From Thermodesulfobacteriota bacterium (GTDB lineage: Bacteria > Desulfobacterota > Desulfobacteria > Desulfobacterales > C00003060), in the NCBI GenBank assembly GCA_034189385.1, contig JAXHVD010000009.1, positions 1 to 64,000 of the forward strand: 64,000 bases of DNA, in the 5' to 3' direction. Position numbers and translations under genes: made by a program. This document shows positions 1 to 64,000 of the stretch, in pieces. The notes beneath the pieces were generated by a model. That model worked only from the letters and a program-made list of their open reading frames with translations. It ran no database searches and was not told the origin of the DNA. Positions within the stretch are counted from its first letter, which is position 1, and each line of letters opens with the position of its first letter.

Positions 1-92
1 ACACCTTCTGAAATCTCCCGGCTGTCGACACTCGGTTTCGACGATAGATCAATATAAAGGGAATCTGTATCAGGATGATATTTCAGCTTCAT
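1..92 (-). CDS. DUF2283-like putative antitoxin (3' end runs off window)
   Basis: Manual translation gives MKLKYHPDTDSLYIDLSSKPSVDSREISEG; its ATG overlaps the TGA of the upstream gene (ATGA). Confidence 0.75.
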   Translation of the reverse strand, partial: MKLKYHPDTDSLYIDLSSKPSVDSREISEG

Positions 93-337
93 GGCTTGAA
101 TCTCCTGTCTGGAAAAGCATTATGAATCGTCACCTTGTCAGATAGGGTAACCACCCGGAGGATGCGTCCTTCCAATTCTTCAATCTCTCCCCAGAAACGG
201 AAGCGGTTGCCCTCTTGCTCTTCAACACGAAGTGGATGCTCAATAACCCGAATACACCACTCTTCCTTCAGGTAGGGTCGCTTTCGCAGCACCTCATTTT
301 TGAAGTAGTTCGTGTAATGGTATTCCTGCACGGTCAT
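89..337 (-). CDS. DUF4258/BrnT-like putative toxin
   Basis: 82 aa, C-terminal LRVVT..D..TIHNAFPDR; translationally coupled to the DUF2283-like gene. Confidence 0.65.
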   Translation of the reverse strand: MTVQEYHYTNYFKNEVLRKRPYLKEEWCIRVIEHPLRVEEQEGNRFRFWGEIEELEGRILRVVTLSDKVTIHNAFPDRRFKP

Positions 338-1070
338 GGTTATAGATCAGCCGATAATCCAAACGACATCAACTGGTTGCGCCATCAAGCCTTAGTAGCA
401 CGCCCGTACTAATCCAAAACTATCAACATCTGTGGGTATTGTAAAGGATGGGTTTCAGTCGGAAGGAAAGGCAAGACCATTCCAAGGTGAACCCCTTGCC
501 TCAAACGCCAAAACTGCAAAACTGAAGGGCGTCCCGCAAATTTCACTCAGACTGGACCATATGCAACCCGTTGGGCGAAGCCAAGATTCAATAGCCTTCA
601 CCAACTACTGTCTCACCAGGCGGGCGTTGCTGCTTCTTGATGAATGGATAGGTTGGCTTTTTTCAGGCACTCTGGATAGAAAGACCAACTTGCGTGAGAT
701 TAGAGACGTATTGCTGGACGAAGCCTGACGGAACTGCTGAATACTGGTGGGAAAGACCTCTATCCAGATCACTTGAGACCTGAAGCGAGTGAGATGAGCT
801 CTTGTCACCTGTCTCCGATTCTCCCGCTCTCGGCTTCCCCGGTTCCCCTTGTCTCTCTTCCGTCGCCTGTCATCTGACTCCTGACTTCCGCCCTTTCCCC
901 CCTCACCTCAAGTCCGGCTAGTCAAGGATGTCCCAAAAGTCCTGCAACGGACGGGCCATGGAACCACCCCCTTGATATGGAAGATGCTATGGATTGAAGG
1001 AGCCGGTCAGCTTCTGGGATGTGACTTCAGTTCTTGGGCCCGATAGCTGAGTGCTTCTTTGAAAGGCAGG

Positions 1071-1121
1071 ATAATCTGGCCGGAAGAAAATGTCAATAAT
1101 TAATAATTAAGATGCGACCCT
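1071..1121 (+). repeat. ~50-bp direct repeat, copy 1 (copy 2 at 2556-2606), flanking the ATPase gene
   Basis: gataatctggccggaagaaaatgtcaataattaataattaagatgcgaccct is present twice. Confidence 0.9.
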
Positions 1122-1185
1122 CACCCTGCCGTCTCTCCCTTTCTCCGGCTCTAGCCTCTGCCCCTGCGCCTTTTGTCCCTGGGCT

Positions 1186-2358
1186 TCATACCTCATGGGG
1201 GAGCCTTTCTGCAAAGGATCGCCACCCCAATACCTGCCCCTCTTGCCGCTTCTGATCCGCGTCGCCGCCATACACAAGATACCCTTTGCCCGGTGGGGTG
1301 TCGGATATCTTGTACCAGTACTTGAGCCCCTTAAAAAAATCTCCTGTCACGGTCTGTCCGGACTTGATCTCAAGGGGCAATAACCGGGATCCTTGGTCGA
1401 TGACGCAGTCAATCTCATGGCCTACGTTGTCTCGCCAGAAATATATGTTTTCCCTAAGCCCCCTATTGAGCCTTCCCTTGAGAAGTTCATTAACAACCCA
1501 TGTCTCGAATACGTGCCCCTTCATAGCATGAATGGCCAAGCTTTGAGGGCTGTCGATTCCAAGGAGAAAACACAGGAGGCCGGGATCGTAGAAATAGAGT
1601 TTTGGGCTCTTTACAAGTCGTTTATTGAAATTCCTGTGATGGGGCCTCAAGACAAAGACAATAAAGCTGGCCTGAAGCACCGATAACCATGATCGAGCCG
1701 TGTTGTGGGTGATGCCGCAGTCATCTCCCAGGCTTGAAAGATTGAGTATTTGTCCGGACCGGGCCGCACACATTTTCATGAAGAGCTGGAAGCGATCAAG
1801 GTCCGTAATACTCTTTACCATCCGCACATCCCTTTCAAGATAGGTGGTCACATAGTTCGCGTACCACTCATGGGGGGGCAACTTTTTATCGTATATCCTC
1901 GGATAGAGACCCGTAAAGAGAAGCTCCTGAAGCCCTCCAGGTGCCTCACCAGCGTGATTCAGTTCGGCAAGGGAAAAAGGAAGAAGATTCAAAAGGGCTA
2001 CACGTCCGGCCAATGACTGGCTGATCCCCTCCATGAGCCCCAGATTAAACGAACCGGTCAGGATGTAGAGGCCTTCGCCTCCGATGTCATCCACCTTCGT
2101 CTGAATATAGGAAAACAGGTCCGGGACACGCTGGATTTCGTCAAATATGGATCCTACAGGATAGGTGGAGAGAAATCCCCTCGGATCAGTTGAAGCAAAT
2201 TCACGTGTGTCTGGATCCTCAAGGGAAAGATAGGGCCTTTCAGGGAAGACGTATTTGACTAGTGTGGTCTTTCCCGATTGTCGGGGACCGGTGATGGCCA
2301 TTACTGGATACTGGCTAACGAGTCCCTTCAGCTTGTGGGAGATTATTCTCTCAAACAT
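1186..2358 (-). CDS. AAA+ ATPase (AAA_14 + DUF4143)
   Basis: Walker A GPRQSGKTT, Walker B DEIQ, ILTGS, KSPKLYFYDPGL, C-terminal FWRD..EID..EIKS. Confidence 0.9.
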   Translation of the reverse strand: MFERIISHKLKGLVSQYPVMAITGPRQSGKTTLVKYVFPERPYLSLEDPDTREFASTDPRGFLSTYPVGSIFDEIQRVPDLFSYIQTKVDDIGGEGLYILTGSFNLGLMEGISQSLAGRVALLNLLPFSLAELNHAGEAPGGLQELLFTGLYPRIYDKKLPPHEWYANYVTTYLERDVRMVKSITDLDRFQLFMKMCAARSGQILNLSSLGDDCGITHNTARSWLSVLQASFIVFVLRPHHRNFNKRLVKSPKLYFYDPGLLCFLLGIDSPQSLAIHAMKGHVFETWVVNELLKGRLNRGLRENIYFWRDNVGHEIDCVIDQGSRLLPLEIKSGQTVTGDFFKGLKYWYKISDTPPGKGYLVYGGDADQKRQEGQVLGWRSFAERLPHEV

Positions 2359-2555
2359 GGAGAGAGGATGGCACGCAAATTACAAATTGTCAATTAGAAT
2401 TACAAATTGTAGGACTTTGGGGGGCTTCGTTTGGAGGCCTTAAACCCGCCTTTTCACCCCCCAAAAGGGTCTTCTAAGCCGTGAAACGACCCCATTTCTG
2501 AGTCTTCACTGTGTTATATTAATTGGTTAGCTTGGTCCGACCCGTAAACCAGACG

Positions 2556-2606
2556 ATAATCTGGCCGGAAGAAAATGTCAATAATTAATAATTAAGATGC
2601 GACCCT
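2556..2606 (+). repeat. ~50-bp direct repeat, copy 2
   Basis: Matches 1071-1121; followed by the tandem duplication ctgagcttttcct x2. Confidence 0.9.
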
Positions 2607-2749
2607 GAGCTTTTCCTCTACTGAGCTTTTCCTAACGCACCATTGTGAAATCATGGAAACCGGAAACGACAGCTGGAGGATGAAACACCGATCCTCTTAA
2701 AAGAACTCTTCGGCTTGTCGTATGTTTACTAACTGAGTTTTTTTGCCCA

Positions 2750-2781
2750 GGGGGTGGGTCAATTTTGAATGCCGATTGACA
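2750..2781 (+). mobile_element. Solitary IS21-family-like terminal inverted repeat
   Basis: ggtgggtcaattttgaatgccgattgaca resembles IS21 ends (TG...CA with AAAATTGACCCA); no istA/istB seen. Confidence 0.55.
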
Positions 2782-2852
2782 TGCTGATTTTCCAGTTTTT
2801 TCAGTTTTGCCATTTTTCACTTGACGGGAGGAATATAGGATGTCCCTCAAAT
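2781..2852 (+). repeat. Direct repeat flanking the TIR gene (second copy at 4240-4312)
   Basis: atgctgattt...ttttgcc.ttttt.acttgacgg.ag.aatatag.atgtccc.caaatt in both copies; the core gtcccgcaaattt also occurs near 531. Confidence 0.8.
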
Positions 2853-2877
2853 TGTACAAATTGGATGCTTGGATGTC

Positions 2878-3945
2878 TTAGACAATTTCAACTTTAAGAT
2901 TGTCTACATAATAGGGACGAAATCCTCCGCCATGCACAACAACTCGGTCAAATGAGCTGTAGCTATTATCTGGGTTACTACTAAAGCCTAGAAGTTCATT
3001 TCCCGAGTCGTCATAAATACGTAAATCAAAAACCCCATCGGTCTTTATGTGGAATTCGAACTGATACCACTTGTCTTCAGGAATCTCAATTGCATGGTTA
3101 GGACTTATGCGGCGGTGGCGTCCTCTATCCCTTCTTTCGATCCAGGCAATATTATTGCCATGAAGCAGACCGAATCCGTAACCGTTAAATTCAGAGTTTT
3201 CTATGGCTAGCCGGTCACCAAGACCTGCAGGAAGGGTAGATGGACGGTAAATGGCGCCTGAGAAAACCAACCCAAGCCCCGCGCTTCTTGTCATCTTCTT
3301 GTATCCCCCCGAGGGATCATTTGCTCTGTATTTCTTCAGACTGAAGTTCCCGGTCTTTATCCCAGTAGTGAAGGAAAAATTACGAGATTGAGTTACTTGA
3401 CCCTTTTCGAAAGGCTTCCAACCAAGGAAGTGTTCGAAATTGTCGTAGAAGAGAACCCGATCTCCCAGCGAGGATGACATCCCCTTTGCAGGTAAAGGAC
3501 CAAGCTTTTTGATTAACTGTTGGATCTTATTGCAGGCCGGGCCTAAGGCAGCCTCAAGGTTTCCGTTCGCACGGTTTGGATTGAATCTTCCGGTCGTAAT
3601 TCCGATAAGGTCAGTAGGTAAATGAAAATCCTTAGTCTCTCTGGGCATTATGATGAAACTTCGTTCTCTTCCGAGTCTACCGATGAATAGCCCAAGCTCA
3701 AAGACGACATTATCTCTTACAGCCCTATGTTCTTCATCCCGGACTTTCGTAACATCGTCCGGTGTAAATATGAATATGCCAAAATCAGACTTGCCTAGTT
3801 CATTCAATAATGATTCTAGGGCATACTCGGATAATTGAAATATTCCTTCATCCCATACTGTGACTTCAGCATAATCCTCTAATCTAGCTTGGGCAGCATA
3901 GGCGACCTCTTTAGCCTCCGAAGATGACGCAACAAATAATCTCAC
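2878..3945 (-). CDS. TIR-like nucleotide-binding domain (CAP12/Pycsar type) fused to a C-terminal beta-rich domain
   Basis: RLFVASSSE, W..G.F, DFGIFIFTPDD, RDNVVFELGLFIG, LPTDL.G; GTG start at 3945 follows a GGAGG RBS. Confidence 0.85.
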   Translation of the reverse strand: MRLFVASSSEAKEVAYAAQARLEDYAEVTVWDEGIFQLSEYALESLLNELGKSDFGIFIFTPDDVTKVRDEEHRAVRDNVVFELGLFIGRLGRERSFIIMPRETKDFHLPTDLIGITTGRFNPNRANGNLEAALGPACNKIQQLIKKLGPLPAKGMSSSLGDRVLFYDNFEHFLGWKPFEKGQVTQSRNFSFTTGIKTGNFSLKKYRANDPSGGYKKMTRSAGLGLVFSGAIYRPSTLPAGLGDRLAIENSEFNGYGFGLLHGNNIAWIERRDRGRHRRISPNHAIEIPEDKWYQFEFHIKTDGVFDLRIYDDSGNELLGFSSNPDNSYSSFDRVVVHGGGFRPYYVDNLKVEIV

Positions 3946-4239
3946 TTTTACTGGACCTCCTGATAGACAGGTCCTACAAAACGCCAAACCCCGCCTCTTC
4001 TCATGGGAAACGGGGTTTCAGCATTTAGTCCATTCCACCTCTTCCCTGTTGAAACCGCCCTAGTAACACACACCTCTGTCACACTGACATATTCCCCAAT
4101 CTCTGCTCAAGAATAACCAAACCACTTGCAGCATCCATAAGCGTACCATGTATCGTGTGGTTGGCTTTAGTGAGAGATTCGCCGAAAACTATACCAAAAA
4201 ACAACAGGACCAGTGTGTCCTCAAAATGGCCAGCTTATG

Positions 4240-4312
4240 ATGCTGATTTTATGACACTTTCCTTTTTGCCTTTTTTTACTTGACGGCAGAAATATAGAAT
4301 GTCCCGCAAATT
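4240..4312 (+). repeat. Direct repeat flanking the TIR gene, copy 2
   Basis: See 2781-2852. Confidence 0.8.
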
Positions 4313-4354
4313 TCCACACAGATCTGCATAGCAGGATGTTCCCATGGTCCCGCA

Positions 4355-5521
4355 CTAGATTGTTGATAGTTCCCCGCACAATTTCATAACAAATTCTTTA
4401 GGTGCGTCCCCGAACTTCTTCTCCCAACGGCTGACGATTTCTCTGTAATTGTCCAACGAATCGACCGCCTCACTCAGCTCGAACACCTTTTCAAAATAAT
4501 AACTGAACCCATCAAAAAGCCCTTCTCTTTCACGTCGAAACACAAGAATTGGCAGTTTACTCACACTGCGATACGAAGAAACCATCATTTCATTTTCAAA
4601 AGCTATTATGCGCCATGATGCCGTTTGGTGACTCAGACGCACCTCCAGGTCGCAGTAATCGCACAGTTTGAATATTTCTTCAACCGTCTCATAGTGGCTC
4701 CTGATGACCGGTTCAGAGGCCTTCGGATTAGGTATTTCCATGATTCGCCTTGTTCTCTCAAGATTTAGAATCGGATTGAACACTATGATTTTAACTTGTT
4801 TCTTTCTCAGGGAAAGCTCATTCTTTCCTATTCCCCGGAAGAGTGAATAAAATGGTTCTCTCTGATCGCCAAACAGCGTGAGCCCCCTCGAGGTAAGAAT
4901 CTTCAGTTCACTTGAGTCTGGAAAATTTCTTTCTATCAATTCAGCGAACTCGGCCCTGTGCATATTCTTAATGAAATTTGCAAAACCGAGCACTGCCGTC
5001 TTTTCTTGAGAAACCTGATATTCAGCGACTTGTCGCTCTTTAATCTTTGAATACTCCCGCAATTCATCAAGATTTCGCAAAAGCCCTTTTATCGTCTCTG
5101 CAGAAGTCCTCTTTTCCGTTTCGCACGTGTGTATTCGCTTCTTTACATGGTTTATACAACCAACCTCGACCTTGAGATCTAATATCTCACCCTCCTTGGC
5201 CCTTAGTTCTGCTGTGAGCTTATCTAGCCGCGAAAGTAACCCGACGCCCTGTTCCTCGTACTGTTTCAGATGATCGACTTCAATCCGACAACTTTTCAAT
5301 TGCCCGACGAGACTAGAAAGAGCCGTTAGTCCTATCACATACGAGCCTAAGGCTGCCGCGCCGCATAAGTAGAACCACAAACCTTTAACTCCCATAGAAG
5401 CGATATATGCAGCGACCAAACTACTAAAAATACCCATCAAAATAGTGGCAACAACAGTCGGAAGGTGTTGGTTATGCTGAAAGGAGGCGGTGGAGTAATT
5501 TTTGCCAGTTGTTTGCTTCAT
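4355..5521 (-). CDS. Membrane protein: 2 TM + coiled coil + DUF5919-like C-terminal domain
   Basis: Two hydrophobic N-terminal helices and a heptad region, then VKIIVFNP...VRL...P...LF..F..YFEKVF; AGGAGG RBS. Confidence 0.6.
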   Translation of the reverse strand: MKQTTGKNYSTASFQHNQHLPTVVATILMGIFSSLVAAYIASMGVKGLWFYLCGAAALGSYVIGLTALSSLVGQLKSCRIEVDHLKQYEEQGVGLLSRLDKLTAELRAKEGEILDLKVEVGCINHVKKRIHTCETEKRTSAETIKGLLRNLDELREYSKIKERQVAEYQVSQEKTAVLGFANFIKNMHRAEFAELIERNFPDSSELKILTSRGLTLFGDQREPFYSLFRGIGKNELSLRKKQVKIIVFNPILNLERTRRIMEIPNPKASEPVIRSHYETVEEIFKLCDYCDLEVRLSHQTASWRIIAFENEMMVSSYRSVSKLPILVFRREREGLFDGFSYYFEKVFELSEAVDSLDNYREIVSRWEKKFGDAPKEFVMKLCGELSTI

Positions 5522-6677
5522 AACACCTCCTATTTTCCCTGACAGCGCTTGGGATCCATGTGCATTTTAGAACTTTCTCTACATAGTCTTTCAAGAATCG
5601 GGAATTGACGGCTTGGGTGACCAATCCGGAGACATACAGCTTTCTGTGATCAATGCCTAGTTTAAGCAACTCGTCAACAATCGAATACGTGGACTCAATA
5701 CCATGTTTAGCGGCCGCCACCGCGCACGTATTAGAGTATACATTCAGTAGCCCCTTCAATATCATCAAATTCGGGACCTGGTGTAGATTACCTGCTATTT
5801 CAACTATTGCCATGTCCGCACGATTACTCCAGGCATGATATACAAGAAAGGAAAGGCTTCTGGCCACAAACTCTAAGAGATTATCCACGGTATGCGAAGA
5901 GGGATACCCCAAATCGGTGAAATCTCCCGCTTGGCTAAGGGTCTCCAGTGGAACTCGGCCCCCAAGCTTTTCAAAACTCGTGTCTTCACAACAGACTTTA
6001 ACCAAATCCCTTACTCTCGGACCGCCTGTAATTTTTTGATAAACATACTGGTACCCCATCTGGCCAACACATCGAGCGATTTGCCTGCAACACTCTGTCT
6101 TGCCACACTCCGTGTCGTCTCCCACAACTACTATCAACGGGACACGATAAGTGATTGTAGGCGTACCCCTGTCTTCAGCCGGATAATCGCTCAAACGGCA
6201 AGATTTTCCATCATAACCCACTAAACGTCCAAGTAGCATCAATTTGGCAGGCTGCTCGGAACAACATGAATAGTTCAGTATTCCAACCAAATTGAAGTTG
6301 CCAAGATTCCAAACCAACTGCCCGGGACGCATGAGAGCGTTCAGCTGACCCGTTAGAGGATTGGTATGCCCACCAGCGCACGCTTTAGTCGAAAACCTAT
6401 TACCCACAACCGATAGCAAGGGTGCGGTTGAGAGAGGGATCTCGTTCTTGACAAGAAGAGTCTCTCCCTCCCTCATTAGTCTTTCTCCATAGTTTATCAC
6501 GTTCCCCAGCTGTTTCCTCTGAGGGGGCTCGAATGGAATCGCCTCAACCAACACTATATCTCCGGCTGCCACGTGTGCTTCAGTGTCAATTGCGAACAGA
6601 TCGTTCTCAGAAGCTTTGACAAAGTTTCTAAGGATGGATGGAACAAATATATTACTCAGGTCGATAGTTATTTCCAT
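5472..6677 (-). CDS. DUF1611-like P-loop NTPase
   Basis: VVGDDTECGKT, KITG...RD, DFTDLGYPS, IVEIAG motifs; overlaps both neighbours. Confidence 0.65.
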   Translation of the reverse strand: MEITIDLSNIFVPSILRNFVKASENDLFAIDTEAHVAAGDIVLVEAIPFEPPQRKQLGNVINYGERLMREGETLLVKNEIPLSTAPLLSVVGNRFSTKACAGGHTNPLTGQLNALMRPGQLVWNLGNFNLVGILNYSCCSEQPAKLMLLGRLVGYDGKSCRLSDYPAEDRGTPTITYRVPLIVVVGDDTECGKTECCRQIARCVGQMGYQYVYQKITGGPRVRDLVKVCCEDTSFEKLGGRVPLETLSQAGDFTDLGYPSSHTVDNLLEFVARSLSFLVYHAWSNRADMAIVEIAGNLHQVPNLMILKGLLNVYSNTCAVAAAKHGIESTYSIVDELLKLGIDHRKLYVSGLVTQAVNSRFLKDYVEKVLKCTWIPSAVRENRRCYEANNWQKLLHRLLSA

Positions 6678-8278
6678 CCCGATTCCAACTTGTCTTCAAA
6701 TGTCAGGCCATATATATCACTCCAATTTGCCACGAAAGGCGACTTTTCCGGCTCGTGCGAGTGATATATTCTCCAGCGGATAGATTCAAATGATAGGTTC
6801 TCAAATAGATAGGGATGTTCTTTCCTTAGCCACTTCTTTGCAGCTTTTCGCGATCCGCTTTCTACAATTGCTGTTAGAAGGAGATTTATACATACGCCTG
6901 CCTGGCTGATGTCGAATGCTCGGGCGGTTTGGAAAATCTCGTTTATGGACTTGAGGGTCATCCGCTTCCTCTCCCCAAATGGGAGCCCACTCAATTCGTC
7001 AAAAGGAATAGTCTTTCCTTCTCCCCTGCCAAGTGTTATGTGATATTTATGAGGTCGTTCGAATATTTGGCAGCCTTGCTGGATGTAGAACGGATTGATA
7101 CGAATGCTGTCTATTGAATCATGGTTTCGCTCAACAAAACGACGGGTCAGGATGACATCTTCATCCGTCTCGTGGGGAAACCCGGCTATGATGTTGACCT
7201 GAGTCCACACCCCCGCAGTGTGGGCCATCCGGATAGTCCTCTCTGCTTCCTTAACTGTGAAAGGCTTCTTCATCCTTCGCAGAAGTGAAGGGCTCGCACT
7301 TTCCAGCCCGAAACGGAGGATTTTGCAGCCACTCCGGACCATCCGATCTATTAGCACCTCAGAGATCCGAGATGGGGTGGCATAAGCATACCACCGCAGA
7401 TCCGGGTCTGCCTCGGCAAGCCTCTCGTAAAGAGCAAGAGAATACGTGGTGTCAAGATTGACTGCGTTCGTCAGCATGTTGCACATATTTGCTTTTGCGC
7501 TCCTAGCTGACTGAGAGACTGACAACACAACTTCGTCAACCGGTCGTGCCCAATATGTTTCTTTATGTCTTATGCAGAAGGAGCATTTTCCTGTACAGCC
7601 GTCATCAATTCGGTGATGCAGTATTAGATGCTCAGCTCTTGATCTATACATGTGCTTAGCGGCTTTGGTATAGTGACACAGCTGGGCATCATCGTAATAG
7701 GGAATTGAGACAGTTCTGTCTTGTTGCTTTCTATCGGTCAGTATCTCCAGTTGTTTAGGCAGAGACGCAACTTTTCCTGTCAGCAGTCTATCACACATTT
7801 CGACAAACACCTTCGTCGCCGGGCTTAAGAAAAGATAGTCAAAGGCTTGGGACTCTCTCACTAAATCGATATTGTTCGAGGCATAACAACCGCCCAGTGA
7901 GGTCACATAACCCATGGCTCTCAACTGGCAACCAAGGCGCACAGCGGAATAGAACTGTCTTTGTCCCATCACGGAAAAGGATATCATTCTCACATCGTTG
8001 AGCGGCAACAGTCTGACCACATCCAGCACAACATCATTGAGGCATGGGAGACCGTTCTTTTTAGGTAAGGAACTGGCCTCACACGGCTGAGACAGGAGGT
8101 CTATTGGTAATGGACGGACGGCGCCATCAATGATTCTGTTATACGCAAGGATCTCCAGATCAACAGTCTCAACGCCAATCGATCTCCTTCGTAACATGCC
8201 CGCGAGTTCAGCTATTCCCAAAGGGGGCATAGGTGTTATCCTGACCCACCCCGGAGGATAAACCAATAAAATCTTCAT
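6668..8278 (-). CDS. B12-binding radical SAM protein
   Basis: MKILLVYPP..PPLGIA N-terminus, CTGKCSFC (CxxxCxxC), GLESAS, IAGFPHET. Confidence 0.88.
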   Translation of the reverse strand: MKILLVYPPGWVRITPMPPLGIAELAGMLRRRSIGVETVDLEILAYNRIIDGAVRPLPIDLLSQPCEASSLPKKNGLPCLNDVVLDVVRLLPLNDVRMISFSVMGQRQFYSAVRLGCQLRAMGYVTSLGGCYASNNIDLVRESQAFDYLFLSPATKVFVEMCDRLLTGKVASLPKQLEILTDRKQQDRTVSIPYYDDAQLCHYTKAAKHMYRSRAEHLILHHRIDDGCTGKCSFCIRHKETYWARPVDEVVLSVSQSARSAKANMCNMLTNAVNLDTTYSLALYERLAEADPDLRWYAYATPSRISEVLIDRMVRSGCKILRFGLESASPSLLRRMKKPFTVKEAERTIRMAHTAGVWTQVNIIAGFPHETDEDVILTRRFVERNHDSIDSIRINPFYIQQGCQIFERPHKYHITLGRGEGKTIPFDELSGLPFGERKRMTLKSINEIFQTARAFDISQAGVCINLLLTAIVESGSRKAAKKWLRKEHPYLFENLSFESIRWRIYHSHEPEKSPFVANWSDIYGLTFEDKLESGWK

Positions 8279-8766
8279 TCTACTTCTTGTCGTATGCAAA
8301 CATAGCCAAATGCGTTGTCAAAACCTTAGGACCTCATCCCGTTCTTCGGATCGTTTCCGCCACTCTCAGACGCCGACTGCCTCAAGTAACTAATAGCCTT
8401 ATTATCTCATGTCGGCGAGGAGGTATGCACTCTAGCCTATAAGGAAGAATCCTGTGATTGTCCTTCGTGCACACTCCTCACCGCTTACTCTCCCCATTTG
8501 AAGAGTCAGCAAAATGTAGATCCAGCTGGAAACCGAGCCTCGCTCGATGAATACTGCCACCCAAAGATCGGTCAGACGAGCAAAATAAAGGTCCGGTAGC
8601 ATTGCCTGGTTCCTGGCTAATTATGGATCGCCCGTTGCTGAATGCTCAGCGAAACAAACTCTGAGTTCAGTTGCCACTCCACAGTTTGGGAATGAGCATG
8701 CCAGAAGCAGTCCCGGCGGCCATTCCTAGTGAAGCTTCCTTTTCTGAAAACGAGGCCGAGGAGTTG

Positions 8767-9696
8767 CTATGCAAAGGGCTCACGATTAAAAATAGTGCCA
8801 TGCCATGAGTCAGGCCATGTCCCATTGCAGGTCTCCTTTTCGCGGCACCCCCGGCAGTCTTCGGCAAACCGCCTTCCAAGCAGTCCGTCAAAAAGTAACA
8901 ATCTGTTCTCGAATTGATGAGCAAAGTCAACTAAAAACCGATCCTTCCAAAGCTCCTGAAGGTGGTGATGTGGTCTAAGGAAGCATTTCGGGAGCCCTTG
9001 AAATGTGACGTTAATCCCGGCCGCTTCACAAACACGGACAATTACATCGATCGTCTCTTTCAGTTGGTGCCTATCTAGGAGCAATAGGGAGTTATTCTCG
9101 GATCCTGTACTGCCTAACGGGAATGGGTAGGTAAACAACATAGTTCGCACGCCTGTATCAACCAACCTCTGGATAATCCGCGGTAATGTGGTACAGTTTT
9201 CCGACAAGATCAATGTGTTTGTCCTGACAGCCACCCCCTCTCTCAATAGTCTTTCAATACACTTGTCCGTAACGCTAGAATGGCCACCTACGCGATGATA
9301 TGAAATCATGATTCTGTCGATCAATCTGCATAATCCTTGGATTTGACTGAACAGCATTTTGCCCGCATACGTGTGTAAGTAAATACTTCCAACACCCGTA
9401 TCCCTGGCGAAGCCTATCAGATGACACAGCCCCTTATACTCAGAAGGTTCACCCCCTGAAAACACTACTTCCCTTATGTTGTACTTATTAAGAAAATACG
9501 CTATGTTCTTCTTCACCATCTCAGAAGTCATGGAGGGCATTGAACGCCTATTGGAAAAGAGACAGAAAGAACACCTGAGCCTACATGAATAGGTCATCTT
9601 TATCTCCAGTGAATCTCTACTCAGATCGTCTCGCTTCCTTTTAAACCCATTTGCACTGAGCTTATTCAGCATCGGCGTTTTTAATCCATTACTCAA
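8767..9696 (-). CDS. Radical SAM protein with C-terminal Cys cluster (twitch/SPASM-like, HxsC-like)
   Basis: CRLRCSFC, FSGGEP, GLPKC and CRGCREKETCNG; start codon uncertain. Confidence 0.85.
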   Translation of the reverse strand: MSNGLKTPMLNKLSANGFKRKRDDLSRDSLEIKMTYSCRLRCSFCLFSNRRSMPSMTSEMVKKNIAYFLNKYNIREVVFSGGEPSEYKGLCHLIGFARDTGVGSIYLHTYAGKMLFSQIQGLCRLIDRIMISYHRVGGHSSVTDKCIERLLREGVAVRTNTLILSENCTTLPRIIQRLVDTGVRTMLFTYPFPLGSTGSENNSLLLLDRHQLKETIDVIVRVCEAAGINVTFQGLPKCFLRPHHHLQELWKDRFLVDFAHQFENRLLLFDGLLGRRFAEDCRGCREKETCNGTWPDSWHGTIFNREPFA

Positions 9697-9754
9697 GAAC
9701 GGCTAAAATGGCCACAGAACTATCAACGATGTGGGCCACGAGTCCTGGCTGAAA

Positions 9755-10738
9755 TCACGGTGCCTTTCCGGCGAGGTTTAACAGCTTCTGGTAGGACTCG
9801 TCTGAGATTTGGAGTCCTTCCACCGAGGCCAGCTTCAATTTCTGGAGCCTATCTTCGCCGGGCACTAGAATCTCGTTAACTCCCGGGTTTCTCCTTGCAT
9901 TCTTAATTTCTCGAACCAGTGCCATTACATTGTTCTTGAACTTTTCTAAAGCGGTCTGATTATGAAGAGAAAACGCGCCGATCAAAAAGCCCCTCGTTCC
10001 GGGGACTGACTTCCCTGCTTTTGCACCAACGAGAGGACCAGCCAGCAGTTCGATGGCCAAGGCTAGACCGTACCCTTTGTGCCCTCCAAAGGGGACGACA
10101 GCGCCATCCAGTGCAAGCTTCGGATCCACCGTGGGAAGACCTTTCTCGTTGACGGCCACCCCCTCTGGCAAAGTCTCATTTGCAGCCAAACAAGATCGTA
10201 TTTGTCCCATGGTAATGGAAGAGGTGGCGAAATCGACCAGAAGCGGATATTCATCTCTCGGAAAACCAAATGAGATTGGATTGGGACCGAAGACTGGCTC
10301 ATAGGAGCCAGGCGGTGCAACCCTAGCCCTTGAATTACACATCACTACTCCGACACATCCTGTCGTCGCAATCTTGTGTGAATGTGTTTCCGCCATTAAG
10401 AAAGGGGATTTGTTGTGCACTCCTACAAACCCGACCCCGTTCTTTTTCGCGCGTTGAATAGACAGTTCGACAGCATAATCTGCGGCAACAGGCCCAAGTA
10501 CGTCGCCACCGTCAACGAGACAGAAACTGCCTATGTCCACCTCTACCAATGGTTCCCCCTTCTTGTCCCCTATTTGTCGTAGATAGAAATCTACCATCAC
10601 AAGACCATGATGGTGAACACCTTTTGCCTCTGCGTCAATAATTGACCTCGACACAATCTCAGCTTCTCTGAGTGCCAGCCCGTGGTTTAGAAAGACCTCC
10701 GTTACCAAAAGTTCGAGATCGGAGAGTTCAATGCGCAT
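9755..10738 (-). CDS. Ldh_2 family oxidoreductase (ComC/AllD/malate-lactate type 2)
   Basis: G.HHHGL, G.NPISFG.P, VDFATS, PFGGHKGYGL, VPGE; AAAGGAGG RBS. Confidence 0.9.
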   Translation of the reverse strand: MRIELSDLELLVTEVFLNHGLALREAEIVSRSIIDAEAKGVHHHGLVMVDFYLRQIGDKKGEPLVEVDIGSFCLVDGGDVLGPVAADYAVELSIQRAKKNGVGFVGVHNKSPFLMAETHSHKIATTGCVGVVMCNSRARVAPPGSYEPVFGPNPISFGFPRDEYPLLVDFATSSITMGQIRSCLAANETLPEGVAVNEKGLPTVDPKLALDGAVVPFGGHKGYGLALAIELLAGPLVGAKAGKSVPGTRGFLIGAFSLHNQTALEKFKNNVMALVREIKNARRNPGVNEILVPGEDRLQKLKLASVEGLQISDESYQKLLNLAGKAP

Positions 10739-10995
10739 CGTCGCCTCCTTTGTACGTTAGTTAGTCTCAGCCATCCGACATAACGCATGAAGGGGAATTG
10801 GTTGTCCGCGAAGGGTTTGTCCTTAGAGGGATGAGTATTTACCTAACACTCAGCCTTGAGGAGAAGACCTCAAAGCAGGTGTGTAAAATCAGATTCATTT
10901 CAGGGTCTCAGAATGACACCCCACCATAATACAATGTGCCATTCTTCCCTCACACCTAGTTCCCTGAGCTAACAAATACTCCTGACGAACCGTGT

Positions 10996-11769
10996 TTAGA
11001 CTATTCTTCCAGAGTAGACTTTTGTCACGTATTCGAAGGAAACTACCCCTTGCTTGTTATGTGTCTCAAATATCTCCTTCAACCTGTGGATCATCGGCTG
11101 ATACTGCTCATTGTCCGGGAGCGGCGCGTAGCTAGAGGACAACAGCCTTCCCAGCAGACCTTGGTAGTCTACACTCTGCCGATTTTCAAATGTTTTAAGT
11201 GTGTATTTGTAAGGGTAAAAAAAGGCCTTAATCCGAGATATGCTTGGGTCGTTGCACTTCTCGTATTGGTAGTCAAACGCATAGTGGCACAGCAGTTCCT
11301 CATAATCTTTCAAAAAGGCTGTAGCATCTGCGGATCTGACATTCCAAATCAAGACAACAAATCCGCCAGGCTTTATGATACGCGAGAACTCCCTTTTGGA
11401 AGCATCCGCATTAAACCAATGAAATGCCTGGCCTGCTACAACAAAATCTACTGATTTAGACTCAAGGCGTGTGTCTTCTGCTGTTGCTTTGAGCAAACTC
11501 AAACGCTCGTATTTCTCGAGCAGTCTTTTCGATGCCTCTCTCATTTTATTATTTGGTTCAACTGCACACACGAAATTTCCGTTTTTCAGAAACATCTCAG
11601 ACAGAAGCCCCGTGCCAGAGCCTATATCCGCGACTACCGCTGACTGCGTCAGATTGAGTCGTTGTCTTAGGTATGAGATAACCTTATCAGGATACTTAGG
11701 TCGATATTTCAGATAGTACTGTACCCTTAGGGAAAACCTGCCTATTGGATTTTCTCTGAGCTCTTTCAC
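10996..11769 (-). CDS. Class I SAM-dependent methyltransferase
   Basis: YRPKYP, ADIGSGTG, VEPN, AGQAFHWF, WN.R. Confidence 0.9.
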   Translation of the reverse strand: MKELRENPIGRFSLRVQYYLKYRPKYPDKVISYLRQRLNLTQSAVVADIGSGTGLLSEMFLKNGNFVCAVEPNNKMREASKRLLEKYERLSLLKATAEDTRLESKSVDFVVAGQAFHWFNADASKREFSRIIKPGGFVVLIWNVRSADATAFLKDYEELLCHYAFDYQYEKCNDPSISRIKAFFYPYKYTLKTFENRQSVDYQGLLGRLLSSSYAPLPDNEQYQPMIHRLKEIFETHNKQGVVSFEYVTKVYSGRIV

Positions 11770-11941
11770 TGTTGAACTTCGGTCGCAGGGAAACTATTGC
11801 GGCGCACACTTCAAGACTAGTGGGCGGCAATCCGGACGTCCATTTGTAAATCAGCAAAAAGCTTAACGGGCTGATTACATTGATATTTTATTGGTTTACC
11901 ATGGGAGACTTTTTCGAAAAAGGGTCCGCTCCCCCGCCCCC

Positions 11942-12116
11942 CAAACCACAAAAGCCCATCCTTCCAACAAAGAAAGATGGGCTTTCCTTATTCAATGCAC
12001 GCCGTTCACAGCAACTCCCCGGTTTAGGGTTGCAAATGGTCTTTTGATGGTACTCCAAGTCCTGGGTCGGGAGGGGTAGCAGATTGGTTCTATTTTGTCA
12101 AGAATAACAATATATA
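11942..12116 (-). promoter_or_regulatory. Promoter-leader-terminator module, copy A (copies B 13957-14118, C 15700-15861)
   Basis: TTGACA at 12096-12101, conserved CCATCAA.AGACCAT.TGCAACCCTAA.CGGGGAG, then hairpin AAAGCCCATC...GATGGGCTTTT. Confidence 0.6.
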
Positions 12117-12125
12117 AACGCAATA

Positions 12126-12196
12126 AATCTCTCGCAGAGCTCACGGAGAGCACTGAGTTTTTGATTTGAATCGCTGAGGGGGCGATTCACATCAAC
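12126..12196 (+). repeat. Cassette-punctuating repeat B, copy 1 (CRCAGAG triad + hairpin)
   Basis: tctcgcagagctcacggagagcactgag then TTGATTTGAATCGCtgagggggCGATTCACATCAA; other copies at 12602, 16235 and 17447. Confidence 0.9.
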
Positions 12197-12205
12197 GCGC
12201 AACCC

Positions 12206-12598
12206 TCAGTCCGCCGGTGGCGGGGAATTTATGATTCTCGTGATACCGTCTTTGAGCAGGGCTTCGTTGAAGTTTATCATCAACCCAAGGGGCTTGTTGG
12301 CCAAACGCAGGTACGTGAGAAGCTGCTTCTTGTGAACGTTCTGTATTGTTTCCACAGACTTCAACTCCACTATAATGGTATCCTCTACCAATAGATCCAG
12401 CCGATAGCCTTCCTCATGGACTCTTTGCCCTCGATAGAAGATCGGCAAGGGCACTTCAGGCTGGACCGTCAGACCCATGGCCTCCAATTCAATGACCATA
12501 CAGGACTGATACACGCTCTCCAACAACCCCGGCCCCAATTCCTTATGCACATGAATGGCAGCCTTTATGATCTGGGATGAGAGCTCATTCAGCGCCAT
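12206..12598 (-). CDS. GxxExxY protein (PD-(D/E)XK nuclease superfamily)
   Basis: VHKELGPGLLESVY, RLDLLVED.IIVELKS, QLLTYL, GLMINF. Confidence 0.93.
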   Translation of the reverse strand: MALNELSSQIIKAAIHVHKELGPGLLESVYQSCMVIELEAMGLTVQPEVPLPIFYRGQRVHEEGYRLDLLVEDTIIVELKSVETIQNVHKKQLLTYLRLANKPLGLMINFNEALLKDGITRIINSPPPAD

Positions 12599-12601
12599 AG
12601 G

Positions 12602-12694
12602 AATCTCTCACAGAGCTCACGGAGTTCACTGAGGTTTTGATCTGAATCGCTGAGGGGAGACGATTCAAATCAACCAGCCGAGGCTTCGGGTAAG
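12602..12694 (+). repeat. Repeat B, copy 2
   Basis: tctcacagagctcacggagttcactgaggttttgatctgaatcgctgaggggagacgattcaaatcaaccagccgaggcttcgggtaa. Confidence 0.9.
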
Positions 12695-12735
12695 AAAACC
12701 AGGTAGACGGAACCTGATTCTCACGCCTCAGTGAA

Positions 12736-13206
12736 TCACTGTTTATTGGGAGCCTCCTTGATCTGAAACCTTTGCGCTGCCGAAGGCTTGCTGTTCTTAG
12801 CGAAACGTACTTCCTTCACCTTTGCCTTCCGGGCAGAGATCGAATCTGCCAGCCGATCTATTTTCTTTTCAACCTGGGCAAGTGTGTTTCTCTGGGAGAG
12901 GAGCTGCACTATGTATGTGTTGAGGGAAATCTCCTCTTTTTTGGCCTGATTGGCCAGTGCGGCATGGAGGCTCTTGGGTAGCCTCAGCCTGGTCTGACCA
13001 CTGAAGGGTTTCAGCACCTCTGGCTTTGGAATCTCCTCTCCATCCTCCACCAAGACCTCAAGAAAGGCTTCTTTGGCGATGGCCAGTTCCCGAGCAGCCT
13101 CTTCCGGAGAAGAGCCAAAGGCGCTTAATCCGGGCAGTTCGGGCACAACCGCCACGTATGCCTCATCTTCTTCACTCCATTGAATGAGGGTGGAATGTTT
13201 TGACAT
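12736..13206 (-). CDS. hicB: HicB family antitoxin
   Basis: WSEEDEAYVAVVPELPGLSAFG, FSGQTRLRLPKSLH, SLNTYIV. Confidence 0.9.
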   Translation of the reverse strand: MSKHSTLIQWSEEDEAYVAVVPELPGLSAFGSSPEEAARELAIAKEAFLEVLVEDGEEIPKPEVLKPFSGQTRLRLPKSLHAALANQAKKEEISLNTYIVQLLSQRNTLAQVEKKIDRLADSISARKAKVKEVRFAKNSKPSAAQRFQIKEAPNKQ

Positions 13207-13469
13207 CAGTCTTCCTCCCCAAAATCGTGTAGACCAAGCTCTCTGACCTTGTCCAGAAGCTGCTTGACCTGATATGGCTTTGCCATCCCGTCACTGTCCT
13301 GAACAGACAAAGTGAACCTGGGGGGATCTTCCCGTTTATAGACACGATGGCTTCCCTTGGTTTTTCTTAGTTTCATTCCGAAGTGACGGCACAAGGTGCA
13401 GAGTTGCCTGAACCTCAAATTGTCGGGAGATACTCGGGCCGTCTCGATCAGTTTTTCAATCTTACTCAC
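13206..13469 (-). CDS. hicA: HicA family toxin
   Basis: GTG start at 13469; LRF..L, KGSHRVY, AKPYQVKQL. Confidence 0.85.
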   Translation of the reverse strand: MSKIEKLIETARVSPDNLRFRQLCTLCRHFGMKLRKTKGSHRVYKREDPPRFTLSVQDSDGMAKPYQVKQLLDKVRELGLHDFGEED

Positions 13470-13485
13470 AAGACCTTTTTGATGA

Positions 13486-13514
13486 ATGGTACCGCATATG
13501 GAACCATATGTCAA
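13486..13514 (-). promoter_or_regulatory. Sigma70 promoter of hicAB with overlapping palindromic operator
   Basis: TTGACA-17 nt-TACCAT; the spacer contains the palindrome CATATGGTTCCATATG. Confidence 0.8.
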
Positions 13515-13544
13515 GAGGGTAGTGGCGACAGAGAATCTCTCGCT

Positions 13545-13924
13545 CCACAATAGCCTCAAAGACAATCTTGAACTGCAGCATATTCCGCCACAGACCCACA
13601 CAGACTGCCACAGAATTATCAGACAATCATGGCAACCCCTTGTTCCGTGAAGGCACGAACCCGCTTAGAGTACTTGATTTCTGAGGATGTCACAGTTTGT
13701 GATATCCTCATGATCTCCTCGCGGGTCAAGGAGAACATGAAGTCTTCAGGAAAACGCTCAATATTCCTTCCTACAGCTTGATTCAGCACTCTTGTTTCCA
13801 CGCCATAGAGCTCGGCCAGGTCCCGGTCCAGCATTACTTTCTGGCCGCGGATGAGCAGAATCGCTGTTTCGATCCGCTCAGCAGGAACCAATGCATTCTT
13901 GTCTTTTGCAGTCCTCTTCTTCAT
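13545..13924 (-). pseudogene. ORF6N-domain gene, internally deleted copy
   Basis: [36 protein letters not shown] then a stop; an out-of-frame QFKIVFEAI remnant lies at ~13550-13577. Confidence 0.8.
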
Positions 13925-14253
13925 CTTTCCCCATGAGGGTGACTTCTCTACCCCAAAAACCACAAAAGCCCATCCTTCCAACCAAGAAAGATGGGCTTTC
14001 CACACTCCAATATCTAGCCTCCCCGATTAGGGTTGCAGATGGTCTGTTGATGGTCCTATAAGTCTTGAAGGCTCCTAACACATGGCCTTGATTTCGTCAA
14101 GAATAACAATATCTAAAGTAAATAGTAACGAGTGAGAAGTGAACATGTAGCCAGTTTTGGGTGTTAGGTGGGATGTTGCGGCGTAGGGCTCAAGGCGTAA
14201 GGCGCAGGGGAACGGAAGAGGGGATAGGGGAAAAGGGGAGGCGGAGAATGGGG
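13794..14253. repeat. ~460-bp duplication (second copy 15537-15996): leader module plus ORF6N 5' end
   Basis: Near-identical sequence at an offset of 1743 nt. Confidence 0.9.
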
Positions 14254-14369
14254 TGATTCAGGTCAACCAGCTAATCTTGCATAACTCTCTGGATTTAGAC
14301 GATGAGTGGGTGGGAAGGGGCCTTCCAGGTGGCACTACCGAGGAAGGGGCACTGTCATGCGGTGAGGGT

Positions 14370-14666
14370 TCACACCCGATCTTTCCAGCTCTGGGGATCT
14401 CTCCGGGCGTGCAAGATTGCCAGGACTACAGTCCTATCCTCTTCTGCCAGATAGAATATTCCGTAGGGAAAACGGCGAATCAGGCTGCGGCGGATATTCT
14501 TGTGTATGACAGGGTACAATTCAGGGGTGCGTTGAATGGACGACAAAGCGGCATCGACGCTGAGAAGAAACTGGGAACCTAAGCCCGGAACTTGTGTCTC
14601 ATACCAACCATAGGCCTCAGCCAAATCAAACTCGGCCTCTGGACGGATCATGAGAGGCTTCTTCAT
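14370..14666 (-). CDS. RelE/ParE family toxin
   Basis: PEAEFDL.EA..WY, G..F, RRFPYGIFY, VLAILHARRDP. Confidence 0.9.
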   Translation of the reverse strand: MKKPLMIRPEAEFDLAEAYGWYETQVPGLGSQFLLSVDAALSSIQRTPELYPVIHKNIRRSLIRRFPYGIFYLAEEDRTVVLAILHARRDPQSWKDRV

Positions 14667-14884
14667 GCCCCCCGCTGTATTCTTTCCCTCACGAATTCCC
14701 AGGGCGACCCGGCATCGGGATCTTGGTGATAGGCATCAAGGCGCCGGTCCAGCTCTTCTTTCTGTGGCTCTGTAAGAGGAACGGCATCCGGGACGGCAGC
14801 TATGCTGTCCCAGACGTCCTCGACAAGCTGAATCCTTTCAGAAACGCTCAATTCAAGCAGCTCAGCTGTCCTTGCTTTGTTCAT
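14663..14884 (-). CDS. Addiction-module antitoxin (TIGR02574-like)
   Basis: LSVSERIQLVEDVWDSI, ELDRRL, PWE.V; ATGA overlap with the toxin. Confidence 0.88.
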   Translation of the reverse strand: MNKARTAELLELSVSERIQLVEDVWDSIAAVPDAVPLTEPQKEELDRRLDAYHQDPDAGSPWEFVRERIQRGA

Positions 14885-15079
14885 AATATTATCCTATCAG
14901 AATGGGGACCAAGATTCAATACCGACGATGCCACGGTACTTCCGGACCCGACCCCGGACCCCGGGGACCCCGGGACCCCGGGTCGGACCGAGCCAATCAG
15001 TTGATATTCAAGAACTTGTCATCCCAAAAGTGGGTATTTTCAGGCTTAGACTGTCATTTTCATGCCCCAAAATGCCCTT

Positions 15080-15667
15080 CTAAGGCTTCGCTGTTCTTGT
15101 CTTCTTCCCTCCCTTGCCATATTTAGCCCGATCCTCTTTCACCTCAAAGCCGATTTTCTTTCTGGGCTTCTCAGGTGGTGTCATAAGTTCGGCGATCGCC
15201 TCAAAGACAATCTTGAACTGGTCGTCGTATTTCTTCTCGAGGGCAGCCAGCTTGCGTTCCAGATCCTTGTGGGCCGATAACATCTGCCGCAGACGGACGA
15301 AGGCCCGCATGATTTCAATGTTCACCTGAACAGCCCGCTTGCTTCGCAAGACGCTGGAAAGCATGGCAACCCCTTGTTCGGTAAAGGCCATGGGGGGATA
15401 TCGTAGGCCCATTTTGTCGCCTTTGGAGGTCACAAATTGTGACCTCCAATTCCCAAACTCCTCTTTTGTCAACTCGAACATGAAATCGGTGGGGAAGCGT
15501 TCTATGTTTCGTCTTACGGCTTGCTTCAGGATCTTCGTCTCCACTCCGTAGAGTTCAGCCAGGTCACGGTCCAGCATCACTTTCTGACCGCGGATGAGCA
15601 GGATCGCTGTTTCGATCCGCTCAGCAGGAACCAATGCGTTTTTGTCTTTTGCAGTCCTCTTCTTCAT
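15080..15667 (-). CDS. ORF6N-domain DNA-binding protein (intact)
   Basis: [57 protein letters not shown]. Confidence 0.9.
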
Positions 15668-16032
15668 CTTTCCCCATGAGGGTGACCTCTCTACCCCAAA
15701 AACCACAAAAGCCCATCCTTCCAACCAAGAAAGATGGGCTTTCCACACTCCAATATCTAGCCTCCCCGATTAGGGTTGCAGATGGCCTGTTGATGGTCCT
15801 ATAAGTCTTGAAGGCTCCTAACACATGGCCTTGATTTCGTCAAGAATAACAATATCTAAAGTAAATAGTAACGCGTGACAAGTGAACATGTAGCCAGTTT
15901 GGGGTGTTACGTGGAATGTTGCGGCGTAGGGCTCAAGGCGTAAGGCGCAGGGGAACGGAAGAGGGGATAGGGGAAAAAGGGAGCCGGAGAATGGGGGATG
16001 AGTGACGAAAGATTGTTTCTTGCCGCAGACGC

Positions 16033-16236
16033 ACCCCGATTGAATACTTGCAGATTCAATGGGGCAGGCGCAGGCGGACCCCGGTTGAATAGTCCGGGAT
16101 TCAACGGGGCGGGCACAGACAGGTCTCTCGCCCCAGTACGATGGTTCCCACCTACCCCAGTTAAACAACCTCCGGTTTGACGGGGCAGGCGGGCCGGGGC
16201 CCAAGTGAAATAGCCTTGAAATTTCACGGGGCGAGC
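16033..16236. repeat. Cluster of five ~35-bp palindromic elements (family C), one nested in another
   Basis: CCC(C)RGT...AC/ATGGGGCRRGC units at 16033, 16078, 16130, 16156 (nested) and 16199. Confidence 0.85.
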
Positions 16237-16537
16237 AGAGCTCACGGAGATCACTGAGTTTTTGATCTGAATCGTTGATCCCAGTTGAATATTGTGGGAA
16301 TTGAACCCTCCCGGTGGCCTGCGAAGCACTGCCGTCAGGCAGAACCCACGGGGAATGTTCACCGTAAGGTTGTTGTCTTTTTAACTATACGCTCGCTAAC
16401 CCCCAGCCCGCACAGCACCGCCGTTAGGCAGAACCTACGGGGGCTGCGGTAGCTCTCCTGTGGAGAATGCGCTCGCTTATTCGGTTCAACGGGACAAGGG
16501 CAAAGAATCCGATTAACGCGCCGATGCTTGGCGTAAC
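16235..16537 (+). repeat. Repeat B, copy 3, interrupted by a C element and the 184-bp element
   Basis: gcagagctcacggagatcactgagtttttgatctgaatcg...gcgccgatgcttggcgtaa. Confidence 0.8.
16301..16484 (-). mobile_element. 184-bp non-autonomous IS200/IS605-like element (PATE-like)
   Basis: Absent from the homologous empty site at 17512/17513; inserted 3' of TTGAA, ends in TTCAA, no target duplication, two related hairpins. Confidence 0.75.
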
Positions 16538-16702
16538 TTGCTGAATTTCCAGTATCAGGAGTTAAGAATCGCAGGAAGCTCAGGGGCTCCGTGGCTTTTC
16601 TGAGATAAAGGATTTTGGGATCCCTCACAGACCTGAGAAAGGTCCCAAGGACATTGGACGCAAGTTGGTGGTTGCGGCGCTTCCTGAGTTCCCGGTTTCG
16701 AG

Positions 16703-16918
16703 CTACAGAAGCTTTCGGAATGCCTCTACTGTCAGTCCGGCGTCTAGGACGATACCGCCCATGGTGAAAGCGTTGACAGGATTCTTCCGGGGGATGGTGA
16801 GAAACCGACTTCCATCAGACATGACGATATGCTTTCTTCCTTGCCGAACGACGGCAAAGCCCGCTTTCTCGAGTGCCCGCACTGCCTGAAGATGATTTAC
16901 ACCGGCAATCTTAGGCAT
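16703..16918 (-). CDS. hicA: HicA family toxin
   Basis: ALEKAGF.VVRQG.KH.VM, TIPR, GI..DAGLTVEAF. Confidence 0.88.
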   Translation of the reverse strand: MPKIAGVNHLQAVRALEKAGFAVVRQGRKHIVMSDGSRFLTIPRKNPVNAFTMGGIVLDAGLTVEAFRKLL

Positions 16919-16920
16919 TC

Positions 16921-17118
16921 TCAGACTGCTATCTCAACTTCCCGCACATCTTCACCCTGCACAGATTCAGATATGGCAGCCAGATATTCAAGGATGGCGT
17001 CCTTGATATTGTCCACCGCCTCTGCTTCCGTTTCCCCCTGGGACCAGCATCCAGGCAGCCCCGGGCAGGAAACGCTATAGCCGTCGTCGGTCTTCCTGAG
17101 GACAATTTTGTATTTCAT
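16921..17118 (-). CDS. hicB: HicB family antitoxin (short)
   Basis: GYSVSCPGLPGCWSQGETEAEA..NIKDAI. Confidence 0.88.
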   Translation of the reverse strand: MKYKIVLRKTDDGYSVSCPGLPGCWSQGETEAEAVDNIKDAILEYLAAISESVQGEDVREVEIAV

Positions 17119-17360
17119 CACCCATGCTCCTGAATGCGACCGAAGTCGAATCCAAATGAGAAAGCCCCAATGTTCTGATCATTCCGTTCCGATAATCGGG
17201 ACTCCTCGTCTGCATCTTTCTCAGTGCGCCGCTGATCATGAGTACAATAGCACAAAGGCGCGATCCTTTCAAAAGGGGACCTACCAGATCAGCAGAGAAC
17301 TTCTGACGTTGGGGAAGTCGGGTGCTGCCTGGTGTGACAGGGGCAAAGAATGGATCTCTC

Positions 17361-17565
17361 GCCCCAGTGAAATGGTCAACGGATTTCACGGGGCGAGCAC
17401 AGACAGGTCTCTCACCCCAGTACGATGGTTCCCACCTACGGGGCGGGCAGAGCGCAGGGAGATCACTGAGATTTTGATCTGAATCGCTGATCCCAGTTGA
17501 ATATTGTGGGAATTCAACGGGACAAGGGCAACGATTCAGATCAACGAGCCGACGCTTCGCGTAAA
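17361..17565 (+). repeat. Repeat B, copy 4, with three C elements
   Basis: C units at 17361-17398, 17414-17448 and 17491-17528 inside tctc..cagagc..cactgag..gaatcgctga..gattcagatcaac. Confidence 0.85.
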
Positions 17566-17609
17566 ATGATGAGGCGGAAGGCAAGCAGGAGAAAGCCGGT
17601 TACTGTTTT

Positions 17610-18041
17610 CTACGTGTGCGCCCTGTGAAGGGCCTGGACATAGCTTTCCACTTGCAGGGGGGAATGCTTGGCTATGAGATCGAAGTGGGCGTCGGCATGA
17701 ACCAGCACAGCGGACGCGCGTAGCGCACATGTGGCAATCAGGATATCGGTGTGGGGCACGGTGACGCCCTTGCGACGGAGCGTGAAGCCCAGCTCAGCAG
17801 CCTCGTCCCAGAGGGGACGATCTGTTTCAATACTTTCCAGGGCATCGAGTCCTTTCTTGAGCCGCCGGAACTCCTTTTCTGTCTTCGCGCCGCTGAGGAT
17901 CTCCACCATGATGATGCCCGTCGTCACGATGGTGTCTTCCCTGAGTAGATGGTCCACACGATCTTTGACCTCTGAGACAAAATCCTTGCGCAGAGCAAGA
18001 ATCCACAGGGACGTGTCTACGAGAAAGCGATCAGGTGGCAT
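17610..18041 (-). CDS. vapC: VapC PIN-domain toxin
   Basis: LVDTSLW, EILSG, DILIA, HADAHF. Confidence 0.9.
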   Translation of the reverse strand: MPPDRFLVDTSLWILALRKDFVSEVKDRVDHLLREDTIVTTGIIMVEILSGAKTEKEFRRLKKGLDALESIETDRPLWDEAAELGFTLRRKGVTVPHTDILIATCALRASAVLVHADAHFDLIAKHSPLQVESYVQALHRAHT

Positions 18042-18249
18042 GTCTTAATCTGTCCAGTTCTTCCAGGGTTAAATCGATCTCAAAGGTGCCCAACCCCTTG
18101 CGCAGGGCCTCCCTATTCCGGTCCCGAACGAGAGACTTCAAGCCAGCCTCGACTGCCTCCTTTTTGGTCCGCGCCCCCACGGCCTTCATGGCGGCATCCA
18201 GCAGTTCTTCGTCAATGACCAGTGTGGTCTTTCTCATAGCCATCTCCAT
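18031..18249 (-). CDS. vapB: VapB family antitoxin
   Basis: RKTTLVIDEELL..A, TKKEAVE.GL; overlaps vapC. Confidence 0.88.
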   Translation of the reverse strand: MEMAMRKTTLVIDEELLDAAMKAVGARTKKEAVEAGLKSLVRDRNREALRKGLGTFEIDLTLEELDRLRHAT

Positions 18250-18271
18250 TAGCCATATTCACTTTATGGTT

Positions 18272-18300
18272 ATAGTATATGTATTTACCGGAAGTGTCAA
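18272..18300 (-). promoter_or_regulatory. Sigma70 promoter of vapBC
   Basis: TTGACA-17 nt-TACTAT. Confidence 0.75.
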
Positions 18301-18571
18301 GCGTACAGCACGGAGTCCCTCACAGAGCCCGAAGGTTCTTTCTTTGCCGCAGACGAACACAGACATGCGCAGACTGACATCTGGCCGAGCCCAGTGAAAT
18401 GGTCTTCGGATTTCAACTGGGAAAGCCTGTCCCCAAGATCACCCGAAAATGGCTTCATCATTCATCCAACGGATGGTATAGAAGATAGCCTGTGTATAGA
18501 GGATATTCTGCCATCACCGAAATGGCGCCAGGTGATCGGTGGGATGTGCATTTTAACATTCTGGAATACTT

Positions 18572-19444
18572 ATGCGTCTGATCAGCTATAAAGGGGCCGA
18601 GGGGCCTTCCTTGGGCGTTCTAACGCCAAAGAGGAAAGACCATTTCACCCCTGTTTCCGGCCTCCACATGCTGGAGCTTATTAGGAGCGGCGCAGCCGGC
18701 CTAGAGCGGGTAAAACGGGCGCTCAAGGAAGGCTCCCCATTGCCGCTCTCCTCCATCAGCCTGCTGGCGCCTATCCCCCACTTGGTCCGTAATGTCTTCT
18801 GCCTGGGGTGGAACTACGCCGAACACTCCCGGGAGACAGCACAAATACGGGGCCTTCAGGCCAAAACGCCGGAGCGGCCGATCTTTTTCACCAAGGCCAC
18901 CACAACTGTCAACGGCCCATACGACGATATCCCCGTCGATAGCATGGTCTCGGAGCAAATCGACTGGGAAGTGGAGCTTGGCGTCATCATCGGAAGCGGT
19001 GGAAAGAATATCCCGCGCCAAAAGGCCCTGGAGCACGTCTTCGGATATACCGTGATCAACGATGTGTCGGCCCGCGATGTGCAATCTGCCCACGGCAAGC
19101 AGTTTTTCAAGGGAAAGAGTCTCGATGGATACTGCCCCATGGGGCCTTGGGTGGTGACGCCAGAAGAGATCGCCGAACCCCATGGGCTCGACCTTTACTG
19201 CCGGGTAAACGGCGTGCTCAAGCAGGAGGGAAATACCGGGGACATGGTTTTCGATATCCCTTCCATCATCGAATGGCTCTCGCTGGGCATGACGCTGCTG
19301 CCCGGCGATGTCATCGCCACGGGCACACCTGCCGGTGTGGGGTTTGCCCGCACCCCGCCTGAATACCTGACACCCGGCGACGTGGTGGAGTGCACGGTAG
19401 AAGGCATCGGCACGCTCCGCAACGGGGTCGTTGCCATCGGTTAG
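18572..19444 (+). CDS. Fumarylacetoacetate hydrolase family protein
   Basis: GWNYAEH, P.FFTK, DWEVELG, NDVSARD, GKSLDG.CPMGP, PGDVIATGTPAGVG. Confidence 0.93.
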   Translation: MRLISYKGAEGPSLGVLTPKRKDHFTPVSGLHMLELIRSGAAGLERVKRALKEGSPLPLSSISLLAPIPHLVRNVFCLGWNYAEHSRETAQIRGLQAKTPERPIFFTKATTTVNGPYDDIPVDSMVSEQIDWEVELGVIIGSGGKNIPRQKALEHVFGYTVINDVSARDVQSAHGKQFFKGKSLDGYCPMGPWVVTPEEIAEPHGLDLYCRVNGVLKQEGNTGDMVFDIPSIIEWLSLGMTLLPGDVIATGTPAGVGFARTPPEYLTPGDVVECTVEGIGTLRNGVVAIG

Positions 19445-19519
19445 TTTCGAAGAGAAGCGGATTTATGACTTTCGAGGCTCCCTTTACATCAAAAAGGGCC
19501 TTCAAAGAGCATCTGAGCC

Positions 19520-20179
19520 TCATATCAAATAACCAAACCACTGGTCTTTGATCATCTGAAAGTTCGTCTCCACAGCCTTTCTTCCACTAATGATTTCTCC
19601 ATGACCAGGCAGAAGATACTCAACGTCAAGTTCTGCAATCCGTTGGATGCTCTCTTTGAGGAGCTTGCCGTTGCCCCCTGGAAAATCGGTCCGTCCGATT
19701 CCCCCGCTGAAGACCACATCCCCTGAAAAGAGGGCCTTTTGCTCCGGCCAGAAGAGACAGACCGAACCAGGCGAATGGCCCGGGGTGGATACCACTTGAA
19801 AGGTCTCATCTCCCACGTTGAGCCGTCCTTCCTGAAGAAAGAAATCCGGCTCAAAATCATCCAGCCCGGCTATTCTCAAAAAGGGGTTCTTGACCTCCTT
19901 CATAAACTGGCTGTCCACTTGGCTCATGGCCACCTGTGTGGGGTTGTCAAACAGCTGAACGGCCTCCACGTGGTCTGGATGACCGTGGGTGACAATGACA
20001 AGATCCATCTGATCCAAAGAGACCTGCAGCGCTGAGAGTCCCTCTTTTACATGGCTAAAGAGCTGGCGGTGTCCGGGGTCGATGAGGATCTTTTTCGAGC
20101 CGTTTATAAAATAGGTGTTGCAGTTGTTGGACATGATATCACGCCAGATGAATGCGTGAAGATTCTTGGTCACTTCCAT
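19520..20179 (-). CDS. MBL-fold metallo-hydrolase
   Basis: THGHPDH, PGHSPGS, GD, PGHG. Confidence 0.92.
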   Translation of the reverse strand: MEVTKNLHAFIWRDIMSNNCNTYFINGSKKILIDPGHRQLFSHVKEGLSALQVSLDQMDLVIVTHGHPDHVEAVQLFDNPTQVAMSQVDSQFMKEVKNPFLRIAGLDDFEPDFFLQEGRLNVGDETFQVVSTPGHSPGSVCLFWPEQKALFSGDVVFSGGIGRTDFPGGNGKLLKESIQRIAELDVEYLLPGHGEIISGRKAVETNFQMIKDQWFGYLI

Positions 20180-20308
20180 GATAGCTGCTCCTCATTGGGC
20201 CTTCACGGTCATAGGTGCGTCTTGTCAGGAGGGGAAAATGGAATGCCCCTGACGGTCCCTGTCAACTTCTTAAGCGTGGCTTTCTGGATCGTCTTTTCGA
20301 GGGGTCTC

Positions 20309-21469
20309 TCACGGGAGGGCTATTTCTGTAATCTCTGAGACTTTCTTTTCCATCGTGCTCACCCGCTCGACGATCATCTCCAGATATGGCTTGTTTGGAT
20401 CGTCATCAGGTGCCTTTTCATGCACTCGTCTGGCAAATCCACCAATGGCCGTGAGCGGGTTCCTGAGTTCATGGGCCACCCGATTGGCCATCTGCCCAAG
20501 GACAGCGAATTTCTCAGCCCTGGCCAATTGCCTGCTCTTTTTCAACAACTCTTCCGTTCTTTCTTCCACCTTTTTTTCGAGATCCAAATTAAGTTTCTCT
20601 AAATCATCAAGGGCCTTTCTTAGGGCTTCCTCTGCATTCTTCCGATCTGTAATGTCCAGGGCCGTAAAGGTGACGCCAGCCGAAAGGTCTTCAGGATCAA
20701 GTGGCGTTGAGCTTAACAACACGTCGATGACTTCTCCATCTTTACGTTTCCAACGGGTCTCCACAGTCCCTGTTCCCAACTTTCTGATCTGCGCGTATTT
20801 TTCTCTCCCCACGTAGTCAAAATCGTTGTCGCTCGCATACAACATGCGGGCGCTCTGTCCCAACAGTTCCGTGCGAGTGTATCCCGTCATCTCACAAATC
20901 CGATCGTTCACCTGTTTTAGCACACGGTCCTCGACAAGGCCGATCCCTGTGGGTGCTGCCCTGAAAATGCTGTTCAATGTGGCTTCCCTGTTGCGCAGGG
21001 CCTCCTCCGCCTGATTGCGCTCTGTCATATCCAAGGCAAGGGATATGACACCAATGACATTCCCTTGCTGGTCATGAAGGGCAGAGTTGTTCCACTCGCA
21101 GGTGATGATTCGTCCCTCTTTGGTGAGATTGTCATTGATCGATCGGCTGGGGAGCTTGCCCTGGACAAGATACTTCACCACGTCCTCCACATGGAGGCGA
21201 TCTTTCTCTGGTACCACGAAATCGAAAAAACTACGTCCAAGCACTTCTTCTTTGGACCAACCAAAGAGCTCCTGGGCCTTCTCGTTCCAATCCGTTACTC
21301 GGGTCTCTAGGTCCCAAACCACAAAGGCCAAGGGCGCCGTATTGTACACATTGCGAAAGAGTTCCTCTTTCTCGCGAACGGCCTCTGCGGCCCTGTGGTT
21401 CTTGGCAAACACCCTTTCCAGCTCACGAACCTTCTGTTCCAACGCTTCATATGTTGGTTTCGCGGTCAT
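20309..21469 (-). CDS. PAS-PAS-HisKA protein lacking the HATPase domain
   Basis: MTAKPTYEALE after a GGAGG RBS; two PAS/PAC domains; VAHELRNPL; stop ~45 aa later. Confidence 0.8.
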   Translation of the reverse strand: MTAKPTYEALEQKVRELERVFAKNHRAAEAVREKEELFRNVYNTAPLAFVVWDLETRVTDWNEKAQELFGWSKEEVLGRSFFDFVVPEKDRLHVEDVVKYLVQGKLPSRSINDNLTKEGRIITCEWNNSALHDQQGNVIGVISLALDMTERNQAEEALRNREATLNSIFRAAPTGIGLVEDRVLKQVNDRICEMTGYTRTELLGQSARMLYASDNDFDYVGREKYAQIRKLGTGTVETRWKRKDGEVIDVLLSSTPLDPEDLSAGVTFTALDITDRKNAEEALRKALDDLEKLNLDLEKKVEERTEELLKKSRQLARAEKFAVLGQMANRVAHELRNPLTAIGGFARRVHEKAPDDDPNKPYLEMIVERVSTMEKKVSEITEIALP

Positions 21470-21696
21470 CAGCTTGCCTCCAATACCCGTGACGTCAAAG
21501 AAGCAGGTACCGGCTATTGCCGCCCATGGCCTGGTTCTTTTGATATCCTCATCTCCCTTTCCAGTCAAGGAGATCAGAACGAGATGGGGCACAGGCCTGC
21601 CATTTTTCCACCCAGGCCCTTTGCCCAACCTGTTTTAACCTTCCGGCTTTCATGTATCGCAAACCTGCAAGACTCACTGTGGTCCCTTCTTGCTAT

Positions 21697-23511
21697 TTAT
21701 AACCTATCGAACTTTGCGGCCTGCAATTCCGCCCCAATGTCATCTAGTGCATGACTGAAACCTTCTAATATTCCTTTTAGAGCTGATTCATCCTGCTCGT
21801 GATACAACAAGGAAAGGCTCATCATTTTCCGCTTCTCTCTCAGTCGCGCCTGACGCTTTATGGCCATCCTTTCTGCAAGGGGCTCAAGTACACGAGCGGC
21901 TTGTGACACGTTTTGATATCTCGCAACAGGGTCTCTTTGTGTGGCACCTTGAATGAATTCGCACAGCTCGTCAGGCAAATTGGGCCTCAGCCCACGTACA
22001 TCTGGTATATCCTCACAAAGGCGCGATTCTATCACCCTGGCGATGTCGTCTTCAGCAAAAGGCCTCTTGCCGGTGATCATCTCAAAAGCCGTGATGCCCA
22101 GAGAGAAGATATCTGCTCTCTCATCGCCAGATTCGCCATCGATTGCCTCTGGTGCAGCGTAAAAGATGGTGCCTTTTAAACCGCAATCCATGGCCCCTGG
22201 CGGGCAGGCCAGCCCGAAGTCAATGATTTTTACCCGATCGTTCGGCTGGATAAAAATGTTGGCCGGTTTGATGTCTTGATGAACGATGCCTTGGTCATGG
22301 GCATAACTGAGGCCTGCACATATCTGCAACAGAATATCCAATGCCCTGGACAAAGGCAACTTCTGCGCCTTTTTAAGGAGATAATCTAGGGGGACACCCT
22401 CGAGATACTCTGTAATGATGAAGATCGTTCTATACAACTCCTCAATGTCGTATACTTTGACAATGTTCTCATGATTAAACTGCGCGATCGTCTTTGCTTC
22501 ATTACGAAACTTTTCCGAAAAATCAGGATCCATGGCCATGTCATGTTTGAGCATCTTAATAGCAACGGGCATATTCAAGTGCTTATGCATCCCTTTGTAA
22601 ACAATACTCCACCCCCCTTGGCCAATGATCTCATTGATGACGTATTTGCCAACATTTCTCTCTGCAGTATACCATTCACGAGAAAGCCGACGGGTGATGA
22701 CCTCTGTCAGAAAATCTTGTACATCGCCACAACCTTCACATAGTGCCTCAAATTGTTCTTTCGTCATGCTCCACAACTTCACATCAGTCTCGGCATCCAC
22801 ATGGGCACTTCTGGTTCCGCCTGTGAACAGAGCCACCTCTCCGAGGATATCTCCAGCACGACTGCGAGCAACTGGATAATCAATGCCATCTTTTTCCACA
22901 TTGACGACACATGTCCCCTGCTGAATAACATACAAAGTGTCTCCATACGTTCCTTGCTCAATAAGTCTCTCTCCTGGCTCCAGCCAAAGTTGTTTCATCG
23001 AGTTCAGTAAATAACATTTCGCCTCGTCAGAGAGCGCGTCAAAAAGCTTGGTGCCCATAAAGAACTCTAAATCACGGGCAGACATCCCCTTTTTCCCCAT
23101 AGGGGTCCAGTCCCTATAGGCGCCTCCAAAGCGCTCTTGCGGCATCAGTTCAACACCAACGAACTGAGAGTCCGCGTTTGCTGCATCTTCAGTCCCATGG
23201 ACGACCTTGCCCACATGAGGTATCCACACCTCTTCCTCGGCTAGCCGCGTCTTCATATGAAGCAAAGCCCCAACCCTCAGTGGCAAAGGCGACTTCAAGA
23301 GAAATCCCTCTTGACTCCTGTTGAGCACTTGAACGACCCATGTGTCACGCTCATATGGCGGGGCAAGGTGGGGCCCATCTTTATCGTGTTGCGGAAAAAT
23401 GATCGCAACCTCCCATGTTGCAACGGTCTGCCTGGGCCACTTGCGGCGCTCCTTTTTTGCCTTCATTGTGACCTCCGTGAAAGCAGTGCCCTTCTCCATT
23501 GATTTACCCAC
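21697..23511 (-). CDS. Ser/Thr protein kinase with PilZ-like and cNMP-binding domains
   Basis: ERRKWPRQ..NRSQEG (PilZ-like), GEVALF..RSA (cNMP), IGQGG, VAIK, HQDIKPAN, DFG, APE; start uncertain. Confidence 0.88.
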   Translation of the reverse strand: MGKSMEKGTAFTEVTMKAKKERRKWPRQTVATWEVAIIFPQHDKDGPHLAPPYERDTWVVQVLNRSQEGFLLKSPLPLRVGALLHMKTRLAEEEVWIPHVGKVVHGTEDAANADSQFVGVELMPQERFGGAYRDWTPMGKKGMSARDLEFFMGTKLFDALSDEAKCYLLNSMKQLWLEPGERLIEQGTYGDTLYVIQQGTCVVNVEKDGIDYPVARSRAGDILGEVALFTGGTRSAHVDAETDVKLWSMTKEQFEALCEGCGDVQDFLTEVITRRLSREWYTAERNVGKYVINEIIGQGGWSIVYKGMHKHLNMPVAIKMLKHDMAMDPDFSEKFRNEAKTIAQFNHENIVKVYDIEELYRTIFIITEYLEGVPLDYLLKKAQKLPLSRALDILLQICAGLSYAHDQGIVHQDIKPANIFIQPNDRVKIIDFGLACPPGAMDCGLKGTIFYAAPEAIDGESGDERADIFSLGITAFEMITGKRPFAEDDIARVIESRLCEDIPDVRGLRPNLPDELCEFIQGATQRDPVARYQNVSQAARVLEPLAERMAIKRQARLREKRKMMSLSLLYHEQDESALKGILEGFSHALDDIGAELQAAKFDRL

Positions 23512-23878
23512 ACAAGTTTCTCACCCTTATCAACCATTAGAAATAACAGCTAAAAGTGCCCTGAAGTTGCTAGAAAATGGAAGAGCCCTCGTTGGAATCT
23601 TTCTGATGCAAAGGGAGCCTCGGGAGTAGGAAATCCGCTTCTCTTCGGCCTCCCATGCCTTATTTCCCACTCCCTCTGTTTGCACATCCCGGGGGGTACA
23701 AGTCTTGACAGAGCTACTATTAGTGGAAAGGGGGGGTGCAAGTGGGTGTCTCTCCCTGGAACAGTCTCATTGGGTGCAGTGAATCTTACCAAATCTTCTG
23801 ACCCGCACCCTTATGAAGGTGCCCTGGAGTCGATAAAGCGGCCGTCCATGCCTGTGATGGGCGGCCGCAAAAAAAGTG

Positions 23879-24139
23879 TCAGCACCAGCAAAACAAGCGT
23901 CCGCCATGGACGATGCAGCATATGCTCTTACCCGGCGTATCGATGAGTTTCGTCTCAATGCTCTCGCTATTCAGCACTGAATACTCATCTGGTGAAACAC
24001 CTGCCGCGGCCAGTGCATGGGCGCTTACCAATTTGGCTTGCTCCGGAGAAATGCGGCGATCCTTCCCGGGGGCCTCAACACCGAGAAAGTTGCCGTCAGT
24101 ATCATAGACAATCTTGAATTCACGCTTTGCCTTTGCCAT
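23879..24139 (-). CDS. Small protein with Cys-rich C-terminus
   Basis: AAAGGAGG RBS before the ATG at 24139; 86 aa ending ICCIVHGGRLFCWC. Confidence 0.65.
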   Translation of the reverse strand: MAKAKREFKIVYDTDGNFLGVEAPGKDRRISPEQAKLVSAHALAAAGVSPDEYSVLNSESIETKLIDTPGKSICCIVHGGRLFCWC

Positions 24140-24256
24140 CCTGTGCCTCCTTTCAGCCAAGAGTTGCTTCCTCCAGTCAACATGAACCCTCATGTGGCCC
24201 CATGGATTCCTTACTTATCACCCCCTTTGCCAGGGTGTTCCAAAAAAGACGCCACT

Positions 24257-27200
24257 TTAGAATGAAAACGTCATCCTACCCAGCACCAGACGCTCTGGGA
24301 AGACCCTCGAATTCTGGGGATCCGTGTCTTGAAAATGGAAGTCCTCATCAAATATGTTCTTTATCTCCACTTCCACGAGTCCAAGCCGCTTGGGCAAGCG
24401 ATAACCAACAGAGGCATCAAATGTCCAGAACTGATCATCATCTGATTCAATGCCCGTCAAGGCATTGCCAAAATCCCCATCTTGACTCACGTAGGTCGCC
24501 TTCCATCTTGCAATCAACCCCTCTGGGTGGAAGAGGCGGGCCCCCAAGGAGAACCTGTGCGTGGTAAGCTCCACCACGGCTTCTTCTCCAGGGCGATCTG
24601 GATCCCTGTCCCACTTTTCAAATTGATATTCTGTAGCCAGGGCAAGGCATTTCAATGGGGTCCAGAAAAGATACCCCCGACCGATGTACTCCTCCCAATC
24701 CACTTCGCGGACCTCCATGCTCACGAGATCCAGAAGGGGTACGTCAAGATCCCTCTTAGAAAACTCAGCCCCCATATAGCATGTGGAAGATACTTTTTGG
24801 TCGATGCCCGCCCCATAACGCCACGCTTCTGTGGCCTCCACGTCGTCAAAGAATTGATTAAAGCCGGCCACCTGGGTCGGTTCGATGGTCTGACTCGATA
24901 TGAGCATCCTCTTCAGGGTCCTAAATGCCGCGGCGCGCACCGTCGTTCCATGGGTTGGGTGCCATAGAAGCCCTATCTTTGGATTCAATTGCTCAATATC
25001 TGCCATGTCACTATCAAAAGACTCTGCGCTTCCCCCCAGAGTCCAGGTACAACTGTCGGGATAATTGAGTAATGAATAGACATAGAAGTTGGAGTGGCGG
25101 ATATCCGTATCTTTCTCTGATGTTGAAGTGATTGGAACCGGCGGGATGGGAATGGTCTGGGTCATCACTTCTTCTCGGTCTGCATCGAAACGACCACCGC
25201 CAGTTATCAAATCAAACCGCTCTGAACGAAAAAGATACTGCCCCTCAGCCAGATAGCCATCCTCGTCTGTGTCAATGTCAAAGTAAATGGGGTCCGATAA
25301 CGTACTACCATAGTCTCCTTGCCTATAAATAACGGAACCGACGACATCGGAATGGGGCGCAAAGGCATGGTGAATGCCTAAGCGTGCCGTATGGAAATCC
25401 TCTTCCTGCCTAAGAGTGGACAAAAAGGCATGGGGATCAAAACGGAGTAACAAATCCCCTTTGTCAATATCCTTGTATCGGAATTCTGCCTGCACACTTG
25501 TTGCGGGCGAAAGACTCACCTGAGTAAAGACATCGTAGATGTCTTGCTTCTGGTCGTTATTGTCCCGGAAACCGTCTGTCTCGTAATGAAAGTGCCCAAG
25601 GCTATAGCAGAATCGTTCCCACACAGCGGAATGGACCAGTTCATCCCCAAAGGTATCATTCTCGCCCCAAATGCCGCTCGCCTGAAGTGCCAGCCTGTTC
25701 CTCAAAAACAGTGGATTAAATTCATTAAAAGATGGCTCTGCTGGGCCGGCGCCCTCTGGGATAAAGAGATTGCTCTCTGCAAGTTGAGGCTGAACAGGTG
25801 TGATATTGATCGGCTGCAACAGTTGGGACTGGAGAAGCTCGCTGACCTTGGCGATTTCATGGCGAGGCAACTCATCATATGTATCGGCCAGGAATCTGTG
25901 GGCAGAGTAGTTCGCGGGATCTGTATTGACTGATTTCCAGCCCTCCACCAGCGCTAGCTGTCGAAATCCCAGATCTCTATAAATCCGTCCAATACTGGCG
26001 CTGCGTGCGGCCAGATCCTCATCCAGGAGCAGGCGAGACCTGTAGACCGCCCTGTTGTTATTCAGCTCGACGGATTTTTGCAAATCTTGTACGGCCTCCA
26101 CCGGTCGATTTTGGGTCTGTTTTCGAATGGCATCATAGAACCAGGGCGTGGGGTCTTTGGGGTCAAGGGCCTTGGCAATGGCAAACTGACCCAATGCCAG
26201 CTTATCCAGCTTTTCGTCAAAGTACGCCTTTCCCAAATAGCTTCGAATGAGGGCATTGTTCGGATCTAAACTGACAGCGATTTCTATCTCGCCACGGCCA
26301 TGATTCAGCTCACCCTCACGGATCTTTGCTAGACCAAGGCCCAGCCGGGGTAAAGGTGCGGTTTGATCTAGAGCGATGGCCTTTTGAAAAGCCTTTTTTG
26401 CAAGGTCCGTCTTCATCTTAGTGAGGTTCGCATAACCCAAGACCGTTTCAGTGCGTGCAAGATTCGGATTCCAGAATACAGCTTCCTTTGCCGCATCATC
26501 GGCCTTGTCCAGATGGCCCACGGACAATCTTAGCTCAGCCAGTCTGGCCCATACGATGGCATTTCCTGGGCTCAGGTTCACTGCTTCCTCTATAGCCTCA
26601 AGTGCCCCTGGCAAGTCAAAAAGGGCCTGCTTTGCGTAGGAGAGCGCCACCTTTGCCGGTGACGATTCGCCGTCAAGTGTGGCAGCCTTTTTTGCCAATT
26701 CCAGGGCCTCTTCTTCTTGGTTTTGTACCACAGCGATGATAGACTGAAGGGAAAAAGCATCACTACTAGCCGGATCAAGTTGTATCGCCCTTTCCAGATT
26801 GCCCCGGGCCTCGTCAACACGTCCCACCTTTAGCAGCAATTCAGCCCGATAAGTGAAAAAGCGGGCATCACGGATATTGTCAGATGCCCTCTCCAGACAC
26901 GAAAAGGCCTTGGCGAGGTCGCCTTCCTGGCAAAACGCTATGGACCTTCTCACGTCCCTTTGCCAATCCAGGAGCTCTTCACCCAAGAAATCCTCTGGGC
27001 TAAAGTGCAGGATAGAAGGATAATAGAGTGCCCATTGCACGGCCTGTCTTGGACGCACCACGACCCGTGAGATCGGCGCCTGTCCCCGTTGAGCCACTGC
27101 CGATTCTCCACTTTGCAAGATTAGGCTACCGGCCTTATTCGATGCCAGCACTCGGCCTTGGAAGACGGACACAAGCGTTTCCTCATCCGCCACCTGCATG

Positions 27201-27670
27201 TAGAACTCCGTCCCCTCCACGCTTCCGTTAACAAAAGGTGTAGCGACCTTAAGGCTGCGGGGAATCCGGCTGAAGAAATAAGCGGCGCCCGAGAGAAGAT
27301 TCATCAGAAGACTGTCTTCTTTCTCCAGGCCACCGAGGGTAAGGGTACTGTTCTCATCAAGACGCAAGACCGCCCCGTTACTGAGGACAATGGCCGCCCG
27401 ACTCCGTTCTTGAACCCGAAGCATGTCGCCAGGACAAAAGGTGTCATTCTGGGCCACCGATACCCACCGAGGGCCCCTGGCGCTTCGAGATTGGACAGAC
27501 CCCTGAACAGAGACAACCTTGGCTACCCACTGCTCACATCTCTGTGCAAAGACCACGGAAGGGGAAACCAACCCCACGAACGTGGCCATAAACACAACAC
27601 CAATAGCAACGAGCGCGTTCATGTGCTTCAATGCCCTGGTATCTGTGGCAAGACTCGAAACCATTCGCAA
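24257..27670 (-). CDS. FecR-domain/TPR/TonB-dependent-receptor-like outer membrane protein
   Basis: Signal peptide, FecR-like V.TP...SVEGTEF, multiple TPRs, beta-barrel ending in Phe. Confidence 0.85.
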   Translation of the reverse strand: MRMVSSLATDTRALKHMNALVAIGVVFMATFVGLVSPSVVFAQRCEQWVAKVVSVQGSVQSRSARGPRWVSVAQNDTFCPGDMLRVQERSRAAIVLSNGAVLRLDENSTLTLGGLEKEDSLLMNLLSGAAYFFSRIPRSLKVATPFVNGSVEGTEFYMQVADEETLVSVFQGRVLASNKAGSLILQSGESAVAQRGQAPISRVVVRPRQAVQWALYYPSILHFSPEDFLGEELLDWQRDVRRSIAFCQEGDLAKAFSCLERASDNIRDARFFTYRAELLLKVGRVDEARGNLERAIQLDPASSDAFSLQSIIAVVQNQEEEALELAKKAATLDGESSPAKVALSYAKQALFDLPGALEAIEEAVNLSPGNAIVWARLAELRLSVGHLDKADDAAKEAVFWNPNLARTETVLGYANLTKMKTDLAKKAFQKAIALDQTAPLPRLGLGLAKIREGELNHGRGEIEIAVSLDPNNALIRSYLGKAYFDEKLDKLALGQFAIAKALDPKDPTPWFYDAIRKQTQNRPVEAVQDLQKSVELNNNRAVYRSRLLLDEDLAARSASIGRIYRDLGFRQLALVEGWKSVNTDPANYSAHRFLADTYDELPRHEIAKVSELLQSQLLQPINITPVQPQLAESNLFIPEGAGPAEPSFNEFNPLFLRNRLALQASGIWGENDTFGDELVHSAVWERFCYSLGHFHYETDGFRDNNDQKQDIYDVFTQVSLSPATSVQAEFRYKDIDKGDLLLRFDPHAFLSTLRQEEDFHTARLGIHHAFAPHSDVVGSVIYRQGDYGSTLSDPIYFDIDTDEDGYLAEGQYLFRSERFDLITGGGRFDADREEVMTQTIPIPPVPITSTSEKDTDIRHSNFYVYSLLNYPDSCTWTLGGSAESFDSDMADIEQLNPKIGLLWHPTHGTTVRAAAFRTLKRMLISSQTIEPTQVAGFNQFFDDVEATEAWRYGAGIDQKVSSTCYMGAEFSKRDLDVPLLDLVSMEVREVDWEEYIGRGYLFWTPLKCLALATEYQFEKWDRDPDRPGEEAVVELTTHRFSLGARLFHPEGLIARWKATYVSQDGDFGNALTGIESDDDQFWTFDASVGYRLPKRLGLVEVEIKNIFDEDFHFQDTDPQNSRVFPERLVLGRMTFSF

Positions 27671-27739
27671 TCACCCCTTTCCACATACGAATGCGGCAAA
27701 AAGTATTTAGACATCGTCTCTTAGTTGTAGAAACAAATA

Positions 27740-27894
27740 GTCACCGCAAAGACGCGAAGAGCGCAGAGTCTATTTTTCTTTATGTTTTCCGCTGAGACGC
27801 CGGAAAACATAGAAAAGCTATCGCCTATGGTGAACAGAAACGGATTCCTTTGTGTCCTTTGCGTCTCGAGCAAGTGAATACGAGCGGCGGTGAC
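27740..27894. repeat. Inverted-arm element related to repeat B
   Basis: gtcaccgcaaagacgcgaagagcgcagag ... ctttgtgtcctttgcgtctcg..gcggtgac, with inner hairpin tatgttttccGCTGAGacgccggaaaacata. Confidence 0.8.
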
Positions 27895-27953
27895 CTTATG
27901 TTTGAATGTCGATGATCTCATGAGTAAGTAGACGCCTGGCCTTCTGTTAGCCA

Positions 27954-30200
27954 TCAATCAAGGCTAATGGATTCATCGCATGCTTCTTCAGGTGCAGGGG
28001 GACGCTCCAAGTACCTCTTGCACAACGACAGATAGAATTGCGAAGGTCCGTCCTGCCCATCTACTTGCAGACATTTTTCGAATTTTGCTGTCGCCTCTTC
28101 CCACGATTTCTTTCTAAAAGCAGTAAGTGCTTCCAAAAAGAATGAACAGATCATTCGCTGTTTTTCGTCAGATTCTTGGGCACGACAAATGAGTTCGTGG
28201 ACCAAAACCGGCTTGGCTTTCCCCCTGAGAACAAACCGCCCCAGCTCCCTCGTCAACAGATCATCCAGCCCATTCACGACCTCCCCGGATGCCAATATGC
28301 GAGTCCCCAGCTGCTTATTCACGCTCTCTATCCTCGATACCGTGTTCACAATATCGCCCACAGCCCGATATTCGTAATGATCCATTGCACCAACATTGCC
28401 GACAAAGACGTGCCCCGAATGCAGACCAATCCGGGTTGGAAGCTGAAGAATCTCTGAAGACTGATTGAAACGATCAACGGCGCTGGCAATGTCCAAGGCG
28501 GCGGCGCAAGCCCCATACCTGAGTGTGGCATCATGGCCTGTCGTGGTCCACAACGCCATGATTGAATCGCCTACGACATCCGATACGATACCACCGCGGT
28601 TTCTAATAGGCCCAAATACCGCCTCATAATACTTATTCAGAAATCTGTTCAGTTCTTGGGGGTCCATGCGTTCCGATAGGGCGGTGTATTGTTCTGCATC
28701 CGTGCATAAGCAAATCCCATAGAGTACTTGCCCCTCTGATCCGATTTCGCCGATATTCTTGGCTATTTGATCTACTATTTTGTCGGGCAAGTAGTGCCCA
28801 AAAGCCGTTCTAATATCCTCACGCTCCTTACTTGTTTCAATATACTTCCACAAAACAGTGCCGAAGAATAAGAGAGGACCTTGAAACATAAGTGGTATGA
28901 CCACTGGATACCAAAGGCCCGCACACTCGAACCGATATTCTGCAACCAGGAGATAAGATAAGCTTAAGGCTCCCAGGCTTATGGCAGCCAATACGGTAGA
29001 GAACATACGGCACAAGATTCCCAAGAGAATCCCCCAAACAAGAAGAAGCCCAAGGTGTGTTGGTATAGAGAGCGGACGGATGGGCGTATCTTCCAAGAAA
29101 TTGGCAAAAGCCGTTGCAGCAATTTCCACACCACTGATGTCCACCCCTGTAGCTTGGGAAAAAACGGTATAGAAGCCGTCCCTCTGTTCGCTCTGAAGAT
29201 TCTCTGAAACGCCCACGAATACGGCTTTTCCTTCAAAATCCACATACTTTTGATAAGCGATTCTCTTCCGGTGAGGGACAATGTGATCGTAGGGTATGGT
29301 CGTAATGGTGGTAGCAGGGCCGTAAAAGTTCAGATAGAAACTGCCGGGGTTTTGATAGATCTTAATAAGAGATCTCAGAATCTGTTTATCCTTGGAGTCA
29401 AGCGATAGACGGTCCAACTTTGCCAACATCTTTTGACCGAGGAATGGGGCGGTGCGAAAGAGCGCCCTTTGCGCCTGAATGACCTTTTCAATGCCCTGAT
29501 TCCTGTACATGGTCTCTTTCCAGCGCGCTAATTCTTCCCTATGACAGAGGCTGGCGTCCTTTAGCAATTTGATGAACTCACCGTGGAGATCCCTGGCAAA
29601 AAGCTGGAATGCAACCACTGGAAGCGTGGGCACATCACCGGCACTGGCCTTAAATGTCCAACACTGGTTCACCCTGACAGGCACCTTTGGCAAGGGAAAA
29701 ATTGCTATAGCAGATGCAGATTCGGCAAGAGGATCAGTCGGTGGCACGAAGGTCTCAATACTGGCGTCTGCTCCATGAGTGCCCCTTTCGTCATTGAAGT
29801 CCACTGTCTTCTTTGTAAGGTGACCACAGAGCGCAACGTTTCCCGCCTCCTTCATGGCCCGGGCAAAGGCCTTGTCATGTTCTGATGAGCATGGTTCTCG
29901 GAAAAAAACGTCAAAGACGATCACGGCTGAACCCTCGGCAGCCAATATCTCAATGAGTTGGGCGTGGAGGTAGTGTGGCCAATCCTCGGCTTCTCCTGGT
30001 ACCCCAAGCTTTTCAGCAGAGGCTTTGTCTATTGACACGACAACGACATCAGGAGGAGGTTCTCTCGGGCCGCGCAGTTTAAACAACCAGTGAAGACCAA
30101 TAGTCTCCTCCAGAAAAAGTCCGGCAGAAGTGATGCTCAATACAAACCCGAGCACTCCTGTCAGAACACCTGCGATGAATCCTTTGGACAGACCAGACAT
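27954..30200 (-). CDS. CHASE2-domain adenylate/guanylate cyclase
   Basis: CHASE2 (VVSID, VFDVFF, SGVEI.A), three TMs, class III cyclase (GDS.MA, RIGLHSG, GDIVN..SRIE, GK). Confidence 0.9.
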   Translation of the reverse strand: MSGLSKGFIAGVLTGVLGFVLSITSAGLFLEETIGLHWLFKLRGPREPPPDVVVVSIDKASAEKLGVPGEAEDWPHYLHAQLIEILAAEGSAVIVFDVFFREPCSSEHDKAFARAMKEAGNVALCGHLTKKTVDFNDERGTHGADASIETFVPPTDPLAESASAIAIFPLPKVPVRVNQCWTFKASAGDVPTLPVVAFQLFARDLHGEFIKLLKDASLCHREELARWKETMYRNQGIEKVIQAQRALFRTAPFLGQKMLAKLDRLSLDSKDKQILRSLIKIYQNPGSFYLNFYGPATTITTIPYDHIVPHRKRIAYQKYVDFEGKAVFVGVSENLQSEQRDGFYTVFSQATGVDISGVEIAATAFANFLEDTPIRPLSIPTHLGLLLVWGILLGILCRMFSTVLAAISLGALSLSYLLVAEYRFECAGLWYPVVIPLMFQGPLLFFGTVLWKYIETSKEREDIRTAFGHYLPDKIVDQIAKNIGEIGSEGQVLYGICLCTDAEQYTALSERMDPQELNRFLNKYYEAVFGPIRNRGGIVSDVVGDSIMALWTTTGHDATLRYGACAAALDIASAVDRFNQSSEILQLPTRIGLHSGHVFVGNVGAMDHYEYRAVGDIVNTVSRIESVNKQLGTRILASGEVVNGLDDLLTRELGRFVLRGKAKPVLVHELICRAQESDEKQRMICSFFLEALTAFRKKSWEEATAKFEKCLQVDGQDGPSQFYLSLCKRYLERPPAPEEACDESISLD

Positions 30201-30220
30201 TGCTCCACGATAGTGTTGAA

Positions 30221-30263
30221 CCGAATAAGCGAGCGCATTCTCCACAGGAGAGCTACCGCAGCC
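30221..30263 (+). mobile_element. Left-end fragment of the PATE-like element
   Basis: TTGAA|CCGAATAAGCGAGCGCATTCTCCACAGGAGAGCTACCGCAGCCC, reverse complement of 16441-16484. Confidence 0.7.
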
Positions 30264-30360
30264 CTCGTGGATTGATTTTGACGAGCTCCATTGAAGGGCA
30301 CCGTTCTGTCTCCTGTGTTCGTACTTTCCAGGTTTTCTTCAGACCAATCATCCTTATCTT

Positions 30361-30926
30361 TTAGGACTTCAAACCGATAGCCCCCTCAAAAGGCGTGCCA
30401 ATGGAAACGACCCTTCTGATTTTCTTCCTCTGCCCGTAGCGTTTGAGATAGTCCGCAATAATGAGCCCGCCCATGGAGTGTCCGACCAGATCAACGCCAA
30501 ATCTCCTTCTCTTGTAGTGAGGCAGTAACTTGGTTCGGTCCATTACCTCATCGACGAAATAGTCCAGCACGTCAGCCGTCAAGGCTGCAATCCTGACGCC
30601 AGTCATAGTCAAAGGGAAAAACAGGGGTGACCTGACCATCTCCTTGAAGTTCGTCTCTTAGCGATTCGACCAAGTCTTCATAGACTAATTGAAGACCCTG
30701 CAGCAAACTGCAGGGAATGCGCTCGCTTATTCGGTTCAAAGATCGAAACAGCCCTGACCCTGACAGGCTCCCTTGCCTCATAAGGGACATCGTCTGGATG
30801 AAGCGCGATGCGATCGTACTTCTTCTTCAGCACGGTGGACCACACAGCTTCAGGTGGTATGGGATAGAAGTCATCAAGATTTGAAGCAGTGATTCCTGGC
30901 ACGACCATGACTGGCGGCTGTATCAT
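30361..30926 (-). pseudogene. LCAT/PGAP1-like alpha/beta-hydrolase pseudogene
   Basis: VVPGI.AS, FDYDWR, GHSMGG and GTPF.G are spread over three frames; truncated. Confidence 0.85.
30689..30734 (-). mobile_element. 46-bp minimal PATE-like insertion
   Basis: TTGAA|CCGAATAAGCGAGCGCATTCCCTGCAGTTTGCTGCAGGGTCTTCAA; removing it restores the frame SIFELVYE. Confidence 0.8.
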
Positions 30927-31367
30927 GTTGACCCCCCCTCTAGGGATACGCACAAAGCTACAAATGCGCAGCTACAGGTTCATGGGCGTCCGCTAGTGAT
31001 ACAACAAATGGATGAGCTTGGCTGCGACGAGGATCTGCACTCCTGTCAGCACAGAAAACGTGCTGTCAGGAGCCGGGCAGGCACAGTTTGAGGTGTTGCT
31101 CCATGTTGCACCCTTGATTTTGGGTTAGAGCAAGGTATAAAAACGGATGAAGAGCCACCAGGGTTGGGCCGGATCTTGAGACTTTTCAATAGGCCTTTCG
31201 AACGTTCATTGGGAGCTTTTGGGGGTACCCATTCCCGACTCTGTCGGGGTGAGGGGACCACCCTGGCAGATCAAACTATTTTTTCATACCAGGTGAGAAT
31301 AAGCAAGTCAATACCAAGGGGTCCCTTTCAGAGATGTGCCATTTCAACGGGACCTTAACGGACCCCT

Positions 31368-31697
31368 CTACTTACTGGTATCCTCCACCACAAAGGGGGT
31401 GCATCTCACGCCAATGCGCCCTTTCTTGACCCAGAGTCGGACCATGGTAATGGATTCCCCCTCTGGGGTGACAAGACTGGGGAGCTCTTGAATCCCTTCC
31501 ACATCGGCGGTCTTAAACTCATAATAAAACATCTGGGTGCTCAAGGGATCTGCCACGAGGATAATCTTATTTTCGTCACAAGGATGTTTCTGAGGCGTCC
31601 CGCTGAATGGAACATGATGGCGGCGTAGGGCCTGCAATTTTTTGTAAGCGTCTACTTCAAACTTCTTGGCTTTCTGCAAAAATTTCTGAATACCCAT
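31368..31697 (-). CDS. Hypothetical protein
   Basis: 109 aa, GGAGG RBS, VPFSGTPQKHP..ILVADP..YYEF; function not recognised. Confidence 0.75.
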   Translation of the reverse strand: MGIQKFLQKAKKFEVDAYKKLQALRRHHVPFSGTPQKHPCDENKIILVADPLSTQMFYYEFKTADVEGIQELPSLVTPEGESITMVRLWVKKGRIGVRCTPFVVEDTSK

Positions 31698-31839
31698 GTG
31701 CTCCCTCCGTGCGATCAGAAAGTGCTATGATGACAACATGAAAAGATTGTCGTTTCAATAGGTTGACCAGATAGAAGGAGAGACCCCCCCTTTTCATTGC
31801 ATGGTTCAAACAAGCATTTATGTGCCAAGCACGGCTGTC

Positions 31840-32964
31840 TTAGACCTCATGAGACCATGGCCACCCCTGAATGTCCAGATTTGTAAGACCTGCTTGCTCG
31901 GCCCATTTTACGGCCTCATCGTATTCTTTCCGGGTTAATCTTCGGGAAATCTCCGGATAGTCAAAGGCCTTGTACATGGGCCTGTACTGGGACATCAGAT
32001 TGACATAGGTGTCTTTCGGAAGGTTTTCCCCTATCCAGTGAATGACCTCTTTGGTTCCGCCCACGCCGTTCGGCATGACCAGATGACGTATCATCAAGCC
32101 CCTGTCCATGACACCATCTTCGGCAGGTCTTGCCACGCCCACCTGGCGGTGCATTTCAAGGAGAGCCGCCTTTGTCACTTCCGGATAGGTCTCTGAACCT
32201 GAAGAGTAGGTTGCCGCCATCTTGCCGTTAGCATACTTGAAATCAGGTAAATAGATGTCGATGATGCCGTCGAGCTCTTTTAGAATCTCCACACGCTCCC
32301 ATCCGCACGTGTTGTATACAAGAGGAAGCCGCAACCCTTTGCCAGCTGCCATGTCAACGGCAAGAACAATATGGGCTGCGTAATGGGTGGGCGTTACGAA
32401 ATTGATGTTATGGCACCCCATCTCTTGCAGCTTGAGCATCATTTCCGCCATCTCTGCAATGCCTGTGGACCTTCCACTTCCTCCTTGGCTGATCTCCCAG
32501 TTGATGCAAAAGACGCATCTAAGCCCACAATTGGTCAGAAATATGGTTCCAGAGCCCCCTTTCCCAACGAGGGGCCTTTCTTCTCCAAAATGGGGGTGAT
32601 AGGACGACACCTCCAGTTGAGAAGAAGCTTGACAGAACCCCTCTTCTCCACCGATACGGTTCACCCCGCACCGTCTGGGACAGAGTTCACAGCTCTCCAT
32701 CATGTCCCAGAGCGCTTCTCCTCTTTTCTTCAGCTCTCCCTTTCTGTGCAGTCTCAAGTAGGCTGGCTCGAAATGGGAGGCGATGTTGGCTGCTCCTTTG
32801 ACTGCCGGAAGCTCGTTCTTTCCCGGGCCAACGCCCTTTGACAGGGAGGCTCGTTCTTCCTCTTTCCTGCATCCGGCACACAGTGAGACAAGGGAAGGGG
32901 TCCATCCTGCCACGAGGAACCAGCAGAAGGATCTGCAAAAGGCTCTTCTTGACTGTTCCTTCAT
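31840..32964 (-). CDS. PflX-like radical SAM protein
   Basis: CELCPRRCGVNR, HFGEE..LVG..GSGTIF, CGLRCVFC, INFVTPTH, YLPDFKY, IRHLVMP, MSQYRP. Confidence 0.9.
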   Translation of the reverse strand: MKEQSRRAFCRSFCWFLVAGWTPSLVSLCAGCRKEEERASLSKGVGPGKNELPAVKGAANIASHFEPAYLRLHRKGELKKRGEALWDMMESCELCPRRCGVNRIGGEEGFCQASSQLEVSSYHPHFGEERPLVGKGGSGTIFLTNCGLRCVFCINWEISQGGSGRSTGIAEMAEMMLKLQEMGCHNINFVTPTHYAAHIVLAVDMAAGKGLRLPLVYNTCGWERVEILKELDGIIDIYLPDFKYANGKMAATYSSGSETYPEVTKAALLEMHRQVGVARPAEDGVMDRGLMIRHLVMPNGVGGTKEVIHWIGENLPKDTYVNLMSQYRPMYKAFDYPEISRRLTRKEYDEAVKWAEQAGLTNLDIQGWPWSHEV

Positions 32965-33546
32965 CCTGAAGATCCTCCAAAGAGGCTGTCGGAAACCTCC
33001 TGCCCATCCAACAGGTTCAGATCTCTCAAGAATTGCGCTCGCTTATTCGGTTCATGAGCAGGCACCATGCATGCCGGGCCCTTGGATTTCTTCTGTTTCA
33101 GCCCGTATACGATCTCAACGGGTGTTGCTCTTTGCACTTAGCAATAAGAACACTTATGAAACATACTTCAGAAAAGTCAAGACCATTATGAACTTGACCT
33201 CAGAACGGTCAGGCACCGGAAAGAAGGCGATTCGTTTTCAAATTGACGGTTACGTGATTTTGGCAGGCACAGGGAAACTGCAATAGGTGAAGGGCACCAG
33301 CAACCAGGTAGCAGCAGAAAAGAAGCCCGATCCAAGAAAGGCCGACCCTGCCAGTTGGCTGTAGCCGGCTATAGATGAGAGGCCTTAACATCGGGGCCTA
33401 TCATGGAGGCGCAGCCATCTGTCAATCCGCCCTCACTCTTGGGCGGTTGAAGGAAGATGTGTTGCTAAGATTGCTTCTTACACCTGGAAATAACAATCAT
33501 GCCAGCACTTAGAAGAATCAGTGTCGCAAGCGTAATCCAAGGCCTC

Positions 33547-36003
33547 CTATGGCACCGGCTGGAGGTTCCAGATCTCTCGGGCATATTCTAAGATCGTGCG
33601 GTCGGAAGAGAACTTGCCCGTCCGGGCCACGTTTAGAATCGCCTTTCGGGCCCAGAGGGAACGATCCCTGTATTCCCTAGAGGCCTTTTCCTGCGTCTCG
33701 AGATATGGTTGGAAATCCGCAAGGTGGAAGTAATAGTCTCCGTGACGCAGGATGCTGTCGCAGATGGGATGGAACAGGCCAGGGTTTTGGGGAGAGAACA
33801 TACCCGAACCAATGGCGTCCATCACCCGTTTTATGTTTGGATTCTCATTGTAGTAAGCCCAAGGATCGTAGCCGCCGCCATTTCGCATGTGGCGAATGTC
33901 CTCAACTTTCAGGCCGAATATATAGATGTTCTCCTCTCCCACTTCTTCCAGAATTTCCACATTGGCGCCGTCGAGGGTGCCGATGGTAAGGGCGCCGTTC
34001 ATTGCAAGCTTCATGTTGCCCGTACCCGAAGCCTCCATGCCTGCCGTTGAAATCTGCTGACTCAGATCAGCCGCAGGAACGATCCTCTCGGCAAGAGACA
34101 CCCGGTAGTCCGGCATAAAGGCCACCTTCATCTGTCTATTGACCCTGCGGTCCTTGTTGATGACGTCGCCTACGCTGCAGATCAGATTGATGATGAGCTT
34201 GGCCAGGAAGTATCCCGGCGCGGCTTTCCCCGCAAAGACATAAGTCTTGGGCACCGTCAGTTCCACGTGATCGTTCACGAGGTGCAAGTACTGGTAGATG
34301 ATGTGGAGAACACCGAGAAGCTGCCGTTTGTATTCGTGTATGCGCTTAATCTGGACATCAAAGAGCGTTTCCGGATCCACCTGAACCCGTGTCGTATCCA
34401 GAATGACCTCTGCGAGCTTTTCCTTGTTGGCCTTTTTGATGTCAAGGAACCGTTTCTGAAAAGCATCGTCATCAGCGTATGCCTCCAATTGCCTCAGTTT
34501 TCCAGAATCTATGATCCACCCATCACCGATTGTCTCCGTGATCAGCTCGGAGAGCAACGGGTTTGACTTCAAGAGCCAACGCCTTTGGGTCACGCCATTC
34601 GTCTTGTTGTTGAACTTCTCCGGCCACAATTGGTAGAAATCGGGCACGAGTGACGTCTTTACCAACTCGGAATGAAGAGCTGCCACCCCATTTACTGAAT
34701 GGCTTCCGACGATGGAAAGGTGGGCCATCCGCACCTGCTTTGTATCACCTTCCTCGATAATGGACATTCTCCGCACTCTGTCGCCGTCATTGGGCCAACG
34801 AGCGGAAACCTTTTTCAGGAAACGGTGGTTGATCTCGTAGATAATCTGAAGGTGCCTGGGAAGCACATGTTCCAGAAGTGGAACGGGCCACGTTTCCAAC
34901 GCTTCCGGGAGCAGCGTATGGTTGGTGTAGCCCAGGGTGGCCTCTGTGATTTGCCATGCCTCTTCCCAATCCAGGTCATGTTCGTCAATGAAAGTCCGAA
35001 CCAGTTCTGCCACCGTAAGGGCAGGGTGCGTATCATTGAGCTGGATCGCTACTTTGTCTGCAAAGGCATCCAGTGTTTCATGGTCTCCGAGGTATCTTCT
35101 CATGATATCCCTGACCGCACAGGCGACAAGAAAGTATTCCTGGACGAGTCGCAGTTCCTTGCCGGGCTCGACGGAATCGCAGGGGTACAACACCTTTGAG
35201 ACCGTCTCTGAAGATATCTTCTGCTGCACTGCCTTAAAGTAATCACCCTCGTTGAAGATCCGCATATCGAATTCGTCTGAGGATCTGGCAGAAAAGAGTC
35301 TCAGATAATTGACTGTCTTGCCGCCGAATCCCACGATGGGAACGTCGTGGGGAACCCCAATCAGGATGTTCCAGCCCAACCACATGGGATTGTCGTTTCC
35401 AGACCGATCGGGCAGGTGTTCTATTCTGCCGTAGACGGGAACAATGCATGCCTCCTCAAGACGTTCCATCAGCCAGGGGTTCTCTTCGCTGTACCAGTGA
35501 TCAGGCCGCTCCTTCTGATGACCGTTGTCTATCTCTTGCCTGAAGATACCGAATTCATAATTGATCCCATACCCGTAGCCGGGCAGCCCAAGCGTTGCCA
35601 GGGAATCGAGAAAACACGCCGCCAGCCTTCCCAACCCGCCATTTCCAAGGGCTGCATCGACTTCGCTGTTGCGTATTTCCTCCATATCAATGCCCATGTC
35701 GGACAAGGCGTCCTTAGCCAGGTCAAAGATTCCCAAGTTGTAGAGGTTGTTTCCGAGGGCTCTTCCCATGAGAAATTCCATTGACAGATAGTACAGCCGC
35801 TTGGCGTCTTCTCCTTCGTAACGCGCCTTTGTCGCCAGCATCACATCGACGAGCCGTTCCCTCACGGCAAGGGCAACGGCTTTGTAGTAATCTCTCATTG
35901 AAGCCTGGTCCCTGGATTTTCCACTCGAATACTTCACGTGGTAAAGTATCGATTTCTGGAAATCCGTTACTGCCGTTTTTGAAGTCTTGGCGTTCTTCGT
36001 CAT
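33547..36003 (-). CDS. glgP: Glycogen/starch phosphorylase
   Basis: YLSMEFLMGR, LGNGGLGRLAACF, QLNDTHP, EASGTGNMK, FSSDRTI. Confidence 0.96.
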   Translation of the reverse strand: MTKNAKTSKTAVTDFQKSILYHVKYSSGKSRDQASMRDYYKAVALAVRERLVDVMLATKARYEGEDAKRLYYLSMEFLMGRALGNNLYNLGIFDLAKDALSDMGIDMEEIRNSEVDAALGNGGLGRLAACFLDSLATLGLPGYGYGINYEFGIFRQEIDNGHQKERPDHWYSEENPWLMERLEEACIVPVYGRIEHLPDRSGNDNPMWLGWNILIGVPHDVPIVGFGGKTVNYLRLFSARSSDEFDMRIFNEGDYFKAVQQKISSETVSKVLYPCDSVEPGKELRLVQEYFLVACAVRDIMRRYLGDHETLDAFADKVAIQLNDTHPALTVAELVRTFIDEHDLDWEEAWQITEATLGYTNHTLLPEALETWPVPLLEHVLPRHLQIIYEINHRFLKKVSARWPNDGDRVRRMSIIEEGDTKQVRMAHLSIVGSHSVNGVAALHSELVKTSLVPDFYQLWPEKFNNKTNGVTQRRWLLKSNPLLSELITETIGDGWIIDSGKLRQLEAYADDDAFQKRFLDIKKANKEKLAEVILDTTRVQVDPETLFDVQIKRIHEYKRQLLGVLHIIYQYLHLVNDHVELTVPKTYVFAGKAAPGYFLAKLIINLICSVGDVINKDRRVNRQMKVAFMPDYRVSLAERIVPAADLSQQISTAGMEASGTGNMKLAMNGALTIGTLDGANVEILEEVGEENIYIFGLKVEDIRHMRNGGGYDPWAYYNENPNIKRVMDAIGSGMFSPQNPGLFHPICDSILRHGDYYFHLADFQPYLETQEKASREYRDRSLWARKAILNVARTGKFSSDRTILEYAREIWNLQPVP

Positions 36004-36047
36004 CACGATTCCTCCTCGGAGCATATCGGGCCGTCGGCAGGAAAGCG

Positions 36048-36389
36048 TTATTCGACGGACAAAGCGCGCACAGCGTCCTGCTGCTCTTCAAATATACGGA
36101 ACACCTTGTTCATTCTTGTCAGCTTGAACATTCTCATAACGGGGTCCGGTGCACCGCAGATGAGGATGTCGCCGTCTCCTCCCATCAACTTGAGGGCAGA
36201 GACTAAAGCGCCCAGTCCGCTGCTATCCACGAAATCGACTGCAGAGATGTCCAGGATGATGCGGCGATTTCCATCGGAAACAAAGCCTGACATGGCTTTT
36301 CTAAAATCGTCTGCACCCCTGGCATCCAGCCTGTCGTTCAATATTTTGGCTACCAGAATGTCTCCTTCTCTCCTCTGTTCAATCTCCAT
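36048..36389 (-). CDS. STAS-domain anti-sigma factor antagonist (RsbV-like)
   Basis: LDIS.VDFVDSSGLGALV. Confidence 0.92.
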   Translation of the reverse strand: MEIEQRREGDILVAKILNDRLDARGADDFRKAMSGFVSDGNRRIILDISAVDFVDSSGLGALVSALKLMGGDGDILICGAPDPVMRMFKLTRMNKVFRIFEEQQDAVRALSVE

Positions 36390-36861
36390 CTTGGCCTCCC
36401 GTACAGCGTCTAGTCTTTTCTCCTGAACCGAAGAACTTTGTCAGCGAAAGGCAGTTCTTCCCGCCCTTGCTTTGGTAAATCACCGCATCCATGATTTCCT
36501 TGATGATGGGAAGGCCTCTTCCCTGCTCGGCGAGGCCATCAATGTCGTCATGGTCGATTTCCAGCATCGCGACGTCCGCCTCTGCCAAGTGTCTCTGATC
36601 CATAGGCTTCCCAGTGTCACAGACATCTACAACGAGCCGGTCCTGCCCGAGGGCGAAACGTACTTCAACCTCGTGTCCTCTTTGCTTGCCATAGGCGTGC
36701 TCAACACAGTTGTTCACCGCTTCAACCACACATAGTTCGATGTCATGAGGTGAAATGTCGCAAGGAGAGACCATGGAAACCAATCCATTGATGGTCCTGC
36801 CGACGAGAGAGACGTTTTTCAGCTCGCTGTCAATGACCAGCTTGATTTCCTTGTGCTCCAT
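36379..36861 (-). CDS. Anti-sigma factor/Ser kinase (RsbW-like)
   Basis: EAVNNCVEHAY, D.G, GRGL.II...MD. Confidence 0.9.
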   Translation of the reverse strand: MEHKEIKLVIDSELKNVSLVGRTINGLVSMVSPCDISPHDIELCVVEAVNNCVEHAYGKQRGHEVEVRFALGQDRLVVDVCDTGKPMDQRHLAEADVAMLEIDHDDIDGLAEQGRGLPIIKEIMDAVIYQSKGGKNCLSLTKFFGSGEKTRRCTGGQDGD

Positions 36862-36945
36862 ACGTTCACCATTGACGAAGGGCCAACGATAGCGTGATTG
36901 AAAATCCCTGCAAGGAGGTGCGCGGAATCCGCTCTCCGCTGTCGT

Positions 36946-38817
36946 TCACACCCGTTCCATGGCCAGGAGTGTCACGTCATCCTGGAATTCGTCTTTTCCT
37001 CTCCATTGACACAAACGCTCCTTGGTCGCTGCCAGCAAATCACGAAGAGAAAGGTCCTGTCCCTCTTCCAGCAACCCTCTCAAGCGTTGCTCGGAAAATT
37101 GCTCGCCTTTGTCGTCGGTGCATTCCGTAATGCCGTCAGAATAGAGAATTAACCGGTCGCCTTTTCCCAGACGGACCCGCTCTTCTTCGTAATCAGCCTC
37201 AGAAAGCATGCCGACAGGGTATCCACCTGTCCCGACAGGGACGGCCGTGCCTTTTTTGACGACCATGGGAGGCGGGTGACCGGCCAGAGTCAGCACCGTG
37301 TCTCCGTCTCGCGTATCCATTATCCCGTAGATCATGGTAAAGTACTGCATGGTATCAGGGTCCGCCTGAAATCGTTTGTTCAGGTTTTCTACGACCATGG
37401 CAGGGTTGATGAGCCGGTAGTAGGGAGGCTCCGGAGATGGAAGGAATTGTTTCAACAACGATTCTTTGTTGTTTGCTGGAGAAAGGGCCTTGCTCAGAGT
37501 GACGGAAAGCATCGCCGCCGGTATGCCATGGCCGGCCACATCGAGCACGTAAAAGCCAAGGTGCTCCTCGTCGAGTCGGAAATAGTTGTAGATATCGCCG
37601 GCCACATAACTGGATGGAAGGAATATAGAATCAAATTGAACCCCGTCGATGTTCGTGGCCGCCTGGGGTATGAGCGTCGATTGAATTCTTGCCCCTGCCT
37701 CAAGGTCCCTTTTTATGACCGAATAGGCGTGTCTTAGCTTCTCGTTCGATTCTCCCAGCTTCGCGTTTCGTTCCTCCAGGTCTTTCTGGAGACGCAGAAT
37801 TTTTTTCCCTTCCTTGACCTGCGCTTCCAGTTTCTTTTGGCGCGTCATGTCCCGAAGGATATGGACGCTCCCTGCAGGATTCCCCTCCCGGTCCAGATAG
37901 GTGGCGGCACTAATGCTGACATCGACGATGCCTCTCCTTTTTGTGTATCGCTGGCTTTCAATCCCGGAGAAGCTTCTGCCGGCCAGCAGTTTTTCTATCA
38001 TCCTTCGGGTTTCAGATTTGCTGCCTTCGGGAACGTAATCCATTTTCCTGCCCAGAAGCTCCCCCGGTTGCCACCCGAAGACCTCTGTAAAGGCAGGATT
38101 TACGTAAATCACCTTGCCGCCCATGTCATAGACGACGACAGGATCCGGACATGCTTCCAGGACGGCACGAGACCTCTCTTCACTTTCCAGAAATCTTCGT
38201 TCCGCCGACTTGTGCAGACTCAAATCCTGAAGGGTCTCCAAGGCTCCAATGATCTCTCCTTCGGCGTTTTTCAATGGGGCCGCATTAAGGAACAGCCATT
38301 TGCCCTCCTCTCCCAGGCCGGGAAAAAAATCTTCAGCCGCGTAGGCGCCTTCCACAACAGCCGATTTCCGAAGTTTGTCACCATAATATCGGGCCGTCTC
38401 TTCTCCAAGGGGGGGGCCCATGACCATGTCGGCCATCACCGGTCTCTCTTCGGCATAAAAAGCCGTCCATTGTCTGTTGGTTCCGATGATGTCTCTTGCA
38501 GAAATGCCGGTGAGATCCTCGCAAGCCCTGTTCCAGTGTCTGACCACGTGCTCCTTGTCGATAACAAACGTGGGTATGGGGCTCCCCTCGACGATCTGGG
38601 AAAGCAATGCAGAACCCAACTGTGGGGCACCTTTCATCTTATTGGGCCTGGCCTCCTTCAATTGCAGCTGTTGCTTTTTTCCCGCCTCTTTCCGAACCGT
38701 TTCTTTCCACATCAACAAGCTGATCACCTTTTCAGCATGTGTCAGCATGTGTCTAGTCTGACGATTGGGGTGTGGCCAAACCACACCGACAGGATCTATT
38801 CGCATAAAGCGTGCCAC
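36946..38817 (-). CDS. PAS-PAS-SpoIIE PP2C phosphatase (RsbU-like)
   Basis: Two PAS domains, AGDIY, DVAGHG, AGHPPP, YSDGITE, DDVTL; the true start may be downstream (~38640). Confidence 0.9.
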   Translation of the reverse strand: MARFMRIDPVGVVWPHPNRQTRHMLTHAEKVISLLMWKETVRKEAGKKQQLQLKEARPNKMKGAPQLGSALLSQIVEGSPIPTFVIDKEHVVRHWNRACEDLTGISARDIIGTNRQWTAFYAEERPVMADMVMGPPLGEETARYYGDKLRKSAVVEGAYAAEDFFPGLGEEGKWLFLNAAPLKNAEGEIIGALETLQDLSLHKSAERRFLESEERSRAVLEACPDPVVVYDMGGKVIYVNPAFTEVFGWQPGELLGRKMDYVPEGSKSETRRMIEKLLAGRSFSGIESQRYTKRRGIVDVSISAATYLDREGNPAGSVHILRDMTRQKKLEAQVKEGKKILRLQKDLEERNAKLGESNEKLRHAYSVIKRDLEAGARIQSTLIPQAATNIDGVQFDSIFLPSSYVAGDIYNYFRLDEEHLGFYVLDVAGHGIPAAMLSVTLSKALSPANNKESLLKQFLPSPEPPYYRLINPAMVVENLNKRFQADPDTMQYFTMIYGIMDTRDGDTVLTLAGHPPPMVVKKGTAVPVGTGGYPVGMLSEADYEEERVRLGKGDRLILYSDGITECTDDKGEQFSEQRLRGLLEEGQDLSLRDLLAATKERLCQWRGKDEFQDDVTLLAMERV

Positions 38818-39549
38818 AATGGCCTAAAGGAGCCAAGGCGCGAAATTTCAATTAGTTATAATCTTTTATTGCGGGGGGGTCCAGCGCCGATGGATGGGGA
38901 ATTGAACGGTTTATGCCTCTGGGTGTCAGAATATTGACCGGTGGTAAACGCCGCTTTTCCAATCTCCCTGTACGAAGGCACCACCATGAAGACAGGAGCC
39001 TCGGTGCGCCTTCAGCTGCGTTGCCCGGCCTATCCCCTTGGGAGACAACTCACTTCACGCCCAGGACCATGGAAGCGGTGTTTATTACCCTTGGCTCATA
39101 GGCATATGGGGGCAATGCCATAAACTCTCCCACTGAGCTGGGGACCAAGCTGTAATAAAGGGGGGCGTTGATCATTGCCGACAACAAGGCCATTTCGCTT
39201 CAAACCAGTCAATGAGTATGAATTCTTGCCAGGGGTTACACTAAAACAACCATTTGATTTTCTGCTAGATTACCAACGGCAAGAGCAAGGCTTCACCAAA
39301 GAAGACGTGGGCCTCCGGTGAGAGGCTAATGAGCACAAACCCAGAGGCCCACTAAAACCCCGGAAACCGAGCAAACCAAGTCCCCACGCAAAAGGATTCA
39401 GACAGGCGCCGGCCGGGGTAAACTTTTCAATAGCATTGTCCCAGAGGATGTCAATAGGAAGAAAGAAGGAAAAACTTCGAATTTTTTGTCTCTTTCGCTG
39501 CTTGCCATGTAACACGTCCACATCATTCGGCAATGTTAAAAGACGCAAC

Positions 39550-39588
39550 CGGCCTCCGGCCCCTGCAAGGTGGGGCCGGAGGCTGTTT
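39550..39588. terminator. GC-rich hairpin after the cytochrome fragment
   Basis: cggcctccggcccc-tgcaaggt-ggggccggaggctg. Confidence 0.55.
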
Positions 39589-39621
39589 TAGAAAGGACCG
39601 CCAAATCCAGTCCAAAAAAGA

Positions 39622-40150
39622 CTACTTCTCTTCAAAGAGTTCCTTTGGCTTTGTTGTGTTACCTGTGGCGTTGGGATAATCAACGGCCTTATAGGCCTTC
39701 TCGTTGTGGGCTATCATCTCCCGAGCCTCTTCCATGTAGTTGTTATAACGCTTCTCACACTCATAGAAGCCGTGCCACCAAGAGTAGTCCGGTGCCATCA
39801 TGGCAGCACCCATTCGGGCCCTTGTGCCTTCGTGGTGCCACAATTCATAGTATTCCACTTCAAGGCGCTCATCAAAAAACGTGCTCTTGTCCAGCACGCC
39901 CTCTGCATAGAGCTCGTCCGGCATTTTCTTGGCAGGCCTGAAGTAGACCTCGTTGTATTCCTCAACCACCTTGTCCAGCTTAAAGAAATGATCATCCACC
40001 CATGTCTTTCCGTGGCACTGCATGCACACCTGGGCCATCTTGTCTCGTTCTACCTTCCAGTTGGTCTTTGCCGGAAACGGTTTGAAGTCCGATGGCCTTA
40101 TGGTCAGGGGCGCCTGTGTCTCCCAAGCGAGCCTCTCAGTCACGTCACAG
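39622..40150 (-). pseudogene. C-terminal fragment of a multiheme cytochrome c (hydroxylamine oxidoreductase-like)
   Basis: DVTERLAWE, a single CMQCH, LWHHEG.RARMGA.MMAPDY.WWHG; no signal peptide or upstream hemes. Confidence 0.75.
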
Positions 40151-40427
40151 GAGCAGGTCAAGCCTCCTTGGCACAACTCCCGAGACCCTTTCCCGTAGTC
40201 TGGGAAGGGTGTCTAAGCAGAATCTGATCGAAGTGAAAGGTCGCTGGATCCGACTCTTGGACAGGTCACAGAAAATTATTTGAATCTTTCAATGAGTTGC
40301 CTATGGTAGCATCAATCTCGTGTTTCGGCTGGTCGTAAAAAAACCGGCTCTCGTTACGTATAGTCGAGCAAAATCTACAAAGGCGACAAATAGTATATAT
40401 TGAAACTTTGAGGATTAACGACCCAAA

Positions 40428-40525
40428 TCACCCGCGTTTTCCCTTTGAGGTCACAATTTGTAATCTCAAAGATTCGAACTCATTTTGGGTAATCTGAAAC
40501 ATGAAGTCGTCGGGAAAACTATCGA
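40428..40525 (-). pseudogene. ORF6N gene fragment
   Basis: FPDDFMFQIT..EFESLRLQIVTSKG, similar to 15080-15667. Confidence 0.7.
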
Positions 40526-40761
40526 TATTGAATAACGCATGGCGAAAAGGGTATGCACCTTCCCGGGATACCTTGAAAAAAGGAACTTCATACTTGAACA
40601 TTTTGCCATTTAACCTTACAAATTTGTTCCCCTCTGAAAAAGAGGTGGGAGGGGTAATGGGAAAGGATACGGCCATAAGCTGCAAAACACTGGCCTGACT
40701 GAACAGGCGGCACACTGAGCCTTGGGAGTGACAGTGTGTCCGGTAAGGAACTAAATTCAAG

Positions 40762-43224
40762 ATGTTTATCAGAGAATATGGCAAGACAGCCATCATATGG
40801 AAAGATGAAGAGATAAGCTATAAGGAACTTTTGGAAAATGTTGACCACTTTCACCGGGCATTTCGTGAAAAGAATTGCAGGAAGGTTGCAGTCTTTTCTG
40901 AAAACCGGGCAGAGTGGGCATATGCCTTCTATGCCGCGTGGAAGGCCGGAGGTATTGTTGTTCCCATTGATTATATGAGTACTGCCGAGGATGCGAGATA
41001 TATCCTTGAAGACTCCAGGCCTGAACTGGTCTTTTGCTCTTCAGAAACCCGCGCCGTACTTGAAAGGGCCGTTGAGGGGTTGTCGTACAGTGTGGAGGTG
41101 CTTGTTTTCGAGGAGATGGAGTCCCCTGCAGGAGATGCTGATCTCTCCTTCCCTGAGCATGACCCGGCAGACACGGCGGTTATCATCTACACATCCGGGA
41201 CCACCGGCAGTCCCAAGGGGGTGATGCTCTCCTACGACAACCTGTTGGCAAACATAGAATCGGTAACAGAGGAGGTCAAGGTATACGGTGAGCCCGACAG
41301 GGTCTTGGTGTTTCTTCCGCTTCATCATATCTTTCCCTTGCTTGGTTCCATGGTTGCACCTCTTTACGTGGGTGGAACTGCCGTGTTTTCCCCTTCCATG
41401 TCCTCTGAAGACCTGATGCATACAGTCAAGAACCACGGAATCACAATCATCATTGGGGTTCCCAGGTTCTACAGCCTCATCAGGAAGGGCATAATGGACA
41501 AGGTAAATTCCAGTTTCCTTGCAAAAACCTTTTATGCATATGCACGCATTATAGGCTCACGGCGCCTTTCACGGCTTATCTTTAAAAAGGTGCATAAGAG
41601 TTTTGGCGGAAAGATCCGGTACCTGGTGAGTGGCGGGGCAAAGCTCGATGAGGATGTGGCCTATAACCTGAAGGTATTGGGATTTGAAGTACTCGAGGGC
41701 TTTGGCATGACTGAAGCAGCTCCCATGATCACCTTCACCAGGCCCGGAGAGGTGCTCGTGGGGTCTGCAGGGAGGCCCATGTCCTGTAATGAGGTGAAGA
41801 CCGTTGAAGGTGAGATAGTTGCAAGGGGTCGTAACATTATGCAGGGCTACTATAACAAGCCCGAAGAGACTGCTGAGATCATCAGGGATGGCTGGCTCCA
41901 CACCGGGGACCTCGGATATCTGGATGAAAAGGGCTTTATCCATATCACAGGGAGGAAGAAGGATACTATTGTCCTTCCGAGCGGGAAGAACGTCAACCCT
42001 GTGGAGCTGGAACACCAGATGGAAGCCATGTCAGAATACATTGCAGAGATTGCAGTGTTTCTTAACGATAATGTGCTGCAAGCTGCCCTGTACCCTGATT
42101 TCAGGAAGGTTCGTGAAAAGGGGATACAGAACCTTGAAGAGGTTATAAGGGCCGATGTGATAGGACCTTTTAACAGATCCGTTGCACCATATAAGAGGGT
42201 CATGAAGCTCCACATACTTCAAGAGGAGCTTCCCAAGACAAGACTCGGCAAGATCAAGCGCTTTATGCTCCCGGCATTTGCCCAGGCACCGGTCGAGAAG
42301 AGACGGAAGGAGAAGGAACCTGAAACACAGGAATACAATGCAATCAAGGAATTCCTGATGTCCCAGACCCAAAGAGACATATTCCCCGGAGATCACTTCG
42401 AATTTGACCTTGGCCTTGATTCCCTTGACAGGGTGAGCTTTCAGACATTTCTTTACTCCACCTTCGGTATTGAAGTGGAAGAAGATATTTTTCTGGCTCA
42501 CCCGACCGTTGGAAAGCTTTCAGCCTACATAAAGGACAAGAAGAAAAAGATAAGTATTACCGCTGTAAAGTGGGCTGAGATATTCAGGGAGAAGGCGGAT
42601 ATCAAACTCCCTGGAAGCTGGTTTGCCCATAATCCCATGAAGAATATGTTGAAGATCCTGCTGGGCCTCTACTTCAAGCTAAAAGGGGATGGGGTGGAAA
42701 ACCTGCCGTCTTCTCCGTTTATACTGGCTCCGAACCACCAGAGCTTTTTGGACGGGTTGTTTGTTCTCTCATTCCTGAAGAAAAGGTTGAACAAGAACAC
42801 CTATTTCTACGCAAAGGAAAAGCACGTGAAAAGCTGGTGGCTGAAATTTCTTGCCTCAAGAAGTAATGTTATCGTGATGGATATCAATAAGGAACTGAAG
42901 CTCTCACTGCAGAAGCTTGCAGCGGTGCTTAAAAGGGGTAACAATATAATAATCTTTCCAGAAGGCACAAGGTCAAGGGATGGCAAGGTGGGACGCTTTA
43001 AAAGGACATTTGCCATACTCTCAAAGGAACTGAACGTGCCTGTGGTGTCGGTGGCGATTAAGGGCGCCTTTGAGGCACTGCCGACAGGAAGCACCATACC
43101 CATGCCTTTCAAAGAGATTGAGGTGAAGTTCCTGGAGGCCGTATATCCGGAAGGCCATACCTATGATTCACTCAATGAGCTGGTGAATAAAAGGGTGGCT
43201 GATGAAGTGGGTGGGGGACGGTGA
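40762..43224 (+). CDS. Long-chain acyl-CoA/ACP ligase fused to ACP and LPA acyltransferase
   Basis: YTSGTTGSPKG, GFGMTE, TGDLG, DLGLDSL (ACP), PNHQSFLD, FPEGTRS. Confidence 0.92.
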   Translation: MFIREYGKTAIIWKDEEISYKELLENVDHFHRAFREKNCRKVAVFSENRAEWAYAFYAAWKAGGIVVPIDYMSTAEDARYILEDSRPELVFCSSETRAVLERAVEGLSYSVEVLVFEEMESPAGDADLSFPEHDPADTAVIIYTSGTTGSPKGVMLSYDNLLANIESVTEEVKVYGEPDRVLVFLPLHHIFPLLGSMVAPLYVGGTAVFSPSMSSEDLMHTVKNHGITIIIGVPRFYSLIRKGIMDKVNSSFLAKTFYAYARIIGSRRLSRLIFKKVHKSFGGKIRYLVSGGAKLDEDVAYNLKVLGFEVLEGFGMTEAAPMITFTRPGEVLVGSAGRPMSCNEVKTVEGEIVARGRNIMQGYYNKPEETAEIIRDGWLHTGDLGYLDEKGFIHITGRKKDTIVLPSGKNVNPVELEHQMEAMSEYIAEIAVFLNDNVLQAALYPDFRKVREKGIQNLEEVIRADVIGPFNRSVAPYKRVMKLHILQEELPKTRLGKIKRFMLPAFAQAPVEKRRKEKEPETQEYNAIKEFLMSQTQRDIFPGDHFEFDLGLDSLDRVSFQTFLYSTFGIEVEEDIFLAHPTVGKLSAYIKDKKKKISITAVKWAEIFREKADIKLPGSWFAHNPMKNMLKILLGLYFKLKGDGVENLPSSPFILAPNHQSFLDGLFVLSFLKKRLNKNTYFYAKEKHVKSWWLKFLASRSNVIVMDINKELKLSLQKLAAVLKRGNNIIIFPEGTRSRDGKVGRFKRTFAILSKELNVPVVSVAIKGAFEALPTGSTIPMPFKEIEVKFLEAVYPEGHTYDSLNELVNKRVADEVGGGR

Positions 43225-43644
43225 GTGGAGAACAAATAAACAGGCATACCGCAAGAACCTTGACGTAAGGCCCATATGTTGTGTCTGGTCACTGACCCTC
43301 TAGATCATAGATTCCTTGCCAAGTTCCTGCATATTTCAAGCCGAGAATCTTTCAAAGTAACTTCATATGATTTTGGATATCTGGAGCCCCCGACTCTCAG
43401 ATTTTCCAACAAAACAAGCCGAGTATAGATTTCCTGCCAAGATCACACCGAAATCGGTCCGTTAAAACTCAAAGATAATCGACGACTGTCTTAATTCTGG
43501 TCAGAATGCATGCAGATAACCTACCAGGATCATATTAAAACAACCACTGGATTTTCTAACAGATTCTTCAATACCTGAAATTTTCGGCCATTCAAATAGT
43601 TATTTGTGATGGTGGATGCACAACGTGTTCACCAACGGACTGAC

Positions 43645-43675
43645 AAAAAAGGGCAGGCCCTGAAGACCTGCCCTT
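43645..43675 (-). terminator. Intrinsic terminator
   Basis: AAGGGCAGG-tcttcaggg-CCTGCCCTTTTTT on the minus strand. Confidence 0.6.
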
Positions 43676-43830
43676 GATGTTTGACCATTGAATACCTGAT
43701 TATTTCGTAAACCTCCTCCTTAACCCAACAAGCCCCACCAGGGGCAAAAGCCGAGAAGCCAGACAAGCCCCTAGTTTTCCGAAAAGCTGTCTCAGTGCAT
43801 TGGAAGAAGAACGGGCCCGTGCGCGAGATC

Positions 43831-44364
43831 CTACTGCCCTGTGTCGCCCCAACCCTCGGGGCTATACCACGTATCACCGCCAGATGCCCCTGGTGACCAA
43901 AGCCAATCCTGTTCCATCCAGGCGTCTAGCCCCCCGTTGCCTTGGTCTTCCGGCGGAGCTTGCCAGCCCACCGCTTCTTCTGAGAAGAAAGGTAAAGAGA
44001 GATCCCCCTTGTCTTCCCCTTCAGTGTCAGAAGTCCCGTCCTCGGCAAGACCTGTATATGGTGAAGGATCAAAGTCTTCTGAAAAGAACCTGTCAACCAA
44101 TGCTTGCACGTTAGAATGGGGCCATCCAACATAAGCAGGAACGCCGTCGTCGAGAAATCGTTCCAGGCCTTGGCCGTGCATCCTTTCCTGGAAGAATGAA
44201 GGGATAACCCCGCCTCCTTCCTTGGCTTGTGCGAAAATTCGATCAAAGGCGGGAGCCGTGGCAGGATTGCCATCTGGGCCAAAAAAGCCTTCCGTGTCCG
44301 CAGCAACCACCGTTAGAGACCATGACAGGAAGACCCCGACAAATATAACCAAGAACTTTTGCAT
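43831..44364 (-). CDS. Secreted acidic hypothetical protein
   Basis: AAAGGAG RBS, signal peptide MQKFLVIF..VVAA, D/E/G/W-rich. Confidence 0.6.
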   Translation of the reverse strand: MQKFLVIFVGVFLSWSLTVVAADTEGFFGPDGNPATAPAFDRIFAQAKEGGGVIPSFFQERMHGQGLERFLDDGVPAYVGWPHSNVQALVDRFFSEDFDPSPYTGLAEDGTSDTEGEDKGDLSLPFFSEEAVGWQAPPEDQGNGGLDAWMEQDWLWSPGASGGDTWYSPEGWGDTGQ

Positions 44365-44707
44365 CTTTCTACTCCTTTCCAAGGGGACACCTTCCCACTG
44401 CGAGGTGCCACCCCATCCGCGCGGATTGCTTGCCAAGAGAGACCCCTTGCATCAGCGGTCCCCCACCCCAGATTTGTCGAGAATACCATAAAACTAGGGC
44501 CATTCAAATAGGTGCTTATGATAGATCGTCACTCTGTTCTCTGCCGTGCCGGCGGTGAATAGAATAACCAATTTGACTTTCACCGAAACTATAACGGCAG
44601 GCGTGATCTACACCAGGGTGTCACGACTTGTTTTACTGTGTAAACCACGGGGTTGGCACTGGGGGGTGGAGGCTCATCTGTGATGGCATCTGCTGGGCCG
44701 TGAACCT

Positions 44708-45202
44708 TTAGCCCTGCCTTTTGCCTAACACATAGGCCATGAGGCCACCGGCCTCGATGAGTCCTTGCATGAAGGGAGGGATGGGGTTGGCAGAAAAGCG
44801 CTTGCCGTTGGTGTGGTCTATGATCTCGCCCGTGTCCTGGTTGACCGATATGCGATCACCAGGGTCAATCCCACCGGACACCCCTGGTGCCTCAAAGATG
44901 GGAAGACCCATGTTGAAGGCATTTCTAAAAAAGATCCGTGCAAAGCTCTCTGCCACTACGCATGAGATGCCTGCCCCTTTGATGGCCATGGGGGCATGCT
45001 CCCTGGAGGAGCCGCAGCCAAAATTCTTCCCGGCCACGATGATATCTCCTGTCTGGATCTTTTCAGAGAAGGTGGGATCTACAGGTTCCATGCAGTGTTT
45101 GCCCAGCTCTTGGCCGTCCGTAGTAACCAGATAGGGGGCAGGGATGATCACATCGGTGTCTATATTGTCGCCGAACTTCCAGACTGTGGCTTCTATTTTC
45201 AT
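44708..45202 (-). CDS. leuD: 3-isopropylmalate dehydratase small subunit
   Basis: GDNIDTDVIIP, NFGCGSSREHAP, SFARIFFRN. Confidence 0.93.
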   Translation of the reverse strand: MKIEATVWKFGDNIDTDVIIPAPYLVTTDGQELGKHCMEPVDPTFSEKIQTGDIIVAGKNFGCGSSREHAPMAIKGAGISCVVAESFARIFFRNAFNMGLPIFEAPGVSGGIDPGDRISVNQDTGEIIDHTNGKRFSANPIPPFMQGLIEAGGLMAYVLGKRQG

Positions 45203-45259
45203 ACTCTCATCCCTATCTGAAGGCAATGAACGACCCCATAGTGAGCTACGGGTCATCAT

Positions 45260-45323
45260 GTCATGCCGGACCTGATCCGGCATCCAGTCGATTTCCTAGA
45301 TTCCGGCGTGCGCCGGAATGACG
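45260..45323. repeat. REP-like two-hairpin element
   Basis: gtcatgccggacctgatccggcatcc...gattccggcgtgcgccggaatgac; a related split copy lies at 48175-48465. Confidence 0.75.
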
Positions 45324-45401
45324 GCCTCTCGGCAAGCCCCGACAAATAAACACTGGGGGATTGAGGGGGCGCTTGAGGTCACAGAGGCCTCTAAGATATA
45401 G

Positions 45402-46661
45402 CTACAACTCTTCCGGGCTGCCTATTCGGCCCAGCACGGCCGAGGCTGCCGCCACGGCCGGGTTGGCAAGATAGACCTCGCTGGTAGAATGCCCCATCCG
45501 GCCCAAGAAGTTGCGGTTGGTCGTGGAAATGGCCCGTTCTCCAGGGCCCAGTATACCCATAAAGCCCCCCAGGCAAGGCCCGCATGTGGGCGGACTCACA
45601 ATACCCTTGGCATCTAAAAAGGTCTCAAAGAGGCCCTCATCCATAGCCTGCCGGTAGATCGTCGGCGTACCCGGTATGATAATGAGGCGCATATTCTTGT
45701 CGACACGATGTCCCTTTAAGACCTGGGCCGCCAGGCGTAGATCCTCAATGCGGCCGTTGGTGCAAGATCCAATGACCGCCTGATCAATGGGCACGGTCCC
45801 CGCTTCAGACACAGGGCGTGTGTTTTCCGGAAGATGGGGAAAGGCCACCTGGGGCTCAATCTTGGAGACATCAAAGGACCTTTCTTCCACGTAAAGGGCA
45901 TCAGGGTCGCTCTTGTAGGCAGAAAAAGACCTCTTCGCCCGGGAGCTCACATAGTCGAGCGTTACCTGATCGGGTGAGATAATGCCATTCTTGGCCCCGG
46001 CCTCAATGGCCATGTTTGCCATGGTCATGCGGTCGGACATGGGAAGGGCTTCAATGACAGGACCCACAAACTCCATGGCCTTGTACGTGGCCCCATCCAC
46101 CCCTATGTCTCCAATGGTGTAAAGGATCAGGTCCTTTCCTGTAACCCACTTTTGAAGCTGCCCCTCATAGTGGAGCTTCATCGATTCGGGAACCTTAAAC
46201 CATACTTCCCCTGAAATCATGGCTGCTGCGATATCCGTGCTTCCCACGCCTGTGGCAAAGGCACCCAGGGCGCCGTAGGTACAGGTATGACTGTCAGCTC
46301 CAATGACCACCTCTCCTGGCAGCACCAGGCCCTGTTCGGGCAGCAGCACATGCTCAATGCCCATGTCCCCCAGTTCAAAGAAATGCTTGATGCCGTATTT
46401 CTTGGCAAACCTTCGCATCACCTGCACCTGCTTGGCCGAGTTCACATCCTTGTTAGGAACAAAGTGATCTGGAACCAAGGCGATCTTCTCGGCGTCGAAG
46501 ACCGATGCCGTCTCAGACTGCTCAAAGAGTTCAATAGCAATGGGTGCCGTGATGTCGTTAGCCAAGGCCAAATCGATCTGGGCAGAAAGAAGCTCCCCTG
46601 GGTGGACCTTTTCTTGCCCGGCGTGGGCAGCCAGGATTTTTTCCGTAATGGTTTGGGACAC
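45402..46661 (-). CDS. leuC: 3-isopropylmalate dehydratase large subunit
   Basis: GADSHTCT, IGSCTNGR, CGPCLG, STTNRNF.GRMG; GTG start after AGGAG. Confidence 0.93.
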   Translation of the reverse strand: MSQTITEKILAAHAGQEKVHPGELLSAQIDLALANDITAPIAIELFEQSETASVFDAEKIALVPDHFVPNKDVNSAKQVQVMRRFAKKYGIKHFFELGDMGIEHVLLPEQGLVLPGEVVIGADSHTCTYGALGAFATGVGSTDIAAAMISGEVWFKVPESMKLHYEGQLQKWVTGKDLILYTIGDIGVDGATYKAMEFVGPVIEALPMSDRMTMANMAIEAGAKNGIISPDQVTLDYVSSRAKRSFSAYKSDPDALYVEERSFDVSKIEPQVAFPHLPENTRPVSEAGTVPIDQAVIGSCTNGRIEDLRLAAQVLKGHRVDKNMRLIIIPGTPTIYRQAMDEGLFETFLDAKGIVSPPTCGPCLGGFMGILGPGERAISTTNRNFLGRMGHSTSEVYLANPAVAAASAVLGRIGSPEEL

Positions 46662-46663
46662 GT

Positions 46664-47455
46664 CTATAAGGACTCCTGTGATGGAATGTCTACGCTGTCT
46701 TTGGCACTGCCCTGTTCGCCCTTTCCAAAGGTTCTCCTCTTCCACAGGGCTTGAACAGGGCCAGAGAGAACATAGCAGAGCATGATGACAAAAAAGGTGA
46801 CAGTGGGCTCTGCAGCAACAACGATGGCAAAGAGGATCACGCCCACTAGCATGTTAAACTTCATCTTCTTGAAAAGGCCTGCCTGCTTGAAACTGAAATA
46901 CTTGATGGTGCTCACCATCAAAAAGGACAGGACGTAGATCATGACAAGGATGGTGACCTGTTTTGTGGCCCCGCTTCCTCCTAAGCGCTGCTGAAGCAGA
47001 ACCGTTGAAGCAATCATAAAGGCCGCCGCGGGAATGGGCAGACCGTTAAAGTGGTCAGAGTGTACCTGGCCGGCCTGCGTGTTAAACCGGGCCAGTCGAA
47101 GGGTCCCACAGGCCACGTAGAGCAGCGCCGCCAGCCACCCCAGTCGACCAAAGGGTTGAAGGGCCCACAGATAGACCAGCAGTCCAGGGGCCACCCCAAA
47201 GGAGATGCAGTCGCACAAGGAATCATACTCAAGACCAAATTTGCTCACTGCATGGGTGACGCGGGCGATCTTTCCGTCCAGCCAGTCAAAGACGGCCGCC
47301 ACCATAATAGCAACAGCCCCTTTTACGAAATGGCTCTGGACGACGGCGATGATGGCATAGAAGCCGCAGAAGAGATTGGCAGAAGTGAGGAGGTTAGGAA
47401 GGACATAGATACCCCGCTGGGAGCGTCTCTTTTTGGACCGCTTTGTTTTCTTCAT
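46664..47455 (-). CDS. pssA: CDP-diacylglycerol--serine O-phosphatidyltransferase
   Basis: DGKIAR..FG..YDSL.D, LRLARFN, GLPIP; adjacent to psd. Confidence 0.93.
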   Translation of the reverse strand: MKKTKRSKKRRSQRGIYVLPNLLTSANLFCGFYAIIAVVQSHFVKGAVAIMVAAVFDWLDGKIARVTHAVSKFGLEYDSLCDCISFGVAPGLLVYLWALQPFGRLGWLAALLYVACGTLRLARFNTQAGQVHSDHFNGLPIPAAAFMIASTVLLQQRLGGSGATKQVTILVMIYVLSFLMVSTIKYFSFKQAGLFKKMKFNMLVGVILFAIVVAAEPTVTFFVIMLCYVLSGPVQALWKRRTFGKGEQGSAKDSVDIPSQESL

Positions 47456-48123
47456 GTCACATGCCCAAGGACCGATACGCCGGCTAAGACCTTGTCCCCC
47501 ACAGACACGGCAGGCTTTGTGTCGGAAGGAAGATAGACATCCAAGCGAGACCCAAAACAGATCATGCCAAAGCGCTCACCACGCTTCAACCGGTCCCCGT
47601 CCTGTACCTTGCATACGATGCGTCTTGCAACCAACCCTGCCACCTGCACCACCGTGAGGCTTTGTCCGCCCGCCATCTCCAAGGTGACCGCATTTCGCTC
47701 ATTGTCCCTGGAGGCCTTGTCCAGGTTTGCTGAGAAGAATTTGCCAGGACGATAGGAAATCTCCGTAACCCTGCCATCAGCAGGGATCCTGTTCACGTGG
47801 ACATTAAATACAGACATGAACACACTGATCTTGAGGGCTTCATCAGAAGCGAACTCGCCGCCATGGACCACCCCTACCTCCACCACCTTGCCGTCGGCAG
47901 GAGAAACCACCATCCCTGCTTGCTCAGGGGTTTCCCGTTCAGGGTCTCTGAAGAAAAAACCCAGAAAAACTGTGACGGCCCCAAAGAACAGGGCCATGAC
48001 GCCAAATCCCAGGGCGCCGAGATAGACTGTGACAAAGGCCGATACGGCAATGGGCAAAAAGCCCTCGGAAGCAATGGGGATGGCCCTCTCCTTCGTGGAC
48101 CTTGGATTTCTACTGGAAGTCAT
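47452..48123 (-). CDS. psd: Phosphatidylserine decarboxylase proenzyme
   Basis: FFRDPER, SPADG, NVHVNR.P, FGSR. Confidence 0.93.
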   Translation of the reverse strand: MTSSRNPRSTKERAIPIASEGFLPIAVSAFVTVYLGALGFGVMALFFGAVTVFLGFFFRDPERETPEQAGMVVSPADGKVVEVGVVHGGEFASDEALKISVFMSVFNVHVNRIPADGRVTEISYRPGKFFSANLDKASRDNERNAVTLEMAGGQSLTVVQVAGLVARRIVCKVQDGDRLKRGERFGMICFGSRLDVYLPSDTKPAVSVGDKVLAGVSVLGHVT

Positions 48124-48219
48124 GTGTCACCTCGGTTCTCTTGCGAAGACATGAAAATGGACTCGTAAAAAGTCGTCACCCCGGTGAAAACCGGGGTCCA
48201 GCAGCATTCTAAATAGGTT

Positions 48220-48424
48220 GGTAACGTTCAAAAGTTGCGGCAAAGGCCCTCAGCAGGCAGTCAGAGAGATAGGGATGATCGCTGAACGCAGGCATGCAGC
48301 CATTGCCATCTACACAAATGGCATAGGCTACCTAAAGGCATTGGATGCCGACGAGAAGCGATTATCCCTATCTCGATAGTTGGTTGTCCAGAAATCCACC
48401 AAGTCAATGCTTTTGAACATTACC
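48220..48424. mobile_element. 205-bp MITE with 15-bp TIRs
   Basis: GGTAACGTTCAAAAG / CTTTTGAACATTACC (14/15); flanks aataggtt and aatagttt (7/8, TSD-like). Confidence 0.8.
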
Positions 48425-48538
48425 AATAGTTTAAATGGCTAGCTTCCGGCTTCCGCCTGAATGACAGAAAGAGGTCTTTTTCAACTTTTTACGGAACCGT
48501 CACTAAAAGAACGCATTATACCTTGAAGCAAATCGTTG

Positions 48539-49237
48539 TCAACCAAGCTTGCCCTGGGCCAGCTTTATTTCAGCGTCTGACTTGCGTATGTAATAAGGAA
48601 CCAACGCGCTCGCGTCAGCCGTCTCACCCCTTTTGATCTGCTCAATCCCTAAAGCCCCTACCGCCGAGGCCCGCGGTGCATGAAGAAAGAAAGGGGCAAA
48701 CCTGGCCCGGTGGCCTACGATCTCTTCAATCGTCTCCCTGTAAGCCACCGCACCATCGCCCACAAAAAGACAGATCTCTTGAATCCCCGCCAGCCATTCC
48801 TCAGGGTGAACGGCACAGTCGGAGGAGACCTTTTTTAGGGTCTCTGGGGTCCCACACCGGTATAGGGCCGTGTAAACCTCGCCCTTTCGGGCATCCAACA
48901 GGGGACAGACGAGACCAGGAAACCACGGAAAGGGGTGCGCCAGGGCGTCCAGGGTGGAAATCCCTGTTACGGGCTTGCCTGTGGCAAAGGCAAACCCTTT
49001 GACAGCGCTTATCCCGATGCGCAGCCCAGTGAAGCTGCCCGGGCCGATGGTAACGGCAAAGGCGTCCAATGCCTCCAGGCCAAGGCCTGCCAGGCCAAGG
49101 GTGGCGTCAATGACCGTCATGAGACGTTTTGCGTGGGTTTCGGAGCTGCTCACCTGGAGTTCTGCCACCATGGTGTCGTCGTCCAAGAGAGCCACGCTGC
49201 CAGCCCGCGTGGATGTGTCTATAGCAAGAATCTTCAC
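48539..49237 (-). CDS. tsaB: tRNA threonylcarbamoyladenosine biosynthesis protein TsaB
   Basis: ILAIDTS, GPGSFTGLRIG, DARKGEVY, P.Y.RKS.AE. Confidence 0.95.
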   Translation of the reverse strand: MKILAIDTSTRAGSVALLDDDTMVAELQVSSSETHAKRLMTVIDATLGLAGLGLEALDAFAVTIGPGSFTGLRIGISAVKGFAFATGKPVTGISTLDALAHPFPWFPGLVCPLLDARKGEVYTALYRCGTPETLKKVSSDCAVHPEEWLAGIQEICLFVGDGAVAYRETIEEIVGHRARFAPFFLHAPRASAVGALGIEQIKRGETADASALVPYYIRKSDAEIKLAQGKLG

Positions 49238-49246
49238 CGTGCCCTT

Positions 49247-51679
49247 CTATCTCTTTGCCTTTCTTGGCTTGCCCTTGCTTTTTGCCCGGGCCGCCTTCTT
49301 GCGGGGTCTTGGCTGGAGGGCAAGGTCAAGGACGCTGTCCACATGGTGGACCGGAAAGAAGGTGAGCTTACGCTTGATGTTTGAGGGAATCTCAGCCAGG
49401 TCTTTCTTGTTCTTTTCCGGTATGATGACCTTTCGCACATTGGCACGGAGGGCGGCCAAGGCCTTTTCTTTGAGCCCCCCTATGGGAAGAACCCTGCCCC
49501 GAAGGGTAATTTCTCCGGTCATGGCCACATCCCTGCTCACAGGCCTTTCCGTTAGGCAAGACACCAGCGCCACGGCCATGGTAATCCCGGCTGAAGGCCC
49601 GTCCTTGGGAATGGCCCCTGCAGGCACGTGAACGTGGATATCTGCATCCTGTTGGAAGTTGCCCTTGATTCCTAGGGCCTTTGCATGAGACCGGGCATAG
49701 GTGAGGGCCGCCTTTGCAGACTCCTGCATCACCTCGCCCAACTGGCCTGTGAGGATCAAATCCCCCTTGCCTTTCATAGTGGAGGCCTCCACATAGAGCA
49801 CCTCTCCACCCACTTGGGTCCAGGCAAGCCCGGTGGCCACCCCTACCTCATGGAAGGCCTGATCCAGCTCAGGCAAGTATTTTGGAACGCCCAGATATTG
49901 GTGGATATTGCCTGCCGTGATTCTAAAGGGCCCCTTTTCCCCCTCCGCCACTTTTCGAGCCACCTTGCGGCAGACAGTGGCAATCTCACGCTCCAGGTTC
50001 CTGAGTCCGGCCTCAAGGGTATACTCTGATATGATCTTCCGCAGGGCCCCCGGCCCCAGGTTGATGTGCTTTGCCTTGATCCCATTTTCCTTAATCTGAC
50101 GGGGCATTAAGAACTGCTGTGCGATGGCAAGTTTTTCCTCTTCTGTATACCCTGCCAGCTCAATGATCTCCATCCGATCCTTTAGTGCCGAGGGGATGGG
50201 ATCGGCAAGGTTTGCCGTGGTGATGAACATGACCTTGGACAAGTCAAAGGGCAAGTTGAGATAGTGGTCACTGAAACTGATATTCTGTTCCGGGTCCAGT
50301 ACTTCCAGCAGGGCCGCAGCCGGGTCGCCGCGAAAATCCGCACCAATCTTATCCACTTCGTCCATCATGTACACGGGGTTGTTGGTCCCGCACTGCTTTA
50401 GGCCCTGGATGATTCTTCCTGGCAGGGCCCCGATGTAGGTACGGCGGTGCCCCCGGATCTCGGCCTCGTCCCGAATACCCCCCAGGGAAATGCGATAAAA
50501 CTTCCTGTTCATGGCCCTGGCAATGGATCTGCCCAGGGAGGTCTTGCCTACCCCTGGCGGGCCCACAAAACAGAGGATAGGCCCCTTCATGTCTTTGTTG
50601 AGTTTGCGTACACTTAAGTATTCCAGAATGCGGTCCTTGACCTTTGTCAAATCGTAATGGTCCTCATCCAGCACCTTCTGGGCTGCCTTCACATCCAGCA
50701 TGTCTTTGGTGGACTTCTTCCACGGCACCTCCACCACCCAATCCAGATACGTTCGCACCACCGAGGCCTCAGCCGCGTCTGGATGCATCTGCTCAAGACG
50801 CCTTAGTTGTTTGCGCGCCTCCTTTTCTGCATCCTTGGGCATCTTGGCCCCTTTAATCTTCCTCTCATACTCCGCAACCTCCAGGGCCCTTTCGTCCATA
50901 TCTCCCAATTCATTGTGGATGGCCCGCATCTGCTCCCGGAGGTAGTACTCCCGCTGGGTCTTTGATATCTCCTCTCTGGCATGGGACTGGATCTTGGCCT
51001 GCATGGCAGAGACCTGCAGCTCTTTGCTCAAGAGATCGTTCACCTTATGAAGCTTCTCACAGGGATCGTTCACCTCCAGCAACGCCTGGGCCTCTTGCGT
51101 CTTGAGCCTCAGGTTTGAGGCTACAAGATCGGCCAAGCGGCTCGGCTCGTCTATGCTGTAGAGAATAGAACTCACATCGCCCGTCAACTCCCCCCGGAAC
51201 TCGAGTATCTTCTCACTCTGTTCGCAGACATTGCGCATCAAGGCCTCGGTCTCAAGGGTCATGTCCCCTTCCTTCTGTGGCTCCAACTTTTCAATCTCCA
51301 CCTGATAGAAGGGCTTTGTCTCTGTGTATTTCTTGATACGGGCCCTGGCCAGCCCCTGAACCAACAGCTTTGCTCTGCCGTCAGGCAGCTTCAGCATACG
51401 CAAGACCATAGCCACGGTGCCTACCTCGTAAATCTCCTCAGGCTTAGGATTTTCAACACTGGAGTCGCGTTGGGTGGCTAGCAGCAGCAGCCGGTCATTG
51501 GCCATGGAGGCATCTACAGCCCTCACCGACCTATCTCTTCCCACAAACAAAGGAAGGACCATATAGGTAAAGACCACGATGTCGCGAACGGCAAGAAGAG
51601 GAAGGGTGTCGGGGATTTCTATGGTTTCATCATCTTCTTGTATGATGTCCACTGCATCTTCAGTATCTATTTGGGCCAC
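49247..51679 (-). CDS. lon: ATP-dependent Lon protease
   Basis: [29 protein letters not shown]. Confidence 0.97.
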
Positions 51680-52045
51680 GGAAAATTCCTTTCAAAAAGT
51701 TCCTGTCGTGACTTCTATTTCGAGAGCAGACGGGGCCATTTCCAAAAAAAGACACTAACCCCCTTAATCTTATTGACAAAAACTCTCTTTCTTTGGTGTT
51801 CTCTTTAGCCCCTTTTCTTTGGCCCCGCCAAAGAAAGAGGGTCTTTCAAAATCAAACTATATAAGGATAATATCTCTTGATGACAACAAAAATCTTGATT
51901 TTTTGGTCCGCTCTCTATAGTCCTTCTCTACGACTCTTGGCGACACCATGTAGCGACCCTTGTCCGTTTACTGCAACTCACGCTGACCCAGAATCACCCG
52001 GGACTCCCCTTACATGACAGCCCAGGGCTGGGAGAAGGACGGTAA

Positions 52046-52822
52046 GTGGAGCAGTCTTTGACTATTAAGATCTTCGTCTTTGTCTTCGGTACAGCCGTTG
52101 GCAGTTTCTTGAACGTATGTATCTACCGTCTTCCTAACTCCCTTTCCATTGTCCGTCCTCGCTCCATGTGCCCCCGTTGCGAAAGGCAGATCGCCTTTTA
52201 CGACAACATACCGATCTTGAGTTATCTCTGGCTTCGGGGAAGATGTCGCCATTGCGGGGCCGCCATCTCCTTGAGATATCCTGTGGTGGAGATGGCCGCG
52301 GGCCTCTTTGCCGTGGCCGTGTTCAACCTCCACGGCGTTGCAGTGGATAGCATTCTTGTGTATGCCTTTGTGGCCGCCCTGCTGGTCGTCACCTTCATAG
52401 ACATAGATCACCAGATCATCCCTGATGTGATCACCTATCCAGGCATCGTGGTTGGCTTTCTTTCTTCCTTGATCCTGGATCACATCACCTACAAAGACTC
52501 CCTTCTGGGCATCCTTTTAGGGGGTGGGCTCCTCTTTTTGGTCGCCTCAGGGTACTACTTCTTTACGAAAAAGGAAGGAATGGGAGGTGGAGACATCAAG
52601 CTTTTGGCCATGATAGGGGCCTTCTTGGGTTGGAAGGCGATCATCTTCACCATCTTCGTGGGATCAGCCGTAGGCACCGTGGTGGGCATAGCCGTGGCGC
52701 TCCATACACGGGGGGGGCGCAAGATGGCCGTTCCTTTCGGTCCCTTTCTCAGTCTTGGAGCCCTTGTTTTCCTGTTCTGGGGGCAGAAAATCATCAACTG
52801 GTATTTCGGTTTTATGGGATAG
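52046..52822 (+). CDS. pilD: Prepilin peptidase
   Basis: GSFLNVCIYR, CxxC pairs, IDIDH, GMGGGDIKL, PFGPFL. Confidence 0.93.
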   Translation: MEQSLTIKIFVFVFGTAVGSFLNVCIYRLPNSLSIVRPRSMCPRCERQIAFYDNIPILSYLWLRGRCRHCGAAISLRYPVVEMAAGLFAVAVFNLHGVAVDSILVYAFVAALLVVTFIDIDHQIIPDVITYPGIVVGFLSSLILDHITYKDSLLGILLGGGLLFLVASGYYFFTKKEGMGGGDIKLLAMIGAFLGWKAIIFTIFVGSAVGTVVGIAVALHTRGGRKMAVPFGPFLSLGALVFLFWGQKIINWYFGFMG

Positions 52823-52827
52823 GACCG

Positions 52828-54351
52828 TTGAAAACTTTCAGGCCAGGACTACGAATCCAGATTCTGCTTAGCCTGACGCTCCTTCTGATCGCTGCCATGT
52901 CGTTGACAGGCTTTGTGGTGATGAGGGTCACGGAACGGGATCTCATGCAGTACAAGGCAGCAGACGGGATGGCAGTGGTGGAGGCCATACAGACAGCAGT
53001 AGATGACCTGGCAGAAGGACAGAGCGCGCCACCAGTCATGCTTATGAAGAAACGACTGGAGCTCACGGCCACCTGGATGGGAACGGGCGCTGCTGGGCTC
53101 TTTGACGACATCGTTGTTCTGGGAAAGGATGGCGCCCTGTGGCTTGGAAACAAGGGGGCCGGCAGATCCATCGGTGTTGACGCTGCTGACATCTCAGAGA
53201 CCCTGGATACGGAAGAAAGAACCACCAGGATCGATACACAGCTGGGCCTTTTAGTCGTAACGGCCCCCCTTTTTGCGGCAGACCAATGCATTGCAGCCGT
53301 CCAGGTCCCTGTTCGCATTGACCGGGTGCTCAAGGGCCTCAGCAGGTCACGGCAGATCCTGTGGTTATACATCGGACTAAACGCCCTGGTCCTTCTCGTC
53401 TTTGGAAACTTTCTCCTTTCCAGAATCGTGATTCGCCCCGTCAAACACTTGGTGGACACGGTGGAGCGCTTCCAAGACGCTGGACCCTTTCCCGTGGCCG
53501 GGGAGCCAGATCGCAACGAGATCGCCCGCCTGAGTGTATCTTTGAACCGCATGGTCAAGCGGCTGGCTGAAAACAAGGAGCGGATGAAGGCCCAGATACG
53601 CTCTCTAGAAGTGGCCAGGCAGGAGACGCTTCGCTCAGAGAGGCTTTCTTCTATCGGACGCCTCGCCGCAGGCGTGGCCCATGAAGTGGGCAATCCCATA
53701 GGCGCTATTCTGGGATATACCAACCTGCTGGCAAGCCATACACAAGAAGACGAAGAAGCCAAAGACTACCTCTTACGCATTGAAAAGGAGATTACCAGAA
53801 TAGACACCATCGTCCGCGAGCTCCTTGATTTTTCAAGGCCCTCTGCAGCTGTGTCCGCCCCTGTGGATATCAATGCCCTTGTCTTAGAAAGTGTCTCCTT
53901 TTTTTCTCACCAAAAACTCATGGCCTCTGTGAATCTTGAAACCCTCCTTGAAAAGGACTTGGAAACGGTGTGGGCCGATCCGGACCAGCTTAAGCAGGTC
54001 TTAATCAACCTCATGTTTAACGCCCGTGACGCCATGGAACAGGGCGGCAGGCTTACCGTTACCACCGGTGCTGTCCGCTCGGCAGGAGGGGATGACTCAG
54101 AGGCTGAAAAGCGGCCGAGAGACCTTGTCGAGATTGCTGTCTCCGATACGGGCAAGGGGATCCCGGCACGAGAGCTGCAGAAGATCTTTCACCCCTTCTA
54201 CACCACGAAACCCCCCGGAAAGGGCACCGGCCTCGGTCTTGCCATTAGCCTTCGCATTGTCGAGTCCTTTGGCGGAACCATCCACGTGGAAAGCGTTGAG
54301 GACAAGGGTACCACCTTTAGGGTCAGACTCCCCTTGGAGCGGAGAGCATGA
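52828..54351 (+). CDS. Membrane sensor histidine kinase (HAMP-HisKA-HATPase)
   Basis: Two TMs, HAMP, AHEVGNP, N/G1/F/G2 boxes; TTG start inferred. Confidence 0.9.
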   Translation: MKTFRPGLRIQILLSLTLLLIAAMSLTGFVVMRVTERDLMQYKAADGMAVVEAIQTAVDDLAEGQSAPPVMLMKKRLELTATWMGTGAAGLFDDIVVLGKDGALWLGNKGAGRSIGVDAADISETLDTEERTTRIDTQLGLLVVTAPLFAADQCIAAVQVPVRIDRVLKGLSRSRQILWLYIGLNALVLLVFGNFLLSRIVIRPVKHLVDTVERFQDAGPFPVAGEPDRNEIARLSVSLNRMVKRLAENKERMKAQIRSLEVARQETLRSERLSSIGRLAAGVAHEVGNPIGAILGYTNLLASHTQEDEEAKDYLLRIEKEITRIDTIVRELLDFSRPSAAVSAPVDINALVLESVSFFSHQKLMASVNLETLLEKDLETVWADPDQLKQVLINLMFNARDAMEQGGRLTVTTGAVRSAGGDDSEAEKRPRDLVEIAVSDTGKGIPARELQKIFHPFYTTKPPGKGTGLGLAISLRIVESFGGTIHVESVEDKGTTFRVRLPLERRA

Positions 54352-55472
54352 TGCCCAATGAGGTACGTATCGACCTAAGTGCCATTAGAGACAACTTCAT
54401 CGAGATCAAGCGATTAGCAGGCCCCAAGTCCCGCGTCCTTGCCGTGGTGAAATCAGACGCCTACGGTCACGGCATGATCCCCGTGGCTAGGACCCTTGAG
54501 GCTGCCGGCGTTGACTATCTTGGCATATTTGAGACGGAAGAGGGCCTGAACCTTCGAAAGGCTGGCATCACGGTCCCTGTCTTGATCATGATGGGGATCA
54601 TGCCAGAGGAGGTCTCGGCTGTTGTAGAATACAAGCTCTCTGCGGCCGTCTTTGGAAAAGAGATTGCAGAGAGGCTCTCTGAGAAGAGCCTGGAACAGGG
54701 CAGGGTCACTCCCGTTCACGTAAAGGTAGATACCGGCATGAGCCGCCTCGGCGTGTCATTGTCAGACCTGGGCCCTTTTTTGCGCGGCCTCTTGCCTCTG
54801 AAGGGGCTCAGATTAGAGGGGATATTCTCTCACTTGGCCATCTCTGATCAGCCCCAGCACCCCTTTACGGCTCAGCAGATTGGGGCATTTATCAAGGCAG
54901 TGGAGATAAGCCGAAAGCTTGGCGTATGCCAAGAGGCAGTCCATGTCTCCAACAGCGGCGCCCTCTTGGAACAAAGGGCCCTGGATCTTCATATGGTACG
55001 CCCGGGCATACTCCTTTACGGCTCCCCACCTGGAGAGGCCCTGGCTATCCGCTCCTTTAGACCAGCCATGACCTTCAGATCCAAGGTCATTCAAGTAACA
55101 ACCGTGCCTCCCGGTACGGCCATCAGTTATGGCTGTACCTACCGAACCACATCAAAGGCCACTATCGCCACCGTCCCCGTGGGCTATGATGACGGATACA
55201 GCCGGCTGCTTTCCAACAAGGGAGAGGCCCTCATCCACGGCACACGGGTGCCCGTTGTGGGCCGGGTCTGCATGAATCTTACCATGGTGGATGTGACGTC
55301 CCTAGAGGGCGTGGCCGTGGGCGACGAGGTGGTGTTACTAGGTGCCCAAGGCAGTGAGCGCATTACGGCCGAGGAGATAGCCCAAAAGATGGGTACCATT
55401 AGTTACGAAGTCTACTGCAGCATCGGGAAAAGCAACCGCCGCGTTTACATAGACCCACAGGAAAAAGATTGA
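54348..55472 (+). CDS. alr: Alanine racemase
   Basis: VVKSDAYGHG, KVDTGMSRLG, GYDDG, GRVCM. Confidence 0.96.
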   Translation: MMPNEVRIDLSAIRDNFIEIKRLAGPKSRVLAVVKSDAYGHGMIPVARTLEAAGVDYLGIFETEEGLNLRKAGITVPVLIMMGIMPEEVSAVVEYKLSAAVFGKEIAERLSEKSLEQGRVTPVHVKVDTGMSRLGVSLSDLGPFLRGLLPLKGLRLEGIFSHLAISDQPQHPFTAQQIGAFIKAVEISRKLGVCQEAVHVSNSGALLEQRALDLHMVRPGILLYGSPPGEALAIRSFRPAMTFRSKVIQVTTVPPGTAISYGCTYRTTSKATIATVPVGYDDGYSRLLSNKGEALIHGTRVPVVGRVCMNLTMVDVTSLEGVAVGDEVVLLGAQGSERITAEEIAQKMGTISYEVYCSIGKSNRRVYIDPQEKD

Positions 55473-55639
55473 TCTGTGTCCGTCCACAATGGGCCCTGCT
55501 TTAATGCGCGGCCTTGTCGACGATTGGGCAGACCACGACATTTATCTTGAAATTCTCGGACCACGATACTAAACAAAAGGGCTCCGTTGCCTTGGCCCAT
55601 GAGGGACCCTGCTTCGGGCCATTATTTGGGGCAGAGTAA

Positions 55640-55735
55640 ACAAAAAAACCCCCGCTGAACTGGAAGAAGCCCTATTCTATCTGTTCAGCGGAGGCCTTGG
55701 TGCAGGGAAAACCGGTGACGGCACCCCCCGCACGC
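55640..55735 (-). ncRNA. Candidate small RNA (two hairpins + U-tract)
   Basis: Upstream TTGATC-17-TACATA; stems GTGCGGGG/CCCTGCAC and CCTCCGCTGAAC/GTTCAGCGGGGG followed by T7. Confidence 0.4.
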
Positions 55736-55808
55736 GCCTATCTATGTAACAGGAGTGGCGTTTTAGATCAACAAGGAATCTTACGGTCACCGAAAAGGTA
55801 CCCCTGTC

Positions 55809-56498
55809 ATGAGCGTCGGCACTGGAGTAGAGCCAGTCGTCCAAATGTTCCACGTCCACAAACGCTACGGTCCTCAGATCGCACTCCGTGACGTCAATCT
55901 CACCGTTCTGAAAAACGAGTTTGTCTTTGTCACGGGCCCCAGTGGCGCAGGCAAGACCACCCTGCTCCGCCTCATCTTTCTGCAAGAGGAGGTCTCAGAG
56001 GGGCAGATCTTGGTAAACGGGGTAAATCTCCAGCGGGTGCGCCGGAAAATGATCCCCCTTTTGAGACGAAGCATCGGGTTCGTTTTTCAGGATTTCAGAC
56101 TGATTGACAGCTACACCGTATATGAAAACATCGCTCTGGTCCTGGAGGCCACGGGTCATCAGAAAAGCTATACCCAGAAAAAGGTGCGCCAGGTCCTTGG
56201 AATGGTGGGCCTGGAAGACCGCATGCACACCTATCCGCCTAGGCTGTCTGGGGGAGAGCAACAGCGTGTGGCCGTGGCCCGGGCCGCAGTGGGCAATCCC
56301 TGGATACTCTTGGCAGACGAGCTCACAGGGAACCTCGATGATGAGGCTGCTGACATGGTCTTTGATCTTTTAAGACAACTGCACCGACGGGGTACCACCA
56401 TTGTGGTGGCCACCCACGACACCAGGCTCTTTGACAAGGTCGCTGGGCGCATTGTGTTCCTGAACAAGGGCCAGATAGAGGGCGAAAAAAGATCTTGA
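55809..56498 (+). CDS. ftsE: Cell division ATP-binding protein FtsE
   Basis: GPSGAGKT, VFQDFRL, LSGGEQQRV; upstream of ftsX. Confidence 0.92.
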   Translation: MSVGTGVEPVVQMFHVHKRYGPQIALRDVNLTVLKNEFVFVTGPSGAGKTTLLRLIFLQEEVSEGQILVNGVNLQRVRRKMIPLLRRSIGFVFQDFRLIDSYTVYENIALVLEATGHQKSYTQKKVRQVLGMVGLEDRMHTYPPRLSGGEQQRVAVARAAVGNPWILLADELTGNLDDEAADMVFDLLRQLHRRGTTIVVATHDTRLFDKVAGRIVFLNKGQIEGEKRS

Positions 56499-57391
56499 AT
56501 CTCATCGTGTTGTCTTCTGTCATCCAACGGGTTCGGAGAAATATCGCTGCAGGTCCCTATCTCCACCTGGCGGCCACGGCCACGATTGCCTTCTCTATGT
56601 TGATCTTGGGCGTCTTTGCCATTCTCTATGTGAATATAAGCGATCTCGTCAGGTCTTGGCAGCAAGATATTCGTGTTGTGGCCTACCTGGAAGAGGGCCT
56701 TGTGAAAGAGCGTGTGGAGTTGCTGCGCCGACACCTGGCCGAGCTTCAGGGGGTGGAGGAGATCCGTTATGTCTCAAAAGGTGAGGCCATGACCCGCCTA
56801 AGAAGCCAGATGAAACATCGCGCCTCCCTGCTGGATGGGTTAAAGGAAAATCCTCTGCCGGCCTCCTTTGAAATAGAATTGGCCCCAGGATGGCAACGTT
56901 GGGAACGCCTGGACCCCCTGGCCGACGAGATTAAGACATTCTCTGGAATCGAGGACGTGGCAGCCGCAGAGGCCTGGTTGCACCGGTTTACGGGATTCAT
57001 GGGGTTTTTCAGGCTGGCCAGCCTCATCGTGGGCGGGCTTGTCTTTGCAACCACTGTCTTTGTCTGCGCCAACACCATCAGGCTGACGCTGTACGCCAAA
57101 CGGCAAGAGATTGAGATCATGAAGCTCGTCGGTGCAACGGACAGTTTTGTGAAAATACCTTTCTATGTCCAGAACCTCTTAGAGGGTGCCTTGGGTGGAA
57201 TCGTGGGCCTGGGTCTTCTCTTTATCTCCTTTAAGCTCCTCATCGCACGGCTTCATTCAGGGCACGCCCTGCTGTCGACCTTTGACATCCGATTCCTCTC
57301 TCTCACTGGCTGCTCTCTCTTACTTTTTGTCGGGATATTCATGGCATGGCTCGGTTCTTATATATCTCTAAGGCAGTTCTTAAGGCCTTGA
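56495..57391 (+). CDS. ftsX: Cell division permease FtsX
   Basis: NPLPASF, NTIRL...R.EIEIMKLVGA. Confidence 0.92.
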   Translation: MNLIVLSSVIQRVRRNIAAGPYLHLAATATIAFSMLILGVFAILYVNISDLVRSWQQDIRVVAYLEEGLVKERVELLRRHLAELQGVEEIRYVSKGEAMTRLRSQMKHRASLLDGLKENPLPASFEIELAPGWQRWERLDPLADEIKTFSGIEDVAAAEAWLHRFTGFMGFFRLASLIVGGLVFATTVFVCANTIRLTLYAKRQEIEIMKLVGATDSFVKIPFYVQNLLEGALGGIVGLGLLFISFKLLIARLHSGHALLSTFDIRFLSLTGCSLLLFVGIFMAWLGSYISLRQFLRP

Positions 57392-58551
57392 CCCTGGCCT
57401 TACCGGCCTTTCTAATCTCCTTTGGACAGCTCGTGATGGCCGACCCTTCCACCAATGGCCTTAAAGAGACGATCGCACGGGAACAGACCCAGAGAAAGGC
57501 CGTCCAAGAAAAGATCTCAGAGGCCGAAAGAAAAATCGAGGGTCTCAAGGCCGATGAGACCCTAGTTGTCCAAGACCTGGAGCGATTAAACCTTGAGCTA
57601 TACAACTCACGGGCCAGGCTGAGAGAGATTCGCTCAGAAATCCAGGAGATTGAGAGACAAATGGAGGCCCTTACCTTGGAGCAGGCGTCTCTCGTAGCCC
57701 AGACCCGAACCCTCGAAGCCTTTGCCGTGCCCCGCTTAGTGGCCTTCTACAAGCTGGGCCAGCTGGGCGTGGCCCCCATGCTCTTTTCTGCCCAGACCTT
57801 CTCCCAGTTGTGGCAAAGACGGGAATCCCTGGAACGGATTCTAAAACACGACCGCGACCTCTGGGACACACTCCAGGACCAGAAAAGAAAGCTGGAGGTC
57901 GTTTCTGGTGACCTGGAAACCAGAAAACAGACCCAGGAGGGCCTCCTAAAGAAGGGCGAGGAGCAAGCAGCCCGCATAGCCCGACAAAGGGTCGACCGAT
58001 CCAAGCTACTGGCCAGCATCCAGGCCGACAAGGACCTTACCCTTGCCGCCATCGCCTCATTGAAAGACAGGGCAAAGAGACTCGATGAGACCCTAAGATC
58101 CCTGCAACGACAACCCCGCCCTTTCCCCGGTGCCCGCCCCAAGTTCTTTGCCGAACTGAAAGGCTCCCTGCCCCAGCCGGTCCGAGGGAAGATTCTGAAC
58201 CCCTTCGGGCCCTATCTACAGAAGGGCGATTACCCTATCAAAGGCTACAGAAGCGGAGTCACCATCCAGGCCGACGTGGACACCCAGGTGCGGGCAGTCT
58301 GTGATGGACAGGTGATTTACGCTGGATGGTTCAAGGGTTACGGCAACATCATGATCATCGACCATGGCAAGCATTATTACACTTTGTGTGCCCCCCTCGA
58401 CGAACTCTTTAAGCATAAGGGAGACGCAGTCCTTGCTGGAGAAGCCATCGGTACCTACGGAGACATCGTCACCCTGAGCGGCCCAGGGCTCTATTTTGAG
58501 GTTCGCCATCACGGAAAACCTCTTGATCCGGCATTGTGGTTCAAGAACTAG
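57388..58551 (+). CDS. envC: Murein hydrolase activator EnvC-like (coiled coil + M23)
   Basis: Long coiled coil, GYGN..IIDHG, LYFEVR; follows ftsEX; start uncertain. Confidence 0.85.
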   Translation: MTLALPAFLISFGQLVMADPSTNGLKETIAREQTQRKAVQEKISEAERKIEGLKADETLVVQDLERLNLELYNSRARLREIRSEIQEIERQMEALTLEQASLVAQTRTLEAFAVPRLVAFYKLGQLGVAPMLFSAQTFSQLWQRRESLERILKHDRDLWDTLQDQKRKLEVVSGDLETRKQTQEGLLKKGEEQAARIARQRVDRSKLLASIQADKDLTLAAIASLKDRAKRLDETLRSLQRQPRPFPGARPKFFAELKGSLPQPVRGKILNPFGPYLQKGDYPIKGYRSGVTIQADVDTQVRAVCDGQVIYAGWFKGYGNIMIIDHGKHYYTLCAPLDELFKHKGDAVLAGEAIGTYGDIVTLSGPGLYFEVRHHGKPLDPALWFKN

Positions 58552-58686
58552 AGGGCTTCTTTGTGATATGAGCAGTCGCCCAAGGGGCCTGGTCTGCAAA
58601 AGACCTTATATATGACCCCAAAATATGTTAATATGATAGATTGGAAACATTCCTGCGTCATATTTTCTGACTAACGAGGAGGGCCC

Positions 58687-60045
58687 ATGACAGGCTTGCT
58701 AAGGCGGCACAAGGGGATTGTCGCCGTCATACTTTTTCTATCGCTTTGCCTCTTGCTGGCCGCCAGCGACATCCATCGGCAACTGTTGGCAGGCACGGAC
58801 GAGACTTATGAAAAACTGAAGTTGTTCAGTGATGTTCTTGATATTGTGGAAAAAAACTACGTGGATCCCGTGGACGCCAAAGACCTCATTGAAGGCGCCA
58901 TCCATGGGATGCTCGCCTCCCTAGATCCGCACTCCTCCTTCCTGTCTGCCGACACCTACAACGAACTTCAAATAGACACGAAGGGAGAGTTCAGCGGCAT
59001 CGGGATTGTCATTACCATGAAAGATAACATCTTGACTGTCGTGTCTCCCATTGAGGGAACTCCGGCCCACGAAGCGGGAATCAAATCAGGGGACCAAATC
59101 ATCAAGGTAGACGGAGAAACGACAAAAGACATGAAGTTGTGGGAGGCGGTCAAGAAGATACGAGGCCAAAAGGGGACTGCGGTCCTCATTACGGTCAGGC
59201 AAAAGGGATCAGATGAGCCAAAGGAGTTCACCATTGTGCGGGATGTGATCCCCTTGGACAGCGTCCACGCTCACGTCCTTAAGCCGGGCTACGGCTATCT
59301 GCGTATTACCAACTTTAGGGACAATACGTACGACGACGCTGCCGCCGCCCTAGATGAACTGGAATCGGGCGACACAGCCTTAAAGGGCCTCGTCCTTGAT
59401 CTTCGGGATAATCCTGGGGGTCTCCTGGACCAATCCGTTAAGATTGCAGATCTCTTTCTGGAAAACGGGGTGATCGTATCCATCAAGGGGAGGTCAGAGT
59501 CTGAACCGAAAACGTACTCAGCCCGACCCAATATCCATAAGCACACCTATCCCATCGTCCTCCTGATCAATGAAGGAAGTGCAAGCGCCTCGGAGATTGT
59601 CGCAGGGGCCTTACAGGACCACGGACGGGCCCTGGTTTTGGGCGCTACTTCTTTTGGAAAGGGCTCCGTCCAAGCCGTGGAGCCTTTAAGAGATGGCTAT
59701 GGCCTGAAACTTACCATCGCCCGCTATTACACCCCCGAGGGCCATGCCATACAGGCAGAGGGGATCAAGCCAGATGTGGTGGTGGCACAACGATTTCTCC
59801 CTGAAACAGAAACACCAGAAAGACCCCGTATGCACGAGAAGGACCTGAAGAATCATATCTCACCGGAACCGCAAGATGGGCTGTCCGAGGAAGAGAAAGA
59901 AGAGACTGCTCCTGCTGAGGACGCAGAGGTGCCAGAGACAGGTCCGTCTGAAGACGTAGAAGAACTCCTTAACAAGGATCATCAGGTTCAAAGGGCCCTC
60001 GACATCCTAGCTGGTTGGGAGATCTTTTCTAAGATGTCTCTCTAG
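58687..60045 (+). CDS. ctpA: S41 carboxyl-terminal processing protease
   Basis: LDPHS, PDZ domain, DLRDNPGG, SASASEIVAGALQD, FGKGSVQ. Confidence 0.93.
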   Translation: MTGLLRRHKGIVAVILFLSLCLLLAASDIHRQLLAGTDETYEKLKLFSDVLDIVEKNYVDPVDAKDLIEGAIHGMLASLDPHSSFLSADTYNELQIDTKGEFSGIGIVITMKDNILTVVSPIEGTPAHEAGIKSGDQIIKVDGETTKDMKLWEAVKKIRGQKGTAVLITVRQKGSDEPKEFTIVRDVIPLDSVHAHVLKPGYGYLRITNFRDNTYDDAAAALDELESGDTALKGLVLDLRDNPGGLLDQSVKIADLFLENGVIVSIKGRSESEPKTYSARPNIHKHTYPIVLLINEGSASASEIVAGALQDHGRALVLGATSFGKGSVQAVEPLRDGYGLKLTIARYYTPEGHAIQAEGIKPDVVVAQRFLPETETPERPRMHEKDLKNHISPEPQDGLSEEEKEETAPAEDAEVPETGPSEDVEELLNKDHQVQRALDILAGWEIFSKMSL

Positions 60046-60057
60046 AGACACATTGCC

Positions 60058-61278
60058 ATGGCAACACGTAAAAAGATCGACCTGACAGAGGGGACGAGAC
60101 CAGACCGAAAAGCAACCCTTTATAAGGGCATTGCATACCTTGCCATACCACTGGCCGCCCTCCTTGTCTTTGCGGGGATCTGGGTATACGGAAGAGACCG
60201 GCCAGTCCAATCAAAACCGGTTCGCCATTTTCCGATACCTGTCTTTGAAACCCATAAGTCTCACGGTACAGAGGCCAAGGTCAAAGAACTGGACCGGCAC
60301 ATCTGTGACGCACTCCTGGCCTTGGGGGTCTCTCAAGAGGCCGTGGTATTCAACACGGTACAAACCAAAAACGATGGTGGTGACCAGTGGACGTACTCTG
60401 ACATGGAGGTGCGCATAAAGAAGGTGCCTCCTGTCACAGAGGTGAGGGCCGTCTTTTTGCACAGCCTGAGCCTATCTATTCCAGAGGGTGGACTCCACGT
60501 TACATTGGGACCTCAAGACCAGACCGTTGTGGAGGTCTCGGTGAACGGGCACCCAACACATCGGGTGGCTTTTGTGGCGGTTACATACGAAAAGCCGACC
60601 CCGGCCCCACCAATCGGCCTTCCCCAAGTCGCTATTATCATAGACGACTTTGGATACGACAAAGAGACCGCTTTAAGGTTCCTAGAACTTGACGGAGTGC
60701 TCGCCTTTTCCGTCCTTCCTCACAGTCCTTTCCAGTCGGAGATCGCCTCTGCGATCCACGAGACTGGCCGTGATGTCCTTCTCCATCTTCCCATGGAACC
60801 CTTGGACTATCCGGTCGTGAACCCCGGAAAAGGCGCCCTTATTGCTTCTATGGAGCCAAAGGAACTCTTGGATCAACTATTGGAGGACTTGGCTGCCGTG
60901 CCTTTTATCGTAGGTGTGAACAATCACATGGGCTCCAAGCTCACCCAAGATGCAGTGAAAATGAGCCAGATCTTTAAGGTGTTAAAGGGCCGCCATCTAT
61001 TCTTTGTAGACAGTCTCACCAGTCCATTGTCAAGTTGCGCAGACGCGGCAAGGATGTTGGACCTGCGATTCGCCTGTCGCCAGGTTTTCTTGGACCACGT
61101 TCAAGAGCCCAACGCCATCCGATTTCAAATCAAGCGTCTCGTTACAGTGGCCAAAAAACGGGGCCAGGCTATCGGCATCGGCCACCCCTATCCCATCACC
61201 TGGAAAATTTTAAAACAAGAACTCCCTCATATTAAAAGACAAGTGAAGCTGGTTCCTGTTTCGCAAATCGTGGGATAA
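60058..61278 (+). CDS. Divergent polysaccharide deacetylase family protein
   Basis: AIIIDDFG, HLPMEP, NNHMGS, FVDS.T, IGIGHP. Confidence 0.92.
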   Translation: MATRKKIDLTEGTRPDRKATLYKGIAYLAIPLAALLVFAGIWVYGRDRPVQSKPVRHFPIPVFETHKSHGTEAKVKELDRHICDALLALGVSQEAVVFNTVQTKNDGGDQWTYSDMEVRIKKVPPVTEVRAVFLHSLSLSIPEGGLHVTLGPQDQTVVEVSVNGHPTHRVAFVAVTYEKPTPAPPIGLPQVAIIIDDFGYDKETALRFLELDGVLAFSVLPHSPFQSEIASAIHETGRDVLLHLPMEPLDYPVVNPGKGALIASMEPKELLDQLLEDLAAVPFIVGVNNHMGSKLTQDAVKMSQIFKVLKGRHLFFVDSLTSPLSSCADAARMLDLRFACRQVFLDHVQEPNAIRFQIKRLVTVAKKRGQAIGIGHPYPITWKILKQELPHIKRQVKLVPVSQIVG

Positions 61279-61306
61279 TCGCTGTCACCCTTTGATGGAA
61301 GGACTG

Positions 61307-62398
61307 TTACCTGGTCTTGGCCACAATGGCATCGATCAGTTGGTTGAAAGAATCGGAAAAGGCCTGAACGCCTTGTTGTTGGAGGACCTCACAGTTTTGG
61401 TTTAGATCGATTCCGAAGCCTTTCAGCTTTTCTAAGTACCCACGTTCCTTGTCCAGGTCTTCTTCCAGCGTCAACCTCGGATTACCGTGGTCCAAGAATG
61501 CCAACAATGTATTATGAGGTAGGGTATTGATGGTCTCCTTGCCGATCAATTCATCCACATATTTTAGGTCATAGTAGTCTGGGTTCTTTGTACTCGTGCT
61601 CCCCCATAGAACACGCTGAATACGTGCCCCTTCTGACGCCAATTCAGAAAAGTGCTCTCCCGTAAACCATTCTTTGAACCGTTGGTAGATCATCTTGGCG
61701 TTAGCCACTGCGATTTTTCCTTGAAGATCTTGCTCGTGAAGCTCCTGCAATTGTTTGTCCGTTACGGTGTCTACTCTGCTGACAAAAAGGCTTGCCACAG
61801 AACAGACCTGATCTAAAGGCTTGCCTTTACGGAGTCTGTCTCTTAATCCCTCCATGTAAGCCTTGGCACTCCTTTCGTACTGGGCCATAGAAAAAAGAAG
61901 GGTCACATTGATATTGATTCCATCTGCCGTTAGGACCCTGATGGCCTCTGCCCCCTCTACCGTCCCAGGGACCTTGATCATGAGATTTTTCCTTCCAACT
62001 TCTTGGGAAAGTCTTCTGGCGTTTTCAATCGTTTTTTCTGGATCTTGCGCATACCTTGGAAGGACTTCAAGGCTCACATAACCGTCTAGGCCCTGTGTCC
62101 TCTCGTACGTTTCTCTCAAAAAGTCGGCCGCTATCTGTACGTCCTGAACCGTCACAACATCGTAGATCTCTTCTGGAGAGCGTCCTTTTTTTACGAGCTC
62201 TTCTATCGTTTTATTATAGACGGCTGACCCCTTAATGGCCTTTTCAAATATACTTGGATTAGAAGTAACGCCTGTGACGCCCTTGTCCAAGAGTTTCCTA
62301 AAATCTCCGCTTTGAATCAAACGCCGATCAATGTTATCATACCAGGGGCTTTGTCCCAATTCAGCCAATGCCAAAAGATTATTCTTCGTCATATTCAT
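61307..62398 (-). CDS. tal: Transaldolase
   Basis: GQSPWYD, GVTSNPSIF, MIKVP, NVTLLFS, ASLFVSRVD. Confidence 0.94.
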   Translation of the reverse strand: MNMTKNNLLALAELGQSPWYDNIDRRLIQSGDFRKLLDKGVTGVTSNPSIFEKAIKGSAVYNKTIEELVKKGRSPEEIYDVVTVQDVQIAADFLRETYERTQGLDGYVSLEVLPRYAQDPEKTIENARRLSQEVGRKNLMIKVPGTVEGAEAIRVLTADGININVTLLFSMAQYERSAKAYMEGLRDRLRKGKPLDQVCSVASLFVSRVDTVTDKQLQELHEQDLQGKIAVANAKMIYQRFKEWFTGEHFSELASEGARIQRVLWGSTSTKNPDYYDLKYVDELIGKETINTLPHNTLLAFLDHGNPRLTLEEDLDKERGYLEKLKGFGIDLNQNCEVLQQQGVQAFSDSFNQLIDAIVAKTR

Positions 62399-62630
62399 CT
62401 CCCTGTGAAATCATTCTACAACCTCTCGGATATACGAACAAATACTCTATTTAAAGAGGAGAGTCAAGGACCTGTCACAACGCGCCTTTCCAGCCTTTTA
62501 AGGTACTCTATGGATAGCGTTGAGTTCTTTTAAAAACTCTGTTATTATCCTATCCCAGTACTACAGTAAACTGAAGTTTCCATTCCTTTTTCACCATAAT
62601 CATGATTTCCGAGATAAACAAGGCAGCATC

Positions 62631-63914
62631 ATGACACAGCTAGAAAAGGCCCGGAAAGGGGTCATCACTAAAGCCATGGAGAGGGTGGCTCAAAAGGAGA
62701 ATATTGATCCCCATCTCCTAGCGGAAAGGATCGCCAACGGTTCCGTTGTCATACCATCGAATGTTCATCATGGAAACCTTGATCCTGTAGGAATAGGCAA
62801 AGGCCTTACGATAAAAGTCAATGCCAATATCGGTACCTCTCGTGACCATGTTGATCAGGCCGAAGAACTCTCTAAACTTTCCTTTGCCGTTGGTGCCGGT
62901 GCCGACACGATCATGGATCTCAGCACTGGCGGCGACATTACCAAGATACGTCAAGCCGTTCTCCTGGCCTCCAGATTGCCCGTTGGAACCGTCCCTATCT
63001 ATCAAACAGCGGTAGAAACAGCCAGAAATACAGGAGGGATCGTTAATTTGACGACTGATCTCCTATTTGAGACGGTGGAAGAACAGGCTAAAGATGGAGT
63101 GGATTTCATGACGATCCATTGTGGTGTCACATTGGAAGCCCTTGAAAGACTCCGGATTCAAGGCCGAACCACCGATATTGTGAGCAGGGGCGGGGCCTTT
63201 TTGGCAACATGGATGCTCTACCACCAAAGAGAAAATCCCTTTTATAAACATTTCGACCGGCTCCTTTCTGTTGCAAAGAGGCATGACATCACGTTGAGCC
63301 TTGGCGATGGGTTACGGCCTGGGTCTTTGGCAGATGCTACGGATCGGGCCCAAATAAATGAGCTCCTTATACTTGGAGAACTGACCAGCCGTGCCTGGGA
63401 AGAGGGTGTTCAGGTCATGATAGAGGGACCAGGTCATATTCCTCTCAATGAAGTAGAGACAAATGTGGTTCTTCAAAAACGGTTGTGTCAAGGAGCTCCT
63501 TTTTATGTGTTGGGCCCACTGGTGACGGATATAGCAGCGGGCTACGATCATATTGCCTGCGCCATAGGCGGTGCCGTTGCCGGCATGGCCGGCGCTGACT
63601 TCCTTTGCTACGTCACCCCTGCAGAACACCTAAAGCTTCCATCTCCTGAAGATGTGAGAGAAGGGGTCATAGCAACCAAGATTGCGGCCCATGCAGCTGA
63701 TATTGCCAGGGGACATCCCGGATCCATAGAGCGGGATCATAAGATGTCAAAGGCACGGAAGGCATTGGACTGGAAAAAGCAAATATCACTGGCCATCGAC
63801 CCGAAAAAAGCCGAGGCCTATCGTGCCAGTAGCAGACCAAGCTCAGATGAGGTCTGTACCATGTGTGGGGAATTTTGCGCCATTAAGATGGTTCGTGATT
63901 ATTTCAAGTCATAA
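62631..63914 (+). CDS. thiC: Phosphomethylpyrimidine synthase (ThiC family)
   Basis: KVNANIG, MDLSTGG, VSRGG, SLGDGLRPG, EGPGH, TPAEHL, CTMCGEFC. Confidence 0.9.
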   Translation: MTQLEKARKGVITKAMERVAQKENIDPHLLAERIANGSVVIPSNVHHGNLDPVGIGKGLTIKVNANIGTSRDHVDQAEELSKLSFAVGAGADTIMDLSTGGDITKIRQAVLLASRLPVGTVPIYQTAVETARNTGGIVNLTTDLLFETVEEQAKDGVDFMTIHCGVTLEALERLRIQGRTTDIVSRGGAFLATWMLYHQRENPFYKHFDRLLSVAKRHDITLSLGDGLRPGSLADATDRAQINELLILGELTSRAWEEGVQVMIEGPGHIPLNEVETNVVLQKRLCQGAPFYVLGPLVTDIAAGYDHIACAIGGAVAGMAGADFLCYVTPAEHLKLPSPEDVREGVIATKIAAHAADIARGHPGSIERDHKMSKARKALDWKKQISLAIDPKKAEAYRASSRPSSDEVCTMCGEFCAIKMVRDYFKS

Positions 63915-64000
63915 TCCAACAACCCCTCAAATCCTTTGGTTATTGTAGAATATCCTTTCCCTTGGGTTGTTCGTTTTGGGTTGATATTTTTTCAGTAATT

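Follow-up and report, generated by a model that had tools for sequence, protein, structure and literature searches.

The repeat that punctuates the toxin-antitoxin (TA) island of the window, by which we mean the whole stretch of 64,000 nucleotides analysed here, is probably one arm of a selfish element built around a GxxExxY gene; the encoded nuclease likely cuts arms of its own type, and arms left behind singly likely provide homology for recombination.

Repeats of the toxin-antitoxin island

The features of the island are collected in Table 1. All four copies of the repeat reported in a preliminary description of this DNA (at 12126, 12602, 16235 and 17447) were recovered on the plus strand; they constitute one family (D2) and, aligned over 56 nt with the 12126 copy, are 71-91% identical to it. 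The uniform architecture ascribed to them, a triad of short units followed by a hairpin, applies to the intact copies at 12126 and 12602, which have three 7-nt units at 9-nt spacing and then a stem-loop (z of -2.2 to -3.0 for single-stranded DNA folding), but not to those at 16235 and 17447, which are both interrupted, palindromes having inserted into the first unit as well as the hairpin loop. The stem of the 17447 copy picks up again at about 17531; in the 16235 copy about 225 nt of other repeats intervene, and the second stem found beyond them, near 16505, is degenerate. The copies indeed lie 3' of GxxExxY, hicAB, hicBA and vapBC, the last three modules being confirmed by Pfam, and a fifth, half-copy at 14250 adjoins parE; its orthologue is a complete arm in genome G008 and at locus L263.

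Table 1. Features of the TA island, in window coordinates
Feature	Position	Strand	Remarks
Leader element L, copy 1	11936..12112	-	upstream of SAM methyltransferase gene
Arm 1 (F1)	12126..12205	+	units 12133/12142/12151, hairpin 12161-12195, 8-nt linker; stands where native right arm would
GxxExxY	12206-12598	-	130 aa, predicted PD-(D/E)XK fold; conserved E27, D68, E78, K80, Q92, Y96 intact
Arm 2 (F1, full)	12602..12693	+	triad, hairpin 12637-12673, linker hairpin; stands where native left arm would
hicA-hicB toxin-antitoxin pair	12736..13451	-	Pfam
F2 arm (CCACAGAC units)	13585..13616	+	second arm type, polarity as F1 arms
ORF6N gene, truncated	13619..13921	-	inside 573-bp duplication
Leader element L, copy 2	13950..14111	-	
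Half-arm	14250..14290	+	inner half of F1 hairpin and linker, cut at loop; 3' of parE
TIGR02574 antitoxin-ParE toxin pair	14370..14884	-	
ORF6N gene	15080..15667	-	
Leader element L, copy 3	15693..15854	-	
Arm 3	16020..16545	+	F1 units ~16235-16258; F2 remnants on outer side; nested palindromes in first unit and hairpin loop
hicB-hicA pair	16703..17121	-	Pfam
Arm 4 (F1)	17409..17566	+	palindromic insertions in first unit and loop; stem re-forms, z -4.0
vapB-vapC pair	17610..18249	-	Pfam
Partial F1 arm and full F2 arm	18316..18376	+	island edge, same polarity as other arms

Three-unit arms of several types occur 40 times in the genome (G000) and not once in any of three order-5 Markov controls (0, 0, 0), which excludes a chance origin. 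A genome-wide profile search returned 21 matches to the F1 repeat on 12 contigs, thus the repeat is not confined to the TA island. Rfam 15 has no family for the arm or for the leader element L, with no match at gathering score in the window and only chance-level matches at 11700-18600, and the arm pattern has no match among viral contigs. A role of the arms as terminators gains no support, as a U-tract is absent after the hairpin in both directions in the window sequence.

Features of the island that the preliminary description does not mention are the 14250 half-arm with its parE/TIGR02574 module, a pair of ORF6N genes, the three L copies, several F2 arms, and a duplication of 573 bp with 90% identity (13685-14253 and 15425-15996), which ends inside ORF6N. 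L is a repeat family separate from the arms, with a TTGACA-type promoter, a Shine-Dalgarno-like motif, and a terminator-like hairpin. When 301 genomes from the order were searched for the parE-arm-L block, it was found only in G000 and G047 (G008 lay outside that draw). Among the listed matches to L in other genomes of the genus, inspected by eye, an F1 arm lies just upstream at 0 of 27 loci and an F2 remnant at one of 27, hence the linkage of arm and L is not general.

GxxExxY genes and their inverted arms

The GxxExxY protein exceeds both curated cut-offs for the GxxExxY/PDDEXK_3 family (TIGR04256, 149.7 bits versus 35; PF13366, 146.6 bits versus 22) and retains the intact E-D-ExK-QxxxY pattern of the putative catalytic site, in which E27, D68, E78, K80 and Y96 are invariant and Q92 nearly so among 61 sequences. 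Its structure model (pLDDT 93.8) resembles PD-(D/E)XK nucleases, among them lambda exonuclease, Cas4 and type IIG nuclease domains, with best Z values of 8.2-7.4 to restriction-endonuclease-fold proteins and Cas4; a Foldseek search with the model gave no match at E<=0.001, and a PDB sequence search no relative. Residues and model agree with the PD-(D/E)XK fold given for the family in the preliminary description. Since the protein is predicted to have a bare hydrolase fold of this type, and HUH or tyrosine-recombinase folds are absent among the matches listed for the model, strand exchange by GxxExxY alone is unlikely. PF13366/GxxExxY is a widespread nuclease family catalogued as "function unknown" (PMC3424549), and one paper mentions GxxExxY in passing, beside a reverse transcriptase. 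A search of mostly open-access papers, in their main text, returned no description of an element composed of a GxxExxY gene and arms.

Analysis of the flanks of 62 GxxExxY loci reveals an inverted match above the 99th percentile of shuffles at 48 loci; the other 14 have no match above the threshold, which counts against the element we propose. The order of the element is left arm (three 9-nt-spaced units, hairpin, linker), gene, hairpin and right arm, the hairpins of the two arms being different. The three other full-length GxxExxY genes of the genome each lie within inverted arms of their own type. The tight enclosure of the window's gene is correct as to distances, with the outer end of arm 2 situated 3 nt before the ATG (a junction spanned by one contig of run X1, possibly the source sample) and arm 1 10 nt after the stop, but it is no rule, since direct framing occurs at only 7 of the 62 loci. 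Both native arms are absent here, and the gene is joined to neighbouring single arms at short words that the two share, GAGATT before the ATG and GTTG after the stop. Of the 9 nt that precede the ATG, 8 are identical to the native linker of L068, and at L265 and L290 an inverted doublet stands where the left arm would be. The direct-repeat framing of the window is atypical and likely arose via deletion of native arms.

Pairs of arms that lack the gene through internal deletion are also common, and one intergenic site may hold such a pair in one species and lack it in another. We found 25 distinct short F1 doublets (4 by a stricter criterion). Ahead of the second hairpin, 15 of the 25 retain an end of the GGCTGA/GGACTGA type, and the C-terminus of GxxExxY can still be read in the translation of 6; on contig C30 of G000 the last 30 codons of GxxExxY remain between both arms. 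Gene-less inverted pairs also sit between core operon genes. Among 25 informative genomes of the genus, 8 have an F1 doublet between lysA and dapF, the rest having other repeats or a short gap there, and a junction in an ABC operon is occupied in G016 but vacant in G018. At these two sites the alleles are too diverged or carry nested repeats, and neither a target-site duplication nor an exact empty site could be defined; an automated empty-site search likewise gave no clean junction. The 72 arm matches in metagenomes comprise 36 partnered and 25 unpartnered arms and 11 cut by contig ends (counts before manual correction).

Each GxxExxY clade has its own arm sequence. On the protein tree the arm type changes 8 times versus 31.3 in shuffles, a count that covers 51 labelled of 63 rows (12 unlabelled rows left out), in which kin share labels and the labels are our own patterns, set after viewing the sequences. 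Two small types, F4 and F7, are not clustered, and F1 falls on one side of a branch, across Desulfobacterota, Verrucomicrobiota and Planctomycetota. Judging from these sequence comparisons, from the framed loci and from doublets with gene remnants, the repeat is tied to GxxExxY by descent. Against the proposed element stand G016, G018 and G037 (65-67% complete), which have F1 arms and in which only another GxxExxY clade was found.

According to the favoured reading, GxxExxY would bind and cut its own arm type, host repair would then copy the DNA of the element and so spread it, and doublets would be mobilised in trans. The native arms of the window's gene may have been lost by microhomology deletion. 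Polar arrays would grow and be reshuffled by host recombination among common pieces (arms, L and ORF6N) and by breakage at hairpin tips; their polarity would go back to a small number of founding units, each an arm plus a leader, and would not be the work of a site-specific recombinase, and leftover single arms would be the recombination homology that keeps TA modules in a one-direction array.

Polarity of single arms and competing explanations

The preliminary description saw in the island an integron-like cassette array. Its observation that no intI is visible agrees with our search for PF00589, which has 11 matches in the genome and none on the window's contig. The arms are not integron sites: there is no integrase on the contig, and the identified IntI of the genome, on contig C42 (two F1 arms lie upstream of it, at 0.5 and 1.7 kb), has cassettes that end in ordinary AAC...GTT attC sites unrelated to the arm. 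The outer boxes of attC sites read RYYYAAC...GTTRRRY, and the stem ends of the arm read TTG...CAA; arrays of the CALIN type do not require IntI. A profile of the six attC-like sites of the genome matches no arm, and attC screens of the window gave no match, both being of low sensitivity, a heuristic having found 1 of 3 C42 sites and the profile 2 of 6 in leave-one-out. Nor do the arms behave as a dedicated cassette site, as most of them belong to inverted pairs that enclose the gene or, without it, lie between core genes.

What does persist of the cassette idea is the one-direction punctuation. In 11 accessory islands of G000, 19 of 20 unpaired F1 arms and half-arms are antiparallel to their cargo (hand count), TA/defence islands of G008, G015 and G047 show the same polarity, and so do all 12 solo arms from metagenomes whose inner gene has a Pfam name; these 12 are not independent, as a single metagenome data set supplied most of the contigs. 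The cut ends of six half-arms fall within the hairpin loop or next to it, not at one base. Plain homologous recombination between repeats of 70-90 bp and 71-91% identity would not obviously produce such regularity in the polarity and the loop-cut halves. They could be accounted for if GxxExxY cut co-oriented arms at the loop, so that modules (promoter, TA genes, arm) were excised or copied, re-inserted and joined by host repair, a scheme we regard as improbable. It gains from G047, where an outer half-arm opens the module L-ORF6N-antitoxin-parE and an inner half-arm closes it, and from G008 and L263, where the order parE-full arm-L is the junction expected of a circle or tandem copy. It loses from the prevalence of inverted pairs between core genes and from the inner genes of the 12 solo arms, 6 of which are core (DnaJ, TatD, HrpB, dodecin); moreover, the polarity may be a founder effect, since the polar arms have flanking sequence common by descent. 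The breakpoints, predicted to fall within the repeat, do so in the six half-arms, but other module boundaries lie outside arms; hicBA on C42 is flanked by 460-bp, 76%-identical composites (spacer, arm, F2 arm, L), and in one contig of run X3 an antitoxin gene is joined straight to hicB. No dedicated enzyme is required for hairpin tips to break and acquire insertions (SbcCD), and the loop here also hosts insertions of another palindrome family. Finally, only in this window does an intact GxxExxY gene lie inside a TA array. The wider proposal that GxxExxY drives an undescribed class of mobile DNA, its single arms in these Desulfobacterota islands being cassette boundaries in integron-like shuffling without a recombinase, beside a normal integron, is doubtful to the same degree.

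It is also unlikely that the arms remain uncut and are either operators or hairpins formed in RNA, by which the insert is folded away from the host transcript, with passive spread by gene conversion and horizontal transfer and a GxxExxY protein that binds DNA or processes RNA. The three units at 9-10-nt spacing do resemble a protein-binding array, full elements lie mostly between co-directional host genes, splicing endonucleases are among the weak fold matches, and no self-driven copy burst was found. Against this stand the (nearly) invariant E-D-ExK-QxxxY set, best fold matches that are mostly DNases, and gene-less doublets that keep both arms and reach new sites, as operators of a deleted gene need not. 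We consider it very unlikely that the arms are MITE or REP ends moved by another enzyme (Y1/RAYT, IS transposase or integron integrase), with GxxExxY as a passenger. G000 has 7 Y1_Tnp matches besides the IntI with its upstream arms, yet a RAYT/Y1 partner was rejected, as arms of types F1, F2 and F3 are not convincingly present at any of the 7 loci (a single 15-nt match, E 0.09); the attC sites of IntI are unrelated to the arm, and a passenger would not cause the arm type to follow the GxxExxY tree. A GxxExxY cassette does ride in another element in one Waddliaceae genome, where 28 near-identical copies (L085-L112) lie inside a 1.76-kb IS630-type element with its own ends, outside the arms. We rejected this set as a burst of self-mobility; its copies are IS630-type passengers and therefore no proof that GxxExxY moves itself.

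PF13366/GxxExxY here gains a specific, clade-matched DNA partner, cognate and non-cognate arms being built-in controls for binding and cutting tests. Mobilisation of the arms by GxxExxY would mean a REPIN/MITE-like system run by a plain hydrolase, by a route unlike that of known transposases, and would account for many of the repeats between genes that are so far unexplained in these genomes (40 three-unit arms in this one). Should the arms also bound TA/defence modules, they would provide a new way of building and reshuffling defence islands.

Relation to known mobile systems

In insertion sequences a gene is framed by terminal inverted repeats, accompanied by subterminal repeated units, and their MITE derivatives are internally deleted copies that keep both ends. 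The GxxExxY element shares all these features, but it has no recombinase of the DDE, HUH or serine/tyrosine kind, a clear target-site duplication was not found, and its left and right hairpins differ. No known transposase lies between the paired arms or matches their ends; the gene between them is GxxExxY. Free-standing homing endonuclease genes include PD-(D/E)XK enzymes, and they spread by cutting and copying through host repair, as this small hydrolytic nuclease would; unlike them, GxxExxY occurs at many unrelated sites, with long structured arms and gene-less derivatives and without an intron or intein.

With integrons and CALINs (PMC4889954) the island shares a one-direction array of small, TA-rich accessory modules, each followed by a hairpin-forming repeat. 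It differs from them in that its contig has no IntI, the hairpin has no AAC...GTT boxes, the modules have long spacers with promoters and other repeats, and the arm repeat is dispersed and mostly paired in a genome whose integron has its own ordinary attC.

The preliminary description had invoked both RAYT/REP and IntI/attC, and the former analogy fits much better. In REPIN/RAYT (TnpA-REP) systems (PMC3116915, PMC8266576), a nuclease-type gene is framed by cognate repeats, gene-less inverted doublets are dispersed between genes, singlets are remnants of doublets, and a genome has several repeat groups, each with its own, co-evolving enzyme. The GxxExxY element likewise has cognate framing repeats, intergenic inverted doublets, singlet remnants, several repeat groups in one genome, and a repeat type that co-varies with the enzyme. 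The differences are that the framed gene, of family PF13366, encodes a 130-aa protein of predicted PD-(D/E)XK fold rather than an HUH/Y1 transposase, the arms are 70-100 bp long with three 9-nt-spaced units rather than tagged palindromes of 20-40 bp, the doublets are internal deletions of a gene-bearing element, and several paralogues per genome lie at unrelated sites. By this analogy, the best reading is that the GxxExxY/arm family is selfish and probably works like REPIN-RAYT.

Arms as the ends of GxxExxY elements

The repeat of the window's island is one arm of a GxxExxY element, an arm being composed of three units, a hairpin and a linker. The genome contains four full-length GxxExxY genes (PF13366/TIGR04256) and one remnant, and each of the three full-length genes outside the window lies between inverted arms of its own type. 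Comparison of the flanks of 62 non-redundant GxxExxY loci having enough flank, with the 99th percentile of shuffles as the threshold, reveals an inverted flank-to-flank match above threshold in 48 loci and a stronger direct match above threshold in only seven, the window among them. Elements of the protein clade that includes the window's gene usually begin with the left arm, hairpin and linker; the ATG, gene and stop follow, and then a second hairpin and the right arm. By sequence comparison, arm type follows the GxxExxY protein tree: it changes eight times, as against 31.3 in shuffles (51 labelled of 63 rows; the labels are author-defined patterns, kin share them, and two small arm types show no clustering), and arms of the window's type, F1, are confined to one side of a branch. 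The linkage of repeat and GxxExxY put forward in the preliminary description is borne out by both comparisons.

PMC3424549 describes PF13366 as a family of unknown function. The catalytic set E27, D68, E78, K80, Q92 and Y96 is conserved in GxxExxY, and the structure model (pLDDT 93.8), for which no close solved relative was found, matches generic PD-(D/E)XK nucleases with Z of 7-8. Such nucleases hydrolyse DNA without the covalent intermediates of IntI or RAYT, and joining would therefore need host repair.

Loci L016 and L040, from two genomes, have one downstream gene in common, and the GxxExxY elements ahead of it differ in clade and in arm type. Inside the F1-clade GxxExxY gene of loci L076 and L147, again from two genomes, we also found a gene for a GIY-YIG nuclease that has short inverted arms of its own and is inserted at the same codon (27/28) in both; palindromes similar to these arms occupy the loops of many arms, including two in the window. 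The GIY-YIG gene and these palindromes may constitute another nuclease-and-repeat pair, lodged within that of GxxExxY.

The window's island, its gene and the integron

The four repeat copies of the preliminary description are real, and each lies 3' of a minus-strand module; all arms of the island have the same orientation. Further features are listed in the table.

Features of the window and of related loci ("added" marks features additional to the preliminary description)
Feature	Position	Remarks
GxxExxY gene	window 12206-12598	minus strand
Intact arms	window 12126, 12602	plus strand; three 7-nt units, spacing 9 nt, then a stem-loop
Interrupted arms	window 16235, 17447	plus strand; palindromic insertions in first unit and in loop
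Half-arm	window 14250	added; after a TIGR02574-ParE pair
Leader L, three copies	window 11936-12112, 13950-14111, 15693-15854	added; separate promoter-leader family
ORF6N genes, two		added; window island
Duplication		added; window island; 573 bp, 90%
F2 arms (second type)		added; window island
Palindromes like GIY-YIG gene's arms	window 16279, 17491	in arm loops
Different repeat	window 16296-16495	nested in loop of arm 3; about 88 matching places in the genome; not adjoining the genome's Y1_Tnp genes
Gene-less F3 doublet	window 27740-27893	complete; matches GxxExxY paralogue on contig C17; many more between core genes of the genome
Integron	contig C42 2882-6803	integrase in L052; IntI upstream of attC cassettes, same direction
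F1 left arm and linker	L210 3074-3600 (contig C45)	run into DUF1016 N-terminal fragment, no GxxExxY; F2 arm closes
GIY-YIG insertion	L076 1350-1650
ORF6N/parE module	L201 4729-8963 (genome G047)	half-arm-bounded; flanked by direct duplication of a DUF4145-like gene, 918 bp, 99%

The window's GxxExxY gene is flanked by two copies of the left-arm type, both in the same direction. The 9 nt before its ATG are identical at 8 of 9 positions to the native linker of locus L068 and have GAGATT in common with the arm's outer end, the arm after its stop is joined at GTTG, which is also present in the native right arm on contig C30, and the native CAGGA ribosome-binding motif is absent. The arm-ATG junction is spanned with no differences by a contig of sequencing run X1, possibly the source sample. 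The locus is best read as a derived case, whose direct-arm layout would result from two deletions, each by microhomology with a neighbouring single arm. Other variants have the left arm replaced by a doublet, i.e. an inverted arm pair (L265 and L290), or arms facing outward before the ATG (L072 and L114).

The arm is dispersed beyond the island: a profile built from eight copies gave 21 matches on 12 contigs of the window's genome (E<=0.05), and a looser scan found 40 three-unit arms of several types, as against none in three Markov controls. Among the 36 other genomes of the genus, the arm is found in 21 and PF13366 in 25. Leader L, with about 21 copies in the window's genome, occurs in 17 of these 36; it comprises a TTGACA-type promoter, a Shine-Dalgarno-like motif and a terminator-like hairpin, often with a two-codon ORF (ATG-AAC-TGA type), and precedes genes for ORF6N, HamA, HsdR, IntI, toxin-antitoxin (TA) modules and others. 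It corresponds to no Rfam family, and its hairpin is conserved across 28 aligned copies with little covariation.

As noted earlier for intI, the window's contig has no PF00589 match. A real IntI (TIGR02249, 428.5 bits, cut-off 265) is encoded on contig C42 of the same genome; AT-rich cassettes bearing AAC...GTT attC sites come after it, and leader L and two F1 arms before it. Measured against the attC R-box consensus, the arm's stem ends are TTG...CAA instead of AAC...GTT, and a profile of the genome's own attC sites does not match the arm; the repeat itself is not an attC site. Weak screens (the profile recovered two of six sites in leave-one-out) found no other attC sites in the window; more attC-like sites occur on contigs C7, C45 and C57. 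Integrons and CALINs were defined according to PMC4889954.

Single arms and gene-less doublets

In 11 accessory islands of the window's genome the matches listed include 20 F1 arms or half-arms that are unpaired, and 19 of these are antiparallel to their TA or defence cargo, by a hand count in which two cargo genes were identified by eye. The sole exception is C45:146073; outside the count are three pairs of F1 arms and four scattered single ones, elsewhere or paired. The same polarity is found in G008, G015 and G047, and L259 clearly has the array arm-TA-arm-arm-L. Metagenomes yielded 72 arm matches (36 partnered, 25 unpartnered, 11 cut by contig ends); by eye, five of the unpartnered ones are degenerate doublets and three are chance matches, and of the rest, 12 arms have an inner gene named by Pfam. 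Each of these 12 genes is directed toward the arm, but six are core genes and most contigs come from a single data set. Six half-arms terminate in or beside the hairpin loop. In G047 an L-ORF6N-antitoxin-parE module spans the outer to the inner half-arm, and in G008 and L263 the order is parE-full arm-L.

Gene-less doublets, located between core genes in relatives, are deletion products of the gene-bearing element: 15 of 25 distinct short F1 doublets retain the palindrome-plus-TGA type gene end, six still encode a recognisable GxxExxY C-terminus, and on contig C30 the last 30 codons are flanked by both arms. An F1 doublet occupies the lysA-dapF gap in 8 of 25 informative genomes among the matches listed (30 loci examined, of which 27 were counted, minus two uninformative), and an ABC-operon junction is occupied in G016 but not in G018; no target-site duplication is readable at either site. 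In the lysA-dapF gap (L212-L241) different species carry unrelated repeats, namely F1 doublets, an F3 arm and 6-10-nt tandem arrays, and the sequences suggest a shared insertion hotspot.

The sole high-copy GxxExxY case comprises 28 loci in one Waddliaceae genome (L085-L112, L135, L140), where the complete cassette with its arms is located at the end of an IS630-type element (1,763 bp). As proof of self-mobility these loci are ruled out, GxxExxY being an IS630 passenger. Because the only high-copy case rides such an element, we only infer self-mobility of the GxxExxY element.

Origin of the arms and known systems

We consider it fairly probable that the elements are a selfish family of nucleases and repeats: each GxxExxY clade would recognise and cut its own arm type, host repair would spread both full and gene-less copies, and leftover single arms in TA islands would provide recombination homology and fragile hairpins. 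Nuclease-driven shuffling of arm-bounded modules seems unlikely: the polarity and the six loop-cut halves uphold that much of the earlier cassette idea, but several breakpoints speak against a fixed crossover: the window's duplication, which ends inside ORF6N, hicBA on C42, located between 460-bp composites (76%) of which the arm is one part, and an antitoxin joined to hicB without an arm in a contig of run X3. Moreover, the flanks of the polar arms are alike by descent, so that these arms represent few independent events. To a similarly low degree we credit an operator or RNA role for arms that are not cut, and movement of the arms by another transposase is still less plausible, as none of the genome's seven Y1_Tnp loci has a convincing arm.

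We found no description of a GxxExxY gene-plus-arms element in the open literature. New from the window locus are the use of single arms with polarity in TA islands, the loop-cut half-arms and, as a negative control, an integron in the same genome. The GxxExxY element is not an integron, and of the two analogies drawn earlier that with RAYT/REP is by far the closer: the element works like REPIN-RAYT (PMC3116915, PMC8266576), as it does like insertion sequences with MITEs, but it differs from both in the enzyme by which they are defined.
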